Positions 1 to 45,313 of a stretch of DNA of 45,313 nt are shown in pieces. Position numbers and translations under genes: made by a program. The stretch lies in IMG/VR virus record IMGVR_UViG_3300032253_000004, positions 1-45,313 of that record. The stretch is one strand, 5' to 3'. How positions within the stretch are numbered: the first letter of the stretch is position 1; each line of letters opens with the position of its first letter. The notes under the pieces were generated by a model that saw only the letters and a list, made by a program, of their open reading frames with translations, had not been told where the DNA came from and did no database searches. Origin of the DNA: a virus (Duplodnaviria > Caudoviricetes).

Positions 1-127
1 ACCGGTGACGCTGGCCGATCTGGGCGAGCTCGCCGGGGCTGAGGGCGCGCTGGTCCGTGCGGCGCTCAATGGCTGGCAGAAGCCCGAACGCATCAAGCCT
101 TTCATCGGGCGGTTCCGGGTTTTGATG
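1..127. repeat. Terminal direct repeat (assembly overlap), copy 1
   Basis: 1-127 is identical to 45187-45313; the reading frame is continuous across the join. Confidence 0.97.
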
Positions 128-412
128 GTTCTGGTCGATCTGGCCGAGGGTGACAGCGTCTGGCGCATCGCCACCGATTGCAGCGAGGATGAATTCAAGT
201 CGGTGTTCACCGGCGCGATGATCCATCTCAACATCGATGCGCGGCTCTACGGCACGCATTTCGCTGGTCGGGCTGTGGATAAAAACCGGGCCCGGTATTT
301 CGATGCAGACCCGTGGCACGTCGCGCTCAAACCCGATGTGCTGGCCGCCCTCGACCCGACCGCCAAGCCCGACACCCCATCGCCGCAACCCGAAAAAGGA
401 GAGGCCGCGTGA
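1..412 (+). CDS. C-terminal part of replication initiator (continues from 44606 across the junction)
   Basis: ORF 5..412 is in frame with ATG 44606 through the 127-bp overlap (45191 corresponds to 5). Confidence 0.8.
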   Translation, partial: PVTLADLGELAGAEGALVRAALNGWQKPERIKPFIGRFRVLMVLVDLAEGDSVWRIATDCSEDEFKSVFTGAMIHLNIDARLYGTHFAGRAVDKNRARYFDADPWHVALKPDVLAALDPTAKPDTPSPQPEKGEAA

Positions 413-1176
413 GCCGAACCAAACCCTCTGCGCCCCGCCGCATCATCGCCGCATCGCCCGCCATGGTGTCTGCGCTCGACGGGCGGTGCGAGCCTGCCGC
501 GCCAGCCGGAAAGCCTATCGTCCAGATCACCGGGCGCTATGTGGACAACACCGAGCCGGTTGGCCTGCCATCACACCGCACGGGCCCTGACGATGCGCAG
601 AAGCGCGAGGTGCAGCGGGCGATCGACCGGCTGGCCGTGCTTGACGATATCCGCTCGGCGCAGGGTCGGCTGTCCATCGATACCGGCCAAGCCTACACGA
701 TCATGGCACTCGGCGCGGAACTGGTCGGTGGCAAGATATCCAATCTCGCGCCGACCAAGCAGATCGGCGAGTGGGCCATGCGGCGTGGCCGCCGCGCTGC
801 CTGGCTGGTCCGGCCGCAGGTCGTGGCGCTGTGTGTTTATCACTCGCTGCATCTTATGAGCCTCATCGGAAAGTCCGGTGTGGACCCGGAGGCTGTGCGG
901 GTTGATGGCGGCGGTGGCGGCAGTATCGAGTTCGCCCTGTCAAACGCGATGGATGCCGAGCGTGAACGCCGCAGGGCGGCCGGATCTCTGCCTCGTCTCG
1001 ATGGTCGGCCGTTGCAGGCGCAGCTGATCGACTGGGTTGTGGTGCATGATCGGCCGATCGACGACTTTAAGATCGGTGATGTGTTCAAAATGACAGGCGC
1101 GGAATCGCAAGCTGTGGCAAGGCGAACGCTGTTCTGGGCGGCGTCAACTCATCTTGCAGAGTATTTTGGGAGTTGA
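409..1176 (+). CDS. Putative late-gene regulator/antiterminator (Q-position protein)
   Basis: GTG 409 overlaps the upstream TGA (GTGA); last early gene, directly before a promoter-terminator pair and cos. Function inferred from position only. Confidence 0.5.
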   Translation: MSRTKPSAPRRIIAASPAMVSALDGRCEPAAPAGKPIVQITGRYVDNTEPVGLPSHRTGPDDAQKREVQRAIDRLAVLDDIRSAQGRLSIDTGQAYTIMALGAELVGGKISNLAPTKQIGEWAMRRGRRAAWLVRPQVVALCVYHSLHLMSLIGKSGVDPEAVRVDGGGGGSIEFALSNAMDAERERRRAAGSLPRLDGRPLQAQLIDWVVVHDRPIDDFKIGDVFKMTGAESQAVARRTLFWAASTHLAEYFGS

Positions 1177-1202
1177 CACCAGACCGTCTGGGGAAGTATG
1201 CA
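1173..1202 (+). promoter_or_regulatory. Putative late promoter (pR'-like)
   Basis: TTGACA (1173-1178), 18-bp spacer, TATGCA (1197-1202). Confidence 0.55.
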
Positions 1203-1233
1203 TTTCATCACGTTGCAGAAATGCGCTCAATCG

Positions 1234-1269
1234 AAGCCCGCCCGGCAAAAGCCGTGGCGGGTTTTCTTT
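1234..1269 (+). terminator. Intrinsic terminator (tR'-like)
   Basis: AAGCCCGCC-CGGC-AAAA-GCCG-T-GGCGGGTT hairpin followed by TTCTTT. Confidence 0.7.
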
Positions 1270-1320
1270 GGCCGGTCTGCACCGCAACCCACTGTATTCC
1301 TGTGCAAATCCAATGCGAGC

Positions 1321-1445
1321 GGGTCCTCCCTGGCCTAAAAATCGTATACGGGGCAGCTTAGCGTTTAATTTTACCAGCCACACAAGCTTTTGAAATGGTT
1401 GACGGTTGACGTTGACGCATCGGCGGATCTCGGGGTTTTGACACC
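1321..1445 (+). other. cos: Lambda-type cos packaging site (cosQ-cosN-cosB)
   Basis: GGGTCCT at 1321-1327, then 23 bp ending TACG, then GGGCAGCTTAGC; GTTGAC repeats at about 1398-1417; lies just upstream of terS. Confidence 0.7.
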
Positions 1446-1598
1446 ATGATGAAAACGCCGAACATTCAAAGCCATGCCATTGGAATGCGCGCAAACCACG
1501 AGCTGGGTCTGGACCCAACTCGGAGCGACGGTGCCACATTTGAGGAGGTCGCCGCAGCGCGTGCGCAAGCCGCTGACGCGGCGTAATTTGAAACGCCC

Positions 1599-2246
1599 AT
1601 GTCCAAGCCCAAGCTGCGCGAGCGCCAGCTGCCAGATGGCGGGGGTGCGGCCTATCTCGAAACTCTGGCGGCGTATGGCGAGGTGCGTGGTGTGTCGCGC
1701 GCGGCGGCGTCGAAATGGAACAAGGCGGGCCAGATTGTATTCGTTCCCGATGATGAGGGTCGCAAGAAAACCGGCTTGATCGATGTCGCGGCTAGTGATG
1801 CCAAACGGAATGCCGATCAAAATCCGGTCAAGCGCCAGGCGCCATCGCCATTGGTGACCGAAACCAACGACGATGCGGCACCCAAAAAGCCGAGCGATCC
1901 AACCCTGGAGGCGGTGACACAGGCCAAGGCAGGGTCTGCGGTTCTCGACCTGAAATTGAAGCGGCTGAATTACGAGGAAAAAGTCGGTAATCTGGTGCCA
2001 AAATCTGAAATGGAGGAACGCAATGCCGGGCGCGGCCACCGCATGGCCGAGGCCTTGATGCGGCTAGCCGGCGATGTCGCCGAGGATGCCAATCCCGACG
2101 ACCCGAACCGGGCCCGCAAGGTGATCAGCGCGGCCGTGCGCACACTGCTCGAACGCTTCATCGAGGGCGAAACCGAACGCCTCGATGCCGAAGCCGAACT
2201 GGACACCGCGCCGCAGACCGAGATGGCCGAGGTCGTTCATGCCTGA
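1599..2246 (+). CDS. terS: Terminase small subunit
   Basis: N-terminal HTH (AAYGEVRGVSRAAASKW), Nu1-like 'LKLKRLNYEEKVGNLVP'; precedes terL. Confidence 0.8.
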   Translation: MSKPKLRERQLPDGGGAAYLETLAAYGEVRGVSRAAASKWNKAGQIVFVPDDEGRKKTGLIDVAASDAKRNADQNPVKRQAPSPLVTETNDDAAPKKPSDPTLEAVTQAKAGSAVLDLKLKRLNYEEKVGNLVPKSEMEERNAGRGHRMAEALMRLAGDVAEDANPDDPNRARKVISAAVRTLLERFIEGETERLDAEAELDTAPQTEMAEVVHA

Positions 2247-4401
2247 CGGATCGGGTGCGGGCGGACCGCCGGACAATGAGTATCTGGTGTTTCGCGCCAA
2301 TGCGCGCGACATCGAACGCGCCTTTTTGGCGGGTCTGGCACCGGCGCCGCCGCTCGACATTCCAGCTTGGGCTGAGGAGCATATTAAATTTCCGGAAGGG
2401 TCGCCCTGTGAGGGTGAATTCCGGCTGACCACTGCGCCCTACATCGAGGAGATATTGCGCGCCGCCGAACCCGATAGCGGCGTCACCGATATTTCCGTGC
2501 CCAAATGCGTTCAATCATCGGGAACGACCGCCGCCGACATCATTCTGGCGGCCCGGCTGACCACCGCGACCATTCCGGCCATGGTGGTTCACCCGACGGT
2601 CGGTCAGTTCCAGGAATGGGCCGAGTCCAAATTCTGGAAAATGGCGCGCGCCTCCAGCGTGCTGGACCCCGAACCGGAGGATGACGAACCGCCGGGCGCG
2701 CTGCTCGCCCAAACCGGTCGCACCGAAGGCGGCTCGACTAGGAAAAAAATCAAATGGAAGCGCGGCTCCACCATTCTGGGCGCCGGGGCTGAAAGCCCGG
2801 CCACGCTGCGCCAGCACACCATCCGGCTGTTGATCCGCGATGATATCGATGGCTGGTCGCTGGATGCCGGCGGCGAGGGCGATCCGCTGGCCCTGTCCGA
2901 AGGGCGGCTGACCACCTATCGCGAAATGCTGCTCGCGCTCGCGGTCAATATTTCGACGCCCCTGGTGCTGCGCGGCTCACGCGTGCTGTCGCTCTACGGT
3001 CAATCTGACCAGGGCCGCTATTATATGGGCTGCACCGATTGCGGTGCGCGCACCGATTTTGATTGGGAGGATGTCCAGCGCAATCCCGTGCCGCCATATG
3101 AATGCCATGTCGTCTGTCCGGTTTGCGGCGTCCGTCACTACAGCGCCAACAAGCGCAAGATGATCGCCAAGGCGTCGGGCGCGGGCTGGATTGCCACGCG
3201 AGAGCGCGACGGTGTCAAACCGCCTAAGACGATCAAAGACGACACCGAATGGGAACGCTGGCGCACCCGCGACATGGGGCCATGGGCCGCCCATCGCGGC
3301 TTCTGGATCACCGGCATGATCAGCCGGTTTTTGAACTGGGATCGCATCGCCAGGGAAGAGGATGCCGCCGCGGGTGACCCGAAGGCTGAAATGGTCTTCC
3401 AGAACAATTATCTCGGTCGGGGTTATGACGTCAAAACCCTGACCCCCGATTGGGAAGTGCTGGCTGCGCGCGCTCGCAATACCGGGTTTCGCCGCGGTGT
3501 TCCGGTCTGGGGTCCGCTGGTCTTTACCCTGTCGGTCGATGTCCAGCGCGACGGGTTGTATTTTCTGGCCAAGGGCTACAACGCCAACGAGGAAGCCTGG
3601 TATCTCGACTATGGTTTCATCGCCGGTGAAACCGCAGAGCCGGGCACGGGCGCCTGGACGGGATTGACCAATATCGCCGAACGCGGGGTGGCGCTTCCCG
3701 GCGGTGCGGTGCGTGACTTTGATATCGAGGTGGTTGATTCCAACTACAACACGGACGCGGCCAAAGCCTGGGTGCGTGTCCGCGGGGCCCGCGCCATCGC
3801 CATCAATGGCGAGGCAGGCTGGGGCAAGCCGATTATCTATCGCGCCACCGAGTCCGATCTGAAAGCCTCGGGCAAGCGTCGCCGTTATGGTGGTGTCAAG
3901 ATCTGGCATGTCGGCACCTATCCGGCCAAGGCCGTGCTGGTCGCACGTTATGCCAAAACACTCGAGGCGACCGACGAGACCGGCCCGCCACGCGGGTTTT
4001 GCTGGTTTCCTGAAGACGCCGAGGAGGCGTTTTTTCGTCAGTTGACGGCGGAATATGTGCATGAGGAAACGCTTAAATCGACCGGCCTGACCCGCTCGAC
4101 CTGGAAGGCGCGCGGCGACAATCACTGGTTTGACTGCGATGTTTATTCGCTTGCCGGTCTCGACAAGCTGGGCGCGCGCGCTGGCAAGCGTGGTTCATGG
4201 TCGGACGATGACTGGGCGATCCGCGAGCGCGACATCCGCGCGGCCATCGAAGCCGCCGGCGGCCAGCCCGACCTGTTTGATATCGGGCGCGCCATTCCGC
4301 CCAAACCGGACACGCCAGGCGAACCGCGCTCACATGCTGGCGATTCACAGTCACGCCTTCCCGCTGCACTGGCCCGCCAGGCGCGTCTAGGGCGTCGATA
4401 A
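2239..4401 (+). CDS. terL: Terminase large subunit, lambda GpA family
   Basis: GpA motifs: PYIEEI, KCVQSSGT, GEGDP, ISTP, SDQGRYYMGCTDCG, VDVQRD, DNHWFDC; start taken as ATG 2239 overlapping terS. Confidence 0.95.
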   Translation: MPDGSGAGGPPDNEYLVFRANARDIERAFLAGLAPAPPLDIPAWAEEHIKFPEGSPCEGEFRLTTAPYIEEILRAAEPDSGVTDISVPKCVQSSGTTAADIILAARLTTATIPAMVVHPTVGQFQEWAESKFWKMARASSVLDPEPEDDEPPGALLAQTGRTEGGSTRKKIKWKRGSTILGAGAESPATLRQHTIRLLIRDDIDGWSLDAGGEGDPLALSEGRLTTYREMLLALAVNISTPLVLRGSRVLSLYGQSDQGRYYMGCTDCGARTDFDWEDVQRNPVPPYECHVVCPVCGVRHYSANKRKMIAKASGAGWIATRERDGVKPPKTIKDDTEWERWRTRDMGPWAAHRGFWITGMISRFLNWDRIAREEDAAAGDPKAEMVFQNNYLGRGYDVKTLTPDWEVLAARARNTGFRRGVPVWGPLVFTLSVDVQRDGLYFLAKGYNANEEAWYLDYGFIAGETAEPGTGAWTGLTNIAERGVALPGGAVRDFDIEVVDSNYNTDAAKAWVRVRGARAIAINGEAGWGKPIIYRATESDLKASGKRRRYGGVKIWHVGTYPAKAVLVARYAKTLEATDETGPPRGFCWFPEDAEEAFFRQLTAEYVHEETLKSTGLTRSTWKARGDNHWFDCDVYSLAGLDKLGARAGKRGSWSDDDWAIRERDIRAAIEAAGGQPDLFDIGRAIPPKPDTPGEPRSHAGDSQSRLPAALARQARLGRR

Positions 4402-4421
4402 CTAAAAATCTGGAGGCCTGT

Positions 4422-4655
4422 ATGGCTCGAACGCTTGAGCAGATCGATGCGGACATCGCGACTTACACTGCGCGATTGGACGCTTCTCTCGATCCTGAGC
4501 GCGCAGAGCGGGTCAAACATGGTGATCGAGAGCTGTCATTCGGCGCGCGCGGGCCTGACATGGTCAATGAGATTCGCCGCCGTCTGCGCGAGCTCAGCAT
4601 TGAGCGCGCCCGTGTATCGGGTGAGGGCTCGCCTGTCCGGCCAGTAAGGGTTTAA
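4422..4655 (+). CDS. Head-tail joining protein (gpW-like)
   Basis: 77 aa between terL and portal; 'VKHGDRELSF' pattern; GGAGG RBS. Confidence 0.75.
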   Translation: MARTLEQIDADIATYTARLDASLDPERAERVKHGDRELSFGARGPDMVNEIRRRLRELSIERARVSGEGSPVRPVRV

Positions 4656-4659
4656 CGCC

Positions 4660-6300
4660 ATGTCGCAAGCTCAGGCGGTTGCCAAGCCGCGCATCCGTGT
4701 TCCCGCTGGATCGTCACGTCGTCCGCAATCAAGCAATTCGTTGGTCCGCGAACGCATGCCGTCCTCGGCCTACGCGGCCGGTGATCCGTTTGAGCCCGCC
4801 TTTGCGGCGACGCGTTCGATTTCCGGATCGGCGGACCGCGACTGGTTAGCTGTTCGCCTGGAGGCGATCGCGCGATGCCGTGATGTCATTGCCAATGATC
4901 CTGTTGCGGCGTCTGGCCTTGAACAAAAGCTGTCGCTGATTGTCGGTGATGGTTGGAAATTTGAGTCGATGCCGGACTATCGGGCCTTCAATCTTGACCC
5001 GACCAGCGATGAATACGAAGCGCTATCCGATTCCATCGAAACGGTCTGGCGCGAAGTCACAGAAGATCCGTTGTTTCGTGGCGATTATGAGGAACGCCTG
5101 CCCTACGACCTGCAGCTGGACATGCAGGTCCGCCAGTATTCAGGCCCAGAAGGCGAGGCTTTTGCGCTTCTACCCTTTGTTGACGATGGTTGGTGGGGCA
5201 CCAAGCTGCAGGTGATCGATGCCGAACGTGTCGCGCAGCCTGCAGGCCGCCCCGATACAGACAGCTGCCGGGCTGGGATTGAGTATGATGATCGCGGCCG
5301 CCCGATCCGCTGCCATGTTCTCGATGGTCATCCCTATGACATTGGCCTGGGCAGTTTGAACCGCTTCACCGGTCGCTGGATCGACAAGATCGCCGATTGG
5401 ACGCCGACCGCGACCCGTCCGCAATGGATACACATCATGAAGCCGCGCCGCCCCGGCCTGACACGCGGCATCTCCGATTACATGGCGTCATTGTCGACCT
5501 TTCAGTATCTGCGCGATCTTAACAAGGCCGAGTTGCGCACGCGTTTAATCAATGCGCTGATCGTGGCGCAATACACCAGCCAGACTAATGACCCTGAAAC
5601 GCTTGGCGAGATTTTGGGTACTCAAAAATCGGGTCAGGAATTACTCGACCTTCGATCTGAATATTACGAAACCGCTGGCCTGACACAGGTGGCGGGCAGT
5701 CGCATCATCCAGAATTTTCCGGGTGACAAGCTGGAGTGGAATTCTGAAATGCGCGCCGCGACGGCCTTTGCTGATGTAGCCGCCTTCATGGGCGTGCAGG
5801 CTGGTGCCGGGATCGGTCTGGGCTATTCGCTTATGACGCGGGACTTTTCCAAGACGACGTTCTCGTCCGCGCGTACTGAAATCAACGACTCCGTGCGCCA
5901 GACCCGCCGCGAGCGCAATATTGTGCGACATCTCGGTGTGCGTCCTTATCGCCTTGCCGTCCTGCAGGAAGCCTATGAGGCCGGTCGGTTGGCTTTACCC
6001 AAGGGTGCGCCCTCGATCTGGGATGCGCCAGGTGCGTATCTGGCCGGCACCGATATCGGTCCGGGCCGCGAATATGTCGATCCTGTCAAGGAGGCGACCG
6101 GCGACCGATTGGAGATGGAAAACATGTCGGCCAGCCCGAGCGACATCGCCGCGCGGCGTGGTCAGTCTCTCGAAGAGGTCGCGATCCGGTCCAGCCGCGA
6201 CAGGCGCATGCTGGAGCGTCACAATCTGTCGATGGGCGATGTTCGCGATTTCGTTTCTGCCAATGCCGAACACAGTTCGCGCGACGCTGCCGACGCCTGA
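4660..6300 (+). CDS. Portal protein, lambda family
   Basis: ARCRDVIAND, KLQVIDAERV, RPGLTRG, DFSKTTFSSAR, YVDPVKE motifs. Confidence 0.95.
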   Translation: MSQAQAVAKPRIRVPAGSSRRPQSSNSLVRERMPSSAYAAGDPFEPAFAATRSISGSADRDWLAVRLEAIARCRDVIANDPVAASGLEQKLSLIVGDGWKFESMPDYRAFNLDPTSDEYEALSDSIETVWREVTEDPLFRGDYEERLPYDLQLDMQVRQYSGPEGEAFALLPFVDDGWWGTKLQVIDAERVAQPAGRPDTDSCRAGIEYDDRGRPIRCHVLDGHPYDIGLGSLNRFTGRWIDKIADWTPTATRPQWIHIMKPRRPGLTRGISDYMASLSTFQYLRDLNKAELRTRLINALIVAQYTSQTNDPETLGEILGTQKSGQELLDLRSEYYETAGLTQVAGSRIIQNFPGDKLEWNSEMRAATAFADVAAFMGVQAGAGIGLGYSLMTRDFSKTTFSSARTEINDSVRQTRRERNIVRHLGVRPYRLAVLQEAYEAGRLALPKGAPSIWDAPGAYLAGTDIGPGREYVDPVKEATGDRLEMENMSASPSDIAARRGQSLEEVAIRSSRDRRMLERHNLSMGDVRDFVSANAEHSSRDAADA

Positions 6301-6320
6301 TCTAAAAAGGAAAACCGACC

Positions 6321-7931
6321 ATGCTTCGACCCCGCGTTTCGCGGGCACGCTCACGCGCGCCCCTCACCCTGTCCGGCCCGACCTTGCTGGCGCTTCACGC
6401 CGGTCACGACAACGAACTGACGCGGCTGGCCTCGGCTCGGCCCTGGCAGGTCGATCCGTCCTGTGACAAGTCCATGATGGACCGGTTGCGCGGGCTCGGT
6501 GCGTCATTAACCGGTGATGATGCCGCTCCCGCACTGCCGGAGTCGCTGGCTGGAATGGACGCGCTCTACGATTTTGAAGCGGGCTATTTTATTGCCGGTG
6601 ACGTGGCCATCATCACGATTGAAGGCGTACTCGCGCCCAAGGGGTATTACGACTATTGGGATGATTGCTGGGTGCCCGGTTATTCCGATATCGCCGAGGC
6701 CGTCATTCATCTCCAGGACGATGATCGCGTCGTTGGCGCGTTGGCAAGCATCTATTCGCCGGGCGGTGTAGCTTATGGCTGCGACGAACTGGCCGCCACG
6801 ATCCGTCAGCATTCCGCGCGTAATGGCGGCAAGCCGATTGCGGCCCACTGCCAGATGGCGTTCAGCGCGGCCCAGTACATCGCCAGTGCCTGCGATGCGA
6901 CTTACGCGCCGCGCGCGGCAGGTCTCGGCTCCATTGGTGTGCGCATGGGCTGGTTCGATTTCTCCGGTATGATGGCCGAGGACGGCGTCAAACGCGAAGA
7001 ATTCGTGTCCGGCAAATACAAGGATTCCGGCTCGCCTTTCCGGCCCGTGACCGATGAAGAGCGCGCCATGTTCCAGGCCGATATCGACACCCATGCCCGC
7101 TTTTTTTTCGAAGCGGTGGCCGAGGGTCGCGATCTCGACGCGAACGCCGTTCGCGATTGGGGCGCACGAACATTTACAGCGGGTGCCGGCGGCGCACTCG
7201 ACCCGGAAGCCGCTGGCCTGCTCGACGCTGTTTTGACAGAACGCGAGGCTTTTGACGCAGTGCGCGAACTCGCCGGACAAGCATTGATAACCCGTTCCAC
7301 TTCGACATCCACACCCGAACCGGCGGCGACCGCCCGCGCCGCGTCGGTGCGCCCTGCGCGGCGCATGTCATCCACCTCGGGCGGTAACAAGGAGGAGACC
7401 ATGTCTCTCAAATCGACAATCGCCGCGCTGCGGGCCAAAGCCGCCAATGGCGACACCGCCGCTGCTGCGGAACTGGCTGAATATGGCATCACCGCCACGG
7501 CGGGCGGTGTCACACCGAACAGTGAAAGTGATGCCCCCGATCCTGATGGCGAAGGGGGCGATGATCCCGATCCAGACGCCGAGGGCGATGATCCGGACGC
7601 TGATGACGGCGCTGACCCCGACGCGGATGAAGACGACGATGATGTTGAGCCCTCTGCGCTTGGCGATGCGGGCCGAAAAATCGCCGCCATTGCTGGGCGT
7701 GACGGCAAGGCGGCGCTCGGTGCCTCGCTCGCCGTCGATGTCACCGCCGGTGATGTGAAATTTGGCGCGGCACTGCGCGCGCTAAACTCGGCGGGGCGAG
7801 ATGCCTCGGCTTTTCGCACGCTCGCGGCCAACAACACGCCCAAGGGTCTGTCACCCAGTAAGGGGCGCAAGTCGGCCAATGCTGCCGACGACACGTTGGC
7901 TGCATCCATGAAGGCCGCCAACCGCCGCTAA
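6321..7931 (+). CDS. Capsid maturation protease (S49/gpC-like) with C-terminal scaffold
   Basis: SPGG, AFSAAQYIAS, GSIGV, SGKYK motifs; acidic low-complexity C-terminus. Confidence 0.92.
   Translation: MLRPRVSRARSRAPLTLSGPTLLALHAGHDNELTRLASARPWQVDPSCDKSMMDRLRGLGASLTGDDAAPALPESLAGMDALYDFEAGYFIAGDVAIITIEGVLAPKGYYDYWDDCWVPGYSDIAEAVIHLQDDDRVVGALASIYSPGGVAYGCDELAATIRQHSARNGGKPIAAHCQMAFSAAQYIASACDATYAPRAAGLGSIGVRMGWFDFSGMMAEDGVKREEFVSGKYKDSGSPFRPVTDEERAMFQADIDTHARFFFEAVAEGRDLDANAVRDWGARTFTAGAGGALDPEAAGLLDAVLTEREAFDAVRELAGQALITRSTSTSTPEPAATARAASVRPARRMSSTSGGNKEETMSLKSTIAALRAKAANGDTAAAAELAEYGITATAGGVTPNSESDAPDPDGEGGDDPDPDAEGDDPDADDGADPDADEDDDDVEPSALGDAGRKIAAIAGRDGKAALGASLAVDVTAGDVKFGAALRALNSAGRDASAFRTLAANNTPKGLSPSKGRKSANAADDTLAASMKAANRR
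7401..7931 (+). CDS. Nested in-frame scaffolding protein (Nu3-like)
   Basis: AAGGAGG RBS upstream of in-frame ATG 7401 inside the protease gene. Confidence 0.7.
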   Translation: MSLKSTIAALRAKAANGDTAAAAELAEYGITATAGGVTPNSESDAPDPDGEGGDDPDPDAEGDDPDADDGADPDADEDDDDVEPSALGDAGRKIAAIAGRDGKAALGASLAVDVTAGDVKFGAALRALNSAGRDASAFRTLAANNTPKGLSPSKGRKSANAADDTLAASMKAANRR

Positions 7932-7994
7932 CCCGGCCGGATTGCCCTGGACGGGCCTGCCCCGTTCTCATCTCATCCATGAAAGGAGAGCGCT

Positions 7995-8678
7995 ATGACG
8001 CTCATGGTATCGACTGGTACGGCGCCTAAGGCCCCGTCTGACATCATCAAATTTGAAACAAACCCCAGCTATTGCCGTGCCGAAGGCGTATTGCTTGCCG
8101 GTGACGGTGCGGCCCGTGAAATCGCCTTTGGCGAAGTTCTCGGTGCAGCGGTCTTTGGCACTCCGGTCTATGCGGCCGGCGGCGGCAATACTGGTGATGG
8201 CGCGGCGTCCGGACTTGCCCTGAAGGCCGGCGCCCAGCTGGGTGTCTATACGCTTGAATGCATCACAGCGGCTACCGATGCCGGTGTATTCGCTGTGTTT
8301 GACCCCAACGGCAATCGCCTCGCGGATCTGACTGTCGCCGTCGCATACGATAACGGCCAGTTCGCCATCACTATCGCCGATGGTGCCGCTGACTTTATCG
8401 TTGGGGACACCGCGACCGTCACGGTCGGTGAAGGCACTGGCAAACTGGTCGCCCGCAGTCTGACAGCTGTAGACGGTACGGCCCGCACAGCCGGAGTTGC
8501 GATTAAGGCCGCCACGGCCGCCGATGGCACTGACGGCAAGGTGCTTTTTGAGAAGCGCGGGCCGGCAACTTTGCTTCGCGACGAGATTGTCTATCCGACA
8601 GGTGCGTCCACCGACCAGAAAGCGGCGATTGACGCCGAGCTTCTGGCGGCCGGCATTCTGGTCGAAACCGGCATCTAA
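7995..8678 (+). CDS. Head decoration protein with inserted domain
   Basis: SYCRAEGVL, GEVLG, DGTARTAGV, final 'LLAAGIL' pattern; sits between protease and MCP. Confidence 0.8.
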   Translation: MTLMVSTGTAPKAPSDIIKFETNPSYCRAEGVLLAGDGAAREIAFGEVLGAAVFGTPVYAAGGGNTGDGAASGLALKAGAQLGVYTLECITAATDAGVFAVFDPNGNRLADLTVAVAYDNGQFAITIADGAADFIVGDTATVTVGEGTGKLVARSLTAVDGTARTAGVAIKAATAADGTDGKVLFEKRGPATLLRDEIVYPTGASTDQKAAIDAELLAAGILVETGI

Positions 8679-8767
8679 CGCCTGCCCGGGCCGGGTGACC
8701 CCGGTCCGGATCTTCCCACCTCGGATGCAGGCCGCGATCGGCCCGCCCAAAATCAAGGAGAGCCGAC

Positions 8768-9841
8768 ATGGCCTTCAACTTCCCCTTTACCTCTCGGGCT
8801 ATGACCCAGGAGGTTCGCAAATACCCCAAGCGTTATGGCCTGATCTCGGCCATGAATATCTTTCCGCTCGAACCCATCACTTCGACATTTGTTCAGGTGA
8901 CCAATGAAAACGGTGTACTGACAGTGGTTCCCGCTGCCGAACGCGGCGCGCCGGGGTCCAAGACCAAGCGCTCCCGCCAGGACATGAAAATCTTTCAGGT
9001 TCCGCATTTTCCGGTTGAGGACCAGATTTTGGCGTCCGACTTGCAGGATCGCAAAATCGTTGTTGGTGGACAGGAAATCGCGGCGAATCTGCCTGGTGAG
9101 CTTGCCAAGCGCGAGCATGAAGCAGCGCGCCGCCATGCGATCACGGCTGAGTATGTTCGCATGTCGGCGATGAAGGGTATCGTCAAGGATGGTGATGGGA
9201 CCACTTTGACCAATCTCTTCACGGACTTTGGCGTGACCCAGAAGTCAATCGACTTTGTTCTGGGGACGGCGGGCACCGATGTTCGGGCAAAAGACGAAGA
9301 GCTTCGCGCTCACATCGAAGACAATGTTCTCGGTGAGTCTGTGACCGGTGTGGAGTGTTTTGTCAGTTCGGAATTCTTCGGCAAGCTGATCGACCACGCC
9401 AAGATCAAGGCACTGTATGAAAGCTCGCCAGATGTGAAGGAATTGCGCGAATTCTACCGTCTGAAAACCGGTGGTATTTCGGGTCGGGTCTTCAACCCAT
9501 TTGGCGGTGTCACCTACATCGAATACCGGGGTTCAGCACCGCTGACGACAGGGTCGGAACGCTTCATCGCTGCCAACGAAGGCCATGCCATTCCGTCTGG
9601 TACGATGAATCTGTTCAGCACCTTTGGCGCCCCGGCGGACACGCTCGACGAAGTCAATGATGTTCCGTCCGTCACCGATATGGACCTTGAAGACGGCGTG
9701 GAGCAATTTGCGCTTCCGATTTTCATGTCTGCCGAACTGATGAAGCACGGCAAGGGCGTTGAGCTCTGGTCGGAAATGAACATCCTGCCCATCGCCAAAC
9801 AGCCCTACGGGGCGCTGGTGAAGGTTCTCACGTCCAACTAA
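8768..9841 (+). CDS. Major capsid protein (lambda gpE family)
   Basis: 357 aa; TAEYVRMSAMKG, NLFTDFG, APADT, SEMNILP motifs. Confidence 0.93.
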   Translation: MAFNFPFTSRAMTQEVRKYPKRYGLISAMNIFPLEPITSTFVQVTNENGVLTVVPAAERGAPGSKTKRSRQDMKIFQVPHFPVEDQILASDLQDRKIVVGGQEIAANLPGELAKREHEAARRHAITAEYVRMSAMKGIVKDGDGTTLTNLFTDFGVTQKSIDFVLGTAGTDVRAKDEELRAHIEDNVLGESVTGVECFVSSEFFGKLIDHAKIKALYESSPDVKELREFYRLKTGGISGRVFNPFGGVTYIEYRGSAPLTTGSERFIAANEGHAIPSGTMNLFSTFGAPADTLDEVNDVPSVTDMDLEDGVEQFALPIFMSAELMKHGKGVELWSEMNILPIAKQPYGALVKVLTSN

Positions 9842-9967
9842 CGCGAACGTCGTTCGCGCATGGCATATGCGCCGGGTCCTCGTGGCCCGGCGTACTTTTC
9901 ACTGGCCGCGCGTTCAGCCCGGTCAGCGATAAGTACGCCAACCAAAATCAGCGAAAGGAGGCCCGTC

Positions 9968-10420
9968 ATGGCCCGCAAATCAACCAACAAGAAATCCCAA
10001 TCGCCGCAAACCGAGTCCGATGACGACCTGCTGGCCAGTGCCGAAGCTGTCGCCGATGCGCCTGCGCTGGATGCCAACACAGACCCAGCCGCATCCGACC
10101 CGGTCGAACAGCCGGAATCAACTGAAGAAGCGTCGCCGACTGCCGAACCGGTCGCCGACGCGCCTGCGCTGGATGCTAACACAGACCCGGCCGCATCCGA
10201 ACCGGTCGAGCAGCCAGAATCAGCTGAAGAAACGACGCCCCCGGTCGAAGCTGCGTCTGCGCCAGCCACAGCCGCGCCCGCCGCAGCATCGGGTGTCGGA
10301 CAGTTCGAAATTCAGGATGGTGATGGGTGTGGTGAGCTGGGTGCGCCCGGTGACATCATCCACATGTCAAACACCCGCGCCGCGTCATTCCTGGACGATG
10401 GCCGGTTGGTCCGGGTTTAA
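9968..10420 (+). CDS. Acidic low-complexity protein with 34-aa tandem repeat
   Basis: AAGGAGG RBS, ATG 9968; located after MCP. Confidence 0.75.
   Translation: MARKSTNKKSQSPQTESDDDLLASAEAVADAPALDANTDPAASDPVEQPESTEEASPTAEPVADAPALDANTDPAASEPVEQPESAEETTPPVEAASAPATAAPAAASGVGQFEIQDGDGCGELGAPGDIIHMSNTRAASFLDDGRLVRV
10040..10243 (+). repeat. Two 102-bp in-frame tandem repeats
   Basis: AEAVADAPALDANTDPAASDPVEQPESTEEASPT / AEPVADAPALDANTDPAASEPVEQPESAEETTPP. Confidence 0.93.
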
Positions 10421-10425
10421 AATCC

Positions 10426-10761
10426 ATGTCAAAATTTGACGACCAAATCGCCAGTGCAGACACGGTCATTTACGATCAGTTTGGCGATGCGGCGTCATAC
10501 ACGCCGCCGGGCAGTGAGGCTGTGCCGTGCCGCGTCATCATCGATGACAAGACAGCGGTTTATGACATGGGCGGATCGGGGGGGCGAAGCCGCGTGTCGG
10601 GCCTTGTTGCCAGCCTGCTCGATGCGGTCATTGCCTCTCCAGAGCGCGGCGCGCAGATCCGGCCCACCGAAGGCAAATATTCCGGTCGGGTGCTGCAATA
10701 CTCCGCCGCGCCGGAGCTTGAAGCCGGAGAATGGACCGGGCCGGTCTCGGTCGTCGGCTAA
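10426..10761 (+). CDS. Head-tail joining protein (gpFII-like)
   Basis: Size, position and 'FGDAASYTPPG..VPCRVIID' pattern. Confidence 0.7.
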   Translation: MSKFDDQIASADTVIYDQFGDAASYTPPGSEAVPCRVIIDDKTAVYDMGGSGGRSRVSGLVASLLDAVIASPERGAQIRPTEGKYSGRVLQYSAAPELEAGEWTGPVSVVG

Positions 10762-11519
10762 TGGTGTCGCGCCGCGTTGAAAAGCTATTGGACGGCGAGG
10801 GGATGGGGCTCGCCCTGACGGGCGAATACCAGCTGGCTATTGATGAATCGATTGCCCTGTTCGAAGGCGCGGCTATGGCCGCCGCCGATGAATTGGCGAT
10901 CTGGGGCAAGGAGGCGTATCGCGCCGATGTGTCCCGAGCGCTCGGGGCCAGACTGGCCAAGACGATCCGTGATCAGGTATTTCCCGATCGTCGGGGCCAG
11001 ACATCGCTTGGGCCCAGTGTGGTTTGGCGGACCAATGCGCCGCACATCATCGATGCCTTTCGCGAGGCTCAAACCATCCGGTCCCGGTCTGGCCTGTTTC
11101 TCGCCATTCCGACTGAGGCGGCGCTGCAAATTCGCGCGCCGCGCGTAATCGGCAGCGATGGTCGCGTTCGCCGGGGGCGCTCGGCTCTGATCGGAGCGGT
11201 TGAAAACCGGTATGGGCGATTGCGTTTTGTTTATCGCAAGGGTGGCAAGCCCTCGCTTTTGGTTGCCGACAATGTCCGCACGACCCGGGCGGGAAAGTTT
11301 CGGGCCAATGTGACCCGGCGTCGCGATGGCACATCGCACAGCCGTCTCGCAGGCCGGATTGCGGTGGTCATGTTCATTCTTGTGCCCGAAGTACGCACCC
11401 GCAAATTGCTTGGCCTGGATGGCGTGTCGGATCAGATCGCGGCGCGCGGCTTTGAGGTATTCGCTCGGGCCTTCACCGATGTGGTGCGCCGGGATTTTGC
11501 CAGCGGAGACAATGCGTAA
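10761..11519 (+). CDS. Basic neck/tail completion protein (DUF6441-like)
   Basis: FLAIPT, LRFVYRKGGKPSLLVAD, MFILVPEV motifs typical of alphaproteobacterial phage neck genes. Confidence 0.65.
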   Translation: MVSRRVEKLLDGEGMGLALTGEYQLAIDESIALFEGAAMAAADELAIWGKEAYRADVSRALGARLAKTIRDQVFPDRRGQTSLGPSVVWRTNAPHIIDAFREAQTIRSRSGLFLAIPTEAALQIRAPRVIGSDGRVRRGRSALIGAVENRYGRLRFVYRKGGKPSLLVADNVRTTRAGKFRANVTRRRDGTSHSRLAGRIAVVMFILVPEVRTRKLLGLDGVSDQIAARGFEVFARAFTDVVRRDFASGDNA

Positions 11520-11971
11520 TGAGCCAGGCCGTCACAGATCTCAAAACCGTGCGGGCCGCTTTGTTGGCGTTTGTCGAAGCGTCCATCGCGGGCGTGGAGG
11601 GCGCGCCAAATGTTGAGCGCGACGATCCCAGCCTCGACGTACCGACGAACGGCGTTCGCGTCATGCTGTCGGTGCGTCGGGTAGTGAAAAACCCATACCC
11701 CGTAATGACCCTGTGCGAGGTCACTGCCCACTTTTCCGTGGCCATTCAGAAAATAGCCCTGTCCGCGAGTGAGCGTGAAGCCGTGGTTGACGCGATCCGC
11801 GAGGCGATTGGTGACGCGGTGGGAAAACAGTGTTGGTTGCCTGATTATTTGGGGCTCGTGGAGCCCGGTGATCTGACGATCGAAACCGACGCTGTGGTTG
11901 ATGCCGAGCCGGAGCATCTTCAGATCATCGCGCTGACCGTGATGTTCCTGTCCACCCGGCCGAATGGCTAA
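11519..11971 (+). CDS. Putative tail terminator
   Basis: 150 aa, upstream of the tail tube gene; translationally coupled (TAATG). Confidence 0.55.
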   Translation: MSQAVTDLKTVRAALLAFVEASIAGVEGAPNVERDDPSLDVPTNGVRVMLSVRRVVKNPYPVMTLCEVTAHFSVAIQKIALSASEREAVVDAIREAIGDAVGKQCWLPDYLGLVEPGDLTIETDAVVDAEPEHLQIIALTVMFLSTRPNG

Positions 11972-12005
11972 TCCGGTCCACCCGGCCAAATAAGGAGATG
12001 CTCAG

Positions 12006-12224
12006 ATGAGCGATAAATCCAGAACCAATTCTACGCCCGCCGCGGACGATCAAGGTGAGGCTAAGGCTTCGCCGCGCAAGGAGGTCACCGCGCCCTATGT
12101 GCTGACCGAGGATGTGGACGGAATTGGCCCCAAGGGCCGGATCGTCAAGCGCACGCCCAGTGCCGCCAAGGCGCTACCCTGCCGCAAGGCCAAGCCGCGC
12201 GACCTTGCGATCGCGCAGGGCTGA
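12006..12224 (+). CDS. Small hypothetical protein
   Basis: AAGGAG RBS; 72 aa. Confidence 0.65.
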   Translation: MSDKSRTNSTPAADDQGEAKASPRKEVTAPYVLTEDVDGIGPKGRIVKRTPSAAKALPCRKAKPRDLAIAQG

Positions 12225-12262
12225 AACGCCTGTTCATTTGTCGCTAAAAAGGGAAATGCCCC

Positions 12263-13264
12263 ATGTCCAATCACACCGGCCGTCAGGCCATCATGCACCG
12301 CCTGGGCCAGCTGGCTCATGGCACTGTTGCGGCGGGCGATTATGTTCCGGTCGCTTACAACATTCCGTTTGACCCCGAGCGCAATCACCCTCTGGTCGAT
12401 AACCCGCAGGTCAATCACGGGCTCAATAATTCGCGCGATGCGCAGGCCCCGGCTGAAGGCCTGATCGACGGCAAGGTATCGGGCCTGTCTGTGCCGCTAT
12501 GCTTTAATGCCATGGGTTATTGGCTGCGCGATATCTTCGGCGATCATGTCGACGCCGGTGCGGGGCCCTACACCCACACCTTCACATCGGGCGATGGTGA
12601 TGTTCGCGCGGCCACGCTGGTTTGGGCCGAGGCGTCGGGACATCGCGTGATGAATTCATTTGCCGCCAGCCGGATGGAAATCGCCTTCGGTCAGGAGGCC
12701 GGGTTCCGGCCGGTGAAATTCTCCGGCATGGCGGTAGATATCACCAAGGATGCCTCGGTCGATATCGGTACGCCTATTTCCGAATTGGCGCAGGTTCAGG
12801 CGCCGGGCTCGGTGTGCGGCATTCGATATGATGGCACCGAGGTCGCGCGTGTTCTGGGCGGATCATCGGTTTTTGAACGCAAGCTCGTCGAAAACCGCTT
12901 TGCCAAGGTTGATACCAAGCTGGCTTCGGGATTTGATGCCGATGAAAGCAGCTTTACCGGCGATCTCGAATTGCGCGTCATCGATGACACTTTCTATGAT
13001 CTGGCGCGCGCCGCTCACACGGCGGGCGGCGTGGATCCGTGGGAGTTTGAATGGCGGTTTGACCCGGCGGTCAGTACCAATAACAAGCTGGTGATGGCGG
13101 TCGCCGGTCTGCGCCTGATCCCGGCAGAGCGCGGTATTCAATCGGCGGGGGTGCGTTCGGAACGCTACCGCTTCCGTTGTGAGCAGACCGCTGCCGCGCC
13201 CATGATCACCGCAACCCTGACCAATTCCATTGCCAGCTATGCGGCCGGCGTGGAGACAGCCTGA
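12263..13264 (+). CDS. Tail tube (major tail) protein
   Basis: 333 aa; GYWLRDIFG, PYTHTFTSG, ITATLTNSIASY motifs; position. Confidence 0.85.
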   Translation: MSNHTGRQAIMHRLGQLAHGTVAAGDYVPVAYNIPFDPERNHPLVDNPQVNHGLNNSRDAQAPAEGLIDGKVSGLSVPLCFNAMGYWLRDIFGDHVDAGAGPYTHTFTSGDGDVRAATLVWAEASGHRVMNSFAASRMEIAFGQEAGFRPVKFSGMAVDITKDASVDIGTPISELAQVQAPGSVCGIRYDGTEVARVLGGSSVFERKLVENRFAKVDTKLASGFDADESSFTGDLELRVIDDTFYDLARAAHTAGGVDPWEFEWRFDPAVSTNNKLVMAVAGLRLIPAERGIQSAGVRSERYRFRCEQTAAAPMITATLTNSIASYAAGVETA

Positions 13265-13842
13265 TGACACTTCTTCATACGCAGGTTGATACCGAAGCAT
13301 TCTGGATCGACCTGCCGGGGCTTGCCGATGCAAAAACCGGCGCGGTGCCGCGTGTCAAAACTTATCCCTGGTCAAATGCGGCGCAAATGGCGGCCAAAAC
13401 ATCGGCCGTCTTGGCTTTGCCGATCAAGGGCGAACAGGAACTTGAAGAGGTTTGGCGTGCGCGCATGGAAGGAGCGTTGCGCGATCTGGGTTATGGGCCT
13501 TTGCTGAAGCTTGGCGTCGCAGCGGCGTCTGCGGCTGCGCTCGATGATCTGACGCGCAAGGCATTGGCGCGAGCCTTGATTCTGGAATTCGATGGTTTGC
13601 ACGCCAACAACGCGAAAACGCCGCTTGATGCCAGCATTGATATTCATGTCGGGGCCTTTATGGCCAATGCGTATGCGGAATCGACCTGGCGACGCGAAAC
13701 ACAGCGCCGGGCCAATGGAGTGATGCAAGAGGGAAACGGATCAGGGCCGTCGTCGAATGGCGAATCCGCGAAGGCGGCCGGATCTGCGCAGACTGCAAAC
13801 TCAGGGGCGATGGATGCGCCCAGCCCGGAGGCCGGGGACTAA
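13264..13842 (+). CDS. Tail assembly chaperone (gpG-like)
   Basis: Between tube and tape measure; contains in-frame slippery G GGA AAC at 13731-13737. Confidence 0.8.
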   Translation: MTLLHTQVDTEAFWIDLPGLADAKTGAVPRVKTYPWSNAAQMAAKTSAVLALPIKGEQELEEVWRARMEGALRDLGYGPLLKLGVAAASAAALDDLTRKALARALILEFDGLHANNAKTPLDASIDIHVGAFMANAYAESTWRRETQRRANGVMQEGNGSGPSSNGESAKAAGSAQTANSGAMDAPSPEAGD

Positions 13843-14081
13843 AGGACGTTCGTTGCCCCGAGCAGGAGTCAGCGCCACAAACTATCGAAGGTGTTCTGAT
13901 GGCCGATCTGGCCGTTCAGCCGGGCGTCTGGAAATACCATTTTGGCGGTGTGGGTGGGTTGGCGACAGCCGATCTGCTGGCGCGCCTTCCCCCTCATGCC
14001 GATCGCGGCGCCTGCCTGGCCCTGCTTCCCTATGCGGAGGCGGGCTTGCTGGCCGGTGTTCGCAGACCGGATAACAGCTAG
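13731..14081 (+). CDS. Tail assembly chaperone -1 frameshift extension (gpT-like)
   Basis: The -1 frame is open from the slippery site to TAG 14081 and includes ORF 13899..14081. Confidence 0.75.
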   Translation, partial: GKRIRAVVEWRIREGGRICADCKLRGDGCAQPGGRGLKDVRCPEQESAPQTIEGVLMADLAVQPGVWKYHFGGVGGLATADLLARLPPHADRGACLALLPYAEAGLLAGVRRPDNS

Positions 14082-14093
14082 GCGATATTTTCC

Positions 14094-16607
14094 ATGGCTT
14101 CACGCACGATTAACGCCACGATCATGCGCTATGACACGCGTGATCAGGAAAAATGGCGTCGCCAGTTCAAGGCGCTAGGGCCGGACTCCGAGGCTGTGTT
14201 TGACAAGATGACGCGCGCTTCGCGTCCGGCCAATGACAATCTCAAAGCGGTTGATGTCACGGTTGGCGAGCTCAAGGGTGGCGTGTCGCAGCTGACGAAC
14301 CAGCTCGGCCCGTTCGGCCGCATACTGCAATCGCTCGGCCCGATCGGCGCGGCCGTTGCGGTCACGCTTGGCGTTGTGACGGCTGCCGCGATCGGTTTGT
14401 TTAATGCGGTCAAGGATGCCCGCCAGGCCGGTGCATTTGCCGATGATCTGCAGCGTATATCCGACGCGTCCGGCGTGTCGGCGTTGCGCATGCTGGAATG
14501 GCGCGATGCCATCGCCTTGGCGGGCGGAGAATTGGCCTCTGCGGACCGAACCATTGAGGAATTTTACAAGCGGATTGGCGAGTTTCGCGGTTTCGGCACC
14601 GGCGAGGCCCGCGAGGGTCTGGCTTTGCTGGGTCTCGATGATGATGTCCGCGAAGGCCTGGTCGAAACCGGGGATTTGCTGACCCTGGTGGTTGATCGCC
14701 TGGCCGAGATTGATGACCCGGATCTGCGCTTGTCGATCGCGGACAAGATGGGCTTGCGCGATGCCGCGCCTCTTCTGGCGCAGGGCGCGGCCGGCATCGC
14801 TGATATTCGCACCCAGCTGACGGGTCTGACCCAGGAGTTGAGCGACGCCGATATCGAACGCTTTGCCGAGCTGGAACGCCAGATCGCGCTGGTCGAACGC
14901 CAGATTGAGCGAACGAACGTGGCCATGCGCGGCGAATTGCTGCCGCTCGCGCGGATGTGGTCTGATTTTAAGCTCGGCTTTGCTCGCGACATGGCCGATA
15001 CATTCGGCCGGTTTCAAAGTCTGGATGCGCGCACCGAAGCCGTCCTGGAACGGCGCATCGTACAATTACAGGCGCGCATTGCCAGTAATCAGGAGTTGCT
15101 GGAACGCTTTCCAACAAACCTGGCGCTGTCGCAATCGATTGAACGCGATCTGGGCCGTCTTGAAGAAATTATGCGCGAACAGGGCCGTCGTGCTCGCCGC
15201 GCCTATCTGGACGGATTTCAATGGCGCGGGCCTTTAGCCGACCCCGAACAGGCCATTATCACGCCGGACCCGGACTCGTCGGGTGGGGGTTCGGATACGG
15301 CGACTTTGGCCGATCAACAGGCCGCACAGACGCGACTGGCCGCTGCGATGCAGGCCGCGCGCACACCCGCTGAACGCCTGGCCGAAGCGGCACGCCAGCT
15401 TCGCGAAGACTATGCCAGTTTAACTGACGAACAGCGCGCGTCGCTTGGCATCACCGAGGCCTGGATTGCCCGCGCCATCGCCGCGCAGCGTGTCACGCTC
15501 GGCCTGGCCGATGCGACATCCCAGCTAAGCCGAGCCGAGCGCGACAAGCGCCATGCGGCCGAGGCGGCCACCGCCGCTGCGCAGGCCTGGGCGGCGATTG
15601 CCGAGCGTAATATCACCGTTGAGGCCGAAGCGGCGCAGCGCATCAAGGATGTCAATGAGGCGCTGCGTGAGCGTTTGGTCTTTCTCGAACAGATGCCGGA
15701 CGGCGCTGTGCGGGCGGCCTCTATTGCCGAGGCCGAGGCGGCGGCCGGAGCTGAAATCAAGCGGACTACAGCCGCCTTGCAGGCGCGCGCCGAGGCGATG
15801 CGTGCGGGCAGTGCAGCCAACGCCGATCAACTGGCGCTCGAAGAGCTGAAGCTCGACATTATGAACCGCGTAATCGATGTCGAGGGGTCAATGGCCGAGC
15901 GCCGCCGACAGCTCAACACTCTGGTTGAGGCCGGGACCATCCATCAGGCGAAGGCTAATCAGGAATTGGCCAATTATCACCGCGAATTGCTGGCCCTGGA
16001 CGCCGACGCCCAGGGTTTTTCCGGGCTGGCCAAGTTGATGCGCGATTCAGACGATTTGCGCGGGGCGCTGGACAATGTCGCCGTCGGTGCCTTCGGCGAC
16101 ATGTCACGCGGCCTGGTTGATCTGGTGCGCGATTTTGACAATGCGGGGCAGGCGGCCTCACGCTTTTTCGAAAACCTGGTCGCGGGCCTGCTGGAATTGG
16201 CGGTTCAGCAAGCCATTATCGGCCCTCTGGCCTCGGCTCTGTCGGGGTTTCTGGGCGGATTGTTTCCGCAAACCGCAGCGGCCGGCGCCGATGGAGGGTT
16301 TAACTTCCAGTTTGGCGGTCCCGATGCGCCGCCGCTGTTTTCCAGTGACGCGGCGGATGCCGCGTTTGCGGCTAGCCGGTCAGACAAGCGCCCACCTCCG
16401 CCGCCGGGCGATATCAGTGTGAATTTGAACAATGCGCCGGCGGGGACGGAGGCATCGGCAACCGCACAGCGCAATGGCGATGGCAGTGTGAGTATCGATG
16501 TCATGTTTGACAAACAGATCACGCGCTCGGCCAGTCAGGGACAATTGGGAAAAATTCTCAAATCGCGCGGTGTGGGCAAGTCTGTGACCCGGCGCGGCGG
16601 TTTGTGA
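14094..16607 (+). CDS. Tape measure protein
   Basis: 837 aa, Ala/Leu/Glu/Arg-rich helical protein; follows the chaperones. Confidence 0.92.
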   Translation: MASRTINATIMRYDTRDQEKWRRQFKALGPDSEAVFDKMTRASRPANDNLKAVDVTVGELKGGVSQLTNQLGPFGRILQSLGPIGAAVAVTLGVVTAAAIGLFNAVKDARQAGAFADDLQRISDASGVSALRMLEWRDAIALAGGELASADRTIEEFYKRIGEFRGFGTGEAREGLALLGLDDDVREGLVETGDLLTLVVDRLAEIDDPDLRLSIADKMGLRDAAPLLAQGAAGIADIRTQLTGLTQELSDADIERFAELERQIALVERQIERTNVAMRGELLPLARMWSDFKLGFARDMADTFGRFQSLDARTEAVLERRIVQLQARIASNQELLERFPTNLALSQSIERDLGRLEEIMREQGRRARRAYLDGFQWRGPLADPEQAIITPDPDSSGGGSDTATLADQQAAQTRLAAAMQAARTPAERLAEAARQLREDYASLTDEQRASLGITEAWIARAIAAQRVTLGLADATSQLSRAERDKRHAAEAATAAAQAWAAIAERNITVEAEAAQRIKDVNEALRERLVFLEQMPDGAVRAASIAEAEAAAGAEIKRTTAALQARAEAMRAGSAANADQLALEELKLDIMNRVIDVEGSMAERRRQLNTLVEAGTIHQAKANQELANYHRELLALDADAQGFSGLAKLMRDSDDLRGALDNVAVGAFGDMSRGLVDLVRDFDNAGQAASRFFENLVAGLLELAVQQAIIGPLASALSGFLGGLFPQTAAAGADGGFNFQFGGPDAPPLFSSDAADAAFAASRSDKRPPPPPGDISVNLNNAPAGTEASATAQRNGDGSVSIDVMFDKQITRSASQGQLGKILKSRGVGKSVTRRGGL

Positions 16608-16608
16608 T

Positions 16609-17349
16609 ATGGCCTCGCCACAATTTCCGTCCATCCGGAAGACGATGGACCGCGCGGGTTATCGCATCAAACCGCCGCGACTGGTTCGCCGCGTGCCGCG
16701 TGAGCGCGGCCCGGATCGGTTTCGCGCGATCGCGGCGCGCGGGGCCTGGCTGGTGTCGGGGCGCTTTACCTGGACGGCAGCCGAGCTGGCGCTGTTTGAA
16801 GCGTTCTGGGTCGATGATCTTCAGCAGGGCAATCTGGCTTTTGAGGATTTGCCGCGTCCGCATGACGGCGCTGATGGCAAGGTGCGCTTTAATGCCCAGA
16901 ACGCCTTTGCAATTGTGCGTGCCGGCGCGGACGTCCAGGTCGGGTTTGAAGATATTGAGTTCTGGTCTCCGCCGGCGACCGATGCCGGCGCGGCGACAAC
17001 GGTCTGGCCGGCGATCAATGCCGATATGGACTTTGACGGTTTTAACAATGCGCGCGTCAGCGGTACCGAGCGCGGCGATCTCGCCGGCTTTAACGCGCAG
17101 CGCAATATTTCCGACGCGAACGGCGTTCGCCTTGTCGGGCTGTTCAAGTTCACCGACGCCGAATTCGGGCTGTTTCAGTCCTTTTTTGCTCACCCTTTGG
17201 TTCATGGCGCCCTGGCCTTCACCGGCCTGCCCCGGCCGGACACAGGCGCAGCAGGTCGCGCGCGCTTTGATCCGGATAATCCCTGGGAAGCCGAGCGCGT
17301 GGCGTCCGGCTATCGCGTCGCAGCCGCGATCGAGTTTTTTGAGGACTGA
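16609..17349 (+). CDS. Distal tail protein (gpM/Dit-like), internally duplicated
   Basis: Immediately after the tape measure gene; two homologous halves of about 120 aa. Confidence 0.7.
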   Translation: MASPQFPSIRKTMDRAGYRIKPPRLVRRVPRERGPDRFRAIAARGAWLVSGRFTWTAAELALFEAFWVDDLQQGNLAFEDLPRPHDGADGKVRFNAQNAFAIVRAGADVQVGFEDIEFWSPPATDAGAATTVWPAINADMDFDGFNNARVSGTERGDLAGFNAQRNISDANGVRLVGLFKFTDAEFGLFQSFFAHPLVHGALAFTGLPRPDTGAAGRARFDPDNPWEAERVASGYRVAAAIEFFED

Positions 17350-17355
17350 CACACT

Positions 17356-17871
17356 ATGCCAACCCACGCGCTTCACGCCGCCGAGGCGGCCGAAGAATCC
17401 GGCAAGGTCTATGCCTGGCTGGTCACGATCACGCATGCCGCCCTGGCCCAGACGATCCGGGCCGTTTATGCCGAACCGGCGGCGGTCGGGTTTGATCCCG
17501 ATGCGCCGGCGCCGGTCATTCTCAACTCGCGCGGCGAGGATTTTACGCTTTATCCCTTCGTGTTCCGCCGGCCATCGCAAAGCGATGATTTGGTCGCTTC
17601 GGCCATGCTGGCCATCCAGAATGTCGATCAGAGCATCGTCACGCAATTGCGTGCCGCGCAAGCCGTTTCCGCTGAACCGCCGCAAGTGTCGGTGGAAAAG
17701 ATCGATCTGGCCGATCCGGACGTCGTCGAGGAAAGTTATGTCGGGTTTGATTTTACCAGCGGGGATTACGGCGCGCGCGATGTAACCGGGGCGCTGTCTG
17801 TCCCGGATCTGTCGACCGAACCCTATCCCTACCAGACCTTCACCTTGAGCGCCTTTCCCGGCCTGGTCTGA
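17356..17871 (+). CDS. Minor tail protein (DUF1833/gpL-like)
   Basis: LVTITH, LAIQNVDQSI, EPYPYQTFT..FPGL motifs. Confidence 0.8.
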   Translation: MPTHALHAAEAAEESGKVYAWLVTITHAALAQTIRAVYAEPAAVGFDPDAPAPVILNSRGEDFTLYPFVFRRPSQSDDLVASAMLAIQNVDQSIVTQLRAAQAVSAEPPQVSVEKIDLADPDVVEESYVGFDFTSGDYGARDVTGALSVPDLSTEPYPYQTFTLSAFPGLV

Positions 17872-17872
17872 T

Positions 17873-18265
17873 ATGGACTGGACGCGGCGTTATCTCGCCA
17901 TTCCGCACATCAAAACCCGGTCCGGCTTTGATGGCGCGGATTGTTTTGGTCTGTGCCAACTGATCTGGCGCGTAGAGCGAGGCCGCGAATTGCCGCCGGC
18001 CCTGCCATACACTGAAACCGGGCCGGCGGCGCGTGATCATCTGACCGAATGCGTCGACCAGGGCCGCTCGGGATATCGATCCATCGAAGCGGCCGAGCCC
18101 TTTGCGCTGATCGTGTTTCATCTGGGCGGCTATCCGATTCATATCGGCCTGGCCGTCGATGAAGCGAATTTCATCCATACGACACGCACAACCGGTGTGT
18201 TGCTTGAAGACTTAACCAGTCCCGCCTGGTCGAAGCGGATTGAGGGTTTTTATGTCCCCCATTGA
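17873..18265 (+). CDS. NlpC/P60 tail tip protein (gpK-like)
   Basis: GADCFGL (catalytic Cys), HIGL, FIH motifs. Confidence 0.88.
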   Translation: MDWTRRYLAIPHIKTRSGFDGADCFGLCQLIWRVERGRELPPALPYTETGPAARDHLTECVDQGRSGYRSIEAAEPFALIVFHLGGYPIHIGLAVDEANFIHTTRTTGVLLEDLTSPAWSKRIEGFYVPH

Positions 18266-21200
18266 TGTGCGCGCGGCCGTCCAGCCGCCAACCCTGCGCG
18301 ATGCCTATATGGTCTCGACGTGCCGGCGGCCCCTGGTCGGTGTGTCGGACGTCGATTATGCGCCGGTCGGGCGCAGCGTCGCGCAACTGGTTGAGGACAA
18401 TCTTGACCCGGTTCTGGCGCAAGTCGCTGTCGTGCGGGTCGACGGGATTGAAATTGCGCGCGGCGACTGGGCACGGACGCTGCCGGCAGAAGGCGCTCTG
18501 GTCGAAATCGGCGTGCGTCCGGCGGACACGGGCGGCGAGGGCGGGTCGGATCCGCTACGCCTGATCCTGTCGATCGCCCTGGTCGCGCTAACGGTTTGGA
18601 TCGGCGGTGGCGCGCTGGCGATCGGTGGTCTGTTTGGCGCCGGATCTGTGTCTGGGGCCTTACTGGCCGCTGGCGCGTCCATCATTGGCGGCTATGCCAT
18701 CAACGCCATCGCGCCCCCGCCCCAGGGCAGTGTCAACGGCGTTAATGGCCTGAACGCTTCGCCGACCTGGTATCTGCAGGCAGCCCGTAACCGCATTCTG
18801 CTCGGTCAGCCCGTGCCCAAAGTGCTTGGCAAACGGCGCATGGTGCCGCCACTGGGCGCGATATATTCGACCGAAACGCGCGGCGATGAAATCTGGTTGC
18901 GTTTTCTTTTGTGCTGGGGCGTTGGCCCGATCGCGATCTCCGATCTGAAAACCGGCGACACGCCGCTGGATAATCTCGATGGTGTCGAGATTGAACACGC
19001 GCTTGGGTTTCCTGACGACATACCGCTGACTCTGTATCCGCGCGCGCTTCACGAAGACGATGTCGGTACGGTGTTGACACAATCGGGCGGCGCGGTCCGC
19101 GCGGTGACCCATGCCGACGCGGCGGAAATCTCTATCGATGTCGATTTTGGCCAAGGCCTGGTCGACATAGATCTGACGAGCGGTGATAAGCGTGCGCGGA
19201 CCGTTCTTTTTTCGGTGCGCTATGCCCAGGCCGATTCCGGCGGCGATCCAATTGGCGACTGGTATACCATCCGCCCCAATGTTGACGGGGCAAATTCCAC
19301 GGCTGTCGGCCTTGGCGGCGAACGCCTTAATCTCGGTGATTTCGGGATCACGATCGATGACTGGTATGACGGCCTCAATCCCGCCCATCCTGGCGCCCAG
19401 GACGGCAATTGGTCGATAACCCGGGCCGACATCAAGCCCTTTCGCGCCAACACGCGATGGGCCGTGCCGGTCGCCGAACATGGCTATGTTGTCGAGATTA
19501 CGCGCGTGACGGCCGATGCGGATTCCGACAGCGGTATTCGCGACACCGCCAAATGGTCGATCCTGCGCTCGATCGAAGCCAATCCCCCCGTTTTGATAGA
19601 CAATATAGCCCTGACCGCCGGCGTTGTCCGCGCGTCGGAAAACTTCAACGGCGTGCTGGACGATTTGAATGGGATCGTAGAGTCCGTCGTCGATCGCTTC
19701 AACGGAACGGGCTGGCCCGGTGACAATAAGGGCGTTTCGCGCAATCCGGCTGATCTGTTTATCGAGGTTGCGACCGGCACGGCCAATGCACGTCCACAAG
19801 GCGGATCACGCCTGAAATGGAACAAGCTGGCCTCCTGGTGGAGTTTCTGCGACACCAATGATCTGAAATGCGATCACATCGTCGATTATCCCACGACGGT
19901 TGATGAGGTGTTGCGCCTGGTCGCATCGACCGGCCGGGCCGGGCCGTTCTGGGATGGGCCGCAATTATCGATCGCGATCGATGCGGAAAAGCCGATCCGC
20001 CAGGCCATCTCCGGTCGCTCCTGCAGGTCCTATCGCGGGCGCTTGTCATTCCCAGGCGCGCTTCACGCTATCCGAATCCCGTTCAATAATGAGGATGAGG
20101 GCTATATGCCCGACGAGCGCATCATTTATGCGCCGGGATATAACGCGGCCAATGCCACCAATATTGAGACGGTCGAACTGCCCGGGAAGGTCCGCCCGGA
20201 TGAGATCTTTACCGAGGGTGTGTTTCATCTTCTCTCGGCCCTGGCGCAGGGTGGTGAGGCTCATGAGATCGAGGTCGACGCGGATATTCCCGGCGTCACG
20301 CTCGGTGAGCGCTTCCTGTTCAGTCATGATGTGCCGCTGGCCGGGTCGCGTGCCGGTCGTGTCCGCGCGGTCGAGATTGATGGGTCGGGCGATGTCACAG
20401 CGATTTCCCTTGATGAAGTCGTGGAAATGGAATCCGGCGAGAGCTATGGAATTCGCTGGAAATCCGTCATTCAGGATCCGGATGAGGATCCGGGCGACGA
20501 CGCGGCCGTCTATGAAATCGCGGACTCGCTGACCGTTTCGACGGTCGTCGGCCATTCAAAACGGATCGCGCTTCCAACACCGACGGATCCGGCCGATGCG
20601 CCGGCGGTAGGCGATGAAGTCTTTTTCGGAGAGCTGTTTAACGAAACGCTCGATCTGTTGGTCCTGCATCGCGACACGGTCGGCGATGATGGCATGCGCA
20701 TTGTCGGCGTACCGTATGCCGAAAGCCGCCTGGCCGATGCCGGAGCACCGCCATCGTTTAGCTCCACGGTCATCCGTGGATATCGGCCCAATCCCCCCAC
20801 GCCCATCTTTGTTGACGCGGCGGCCAGTTCAACGGGTCTGGCGCTCGATTTCCGCTATCCGTCGACGGCGGAAAACCCGGCCATCCGCACATTGGTGTCC
20901 TGGCGAGAATCGCCACCGATCGGCGCGGACGTCGCTTACACGCCCTTGCCCCCGATTGAGGCGGCGTCGCGCCAGGTGGTTATCCCTCTGGCCGATCCAA
21001 CCCGCGACATCGATGTCCAGCTGATCGCAGTCGGCGAAGACGGAAAGCTGTCCACGCCCCTGGTCAAAGCGGCGCTGTCGCCGGCGGCGTTCATTCCTGA
21101 CCCCCATAATCTGGCCGTTGCCAAATATGCTTTCGTCGATGCCAATGATGTAGGCATGCCCGGATTTCTCGTGACGGCGGATGCCAATACCGATCCGCTT

Positions 21201-22823
21201 ATGGCGACAATGGACATCGAGATCGCGCCAACCGGTACCGGGGTGTGGGCGGATGCCGGATCAACGGCGGCGTCCAATCCGCGCAAGGAGATTCGCGGAA
21301 TTGAACCACTCGGTCGGTATGATTTCCGCGCGCGCTTTCGAACCGTGCGGGGCGATCCGTCCGATTGGGTTACAGTTAGCGATGTCCAGGCCGACGAGAT
21401 TTTCATGTCAAGCGACACCCGCAATGTCGGAGGGCGCACTGCGGCCGAAATATTCGACGACTTCGAAAGCCTCTCTGACGCTGTGTTCCGGCAGGGTGCC
21501 GGATGGTCTTCTGTTCAGCGTTATCTCGAAACGCTTGGTTATCTCGACGGCGAGCCTGTCGGTGTCGCCATCGTCAACGAGGAAGCAGCCCGGATCACTG
21601 CTGATGCGGTCGAGGCTTCGGCGCGGCTGGTTCTGGCTGGTGAGGTTGACGACAACGCCGCCGCGATTATCGACGAGGTTGCACTTCGGGTTTCCGGCGA
21701 TGCTGCCGAGGCGGCGGCGCGCCTGGCGCTGACTACGGAAGTAGACGACCAGAACGCTATCTTCATTAGTGATATAAACCTTCTGTCTACCGCCTCCGAT
21801 TCCTACGGAGACTATTTCACTCTGTTAGGCGCGGAAAATGGCGGCGGCACGGCGTGGGTCATAAACGAAGACACGGTTGAATCCGGCTCTCGCGGCACGA
21901 TGGCGACCATCTTTGATGGCCTGTCTGTGACAACGGGAGATCACACCACAAGCATATCACTGCTGTTCTCCGCGATTGGCGATCAGGAGGCGCGGGCAGC
22001 GCTGGAAGTGAATGTCGATGGCGTGATCACCGGTATTGAAATAGATGGCTATACACAAGAATTCATCATCAGCGCAGCCGCGTTCAAGATGCAGTCCCTC
22101 ACCGCAGAGGGCGATGAGTGGAACCCGATCACTATAGACGGCACGTCTGGTAAAGCGGTGTTCGGCGAAACTGTCGAAATCTATCCGGCTGAAAGCCTGA
22201 TGCGCTTTATTGGGTCGCTCGGCGTATTTTCGGTCGGGTCCGGTTTTGGGTCGGACGAACTCGTCATGTGGTTCGGCGACGAAGTCTCCGCTGGCGCTGA
22301 GACCAAAGCCAATGCGACCATGTGGTCAGACGGCAAGAATGCTTATTACGACGGCGCGATTGCAGCCCGCTATGTCTACCAAGCAGCCAGTGACTTCACA
22401 GAGACCGATCCGGCACCGTCCTACACGACAAGCTATGCGGAATGGGCTGAAGTCACCGTATCGGACCTTGAGCCTGATGGTGTGATTTTCGTGCAGGCGC
22501 GTTTTACGGCGGTCAATACCACGTCGCCCTACATCGACACGCTCGGCCAGTGGAAGATCACCGCGCAACGCGATGGGGGTGGCAGTGAGGTCACGCTGTA
22601 TGAGTCGAAATTCGCAGCGGTCACGGATTACATTTCGATTGAAACCGTCGACACAGTTGAGCCCCGTCCGGTTTTCGCCGGAGGGCAATTCGTCAACCCG
22701 TTTGATGATGCCGATCTACCCGATGATGTGATTATCCGGCTCTACTTGCGCCGCGTCGACGACGAACCCGGTCTGACAATTCTTCCTGGAATCGAGGCGC
22801 TGAACGCCGTCCGAACTCGCTAA
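18252..22823 (+). CDS. Tail tip/host specificity protein (gpI+gpJ-like)
   Basis: About 1520 aa; gpI-like N-terminus with GQPVPKVLG; SRNPAD; FN3-like segments; coiled-coil; divergent C-terminus. Confidence 0.88.
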   Translation: MSPIDVRAAVQPPTLRDAYMVSTCRRPLVGVSDVDYAPVGRSVAQLVEDNLDPVLAQVAVVRVDGIEIARGDWARTLPAEGALVEIGVRPADTGGEGGSDPLRLILSIALVALTVWIGGGALAIGGLFGAGSVSGALLAAGASIIGGYAINAIAPPPQGSVNGVNGLNASPTWYLQAARNRILLGQPVPKVLGKRRMVPPLGAIYSTETRGDEIWLRFLLCWGVGPIAISDLKTGDTPLDNLDGVEIEHALGFPDDIPLTLYPRALHEDDVGTVLTQSGGAVRAVTHADAAEISIDVDFGQGLVDIDLTSGDKRARTVLFSVRYAQADSGGDPIGDWYTIRPNVDGANSTAVGLGGERLNLGDFGITIDDWYDGLNPAHPGAQDGNWSITRADIKPFRANTRWAVPVAEHGYVVEITRVTADADSDSGIRDTAKWSILRSIEANPPVLIDNIALTAGVVRASENFNGVLDDLNGIVESVVDRFNGTGWPGDNKGVSRNPADLFIEVATGTANARPQGGSRLKWNKLASWWSFCDTNDLKCDHIVDYPTTVDEVLRLVASTGRAGPFWDGPQLSIAIDAEKPIRQAISGRSCRSYRGRLSFPGALHAIRIPFNNEDEGYMPDERIIYAPGYNAANATNIETVELPGKVRPDEIFTEGVFHLLSALAQGGEAHEIEVDADIPGVTLGERFLFSHDVPLAGSRAGRVRAVEIDGSGDVTAISLDEVVEMESGESYGIRWKSVIQDPDEDPGDDAAVYEIADSLTVSTVVGHSKRIALPTPTDPADAPAVGDEVFFGELFNETLDLLVLHRDTVGDDGMRIVGVPYAESRLADAGAPPSFSSTVIRGYRPNPPTPIFVDAAASSTGLALDFRYPSTAENPAIRTLVSWRESPPIGADVAYTPLPPIEAASRQVVIPLADPTRDIDVQLIAVGEDGKLSTPLVKAALSPAAFIPDPHNLAVAKYAFVDANDVGMPGFLVTADANTDPLMATMDIEIAPTGTGVWADAGSTAASNPRKEIRGIEPLGRYDFRARFRTVRGDPSDWVTVSDVQADEIFMSSDTRNVGGRTAAEIFDDFESLSDAVFRQGAGWSSVQRYLETLGYLDGEPVGVAIVNEEAARITADAVEASARLVLAGEVDDNAAAIIDEVALRVSGDAAEAAARLALTTEVDDQNAIFISDINLLSTASDSYGDYFTLLGAENGGGTAWVINEDTVESGSRGTMATIFDGLSVTTGDHTTSISLLFSAIGDQEARAALEVNVDGVITGIEIDGYTQEFIISAAAFKMQSLTAEGDEWNPITIDGTSGKAVFGETVEIYPAESLMRFIGSLGVFSVGSGFGSDELVMWFGDEVSAGAETKANATMWSDGKNAYYDGAIAARYVYQAASDFTETDPAPSYTTSYAEWAEVTVSDLEPDGVIFVQARFTAVNTTSPYIDTLGQWKITAQRDGGGSEVTLYESKFAAVTDYISIETVDTVEPRPVFAGGQFVNPFDDADLPDDVIIRLYLRRVDDEPGLTILPGIEALNAVRTR

Positions 22824-22844
22824 CGAATGCTGAAAGGAACCTCA

Positions 22845-23054
22845 ATGCCAAGCAAGAAGAAAACAGTCGATCCGATGATTGCGGCGCGTGATGCGCTGAC
22901 CGGCGACACGCTGAATTTGAAAGCCATCGAGGCTGCTCGCCAAGGGCTCGACACGACCGACAAGAAGCAGGCCCGCGCGCACATTGTGCTGGGTAACATT
23001 CTGTCCGTCACGGATTCCGCTCGCGCTGTGTGCGGCGTAAAGGCTGAATCATGA
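22845..23054 (+). CDS. Hypothetical protein
   Basis: AAAGGA RBS; coupled to the next gene. Confidence 0.6.
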   Translation: MPSKKKTVDPMIAARDALTGDTLNLKAIEAARQGLDTTDKKQARAHIVLGNILSVTDSARAVCGVKAES

Positions 23055-23254
23055 CCGCGCCGAAGGCCAAAGCCAAAGCCGCCAAGGCCGAGGCTGAATC
23101 CAATCCGGTTCAAAGCTGGAAGATCAAAGAATTGGCGCTGTTGGCCGAGCGCGCCCGGATTGATGAGCGCCGTGAGGCGATCAATCACGAAATTGATCTG
23201 ACGCGCGCCCGGATCGCCGGGGCCGAGGCTGTCACCCAAACACCGAAGGAGTAA
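23051..23254 (+). CDS. Hypothetical coiled-coil protein
   Basis: ATGA overlap; 67 aa. Confidence 0.6.
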   Translation: MTAPKAKAKAAKAEAESNPVQSWKIKELALLAERARIDERREAINHEIDLTRARIAGAEAVTQTPKE

Positions 23255-23260
23255 GCTGCA

Positions 23261-25219
23261 ATGGCGCTGACCAATGAAGAGTTCCTAACGGCCATTGCGC
23301 CGATTCAGGATGACTTTCAAACTGGGGCCATCGATCAAGCCGCGTTCATCGCGGCTGCTCTGCCGCTCTACAATGAATTCGTCCAAGGCGGCGCGAGTGT
23401 TGCCACGGCCGCACGCCTCAGCGCTGAAGCCATCACCGCGCTTAACACATTTTTACGTGAATTCATCGACGTGTTTGCGGGCGCAGTGGACGGCGGACCC
23501 GGTGGTGATGGGCTTTATCCGGTAACAGATGCGGCGGGCAATAACTACTCCTTCCCGAGTCTCGCTCGGTTGATAGCTGATTTTGCGGGCATGACCCCGA
23601 AGGGTTCGGTCGCGGACGTGGAAAGCCTGCCGTCCGAAGGGAATAAAACTGGGGATTTCTACACTGTTGCAGGCGTGGGCGATGCGCCAAACCGGCTTTA
23701 CGGATGGAACGGGTCAACCTGGGTCGATCTCGGCGTCTATCAGGGTGAAAAGGGCGATGCGGCCACAATTGCCGTTGGTGCAGTCGCGACAGGCAATCCC
23801 GGAACGGATGCCGAAGTCACGAATTCCGGCAACGAAAACGAGGCCGTTTTTCATTTCACTATCCCGCGCGGGGACGCTGGTGCGGCAGCCACAATCGCGG
23901 TTGGCGACGTCACGACCAGCGAGCCGGGAAGCGATGCGACGGTTGAAAACAGCGGATCATCATCAGAGGCGGTTTTTGATTTTGAAATCCCGCAGGGCGA
24001 CAAGGGTGAGCAGGGTGACGGGCTGCAACTTGATGCAACAGGCACCTTCGCGGGGCGCGACACCTATGACGCAGAGGCGGTGGGCTTCGTTTACCTGTCT
24101 ACGAATGGCGAGGACGGCGGCGGCGGTCCTGCCGTTCTTTACGTGCGCGAGGGCGCAAGCGGCAACTGGTCAGCCGCCATTCCGTTTCAGGGCGATGCGG
24201 GCCGCGAAGTCGAGCTGCAATCGACGCCGACGCACATGCAATGGCGATATGTCGGTGATCCGAGTTGGACAAATTTATTTGAGATTCAGGGTGACGCCAT
24301 TTCCCCATTGGGCGAGGTAGCATTTTTTGCCGTCGCGCCCACTGGTGATTGGATTGAGGCCAACGGTCAGGCGTTAGAAACCGGCGAGGGTGGCTCACTT
24401 CGCCAGACCCTGATCGACGCCAGCTATCCGTTCGGCCAGTCCGGCAGCGATCCCAAGGTGCCGGACGTTGGAGGCAGGGTCATTGCGGGCAAGGAGGCGA
24501 CCGCCACTCGCCTGAAACCCACTGGCATCGACGGCACCGTGACCAGTGCCGACGGCGCGACGGTCGGGGCGACCGGCGGCGCGGATCGCCGCGCGATATC
24601 AAGAACGGGAGATAGAAGCCCTGCCGCAACCGGGGCCAATATAGAAATCACCACCTTTATTGACGGCATCGGCGTCGAACCTGGGAATGGTATTTTCACT
24701 GCCGCGCGCCAGTCTTCCAACGTCCAGCCGACCATCATCCTGCACGCCTATATCCGCACCGAACCGCTCTATGCGGCACCTGTAGGACCGCAAGGCGATA
24801 GTGCGTTCACGGTCGCTGTCGATGAAGGTTTTGTCGGCAATAAGACGGCATGGCTGGCGTCGCTAGTTGGCGAGCCTGGACCTCCTGGAGCCGCTGGCTT
24901 CGCGCAGGCTGAATCGGCACTACGTACGGCCAACTTCACCGCTACAGCAGGCAAGGTGGAGCCGTGCGACACGACGGGCGGTGCCTTCACTGTGACTCTA
25001 CCTGCAAGCCCCTCTAGCGGTGCGTTGTGCCGATTCATCGACGCGACATGGAATTTTGCTACAACGGCTTTGACGTTTGATCGAAATGGCGAGCCTATCA
25101 ACGGCGTGGCCGATGATTTTGAAGCGGACGTCAACGGCGTCGAGATCACCTTCACCTATATCAACGCAAGCCGGGGCTGGAATGTCACTGCCTCTGCGCC
25201 ATTGGCGGAGGCAGCATAA
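23261..25219 (+). CDS. Tail fibre protein with collagen-like and collar domains
   Basis: GxKGD triplets, two 42-aa repeats, collar-like PLGEVAFFA..WIEANGQ..VPDVGGR, C-terminal 'DTTGGAFTVTLPASP' fibre module. Confidence 0.8.
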   Translation: MALTNEEFLTAIAPIQDDFQTGAIDQAAFIAAALPLYNEFVQGGASVATAARLSAEAITALNTFLREFIDVFAGAVDGGPGGDGLYPVTDAAGNNYSFPSLARLIADFAGMTPKGSVADVESLPSEGNKTGDFYTVAGVGDAPNRLYGWNGSTWVDLGVYQGEKGDAATIAVGAVATGNPGTDAEVTNSGNENEAVFHFTIPRGDAGAAATIAVGDVTTSEPGSDATVENSGSSSEAVFDFEIPQGDKGEQGDGLQLDATGTFAGRDTYDAEAVGFVYLSTNGEDGGGGPAVLYVREGASGNWSAAIPFQGDAGREVELQSTPTHMQWRYVGDPSWTNLFEIQGDAISPLGEVAFFAVAPTGDWIEANGQALETGEGGSLRQTLIDASYPFGQSGSDPKVPDVGGRVIAGKEATATRLKPTGIDGTVTSADGATVGATGGADRRAISRTGDRSPAATGANIEITTFIDGIGVEPGNGIFTAARQSSNVQPTIILHAYIRTEPLYAAPVGPQGDSAFTVAVDEGFVGNKTAWLASLVGEPGPPGAAGFAQAESALRTANFTATAGKVEPCDTTGGAFTVTLPASPSSGALCRFIDATWNFATTALTFDRNGEPINGVADDFEADVNGVEITFTYINASRGWNVTASAPLAEAA

Positions 25220-26577
25220 TGGCAATCAAACTCTCCGATCTCATCCAACTTGGCAGCGGCGACGGGCTCACCCTCGCGACTGAACAGACAATCGCCTTCA
25301 CGGCGTCGGCCAATACCGTTTATCCGGTGTCTGGTGGCGTGACCGTCACGCTCAGCCCAGCCATTGCAGAGGGCGCATGGGTGATCTTGCTCGACCCTGA
25401 CACCGAATGGCCCGCGTCAAAGGTCACGGTGTCTGGCGACGGCGAAGCCTTTGACGGCGTGGTCAATGACCTGGAATTGACTGGAGCGGCTATCGGTGCG
25501 GCGTTCAAACGCACGGCAACGGGATGGGACGCCTACGCGCAGGAATCGGCTACTCCGTATCTCAAGAAGGTCGCTGCGACGCTCGGAATGGCATTCGCGC
25601 TAGGCGCGCCAGCACCCAAGGCGACAAAGAGGGCGGTCGGTGCAATCGAACTGGTTACAGCGACGGGCGCACCGATTCCGCAACGGTCTGGGGCTGCATC
25701 AGGCAGCATAGACCTGGTCAACGCGCTCGGCTCGCCAGCACCGAAAGCATCGGCGCAAGCCAGTGGTGGAATCAGTACAGTGTTTGCGATCCCGATGATC
25801 AGTATGAATACGGTTGATCCCGATGCGCAGGCAATCATTGACGCAGTCGTGTCCGGGATCACCAGCGCGCAGGAGGCAAAGATCGTCACCTTCGTCGACG
25901 GCATGAAGTCAGATGAAATTTGGGATGAGATGGATCGAATTTGGGTCACTTACGCCAAAGACGAACAAATGGCGAAGATTGACTGGAAGGCACCATCCGT
26001 ATCAGGCCGCGCATTAGTAGCATACAACTCACCAACCTTCACTGCGTGGCAGGACTATAAAGGCGATGGTTCGACTGCATACCTCGATACTCAATTTGAT
26101 CCGGCAGATGACGGCGTGAATTACACGCAAAACGATTGCTCCATAATTATCGGATCGACGCAAAGGTCCACAGCGGCAAGATCATTGGTCAGCGCATATG
26201 ATTCGGCGGGAACGTATCGAACTAGAATCGCAACGTGGCCGGTTGGGACCGATAATGCCCGAGCGTACCTCAATTCAGCAGGGCGCGTCGACCTCGCCAA
26301 CGTCGTGCCAATTGGCTTGATCGCGGGAAACCGCACAGCTTCGAACGCCATTGAAGCTTTTGTTGATGGTGTATCTATCAACACTGACACAGATGCATCG
26401 GGCGGACTGCTGGACGAGTCCTTATATATTCTGGCGCAGAACCAAAGTTTTGGTGGAGCCGCTTCGGCAGGGGATCATTCGGACGGCGCGTTCGATATTT
26501 GTATGGTTGGCGCGTCGATGCCGGAAGCCAAACACGCTGATCTTACAACCCTGTTTGAAGCTTATAAGGCGGCATGA
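25219..26577 (+). CDS. Second fibre/receptor-binding-like protein
   Basis: N-terminal module similar to the C-terminus of the upstream fibre; about 21-aa repeats; beta-rich C-terminus (KGDGSTAYLDT). Confidence 0.65.
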   Translation: MAIKLSDLIQLGSGDGLTLATEQTIAFTASANTVYPVSGGVTVTLSPAIAEGAWVILLDPDTEWPASKVTVSGDGEAFDGVVNDLELTGAAIGAAFKRTATGWDAYAQESATPYLKKVAATLGMAFALGAPAPKATKRAVGAIELVTATGAPIPQRSGAASGSIDLVNALGSPAPKASAQASGGISTVFAIPMISMNTVDPDAQAIIDAVVSGITSAQEAKIVTFVDGMKSDEIWDEMDRIWVTYAKDEQMAKIDWKAPSVSGRALVAYNSPTFTAWQDYKGDGSTAYLDTQFDPADDGVNYTQNDCSIIIGSTQRSTAARSLVSAYDSAGTYRTRIATWPVGTDNARAYLNSAGRVDLANVVPIGLIAGNRTASNAIEAFVDGVSINTDTDASGGLLDESLYILAQNQSFGGAASAGDHSDGAFDICMVGASMPEAKHADLTTLFEAYKAA

Positions 26578-26849
26578 TGACCAGATTTATAACCATGAAC
26601 AAAGCGCAAGCAGCGGCGATCCGAGGCAAGACTTCCGATACCACAGGTCTCGATCCAATTCCGCTCGATGACGGTGAAACCTACATCTTGCCGATCCGCG
26701 TCCTTGCCGACAACAAGCACCTGATCAAGCGATCACTGCTGGAACGCCACTCGGTTCGTCAGGTTGCTAAACGAGAATTCCGCAAATCCGAAATTGAGCG
26801 CGAGATAGAGCGCGAGGAAATCAAATCCAAACCCCATAAAGGAGAATGA
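26574..26849 (+). CDS. Hypothetical protein (possible fibre chaperone)
   Basis: Coupled ORF, 91 aa, follows the fibre gene. Confidence 0.55.
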   Translation: MMTRFITMNKAQAAAIRGKTSDTTGLDPIPLDDGETYILPIRVLADNKHLIKRSLLERHSVRQVAKREFRKSEIEREIEREEIKSKPHKGE

Positions 26850-27550
26850 GCATGGGCGTTTTAACTGAAACTGGCCGTCACGCGGTCCTCGATCAAATTG
26901 AAGGGCTCGGCTGGTATTACGTGCCATTCGAAGCCGACACCTCCGTTCTGACCTTTGGCGGGGCTGGCTCGGCTGATGAAACCATCGTCATTGGTGCCAA
27001 AACCTACACGCTGAAAGCATCGCCATCGTCTGCCGATGAAATCGACATCGGATCTGATGCCGTCGAGACTGCTGGCAATCTGGTTGCTGCCATCAATGGT
27101 GCATCAGGCGAAGGCACCAAATACGGCACCGGCACGGTCGCCAACGCTGATGTGATCGCGGTCGCGGGCGATGGCGCTGCGGTAATCGTATTCATGCGTG
27201 ACCCAACAGCTTCCGGTCTGGCTGTTTCTGAAACTTCGGCGGTGGCCAGTTGGTCAGTGGCAACCATGGCCGGTGACGGCGAGGTGTCGAGTGATACCGA
27301 TGAGGGACGTCAGGCCGTCAATGCCACACTCGGCGCTGCATCGGCTGGCGCTTTGGCTAATGACGCGGCGATTACTTGGACGGCCTCGGCGGCGTTGAAT
27401 GCCACGCACGTCCTGCTGAACGATGCTGCCAGTGCCGGTAACACGGTCGGCTGGGCGATGTTGTCAGTACGCCAGGTATTGGCGGCAGCGGACGACACAT
27501 TCGAACTCGCAATTGGTGCCTTCACACTCACCGGTTCAGATCCAGCTTAA
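26846..27550 (+). CDS. Virion structural protein (collar/fibre-attachment-like) with inserted domain
   Basis: GEVS..GRQAV..ANDAAITW..THVLLNDAASAGN pattern; Ala/Gly/Thr-rich. Confidence 0.6.
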   Translation: MSMGVLTETGRHAVLDQIEGLGWYYVPFEADTSVLTFGGAGSADETIVIGAKTYTLKASPSSADEIDIGSDAVETAGNLVAAINGASGEGTKYGTGTVANADVIAVAGDGAAVIVFMRDPTASGLAVSETSAVASWSVATMAGDGEVSSDTDEGRQAVNATLGAASAGALANDAAITWTASAALNATHVLLNDAASAGNTVGWAMLSVRQVLAAADDTFELAIGAFTLTGSDPA

Positions 27551-27557
27551 GGCGGTG

Positions 27558-27842
27558 ATGTTCAAAATCATCGCGGCGGTGGCGCTAGCGCAAGCGTCGC
27601 CGCACTGGTCGCCGCCATCCGAGCCTTTGCCGGACCCGGCACCTGCGCCGAATATCTGCCATCTGATGCCGTGGTCGCGCGATTGCGATGCGGCTGACGG
27701 TCATTGGGACACATGCCCGGATGCGCCCTATCCCGAAATGTGTGATCCGAATGTGGTCACGGTGATCGAGAATCCCGACGGCTCTTTCCGGTTTTGCCCC
27801 GGCGGACCGGAATGGCTTGAGTGCGTGTTCGGGCAAGGTTGA
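27558..27842 (+). CDS. Small Cys/Pro-rich protein with three C-x8-C loops
   Basis: ATG 27558; hydrophobic N-terminus; 94 aa; followed by a terminator. Confidence 0.55.
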   Translation: MFKIIAAVALAQASPHWSPPSEPLPDPAPAPNICHLMPWSRDCDAADGHWDTCPDAPYPEMCDPNVVTVIENPDGSFRFCPGGPEWLECVFGQG

Positions 27843-27866
27843 TCTCAAACGTCATTGTCCTCAATC

Positions 27867-27889
27867 GCCCGCCTCGTGCGGGTTTTTTT
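27867..27889 (+). terminator. Intrinsic terminator
   Basis: GCCCGC-CTCGT-GCGGGT followed by a T-run. Confidence 0.8.
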
Positions 27890-27912
27890 ATGCCTGAAAT
27901 GGAGTTTTGGCG

Positions 27913-28323
27913 ATGCCCCAACGTATCTCCCCTGAATTGCTGTCGGCAATTCTCGAAGGCGCCGGCGCGATTCTAGCCGGCGTCATGGGCGTGCTGGTCG
28001 TACGCATGTATCCGAGCAAACAGGTCAATCCGGTGAGCCTGTGGGCGGCGGTCCTGATCGGTGCGGTTGTGACCTATTATTTCGGCCCCGCCCTGGCCGA
28101 ATTGTTGCCCGACGCCATCAAGTCGGACAAGTCGGTGGCAGGGGTCAATTTTCTGGTCGGCGTTCTGTCGCTGGCGCTGGTCGGTGGACTAATCGGATTT
28201 GGCGACAAATACACGCCGCGCCTCATGGATCGGCTGGGCTTGTCGCTTCTCGATCGTGTTGGTCGGGGTGCTCCGCCTGCGCCACCAACGCCGCCGCAAG
28301 GAGGTGATAATGACCCGTCTTGA
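27913..28323 (+). CDS. Putative holin (3 TM)
   Basis: Three hydrophobic segments, charged C-terminus; first gene of the lysis region. Confidence 0.65.
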   Translation: MPQRISPELLSAILEGAGAILAGVMGVLVVRMYPSKQVNPVSLWAAVLIGAVVTYYFGPALAELLPDAIKSDKSVAGVNFLVGVLSLALVGGLIGFGDKYTPRLMDRLGLSLLDRVGRGAPPAPPTPPQGGDNDPS

Positions 28324-28924
28324 TCCCGGCTGGCGCTGGATTGCGCTGATTAGTTATTCGCTTGTGACCGGAATGGGGTTGGCGGTGATCGTCTCTTGGT
28401 TTGCGCATTATGAACCGGGTGTTCGGGTCATCCCCGGCGCGGCGCCGATGCAGATGAATACGGCAATCTGTATGGCGATGTTGGGTGTGTCGGGTCTGTG
28501 TCGAATCCCGCGCCTGTCCAAATGGCTGGCTGTGGGCGTGGTAGTGATTGCTGCCGCAACGCTCGGCCAGGATTTGTTTGGCTGGTGGCTCGGCATCGAC
28601 ACGCTTTTGATGAAGCCCTGGTATTATGAAAACACGCCTGTGCCGGGCCGCATGGCGGTCTTCACCGCGATCTGCTTCATTTGTGCGGCCTGGCTGACCC
28701 TGTTCTATAGCCCGGGCAATGCGCTGGCTTTGATCGGTGCTGTGGCCGTGATCGGTGTCATGGCTCTGCTCGCCTATGCGATGTCTCACGATGCGCCGTT
28801 GGCCCTTGGCTCTGACACCTCGGCCATGGCGGTCCATACGGCGGGCGGGTTTGTGCTGTGGTCGATTGCTCGCGCGCGGCGCGAATACCGGCGAATGAAA
28901 AAGGATCATGACTTAGGCGTGTAG
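28310..28924 (+). CDS. Multi-pass membrane protein resembling the TM input domain of sensor kinases/diguanylate cyclases
   Basis: AAGGAGGT RBS; about 6 TM; MQMNTA, LGIDTLL, PGRMAVFTA, MAVHTA motifs. Confidence 0.65.
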   Translation: MTRLDPGWRWIALISYSLVTGMGLAVIVSWFAHYEPGVRVIPGAAPMQMNTAICMAMLGVSGLCRIPRLSKWLAVGVVVIAAATLGQDLFGWWLGIDTLLMKPWYYENTPVPGRMAVFTAICFICAAWLTLFYSPGNALALIGAVAVIGVMALLAYAMSHDAPLALGSDTSAMAVHTAGGFVLWSIARARREYRRMKKDHDLGV

Positions 28925-29518
28925 AGATAGATATCTGGCGATACTCCAGTCGATCAAAAAAAGGGTGGTCACGACGCCGACTGGTACAAGAAGATATAAG
29001 GTCACTACGGCTCTTTTTCGTCGGTCCGCCCACCGGTCCAGATGGTGGCGATTCACAAAGTGAGCCCTTATTGGCATCACTATAAAAGCAAATGTCGATG
29101 GCATTAAGGTAGCTCCAATCAATAACCAAATTAGGCTTGCTGGATCCATGTTTTCACTTTGGATAAGCCACCACGGAATAAAAAGTATAATCGAACCAGC
29201 GATTAAGATGGCCCAGGTATGTCCAAAAACGCCGTCAGCTCGATGATGAAGAAGTTTGTCATCGGCCAGCCGCCAGCTCAGCAAGAGCATGGTGGCCATG
29301 ATAATACCGGAGTCGATCTGAATAGACGTGAGAGGGATGCCAAGCCATCCAACGACCGCATCGCGGATCGTCTGGTAGCGGACGATTACCCACTCGGTTA
29401 GGAATTGTTCCGCCAAAAGCACACCATCGGCGATACTGAGAAACGATAAGGCCGACAGCGCTGTCGATCCGCCCAGCCAAATTCTCCTGAGTATTCTGCG
29501 TTCCGCTTTTCGGGCCAT
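28913..29518 (-). CDS. Moron-like membrane protein
   Basis: Antisense to the late operon, visibly AT-richer, about 5 TM segments. Confidence 0.7.
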   Translation of the reverse strand: MARKAERRILRRIWLGGSTALSALSFLSIADGVLLAEQFLTEWVIVRYQTIRDAVVGWLGIPLTSIQIDSGIIMATMLLLSWRLADDKLLHHRADGVFGHTWAILIAGSIILFIPWWLIQSENMDPASLIWLLIGATLMPSTFAFIVMPIRAHFVNRHHLDRWADRRKRAVVTLYLLVPVGVVTTLFLIDWSIARYLSLHA

Positions 29519-29587
29519 CTACAAAGTATATGCATCGGGCGCCCACGCAACTAGGCCTCCGAGCGCCGTTTGCCATCTCTTTCTCCT

Positions 29588-29613
29588 GCCCGCCTTTGAG
29601 CGGGCTTTTTCTT
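29588..29613 (+). terminator. Intrinsic terminator
   Basis: GCCCGC-CTTTGA-GCGGGC followed by TTTTTCTT. Confidence 0.75.
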
Positions 29614-29633
29614 GCCCGAACAGGAGTGGTGCC

Positions 29634-30083
29634 ATGAGGCCCATAAAGCGCATTTTCATCCATTGCTCGGCGACGCCGGCGGATATGTATGTGGACGCGG
29701 CGCTCATTCACCGCTGGCACACCGATCCAAAGCCACAGGGCCGGGGTTGGTCTGATATTGGCTATCACTTCGTCTTGCCGCGTGATGGCACAATAGAAGC
29801 CGGGCGTCCCGTTGCACTGATCGGCGCTCATGTCCTGAACCACAATCGCGACAGCATCGGGATTTGCCTGGCGGGCGGTGTCGCCGCCGATGGCAAAACT
29901 CCCGAGGCCAACTTTACCGCCGCCCAGATGCGTGGCCTGCGGTTGTTCCTGATTGTCATGAAGGCGACCTATGGTCTTACCGAGGCCGACATAGTGGGCC
30001 ACCGGGATGCACCCGGTGTCGCCAAGGCCTGCCCGTCCTTCGATGTGGCGCATTGGCTGGCGACAGAAGAGGTGCGGCCATGA
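29634..30083 (+). CDS. Endolysin, N-acetylmuramoyl-L-alanine amidase (T7 lysozyme/Amidase_2 type)
   Basis: IFIHCSAT, GWSDIGYHF, GAHV, SIGICLAGG, GHRD, KACPSFDV. Confidence 0.95.
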   Translation: MRPIKRIFIHCSATPADMYVDAALIHRWHTDPKPQGRGWSDIGYHFVLPRDGTIEAGRPVALIGAHVLNHNRDSIGICLAGGVAADGKTPEANFTAAQMRGLRLFLIVMKATYGLTEADIVGHRDAPGVAKACPSFDVAHWLATEEVRP

Positions 30084-30469
30084 CCCGATATCTCTTGTCT
30101 GCCGCTGTCGGCGCGTTCGCCGGCATCCTGTGGCTATTGTTTCTCGGCGTGCCCTGGCTGATCCCGTCCTATTTGTCGCTGCGCGATGATCTTCAAACGG
30201 CGCGGGCCGCAGCTGCCGGTCAGGCCGAAGCGTTTGATGCGAGCGAGATGATCCGTAAAGACGAGAACCAAACAGCCATCGAAGCCGTCAGTAATGGCCG
30301 TCAGTCCTGTGAGGCAGAAATCGCCTCCGTAACCGCCGTGTATGAGGCGGCGCTGCGCAATGCCCTTGGAGGTACAGACAATGAAATATCGAATGTTCAG
30401 CCCAATGGTGGCCGCGCTATCCGTCCTCCTGGCGGGCTGCGAGACCATCCCGCGATGGGCGAGAATTGA
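30080..30469 (+). CDS. Inner-membrane spanin (Rz-like)
   Basis: Single N-terminal TM then a helical segment; follows the endolysin. Confidence 0.75.
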   Translation: MTRYLLSAAVGAFAGILWLLFLGVPWLIPSYLSLRDDLQTARAAAAGQAEAFDASEMIRKDENQTAIEAVSNGRQSCEAEIASVTAVYEAALRNALGGTDNEISNVQPNGGRAIRPPGGLRDHPAMGEN

Positions 30470-30704
30470 TCAACCTGATCCGCCTGCACCCAGCCCCCTG
30501 ATCTGCGCGCCGATTCAGCCAGCCCCGGTATTGCCGGACGGGGCGGGGTATCCGCAGCCCAACCGTGACATCGATCCCAATTATGAGGAACTGATCTTCG
30601 CACAAGCGCGCGCCGATGCGTGGGTTGATCGACTGACAAAGTGGGGCCAGCGAGGATGGGAAATTGTTGCAATCGCGCAGGAGAATTGCGCTCAGGCAGA
30701 TTAG
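30381..30704 (+). CDS. Outer-membrane spanin lipoprotein (Rz1-like)
   Basis: GGAGG RBS, lipobox LLAGC, Pro-rich; overlaps Rz in another frame. Confidence 0.78.
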   Translation: MKYRMFSPMVAALSVLLAGCETIPRWARIDQPDPPAPSPLICAPIQPAPVLPDGAGYPQPNRDIDPNYEELIFAQARADAWVDRLTKWGQRGWEIVAIAQENCAQAD

Positions 30705-30949
30705 ACCTTCGGCCTTGTGATCTGCCCCATTACGTCCGTCCAGCGCGGCGTCACGTCGAGCGGCTTCCGGCAGCGTTCACACACGGCGCGGCGACGCAAT
30801 TTGTTTGCGCAATGGACTTCCCACTCTGACAGATTGCGCGCCCAATCGTCGGGCATGGCCTTGACGTCGGCGAACGCTTGGCGCTGGCAGCGGTAGCAGT
30901 TCAACTCGAAAGCGTGGATGGTAGGCGAGTGGCTTGGCGTGTCGCTCAT
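30701..30949 (-). CDS. Small Zn-binding hypothetical protein
   Basis: CYRC and CERC pairs; 82 aa, convergent with the spanins. Confidence 0.55.
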   Translation of the reverse strand: MSDTPSHSPTIHAFELNCYRCQRQAFADVKAMPDDWARNLSEWEVHCANKLRRRAVCERCRKPLDVTPRWTDVMGQITRPKV

Positions 30950-31083
30950 GGCTGCCCGAGGCTGAGTTGAACGGGCGTAAAACCACCCCCAATTTTTTAC
31001 ATCGTCCGGAATGCTCTTTTAGAATCAAAGGCCGTGTTTTCGGGTTTTTACAGGTAACGCACTATTATATATAGAAAGCGGCC

Positions 31084-31131
31084 TGACTTTTAATCAATAG
31101 GTCCAGGGTTCGAACCCCTGCCGGCTCACCA
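31084..31131 (+). other. attP: attP core: 3' half of tRNA-Lys(TTT)
   Basis: TGA-CTTTTAA-TCA anticodon arm, CAGGG-TTCGAAC-CCCTG T-arm, CCGGCTC-ACCA end; no D-arm or 5' acceptor strand; next to the integrase. Confidence 0.9.
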
Positions 31132-31191
31132 TCCTTTTCAGTGACTTAGCGGAAATCGGCGCCTGCCAACCAAGTGCTTTTTACACATTTT

Positions 31192-32217
31192 TTACACCGA
31201 TGTCCCGGATTCGTTCCGGTTTAAGCGGGCTATCGCTGCCGAGATTATGGTCTCGCGATCCACATAAAGCCTGCGAATATTTGCGATGTCAGAGACAGAC
31301 CAGCCGATAATTTCGGCAATTTCGCGGTCATCAAGCCCGGCAAGGGCCAGCTCCGTTGCAGCATTTCCCCTCAAATCATGCCAGCGTTTTGACACACCGG
31401 CTTTGCGCCGTGCCTTTCCTTCGACCGTAGAAAGCCCATCAGGCGTCCATGGGCGGCCTTTCTGGCCTGTGAGCAGTGTCGGGCCTAGTTTAGGCGTTGC
31501 CGCTATCAGCGCGCGCGCTGCGGGCGTGAGCGGCACGATTACGCGCCGTCCGCGCTTGGATGTTGTCCAGTCAATATGTGTGCCATGAAATGCTGACCAT
31601 GGAAGGTGGACCAGATCGCCTCTGCGCAGGCCGGTAAATCGCGCGAGATGCATTGCGCGTTGGAGGGCTGGGGATGCGTGCGCGCAAAAAGCCTCAATCT
31701 CTTGGGGCTCCCATATTTCCTTTGATCGATCTGACTTGTGCAAGCGCTTCAGGCGCGATGCGACATTCATCGTCATGTCGCCGTTATCGACGCCAAACGA
31801 CAGGACTCGGCGCAGGATGGCAGCGGCCATGTCCGCCTTGCGTGGGTTGGCGGCCATTGCATCGCGCCAAGCCTTTACGTGGCGGCGCATTCTCTTGTCA
31901 TCCATTACAGCGAGGGGTGCAGCCCCAAACTCTTCGCGGATCATGTCGAGGTATCGCCCATAATTCTTGCGTGTTGCCGGATTGAGACCTTGGTAATCCT
32001 GCGATGCCTTGTAGGCGACGATCAGTGCGGAGAAGGATTTGGGGTTGGGAAGGGACCGGCCATTGATCGCCTCGGCATGGCTGGCAATAAATTCGGTGCT
32101 TCCGGGAAGTCCTTTTAGGCGCGGTCCACCCCGCCACGCATAGTAATAAACGGTCGTTTTGCCATCGCCGCGCGTTGTTGTGACCTTGTGGACGCCTTTA
32201 AGCTGCACGGCCACCAT
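31192..32217 (-). CDS. int: Tyrosine integrase
   Basis: TGLRRGDL, TSKRG, HDLRG, IGWS, LYVD catalytic motifs; N-terminal YYYAWRGGP. Confidence 0.95.
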   Translation of the reverse strand: MVAVQLKGVHKVTTTRGDGKTTVYYYAWRGGPRLKGLPGSTEFIASHAEAINGRSLPNPKSFSALIVAYKASQDYQGLNPATRKNYGRYLDMIREEFGAAPLAVMDDKRMRRHVKAWRDAMAANPRKADMAAAILRRVLSFGVDNGDMTMNVASRLKRLHKSDRSKEIWEPQEIEAFCAHASPALQRAMHLARFTGLRRGDLVHLPWSAFHGTHIDWTTSKRGRRVIVPLTPAARALIAATPKLGPTLLTGQKGRPWTPDGLSTVEGKARRKAGVSKRWHDLRGNAATELALAGLDDREIAEIIGWSVSDIANIRRLYVDRETIISAAIARLNRNESGTSV

Positions 32218-32398
32218 CCTTGTTCTTCTCCCAAGCCTCGAACGGATCGCACGATACCGCCAACTGGTCGGGTGTCAAAATCATCACACTTCCATCTGGT
32301 TTGATTTCCACGGCGCCAATCTCCACGCCAGCCTTACGCACCGCACGAATGTAGCGTTCGATTACGTGTTGCTGAGGAGTGGATTGCGCAGCAGCCAT
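32198..32398 (-). CDS. Putative excisionase-like protein
   Basis: 66 aa overlapping the int start; 'RAVRKAGVEIGAVEIKPDG' pattern. Confidence 0.55.
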   Translation of the reverse strand: MAAAQSTPQQHVIERYIRAVRKAGVEIGAVEIKPDGSVMILTPDQLAVSCDPFEAWEKNKDGGRAA

Positions 32399-32400
32399 GG

Positions 32401-32793
32401 TTACCTGTGAGCCTCGCCTTGCTCGGGGTGGTCCGCATGCGCTGGGTGGAAACGGTCTTGCGGGTAATGATAAGGGCCACGGTAGGGGCAGGGTTTGCCG
32501 ATATCCGTTTCGTGGCCGCGAAATTTTGAAACAAATCCGCCACCGGGCAGAGGCTCTGAAATGATGCGGGAAATAGGCACCCGGATGCTGTCAGGGCTGT
32601 TCGGCTTGTCTAGCTTTTCGGCTTTGCTCAGTTTCCGTTCAACGGTTTGGTCACATGTCGCACGGCAGTCACCCGTTTTGGGGTAGTCAGGGTCAACATC
32701 AAAATACCGGCAGCATCGCCCACATTCTCGGCTCGCAGGATGCGCAGCATCCGAGGACACGGACACGGTTACGGGCTCATCTGATTTACTCAT
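32401..32793 (-). CDS. Hypothetical Cys-containing protein
   Basis: GGAG RBS; CGRCC motif. Confidence 0.6.
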   Translation of the reverse strand: MSKSDEPVTVSVSSDAAHPASRECGRCCRYFDVDPDYPKTGDCRATCDQTVERKLSKAEKLDKPNSPDSIRVPISRIISEPLPGGGFVSKFRGHETDIGKPCPYRGPYHYPQDRFHPAHADHPEQGEAHR

Positions 32794-33050
32794 CTTTCTG
32801 CTCCATCGGCTTTAGCGATAACGCGACGAGTATCGTCCACACGTCTCAGCGCTGGAATTGCCGTTGATCGGATTTTCGAGAAGACTGACCTCAGTCCCGC
32901 TTCGTGGTCGCGAATGTAGTGTTTGCCAAGGCTGTCCTTGAACGCCTTAATGAACGCATCATCGCCGTAACCAACGAGGGCTTCTAGCGCGCGGCATTCT
33001 GACTCATTGAGTTGCATGTCTGCTCGCACGTCGATTGTGACTCTAATCAT
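32790..33050 (-). CDS. Hypothetical protein
   Basis: GGAG RBS, start MIRVTIDV; coupled to neighbours. Confidence 0.65.
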   Translation of the reverse strand: MIRVTIDVRADMQLNESECRALEALVGYGDDAFIKAFKDSLGKHYIRDHEAGLRSVFSKIRSTAIPALRRVDDTRRVIAKADGAER

Positions 33051-33237
33051 CTTTCTGCTCCTGTGCTGGGATGAGATACTCTGCGACAAAATCAGCGCTA
33101 AACTCGCTCTGCCAGCCGCAACTGGGGCATTCCATCTGCTCCCCATTCCAAACGGTTCGATGCAGGCGGCACCGTAAATGTGGGCAATAGGGCCGATACG
33201 CCGGGTCTTTCAGCATGTTGTCGCGAACAATGCTCAT
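33043..33237 (-). CDS. Small Zn-ribbon protein
   Basis: YCPHLRC and CPSCGW motifs. Confidence 0.65.
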   Translation of the reverse strand: MSIVRDNMLKDPAYRPYCPHLRCRLHRTVWNGEQMECPSCGWQSEFSADFVAEYLIPAQEQKDD

Positions 33238-33560
33238 GCTGCGGTCCCCCATAAAATGCCCAACCAAACGAATTTGCAGGCGATATGCAGGGTTTGATCA
33301 AGGCGAAATCCGATGCGGTTAGAACACTTCAAGTCGTCAATGACGAAGTGAGCGATTGCCTCCATTACGCCAAGCCACCAAACCCCTGTAATCAACGCGA
33401 CGGCACCGCCATGAATCGCGGCGTGCGCGCCTAATGCTTGCTCCCATGGAACGCCGGGGATAGGTGCGTGACGGTTTTTGGCCTTTGCCAGAAAATCACC
33501 TTGCAGGGGATAATCGCATAGGGCGTGAGCGGCGATCAGAAATATAGCGACTTCAATCAT
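33234..33560 (-). CDS. DUF3307-like membrane protein
   Basis: HALCDYPLQ, HAAIHG, HFVIDDLK, DQTLH motifs. Confidence 0.8.
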   Translation of the reverse strand: MIEVAIFLIAAHALCDYPLQGDFLAKAKNRHAPIPGVPWEQALGAHAAIHGGAVALITGVWWLGVMEAIAHFVIDDLKCSNRIGFRLDQTLHIACKFVWLGILWGTAA

Positions 33561-34129
33561 GTCTCACCTGTAGGGGCGGCGGAGAGCATGGCGCGGTAAA
33601 CAAAGCCAACAGGCGCACCTCTGCCACATTCTTGACCGGCCTTCAGCATCGCCTCTGTTGGCACCCACGGAACCATCACCATATCGTCAGGGGCAGGCTC
33701 ACTTACGGCGCTATCTGATGCACAAGGCTCCAAGGCTTCACGGATTACCTTCTCATAGTGGGCCTGTGCTGCGGTTTGGGCGGCTTCTAGGGTGGGGCAA
33801 TCAAGCCCTACGTCTTGGTCGTCACCGCTGATATTCCAGCCTTCGCAAATGACATGAAACCGACAATCTTCGTGGCAAATGCTGTATCCGATGAACGGCG
33901 CGTCTGCGACCCAACATCCGTTCGTAAGTTGGCTCGGCTCTTTCCACTCAAGCGCCTTAACCTTCACGGCCTGCCGCAAGTCATCGGGTGCCTTACGGTC
34001 CAGCATGTCGGCCATGAAGTGAACCAACCCGGGCGAAACTTCCAAGTCGCCTCCAGACCGAATGCGATAGCAAAGCAATGCGATCTCATCGCGCGCCTTT
34101 TCTTCGGCTGTCATGGGTGTGTCGGTCAT
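33557..34129 (-). CDS. Hypothetical mosaic early protein
   Basis: Common phage modules VKALEW..AAQTAAQAHYE and VPWVPTEAML..YRAMLSAAP. Confidence 0.7.
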   Translation of the reverse strand: MTDTPMTAEEKARDEIALLCYRIRSGGDLEVSPGLVHFMADMLDRKAPDDLRQAVKVKALEWKEPSQLTNGCWVADAPFIGYSICHEDCRFHVICEGWNISGDDQDVGLDCPTLEAAQTAAQAHYEKVIREALEPCASDSAVSEPAPDDMVMVPWVPTEAMLKAGQECGRGAPVGFVYRAMLSAAPTGET

Positions 34130-36081
34130 TGCGTCGGGCCTCCGTAAAGTTTGATCAGTGGGCCGCCGCCGGAAGCGATGCCGATTTGTTGGCTTTCACC
34201 TTGCGCGGTGCCGATTTTCTGCCCCTGCACATAGACCCGGCTGAACAATTCATAGGCGAGCTTGTCGCCGCGCCTGGCGCGGTCGTCGGTGCCGACCCGC
34301 ATAGCCTGAAACTTGATGTGTCCCGTGCGAACATGGTGGGCGATTTCGTGGATCAGCTGCCGGTCGGTCAGCTCGCGGGGCGATAAAGCCGGTCTGTCCG
34401 TTTTTTCGTCAGCCACCGGATCCGGCGAACGGCGTTCGCCGGTTGCAGGGCTGTCGCGACCCTCTATCCTTGAACGTTCCTCCAGCGTGACGAAGTCCGG
34501 CGCGACCCGCGACCCATTGGGCAATTCGGTCAGCTCCCGCTTCGCAGGCGCGCCGGCACCATGCATGTCGCCGGCGCGGGCCTTGCGGGCATGACTGGCG
34601 CGGGTCTCGTTGGGATGGACCACTCCGTCGACCACCAGCAGGGCAAAGCGCTGTGTGCCGTTAAAGCGTGTGGTCTCGGTAATCACGCCGGCTTTCTCGG
34701 CGGCGGCAATCTCGATATCGCTATCGAGCGCGTCATAGCCTTCCAGCGCTTTCATACGCCCGGCGATGTCGGTTCTGGTCATCTTCGCCTGGCCGTCGAA
34801 CACCGCATTTTCCCACCACATCACGTTGACGACGGGGGTTTTGGCCGCCGCGTCGTCGGCATGGGGTTTGGCGAGATCCGGTGTTTCCATGCGCGTGTCT
34901 TTGGCGCCGGCGTCCCGCAGGGCCTGGACAATAGCGCTGCGCTGTTTGTTGGTTCTCGCGATATTTGGATTGCCCCGGGTCAGCACGCGCCACAGCATCT
35001 GGTCGAGGGCTTCGCTGCGCGCGTTATCGTAGGAGTTCAGGGCCGGACTGTTGCGCGATATCCCGCCGCTGAAGCCGCCATCACTGTCCGCATAGTCGTG
35101 GGCAAAGCGCCAGCCGCCATCGTCACAATGGGCCAGTCGGATCTTCGCATGCGCGTGTTTCTTGTCCGCCCAGACGGTCTCTGTGAACTGGTCGGGGTAG
35201 ACGCCATTCTCATTAGGGCTGACTTGTGGGGCGTCGTCGGTAGGTTGGTCCGTCGCGCGCTTTTCGGTGACCAGATCGCGGGCCTCGGTGACGCTGATCT
35301 CGCCGGCGGCAAGGCGCGCCTGGTCGGCGGGTTTAAGCTCGCGCAGCTTGATGCGCTGCTGGACATAGCGCCGGCCGCTGGTTTCCGGGTTGGCCTGACC
35401 GATGGCGCGGGCAATGTCGGCGGTCGACAGGCCCAGCTGTGTGGCGCGATAAAAGGCGTTCGCATCATCCATCGGGTTGAGGTCCACACGCTGGCTGTTC
35501 TCGGCCAGCTGAGCGAGTAGGCGTTCGCCATCATTGTCCAGATCGGTGCGGATGATCGCCGGGATGGGCTTCCCATCGCTTTGTGACAGGCTCCAGGCGC
35601 GCCAGCGGCGCTCCCCCCAGATCAGAATATACCAACCCGGTTGATCCGGATCCGGGCGCGCGCCAATGGGCTGCATTAAGCCGCGCTCATCAATATCCGA
35701 TGCGAGCGACCATAGGTCATCGGCATCGCTGCGCGGATTGTTCGGGTCGGGGCTGATCTTTTTGGGGTCGATCAGGGACAGGCCGTCGCCTACGCGCGGG
35801 GCTTCATCGCCGGCGGGTAGTGTGTTTGAGCCCGTCGGGGTCTCTCCTGCCCAGAGCGCGGCGTGGGTTTGACCGAAGTCGGTAATGGTCAGCGGATCCA
35901 GCGTGATCAGGCCTGCGGCCTCGATGCGTTTAAGGTCCCGGCGAATGTTGGACGGCACCGCTTTGTGGCGCTCGGCCATCGCCTTGATGTCGGGTGCCGT
36001 GCCGCCATCGGCCAGCCGCGTTTTTATGTCGGCAATCAGCGCAAAGACGTGATCGGTGAGGGTGAGGGTGCGGGCTGTCAT
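34126..36081 (-). CDS. ParB/Spo0J-domain protein with N-terminal HTH and long C-terminal extension
   Basis: PDPNNPR, GLMQPI, GERRWRA, AENSQRVDLNPMDDA motifs. Confidence 0.88.
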   Translation of the reverse strand: MTARTLTLTDHVFALIADIKTRLADGGTAPDIKAMAERHKAVPSNIRRDLKRIEAAGLITLDPLTITDFGQTHAALWAGETPTGSNTLPAGDEAPRVGDGLSLIDPKKISPDPNNPRSDADDLWSLASDIDERGLMQPIGARPDPDQPGWYILIWGERRWRAWSLSQSDGKPIPAIIRTDLDNDGERLLAQLAENSQRVDLNPMDDANAFYRATQLGLSTADIARAIGQANPETSGRRYVQQRIKLRELKPADQARLAAGEISVTEARDLVTEKRATDQPTDDAPQVSPNENGVYPDQFTETVWADKKHAHAKIRLAHCDDGGWRFAHDYADSDGGFSGGISRNSPALNSYDNARSEALDQMLWRVLTRGNPNIARTNKQRSAIVQALRDAGAKDTRMETPDLAKPHADDAAAKTPVVNVMWWENAVFDGQAKMTRTDIAGRMKALEGYDALDSDIEIAAAEKAGVITETTRFNGTQRFALLVVDGVVHPNETRASHARKARAGDMHGAGAPAKRELTELPNGSRVAPDFVTLEERSRIEGRDSPATGERRSPDPVADEKTDRPALSPRELTDRQLIHEIAHHVRTGHIKFQAMRVGTDDRARRGDKLAYELFSRVYVQGQKIGTAQGESQQIGIASGGGPLIKLYGGPTQ

Positions 36082-36956
36082 GCTGGGTCTCCCTGTCGGC
36101 GGCGCCATAGTCGTGCGTGGCGCGGTGTGCCGATTTCGGTCGTGTCATTGAATTTGAAACTGACGGTCTGTCCGATATCGGCCATTGTGAATCTGTGGTT
36201 TTTCGCCTGCAGGGGCAGGGCGCGGCCGCGCCAGCGGGTTTGCAGCGCACCGGCATTCAAAATGCCGGTGATCACCGCCTCATCGTCCTGGACACGCTTG
36301 TATTTCAACAGCGAGGAATAGCGCCCATGGTCGCGGCCGCCATGATAGCGGCCATAGGGATTGCGCAGAATAATGCCGTCGCAATCGCCGCGCTCTGCGG
36401 CCTCGGCTTCAAAGCGTTTAAGGTGGGCCAGTGTTTCAATTCGCTGCCCGCTTAGACAGTTGAGTCTTGCGTCGCCGATAATCTCCGGTTCGGGAAGATC
36501 GCCCAGGCGGTCTTCGGTCATCGCCACGTCGCGCAACCGGTCGAACACGAAATAGGTGAAGGGCACGATGCCGGTGTGATGGTTGATCAGCGACAGGGTG
36601 GCGTCAAAGCCATCCTCTGCGCGCAATTCACCATCGACATCTTTCAGGGCAAATTTGCGCAAAGCGGCATCCAGATCACGATTGACCAGCGGCTTGCCGC
36701 TGCGCGTGCGCGGTACGCCGCCGTGGTCAATCCATACCCTTACGCCGTCGATTTTGGGTTGGGCGATGACCGGCAATTCTACGTCGCGCATGGATTTCAG
36801 CGTCCCTGCCTGCATAGGGCGGCGCAGTGGTTTGGCGCGGTGTACCGGGCGATTGTCCGGCGTGTGGGTCCGGCAGGCAGCGTGAAACACAGTGCCGGTC
36901 AACGTGACGCGCTGACCATGAAAGGTGAGATCAACAGATTGCGTGGCCGGCGTCAT
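36078..36956 (-). CDS. ATP-dependent DNA ligase (minimal)
   Basis: Motif I PKIDGVR, DGEL, YFVFD, DGIILR, LLKYKR; start taken as ATG 36956. Confidence 0.85.
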   Translation of the reverse strand: MTPATQSVDLTFHGQRVTLTGTVFHAACRTHTPDNRPVHRAKPLRRPMQAGTLKSMRDVELPVIAQPKIDGVRVWIDHGGVPRTRSGKPLVNRDLDAALRKFALKDVDGELRAEDGFDATLSLINHHTGIVPFTYFVFDRLRDVAMTEDRLGDLPEPEIIGDARLNCLSGQRIETLAHLKRFEAEAAERGDCDGIILRNPYGRYHGGRDHGRYSSLLKYKRVQDDEAVITGILNAGALQTRWRGRALPLQAKNHRFTMADIGQTVSFKFNDTTEIGTPRHARLWRRRQGDPA

Positions 36957-37243
36957 GCTGCGCCGCCTGATTCTGGCTGCGCGAAACCGCGTTCGTCGAT
37001 GGGGATCAGGTGATGGCAATCCTCGGCGACCGTCACGCCGCGATAATGGGTCGGCCCGTCGCAGAGGATCCGGGCGCGCCCGGTTCGCGGGTATAGTGCG
37101 GCGATAGTGCCGGTGACCTCGACCCGGCCGCGCAGCATCGTGACGCGCTCGCCAACATGGCGATGTGTCTGGGCGCGTCGCGCCAGGAATTGGGGCAGGG
37201 AGATAACCTGTCCCGTTGTCGGAGGGTGGGGGGTGAGTGACAT
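36953..37243 (-). CDS. First gene of leftward early operon, hypothetical
   Basis: GGGAG RBS, ATG 37243, downstream of the PL-like promoter. Confidence 0.55.
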   Translation of the reverse strand: MSLTPHPPTTGQVISLPQFLARRAQTHRHVGERVTMLRGRVEVTGTIAALYPRTGRARILCDGPTHYRGVTVAEDCHHLIPIDERGFAQPESGGAA

Positions 37244-37287
37244 TTTCGGCTCCCAAATCAGGCGAACGGCGTTCGCGTCGGGATCGG

Positions 37288-37340
37288 TCATAATCGCATA
37301 AAAATACGAATTCAAGAAAAAATCGCAAAATACCACGAAT
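37288..37340 (-). promoter_or_regulatory. PL-like promoter with two operators (OL)
   Basis: Minus-strand TTGAAT-N17-TATGAC; operators at 37292-37311 and 37321-37340. Confidence 0.7.
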
Positions 37341-37464
37341 CTCAGTTATCAACACTTGGTGGAGTTCGGCGTGTTCTGCCAGAGATTCGGCTGTTTCCAG
37401 CTAGAAGACTCGGCCTGTATTCGCTAGTGTCCGGCGAGTAGGTCGTGCCGAATAAGGATCGATT

Positions 37465-38061
37465 ATGAAAGAGCGGCTTCGGGTCGGGTGTTTATCGGTA
37501 GCATTGGCTCTCGCAGGCTGTGCGACAAGCGGTCAATTATACGAAGTTCGCTACGTCGGCGTTCGGGCCGATCAAGCGGATTTTCCGATCTCGACCGTGG
37601 TTCATCTAATCGACGAGACAGGGCCTTTTTTCTTCCAGTCGGATCCGGGTCGGCTTTTTTCTTGTGAGCGCGAGCTGGTACTGGACAACGCGTTTTTGGG
37701 ACCGGCTGGCTCCGAGGCTCGCCGGGCGTTGCACGAAGCTCTAGACGTTCGGGCGCAATCATTTCGCGAAGTAAGATTGGAGTTAACGGTCACGCATGTT
37801 GGCGTGGCTTGGCGGCCGGGGCTATGGCGTGCCACCCCGATTGTCGAGGCAGGTTTGATGCTACAGCTTACGGCGGCCGATGCGTCCTTTCCCGAGGATC
37901 TTGTGTTTCGTGCGCGGACCGAGTCGGTCGTGGTCGATAGCGACGGAGAATGTAGCGCGATTCTTGAAATGACCGAACGGGCAATTGGCGAAGCCTATCG
38001 CGCAGGATTGAGTGATCTATCAGTGCAGCTTGCAACGACTATTGCCGCCGCGCCCCGGTAA
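37465..38061 (+). CDS. Lipoprotein in the immunity region
   Basis: Signal peptide with lipobox LAGC; convergent with cI. Confidence 0.75.
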   Translation: MKERLRVGCLSVALALAGCATSGQLYEVRYVGVRADQADFPISTVVHLIDETGPFFFQSDPGRLFSCERELVLDNAFLGPAGSEARRALHEALDVRAQSFREVRLELTVTHVGVAWRPGLWRATPIVEAGLMLQLTAADASFPEDLVFRARTESVVVDSDGECSAILEMTERAIGEAYRAGLSDLSVQLATTIAAAPR

Positions 38062-38068
38062 CTAACTG

Positions 38069-38815
38069 TTAAAATACGAGATTCTGGATAGACACCACAA
38101 CGAAAGCTATGCGGATACGGTCGGTGTCTCCGTTTTCATCAAGCTCGATTTCGGATTGATGGTCTGGATGATCAGAAACGGGCTTCAAGATGAAGCCATC
38201 GTCACTTCGGTGTAGCTCCTTGATGGTGTATTCGTAGTTTCCGGATCGCTCGCGTTCGAAAACCACCAGAGGATGGTTCGAGCGCTGCGCCAATGCTTCA
38301 ATGCCGCCAGGGAACGATTCATATGGCACTACGATGGCGGTGCCACCGTCCTGTATAACGCGGTTGCAGCTTTCGCCCGAAACGCGCATGGCAAATTGTA
38401 CTTCTGAGGGAAAGCCCTGGTGGGGTACGAACGATATTGATCCTTTGTTCGCGTCCATATTGATCGCCTCGCGCCAAGCGCCAGCTTCAACAACCCCCAC
38501 AATTTTTGCCACCGGCATCTCGGCCAATGATAAAGGCAAACTTAAGGCCCCTTCCGCTTTTTCAGAAAATAGCTCAACGACCGAAAGGTTAACGGCGCCG
38601 GCAAGTTTTTCCTCGGTGATGCCACGCATCGACGTCGTGCGACCGCTCAGGAAGGCGCGCAAGGTGCCTTCAGGTATCCCCGCCATTGTTGCCCAACGAT
38701 GAGGGTTCAGGCCCAACCGATTCATGGTGCGGCGCAATGCTTCGCGGCGATCATCGTGCGTGTTTTTTGTCATCAGCATGTGACTAGCAAACGCCTTCGC
38801 GCCCTGCATTCGCAA
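38069..38815 (-). CDS. cI: CI-like repressor (HTH + S24 autoprotease); exact start uncertain
   Basis: N-terminal HTH, VEAG cleavage site, VSGES serine, TIKE lysine; divergent from cro. Confidence 0.9.
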   Translation of the reverse strand: MRMQGAKAFASHMLMTKNTHDDRREALRRTMNRLGLNPHRWATMAGIPEGTLRAFLSGRTTSMRGITEEKLAGAVNLSVVELFSEKAEGALSLPLSLAEMPVAKIVGVVEAGAWREAINMDANKGSISFVPHQGFPSEVQFAMRVSGESCNRVIQDGGTAIVVPYESFPGGIEALAQRSNHPLVVFERERSGNYEYTIKELHRSDDGFILKPVSDHPDHQSEIELDENGDTDRIRIAFVVVSIQNLVF

Positions 38816-38870
38816 AGAATTACGAATTGTGGTTTGACAAACTCGTCAAAAACGACGAATTGTTATTCCT
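38808..38870 (+). promoter_or_regulatory. OR region: two operators and PR -35
   Basis: Operators at 38808-38827 and 38841-38860 flank TTGACA at 38834-38839. Confidence 0.72.
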
Positions 38871-39113
38871 ATGAAACCGAACCTCGCACCTCACACGCCG
38901 ACAGAATCGATTCTGTCCGAGCTGGCACAACAGTTGACCGGGCCGCGCGGGTACCGGGCAGAACTTGAACGATTGAGCGGTGTGCCCGAGCCATCGCTTC
39001 GGCAAATGGCGTCTGGCAATTGGCGCCCCAAAAGCATCGATAATCTGATCAAGGTCGAGAGGGCGCTTTTGCGTCTTGCAGCACGCAGCGGTGCACAGGG
39101 TGGGTCGGAATGA
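38871..39113 (+). CDS. cro: Cro-like HTH protein
   Basis: 80 aa; RAELERLSGVPEPSLRQM HTH; divergent from cI. Confidence 0.8.
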   Translation: MKPNLAPHTPTESILSELAQQLTGPRGYRAELERLSGVPEPSLRQMASGNWRPKSIDNLIKVERALLRLAARSGAQGGSE

Positions 39114-39320
39114 CGGCCCGTCCCGCATTTCGGGCAGGCCGGGCGCGTGTCGGCGGGTTTGGCGGTAAGCGCTGTTTCGAGATGGCGAACGCGTGCTTCG
39201 AGCGCATCGACCCGTTCCGGCGTGGCCTTCATGCCCTTCCACACCGGCCATGTTTCCAAAATTGCCTGGAGGTCTTTTAGCATGTCGCCATCCCCGAAAT
39301 TTGTGCCGGAGGGAGATCGT

Positions 39321-39515
39321 ATGATGCGATTCCCATCGAACATCGAAACCCTGCGCGTTGTAGTCGATTCCTGCGGGACGGTCACGCTGGAGCATGGCTT
39401 CAACAATGAGGTCCGGCGCATCCAGATGTTCGCCGCCGATGCCGAGGATCTGGCGCGGCGTCTTCAGGCCGCCGCGAACGCCGTTCGCCCGCCCGAATCG
39501 CAGGCCCAGCCATGA
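39321..39515 (+). CDS. Hypothetical protein
   Basis: GGAGGGAG RBS before ATGATG at 39321. Confidence 0.5.
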   Translation: MMRFPSNIETLRVVVDSCGTVTLEHGFNNEVRRIQMFAADAEDLARRLQAAANAVRPPESQAQP

Positions 39516-39801
39516 GCAGGCTCGCCTCACCTCTTCACCTCGTCCGTCCCGTGTGGGCGGACCGAATTTCCCTCGGGTTCCTGCGCTTTTCCAACGGCGC
39601 GCCCCGGCACGGACGGGGTGAAGATCTTTTCATCAGCCAGCCAGCGCGCGACCGTTTTGTCGCGCGCAGCATTGGCGGGCAGGCCCAGCCGTTCGGCAAT
39701 GTCGGCGCACAAGGCCGGATTGATCTCTGTCTGTGTCATGGCTGCACCATGCCACACGCGAACGCCGTTCGCCGATTGGTTTGCGCTCAGGATTCCCAAA
39801 G

Positions 39802-40296
39802 ATGAGCGGCGTGGCGCGATCTCCGGCCCACCGCTTGCTGGGTGCGAATATTTATACCGCGCTGAAAGCGGCTACGCGCCGGGCGTTTAGCGATAATGGC
39901 GGCGTGACCGATCTGGCCAAGGACACGCGCGGCTGCGCAGAGACGCTGCGCAATTATCAAACCCATGGCCATGACAGTTTTGCGCCGATCGATGTGATCG
40001 CAGACGCCGAGGCCGGTGCGGCGCGCGCCTATGTCACCGAAGTGCTGGCCCGCCTGGCCGGTTACGATTTGGTCCCGCGCCCGGAAATCCTGCCCGGTGG
40101 CGGCGCATTCCATGAAGCGCTGCGCGAGGCGGGCGAAATGATTGCCGCGACCGCCGCCGCCTTGGCGGATGGACGGGTCGATCACACTGAAGCGCCGGGT
40201 GTGTTGAAAGAACTGGACGATGCCGCGCGCGCCATCGCGGTCGCACGCGCCAAGCTCGTGGATGATCACAAGCATTTGGAAGGCGGTGCGTCATGA
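39802..40296 (+). CDS. CII-like phage regulatory protein
   Basis: LKAATRR..GG, FAPIDVIADAE, LARLAGYDLVP, ALADGRVD motifs; position after cro. Confidence 0.65.
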   Translation: MSGVARSPAHRLLGANIYTALKAATRRAFSDNGGVTDLAKDTRGCAETLRNYQTHGHDSFAPIDVIADAEAGAARAYVTEVLARLAGYDLVPRPEILPGGGAFHEALREAGEMIAATAAALADGRVDHTEAPGVLKELDDAARAIAVARAKLVDDHKHLEGGAS

Positions 40297-40562
40297 GGGA
40301 CGGGAGGCAGCAACCGGGCGGTCCCGTTCCAATCTTGGGTGGCCGTGTGGATCTCAACCGCTTTATGGCGGGCTGGATCAATGCGATGGGCTGGCGCCGA
40401 GCCCACTTTATCCAGTTCAACCCAGTGGGCGGCATGACCGCAATTTGCGGATCGCGATTGCCGTTGAGTGGCGCAGACGCAGTCAGCTGGGTCATCTGGG
40501 GTCCGGCCGATTATCCGCCACGGTGCGCGCGTTGCCAGAATGCACTGGAGGGCGGCGCATGA
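40293..40562 (+). CDS. Hypothetical protein (His/Cys, possibly Zn-binding)
   Basis: ATGA-coupled; AHF..AICG..CARC. Confidence 0.6.
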   Translation: MRDGRQQPGGPVPILGGRVDLNRFMAGWINAMGWRRAHFIQFNPVGGMTAICGSRLPLSGADAVSWVIWGPADYPPRCARCQNALEGGA

Positions 40563-40963
40563 CTCGCCGCGCCCTTGCTTCTCCGCCAAAAGATTTGCCG
40601 CCCTGTTTTCGTGCCGGGTGCTGGGCGGAAGCCAATTATGGCTTCAACGTGTTTCGGCTGGGCAAGATCTCGTCGGAAATTCATGCTTGCGAAGAGCATC
40701 GCATCGAAGCCGAACGCCTGGTCTTTGGCGGGCGGGTGACCGGCTATCCCGACGGGTTTGTCGAGCGGGCGGCGTCGCAGCGGCATCTACCTATAACCGA
40801 AGGCTTGTCCGGTACGGCTCGCAAGGCCCCCGGCACACCGGAATCGACCGGTGTTGAGGGCGCTCGCGCCCAACACGGCGTTCAGCGCGCAGGCCAATCA
40901 CCGAGAGGGGCGGCGCCAGTTACTGCTGCGCCGCCCCATGGCGGGCAGGGGGATTTGCTGTGA
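40559..40963 (+). CDS. Hypothetical protein
   Basis: ATGA-coupled; CFRAGC..ACEEH; ends QGDLL. Confidence 0.55.
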   Translation: MTRRALASPPKDLPPCFRAGCWAEANYGFNVFRLGKISSEIHACEEHRIEAERLVFGGRVTGYPDGFVERAASQRHLPITEGLSGTARKAPGTPESTGVEGARAQHGVQRAGQSPRGAAPVTAAPPHGGQGDLL

Positions 40964-41063
40964 GGCGGCGCGGGCAAACCTCACTGATCGGCCTGGTGTC
41001 AGTGGCCGGTGCACTGATGGCGCTGGCGCTGTGCGCGCTCCTGTTTGCCGCGGGGGTGTGGTG

Positions 41064-41534
41064 ATGGTTAAGCGCCAGCACATACCCATTCGCGTCGATT
41101 GGGGCGGGGGTGAGTTTGTTGCCGTGTTTGCGGTCGATCTGGGCCGGCGCGCGCGGGCCCTGGTGTCATTGAATGTGCCGCGACCCTTCACCCCGTCGCG
41201 AACGACGTTCGCGGTGCGCGCTCTGCCATCGCTGCTGATGGCGGCTGAAACGCTGGAGCCTTTCTTTGCCGATCCGGACGGCGCGCTGACGCGTCTGGCC
41301 GATAACCAGCGACCGCATGGATCCGCGCTTGGTGCGCTGGCCGAGGCCGCTATGCGCGCCGAAGCGGCCAGTGACCCGGAGCTTCTGGCGGCACTTTTTC
41401 GCCATGAGTTGGGTCTGCAGGCGGCGGACACCGTACCGGGTCACCCGATCATTGAAGATTTTCCAGGCCCCGCGCGGCCGAGCGCCGACGAGGTGGCGAT
41501 GCTGTGCGGTTCAACCAAAAAGGAGACTGGCTGA
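41064..41534 (+). CDS. Hypothetical protein
   Basis: Coupled to the downstream gene; start uncertain. Confidence 0.5.
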   Translation: MVKRQHIPIRVDWGGGEFVAVFAVDLGRRARALVSLNVPRPFTPSRTTFAVRALPSLLMAAETLEPFFADPDGALTRLADNQRPHGSALGALAEAAMRAEAASDPELLAALFRHELGLQAADTVPGHPIIEDFPGPARPSADEVAMLCGSTKKETG

Positions 41535-41731
41535 TGGCTATCGTGAACGAAGATTTGCCGGGCGAATTTCACAAACGTTTTCCGGATGGGCTGGAATTTC
41601 CTGATGACAGGATTTCCGGCGAGGGCGAGCAACATGATCGCCTGCGGGCGAGCGATGGCCGGCCGGATGACCCGTTTGTCGGCCAATGCCCCGTCGACGA
41701 TGTGGCGCGCAAATATCCGGGGTCGTCATGA
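41534..41731 (+). CDS. Hypothetical protein
   Basis: AAGGAG RBS, TGATG coupling. Confidence 0.55.
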   Translation: MAIVNEDLPGEFHKRFPDGLEFPDDRISGEGEQHDRLRASDGRPDDPFVGQCPVDDVARKYPGSS

Positions 41732-41913
41732 CCGGGTTTGATCTGTCCATACTGTCCGGTTTTTCCGGTCTGCTCATCTTTTGGGTCTGGACGGGGCGCA
41801 GCCTGCAGGCGCGCGGCGCGGTGCTAGCTGCAATCCCGGCCTATGGCTTTGCCGGTGTGTGTGTGGCGTTCGCCCTGATCTTTGTGCTCGTCCGCTTTGG
41901 GGGTGCGCCATGA
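41728..41913 (+). CDS. Small 2-TM membrane protein
   Basis: ATGA coupling; two hydrophobic segments. Confidence 0.55.
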   Translation: MTGFDLSILSGFSGLLIFWVWTGRSLQARGAVLAAIPAYGFAGVCVAFALIFVLVRFGGAP

Positions 41914-42194
41914 CGAACCGCATCGATGGCTCAGCCAAGGGTCAACTTCAGGCGTTTGTCGCTCGAATTGAACGGATCAATGGCGACATTGCCGAGCATC
42001 AGGAAGACCGCAAGGCGGTATTCGGTGAGGCGAAATCCTCCGGGTTTGACGTCAAGATTCTGCGCAAGGTCATTGCGCTTCGCAAGAAGTCGAAGAGCGA
42101 GGCCGATGAGGAAGCTGCGCTGCTCGAACTGTATCTCGAAGCGGTGGGCTGGGACGGCACGCCGCTCGGTGCCCATGCGAGTGATGCGCCATGA
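41910..42194 (+). CDS. gapR: GapR-family nucleoid-associated protein (DUF2312)
   Basis: GQLQAFVARIERI..VFGEAKSSGFDVKILRKVIALRK..EEAALLELYLEAVG matches the GapR pattern. Confidence 0.92.
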   Translation: MTNRIDGSAKGQLQAFVARIERINGDIAEHQEDRKAVFGEAKSSGFDVKILRKVIALRKKSKSEADEEAALLELYLEAVGWDGTPLGAHASDAP

Positions 42195-42577
42195 CCGCCT
42201 GGTCCGCTCTCAAACATGATCAGCGCACCGGCCTGGGCTGGGAGGCGCTGAACCGCGCCGTCAGCGATGCGGTGGATGCCGCCATAGACAGCTGTGGCGG
42301 GCGTTTGAGCGTGGAGGGCGGGTGCCAGGCCGCGTTTGAGGCGCTCGGCGATCTGGGCGTGGCGGATCTGTCGACCGATGAGGCGATCGACCGGGCCGCC
42401 GCCGAGCTGTCTGCAAATTTGGCCGATCTGGGTTTGATGAAAATCGGCGCCGGTGCGGTGGCCGTCCAGGCCATCACCTATCTGCGGCGCCGCGATATCG
42501 ATCTGGGCCCGGCCCGGTCGCGCGTGGATGCGACGCCAGGCGGAAAACCGGTTTTACAGCAGGGGGCACGCAAATGA
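42191..42577 (+). CDS. Hypothetical protein
   Basis: ATGA-coupled at both ends. Confidence 0.6.
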   Translation: MTAWSALKHDQRTGLGWEALNRAVSDAVDAAIDSCGGRLSVEGGCQAAFEALGDLGVADLSTDEAIDRAAAELSANLADLGLMKIGAGAVAVQAITYLRRRDIDLGPARSRVDATPGGKPVLQQGARK

Positions 42578-44172
42578 CGGATGCACAATTTGATGCGCTG
42601 TGCGCGAAAATTGCAGACCTTTACAAGGTTACAGCTGACGATCTGAAGGGCCGGTGTCGCAAGGGCGCGGTCGCGACCGCGCGCCACTGTCTGATGACGG
42701 TGATGGCAGGTTTGAACATGTCTGGTGTCGATATCGGTCGATATCTGGGCCGTCATGCCTCGTCGGTCAGTTATGGCCTGGCACAGTTCAAAAAGCAGAT
42801 CCGCACCAATCCACAATTGCGCGCCTTTGTGGCAGCACGTATCGCTGAAATCGGCTCTATTACCCCGCCAAGCGCTCCGAAGGTTTTGACGGCCGACAAG
42901 ATCGCGCGCGCCGTGGTGGCGGCCGGTCGGGTTTTTGGAGTCGCGCCGGATCTGGTTTTGACTTTGAAGGGCCAATCGCGCGAGGCGCGCCAGGCGGGCC
43001 GTGCCCGGCGGGCGGCCATGTTTGCTCTAGCGCGTGTGTTCAACCAGCCCGTGGACCGGATTGCCTGCCTGATAGGCGGGTATCGTGACCCGCGTTCGGC
43101 GGGTGCATCGCTGCGCTATGCCCGGCAAAACCGCGAGGATCGCTCGGCGGCGGTGCGGCGCATTGCCGAAGCGCTGGAATGGTCATTCAAATTCGCAAAT
43201 GCCAGCGCATCTGCGCCAACGCCGGTTCCGGAGACGGTTCGGGCGACGAAAGTGGAATCCGCCTGCGCGACCGAGCCGAAACCTCAGCGCGAAAAACCGG
43301 TGCGGTTGAATGGCTGGACGGATCGCGAAAAGGCGCGGCTTACCGCCGGGCGGGCGCACGGCGAAACCTATGCCGGATTGATGGTCGTGCTTCCGGGACG
43401 CAGCGAGAATGCGATCAAGGTGCAGGCCCGAAAAATGGGCTTGGCAAAGCCACGTGCGGCCCGTCAGGCCCGCAAAACCGACGCCGCCCGCTGGACGCCC
43501 GCCGAGGATGCGATTATTCGCGAACGGCGTTCGCGCGGGTTCAGCTGGCGCCAGATCGCCCGGCTGCTGCCTGGACGGACGCCAGCGGCGGTTCTCGATC
43601 GCGCGGCGCGCCATCTCAATTTGACACCGAAAACGTCCAAACCGGCGCATCTGCCAATCCCCGAATCTGTGCCGGCGTCCATACCCAAAGGGTCGCCGCA
43701 AACCGGCGGGCATGGCCAGTGGAGCGTGGACGAAATTGCGGTGCTGCGCGAGGTCGCAGACCGGGGGTATTCGATGGCAACGGCTCTGTCACGCCTGCCG
43801 GGACGGGACATGAATGCGGTCGGCAGCAAGGCACGCGCGCTCGGCCTTGATCTGAGTGGACCGTCAGCGCCGCGCGTGGTGCCGGGTGCGGAATTGAGTT
43901 CCGGACCGGCGATTGACGGTGCGGTCAATCGCGGCGTCGAGGCCGTGCTGTCCCTGAAGCCCGGCCAGTGTAAATGGCCGGTCGGCAATCCAAACGGTGC
44001 CGAATTTAGGTTTTGCGCGGCGGCCAAGGCCAGTGGTGATCGCCGCTATTGCGCCGAGCATGCCGCGCTCGCGGGGCGGCGCTACAACACGGCCAAGCGT
44101 AAGAAAAACGCCATGGACGTGACCGGCGTTCTCGACCAGCTGGATAATCGTCGCAAGAGGATGTCGGTATGA
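42574..44172 (+). CDS. Chimeric regulator: 2x DnaA domain IV-like, 3x GcrA/Myb-type HTH, GcrA C-terminal domain
   Basis: IADLYKVTADDLKGRCR..ARH..IGRYLGRHASSV; WTDRE/WTPAE/WSVDE..PGR..A repeats; CKWPVGNP..FRFC..YCAEH. Confidence 0.82.
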   Translation: MTDAQFDALCAKIADLYKVTADDLKGRCRKGAVATARHCLMTVMAGLNMSGVDIGRYLGRHASSVSYGLAQFKKQIRTNPQLRAFVAARIAEIGSITPPSAPKVLTADKIARAVVAAGRVFGVAPDLVLTLKGQSREARQAGRARRAAMFALARVFNQPVDRIACLIGGYRDPRSAGASLRYARQNREDRSAAVRRIAEALEWSFKFANASASAPTPVPETVRATKVESACATEPKPQREKPVRLNGWTDREKARLTAGRAHGETYAGLMVVLPGRSENAIKVQARKMGLAKPRAARQARKTDAARWTPAEDAIIRERRSRGFSWRQIARLLPGRTPAAVLDRAARHLNLTPKTSKPAHLPIPESVPASIPKGSPQTGGHGQWSVDEIAVLREVADRGYSMATALSRLPGRDMNAVGSKARALGLDLSGPSAPRVVPGAELSSGPAIDGAVNRGVEAVLSLKPGQCKWPVGNPNGAEFRFCAAAKASGDRRYCAEHAALAGRRYNTAKRKKNAMDVTGVLDQLDNRRKRMSV

Positions 44173-44609
44173 GCGGGCGCACCCCGGCCCATATCGCTTT
44201 GGAGGCGTGTCGCGTCGAAAATCGCAAGCTGCGCGATGAGAACGCGGCTCTGCGCGCCTTGCTCGATGAGCCAGGCTTGCCAGAAGGCGTGATCGAGTTC
44301 GGGCCAATCGACTGGAATTTGACGGCGTGTGAAGCGTTTATCATCACCCGCCTGGCGCGTCTTGGCCGGTATGATCCGCGCCGCGATTTTGGCTGGCCCG
44401 GACCGTCCGGCGACGCCATTTCAAAGCGCTCTATCGACGTGATCGTGCTGTATCTTCGCCGCAAGATAGCACCGTTCGGCGTGACAATTGTCGCCGTGCG
44501 GGGTGCGGGTTTCATCGTTGACCCGATGGTGCGCGCGGGGCTCGCCGCCGCGCTGGATGGGCACTGTGGGGCGGTGATCCACCCTGCCGGGAAGGCGGTG
44601 GCGGCATGA
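44169..44609 (+). CDS. Receiver-less OmpR/CtrA-type winged-helix protein
   Basis: LTACEAFII..IDVIVLYLRRKIA..IVAVRGAGF; N-terminal coiled coil instead of a REC domain. Confidence 0.8.
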   Translation: MSGRTPAHIALEACRVENRKLRDENAALRALLDEPGLPEGVIEFGPIDWNLTACEAFIITRLARLGRYDPRRDFGWPGPSGDAISKRSIDVIVLYLRRKIAPFGVTIVAVRGAGFIVDPMVRAGLAAALDGHCGAVIHPAGKAVAA

Positions 44610-45186
44610 GCGGTTTTGTGCAAGGCCTGGTGTGGATGACACGCGGGCTGGGCGAGGTGAAAATCGTGTCGGAATCCTCGGTCAAGGCGGTGCTGGCGCG
44701 CATTGCCGACGCTGCGAGTGATGAAGGCGAGGGGCTGCGCCCGCTGGCGTTGTGCTATCTGGCCGATGATACCGGGCTGAAAGAGCGCCAGGTGCAGCGT
44801 GCGCTAGCCCGACTGAAAGCCGCCGACGTGCTGGACGTGGCCGTCGACACCGGGCGGGGTCGCGGCAAGGCGGCGCTTTACAAAATCGATCTTGACGCCC
44901 TGTCGGGCTTCATTCCGCTGGAAAAATTACCCGCAGGCCTGCGCGCCCGGGTGGTTGCAGCCTGTCGCGGAGAGGGTGACGGGGGTGCGCCAGAAAACAC
45001 GTCAAATTGTCGTGTTTTGGACGGTGATAAAAGACGACAGCAAGCCGCACAAAAGACGACAATAGAGACCGTAAAAGACGACTCTACAGACACCCACTAC
45101 GTATCTACGAAAACTACAAAAAGGCGCGGGCGCGCGAGCGAGGCGAAACGCTCTCGCCGCCCGGCGCCTGATGCGGGGGTGCCACC
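44606..45186 (+). CDS. Replication initiator, N-terminal part (HTH); joins 1..412 to give about 330 aa
   Basis: Not in the ORF track because it runs off the end; KAVLARIADAASDEG..LADDTGLKERQVQRALARL HTH; contains iterons. Confidence 0.78.
44994..45122. other. ori: Putative replication origin (iterons)
   Basis: AAAAGACGAC at 45029, 45051 and 45073; inverted variants at 44994 and 45009; CTAC repeats in an A-rich tract. Confidence 0.72.
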
Positions 45187-45313
45187 ACCGGTGACGCTGG
45201 CCGATCTGGGCGAGCTCGCCGGGGCTGAGGGCGCGCTGGTCCGTGCGGCGCTCAATGGCTGGCAGAAGCCCGAACGCATCAAGCCTTTCATCGGGCGGTT
45301 CCGGGTTTTGATG
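45187..45313. repeat. Terminal direct repeat (assembly overlap), copy 2
   Basis: Identical to 1-127. Confidence 0.97.

Follow-up and report, generated by a model that had tools for sequence, protein, structure and literature searches.

The stretch of DNA that we analysed (the window, 45,313 nucleotides) comprises an entire virus record; direct terminal repeats at its two ends overlap by 127 nt and close it into a circle of 45,186 bp. It is a complete, lambda-like, temperate phage of 45 kb. We identified lambda-type head genes using Pfam and PHROGs (terminase gpA, portal, S49 protease, decoration protein and capsid E), together with tail genes, an amidase, an integrase, a cI-like repressor, a cro-position gene, a cII-like activator and an O-like initiator. 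The head decoration protein (7995-8678, 227 aa) is about twice as long as the Pfam HDPD profile, whose 116 positions are spread over residues 8-221, so that it probably contains an inserted domain. The leftward operon of this temperate phage additionally encodes a small ATP-dependent DNA ligase (36078 to about 36950, - strand; phrog_114, E 2e-23). The window sequence was found in microbial-mat metagenome runs, and the presence of GcrA-, GapR- and GafZ-type genes points to an alphaproteobacterial host.

The gene of interest (42574..44172, + strand, 532 aa) lies within the rightward early operon, with cII and GapR genes upstream and a replication gene downstream; the start and stop codons of the gene overlap the stop of the preceding gene and the ATG of the following one, respectively. 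The neighbours, all on the + strand, are a GapR-like nucleoid protein (41910..42194; PF10073, E 2e-24), a coiled segment joined to an OmpR/CtrA-type winged helix lacking a receiver (44169..44609), and a lambda O-like replication initiator of 330 aa identified by PHROGs (44606..45313, continuing across the circular junction to 412). The winged helix matched Trans_reg_C at E 0.002, under the cut-off, and its homologue in the related provirus L003 scored above it. Look-alikes of host cell-cycle proteins, one GapR-like and one of OmpR/CtrA type without a receiver, flank the 532-aa gene within one operon.

The reading frame is free of internal stops, and its product is laid out as D1-D2-M1-M2-M3-SID followed by a basic tail, the parts being assigned by Pfam and by structural modelling. 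Bac_DnaA_C, Myb_DNA-binding and GcrA all scored above their Pfam cut-offs, and sequence matches in the PDB were to GcrA (7YE1 and 5YIX) and Myb proteins. This agrees with the original prediction of a six-domain protein, as does the absence of an AAA+ family from the six Pfam families listed for the protein at E<=1. The full-length equivalogs scored far below threshold: TIGR00362 (DnaA) covers profile positions 348-430 only (30.9 against a cut-off of 343.9), and the NCBIfam GcrA equivalog NF050816 reaches 39.7 bits against 280. The six-domain form is present in two records only, the window protein (P0001) and P0002, a separate ENA record. P0002 covers the entire protein without a break at 97% identity (17 substitutions), which argues against an assembly chimera. 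One contig from metagenome run X1, possibly the record's own source, also spans the gene.

The first domain, D1 (aa 1-93, 42574..42852, +), is a variable, low-GC helix-turn-helix of the DnaA domain IV/GafY-like type. Pfam places Bac_DnaA_C (PF08299) at aa 10-69 (E 2e-11, 44.1 bits against a cut-off of 31.5), bearing out the prediction for residues 1-93. An alignment containing D1 matched four GafY-position genes (hhalign probability 90, E 1.7e-6), and these four genes ranked first among 415 ORFs with the A6 profile. The recognition helix of D1 is nevertheless unlike that of GafY. Eight of the 17 differences between P0001 and P0002 fall in D1, its GC3 (0.59) lies below that of the remaining five domains (0.71-0.75), and it is missing from the orthologue P0003. 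We additionally observed, in runs X2 and X3 from two studies, one low-depth contig each with the same foreign letters just before codon 102 (42877), which means that the population contains an alternative N-terminus. Thus, D1 is likely to be a recent or exchangeable addition.

The second domain, D2 (aa 102-208, 42877..43197, +), is conserved in this lineage, with homologues in P0003, P0021 and L021:9288-10004. We found no Pfam or PHROG match for D2, and no BLAST match between it and D1. Its model (pLDDT 88.9, pTM 0.82), built from four family members only, retrieved DnaA domain IV at Foldseek ranks 1-9 in the PDB (probability 0.66-1.00, TM 0.50-0.58), with a best E-value of 0.028 and no match at E<=0.001, and all ten rows of an Atlas structure search were DnaA-family clusters (TM 0.62-0.70). 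The predicted fold of D2 is that of DnaA domain IV, diverged; against the GafY-position genes it gave a weak hhalign probability of 13.5. Among the 40 strain differences listed (39 within the gene; 36 more exist), those in D2 are 16 synonymous and one non-synonymous, where sites occur at a synonymous to non-synonymous ratio of about 1:2.7, and D2 is therefore under purifying selection. The predicted second DnaA-type copy at about residues 103-200 was accordingly correct as to fold, and misleading in calling that copy degenerate.

The DnaA recognition-helix consensus for DnaA boxes is RDHTTV. Both copies here have replaced it, with RHASSV in D1 and YRDPRS in D2, while the basic-loop arginine is retained; the shorter pattern RD[HR]xx, kept by 12 of the 16 printed stand-alone phage DnaA-IV domains, reads RHASS and YRDPR, respectively. 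T435 is among the residues with a role in this signature (PMC9638019). The 45-kb phage contains two strict DnaA boxes. One perfect box, at 274, lies inside the initiator gene and is not conserved in the close relative L104. Since D1 and D2 both lack the signature, the proposed occlusion of host oriC is unlikely, and these data speak equally against the wider suggestion that the protein binds DnaA boxes.

The central part of the protein contains three repeats, each starting with a tryptophan and carrying an LPGR turn, at the positions predicted for those tryptophans: M1 (W248, 43315..43443, +), M2 (W307, 43492..43620, +) and M3 (W383, 43720..43848, +). M2 is recognised by Pfam as Myb_DNA-binding (aa 306-347, E 1e-6, above cut-off) and matches Myb structures in the PDB (E 4e-6). 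M1 and M3 are assigned by motif, phrog_323 (E 0.003 and 8e-4, respectively) and a model of the block (pLDDT 77-86) only. PHROG 323 is annotated as a D5-like transcriptional regulator. With Myb and GcrA-reader profiles built here, M1 scored 16.5 and 10.9 bits, M2 50.1 and 17.1, and M3 7.6 and 16.9, respectively; two of the three repeats thus favour Myb, and M3 is nearest to the GcrA reader, although its alignment to GcrA residues 3-52 is weak (4.8 bits). The predicted three-helix, reader-like repeats were therefore recovered, with Myb/SANT-like as a better label than GcrA helix-turn-helix.

GcrA reads methylated GANTC through R33, N34, I37, G38 and R42 (PMC5887438). R33, I37 and G38 are kept by none of the three repeats, against a GANTC-methyl motif in 84 of 92 genomic GcrA loci, and the suggestion of methylated GANTC reading is not supported on this point. 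Intermediates were identified among the relatives, the upstream gene of L021 and the first repeat of a Brevundimonas phage Bajun protein each scoring 43 bits with the GcrA profile, and on these scores descent of the repeats from a GcrA-type reader is plausible, though with a specificity that has since changed. Repeat number varies from two to five across the family, and recognition-helix residues vary between orthologous repeats, as would fit loose, non-specific binding.

At the C-terminus we identified a GcrA-type sigma70-interacting zinc finger (SID, 43930..44088, +; C466, C481, C493 and H496), matched by Pfam GcrA at aa 456-509 (E 3e-12; profile positions 101-153, the C-terminal third only) and by PDB entries 5YIX and 7YE1, as the original prediction had anticipated from a GcrA signature at this end. 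It follows the CCCH pattern C-X14-C-X9-C-X2-H, with 11 instead of 9 residues in the second gap. A basic patch, KRKK (aa 508-511, 44095..44106, +), aligns to the place of GcrA K157-K159, for which a role is known (PMC9976885). Scored against the interface residues mapped in PMC5887438, the finger retains all four zinc ligands and K119, W120, G123, P125, F130, F132, Y142 and A150. Within the sigma70 interface set (W120, F130, F132, Y142, Y151, K119 and D124) five of seven are kept, the exceptions being Y151G and D124N. Glycine at position 151 occurs in 1 of 32 comparison proteins and tyrosine in 17; tyrosine is also found in 81 of 84 genomic SIDs, a set biased to Sphingomonadales, with 80 of its 92 loci fetched by P0003 patterns. 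N124 occurs likewise in 1 of 32. Position 129 varies naturally among the 32 (11 have G, 12 have D and 4 have E), and G129E falls within this range. As both substitutions are rare, and Y151A is reported to abolish sigma70 binding in Caulobacter GcrA (PMC5887438), the finger may bind sigma70 less strongly or in a rearranged manner. Across the family, neither the zinc ligands nor most of the interface residues vary, P0001 and P0002 differ in the finger at R479K only, and the P0003 finger retains both D124 and Y151.

We investigated the distribution of this architecture, and obtained 2,052 matches at E<=0.001 among 1.84 billion representatives. P0002 was the only protein with Bac_DnaA_C among 137 scanned with Pfam from the best 150 (13, mostly long ones, were left out, and the best five families per protein were considered), and the finger motif was present in 31 proteins out of 151. 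P0003 is the single clear orthologue (39% identity, E 3e-47), and combines D2 with five repeats and the finger (D-M5-SID). In L003, the provirus that encodes P0003, the operon is the same and is followed downstream by a separate DnaA-IV gene; we noted that this gene (L003:10592-11476) carries two tandem DnaA-IV domains after an unannotated N-terminal part. A second related phage, L021, has the same inventory as the window protein (two D, three M and one SID) divided between two adjacent genes, D-M and M-D-M-SID. The SIDs of P0001, P0003, P0021, P0031 and L033 form one branch (97/89) in a tree of 60 rows and 50 columns, a short alignment with rough bootstrap values.

A survey of viral GcrA genes covered 80 of 120 retrieved loci (about 200 are in the collection), of which five lack the full motif and 70 are distinct. 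Separate DnaA-IV genes were identified within the flank at 11 of the 70, all 11 on the same strand. No fused DnaA-IV/GcrA form was found at these 70 loci, with a search pattern that would not match P0001 and with many flanks cut, in keeping with the predicted rarity of the fusion. GenBank contains possible precursors: two repeats and a finger in Bajun, and GcrA with a separate DnaA-IV gene in Ssp-JY42. At another locus, a viral GcrA gene is followed, after about 4 kb, by four consecutive DnaA-domain-IV genes (L149:13827-15740).

Across the contig junction, third downstream of the 532-aa gene, we identified a gene in the position of lambda Q (409..1176, +, 255 aa), present in all three family phages with context, with copies at the same place 35% identical in L003 and L021 and 80% in L104. 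It had no direct match in Pfam, PF20057 included, or in PHROGs. A four-sequence profile of this gene matched 14 DUF6456/GafZ proteins (hhalign probability 92, E 5.9e-7; score 49.4 against a maximum of 15.8 in 30 shuffles), an Atlas search returned viral clusters with DUF6456, and by hmmsearch with DUF6456 only the L021 copy scored (E 0.009). The product is thus probably a GafZ/DUF6456 homologue and likely a late antiterminator. Caulobacter GafZ is described as an antiterminator that acts through a palindromic element lying between the -35 and -10 boxes (PMC11150451, PMC9632790); Q and AlpA are cited in PMC11150451. The link with GafZ is not general, since 2 of the 70 viral GcrA loci had a GafZ match and none had both GafZ and DnaA-IV, in flanks that were often cut. 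We separately noted a prophage-like remnant (L033:4334-6311) with a repressor-like gene, a short finger-only ORF and, some 400 bp after this ORF, a GafZ homologue (E 7.5e-15).

Directly after the Q-position gene lies a candidate late promoter (1173..1202, +), TTGACA and TATGCA, with a perfect 6-bp inverted repeat in the spacer (1179-1191). A TTG[AC]C-17/18-TAT[GC]?[AC]A site occurs at this place in all four phages (the window, L003, L021 and L104), the pattern having been derived from these same alignments; searched on both strands of the window it gave one match, and on the + strand of the corresponding loci one match per relative. The spacer repeat is perfect in two of the four, over 6 bp in the window and 7 bp in L003 (against 31 of 3,000 random 18-mers), and L021 and L104 have only three perfect pairs. 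Compared with L104, the window has changes in the spacer as well as in the C-terminus of the Q-position protein, as though the two varied together. A candidate terminator hairpin with a U-rich tail follows before the terminase genes (1235..1269, +; -28.1 kcal/mol, z -4.6, 0 of 200 shuffles), with z of -4.6, -4.6, -4.7 and -2.6 in the four phages. A strict scanner calls neither the promoter nor the terminator. Between the candidate late promoter and the terminase genes, L003 (15915-16685) and L021 (14141-14917) carry similar genes of 256-258 aa, with no counterpart there in the window.

Taken together, we favour, at slightly better than even confidence, the interpretation that the 532-aa protein acts as a sigma70-tethered phage transcription activator, docking through its finger and bringing polymerase to phage promoters with its own readers. 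It would be made early in infection; the finger would dock on host sigma70; the D and M domains, as non-host readers, would each bind DNA; and RNA polymerase would be pulled to phage promoters in the way that GcrA recruits it by means of a single reader, with activation rather than inhibition as the presumed effect. The finger and reader of GcrA are reported to work independently across a flexible linker (PMC9976885), so that swapping the reader would retarget the polymerase. The original idea that the protein tethers RNA polymerase to phage DNA is thus backed as an idea; we identified no target DNA site for the protein.

More speculatively, D1 and D2 could take the part of GafY at the late promoter (1173-1202), and the GafZ-like Q-position protein could be loaded at the palindrome in the spacer and allow read-through of the hairpin. 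GafY, a lone DnaA domain IV homologue, is reported to bind upstream and to recruit sigma70 through regions 3-4 (PMC11150451, PMC9632790), activating a phage-like late cluster (PMC11150451), and the DnaA-like domain of GafA is described as required for the promoters of gene transfer agents (GTAs; PMC9638019). In its boldest form, which we offer tentatively as a possibility, this phage lineage would keep a living, self-replicating GTA switch: a GafZ-type antiterminator in the Q position together with its palindrome in the spacer, and an activator of the GafY type welded to a GcrA finger, clamping sigma70 at regions 3-4 (DnaA-IV) and region 2 (finger), with DNA readers swapped between strains.

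The same intact finger could instead serve a host take-over decoy, occupying the GcrA site of sigma70 while five readers hold the polymerase elsewhere and damp GcrA-dependent cell-cycle genes. Loss of GANTC reading would make such a protein a natural dominant-negative, its neighbours resemble host GapR and an OmpR/CtrA-type reader, and phage GcrA homologues have been proposed to alter the host cycle (PMC3556154). However, a decoy would not need five readers under purifying selection, as seen in D2, and reader-less GcrA is reported still to stimulate melting slightly (PMC5887438); we regard this explanation as unlikely. Still less probable is a broad, low-specificity DNA-coating protein, a phage nucleoid component or general modulator in which the finger has lost its binding to sigma70. 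Y151G and D124N, the variable repeat number with unconserved recognition helices, and the annotation of PHROG 323 would all suit such a protein, but the invariance of the zinc ligands and most interface residues, the near identity of the two strain fingers, and the retention of Y151 and D124 in P0003 would not.

A role in replication control, with D1 and D2 on DnaA boxes, occluding host oriC or aiding the phage origin by transcription, is very improbable: the fold, the basic-loop arginine, the position two genes before the initiator and the box at 274 are as it would require, but the recognition-helix signature is lost from both domains, strict boxes are few and that at 274 is not conserved, and for GafY the DnaA-control reading has been withdrawn in favour of transcription (PMC9632790). 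Finally, the fusion could stem from faulty assembly or read-through, or could be a neutral accident in which two adjacent genes became joined. This would accommodate the absence of D1 from P0003, the X2 and X3 contigs and the restriction of the six-domain form to two records, but is the least credible explanation in view of the unbroken P0002, the X1 contig (if not the source itself) and the retention of the D2-repeats-SID fusion at 39% identity.

The preferred reading, a sigma70-tethered activator, involves parts that are individually known in a combination that is new, in a protein that belongs to neither the GcrA nor the DnaA family proper; as far as our literature search entries show, there is no published account of such a fusion of DnaA-IV, repeats and GcrA finger. 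The GcrA finger would be a portable sigma70 hook (docking being predicted) to which phages attach unrelated DNA readers in changing combinations, and so a design found in nature for directing the RNA polymerase of alphaproteobacteria to new sites. Parts resembling GafY and GafZ, along with a promoter laid out as in GTAs, occur here in a complete temperate phage, which makes a phage origin of GTA regulation testable.

Compared to known systems, the protein shares with Caulobacter crescentus GcrA (PF07750; 5YIX, 7YE1; PMC5887438, PMC9976885) the C-terminal CCCH finger, basic patch, flexible linker and three-helix readers, but has 532 aa rather than 173 and three repeats rather than a single N-terminal reader, adds two DnaA-IV folds, and carries Y151G and D124N. 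Phage GcrA homologues are already in print (PMC3556154, PMC9437464), and a phage-borne SID is found in phiCbK gp222 (PMC3556154) and in BAJUN_00520 of Bajun (ON529858). The latter, of 235 aa, similarly has two LPGR-type repeats and a SID, but lacks a DnaA-IV fold and retains R33, I37 and G38 in its first repeat. Stand-alone phage DnaA-IV genes beside GcrA (e.g. PP438432, XAI96985.1) provide the same parts on the same strand of the early region, but as separate genes, most of them with RD[HR]xx.

The closest functional precedent, GafY (HdaB) and the N-terminal part of GafA (PMC9632790, PMC11150451, PMC9638019), was missed by the original prediction, as was the GafZ-like gene across the contig junction. 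These proteins likewise have a DnaA domain IV without AAA+ and a GafZ/DUF6456-type partner gene in the same genome, and in the Caulobacter GTA promoter the -35 and -10 boxes similarly enclose a palindrome, with a terminator-like hairpin further downstream, candidate elements in our phage. In contrast, two DnaA-IV copies are fused here to a GcrA module, the recognition helix differs from that of GafY, and the GafZ-like gene lies about 1.4 kb away on the circle, whereas gafZ follows directly or is fused, with mucR-sufE synteny; and the setting is a self-replicating temperate phage rather than a GTA.

In lambda, Q exerts late control, and the order is cI-cro-cII-initiator-Q-promoter-hairpin-late genes. 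The phage studied here has the same order, its promoter and hairpin being candidates, but its Q-position gene is GafZ-like, and an extra factor, predicted to dock on sigma70, is encoded upstream.
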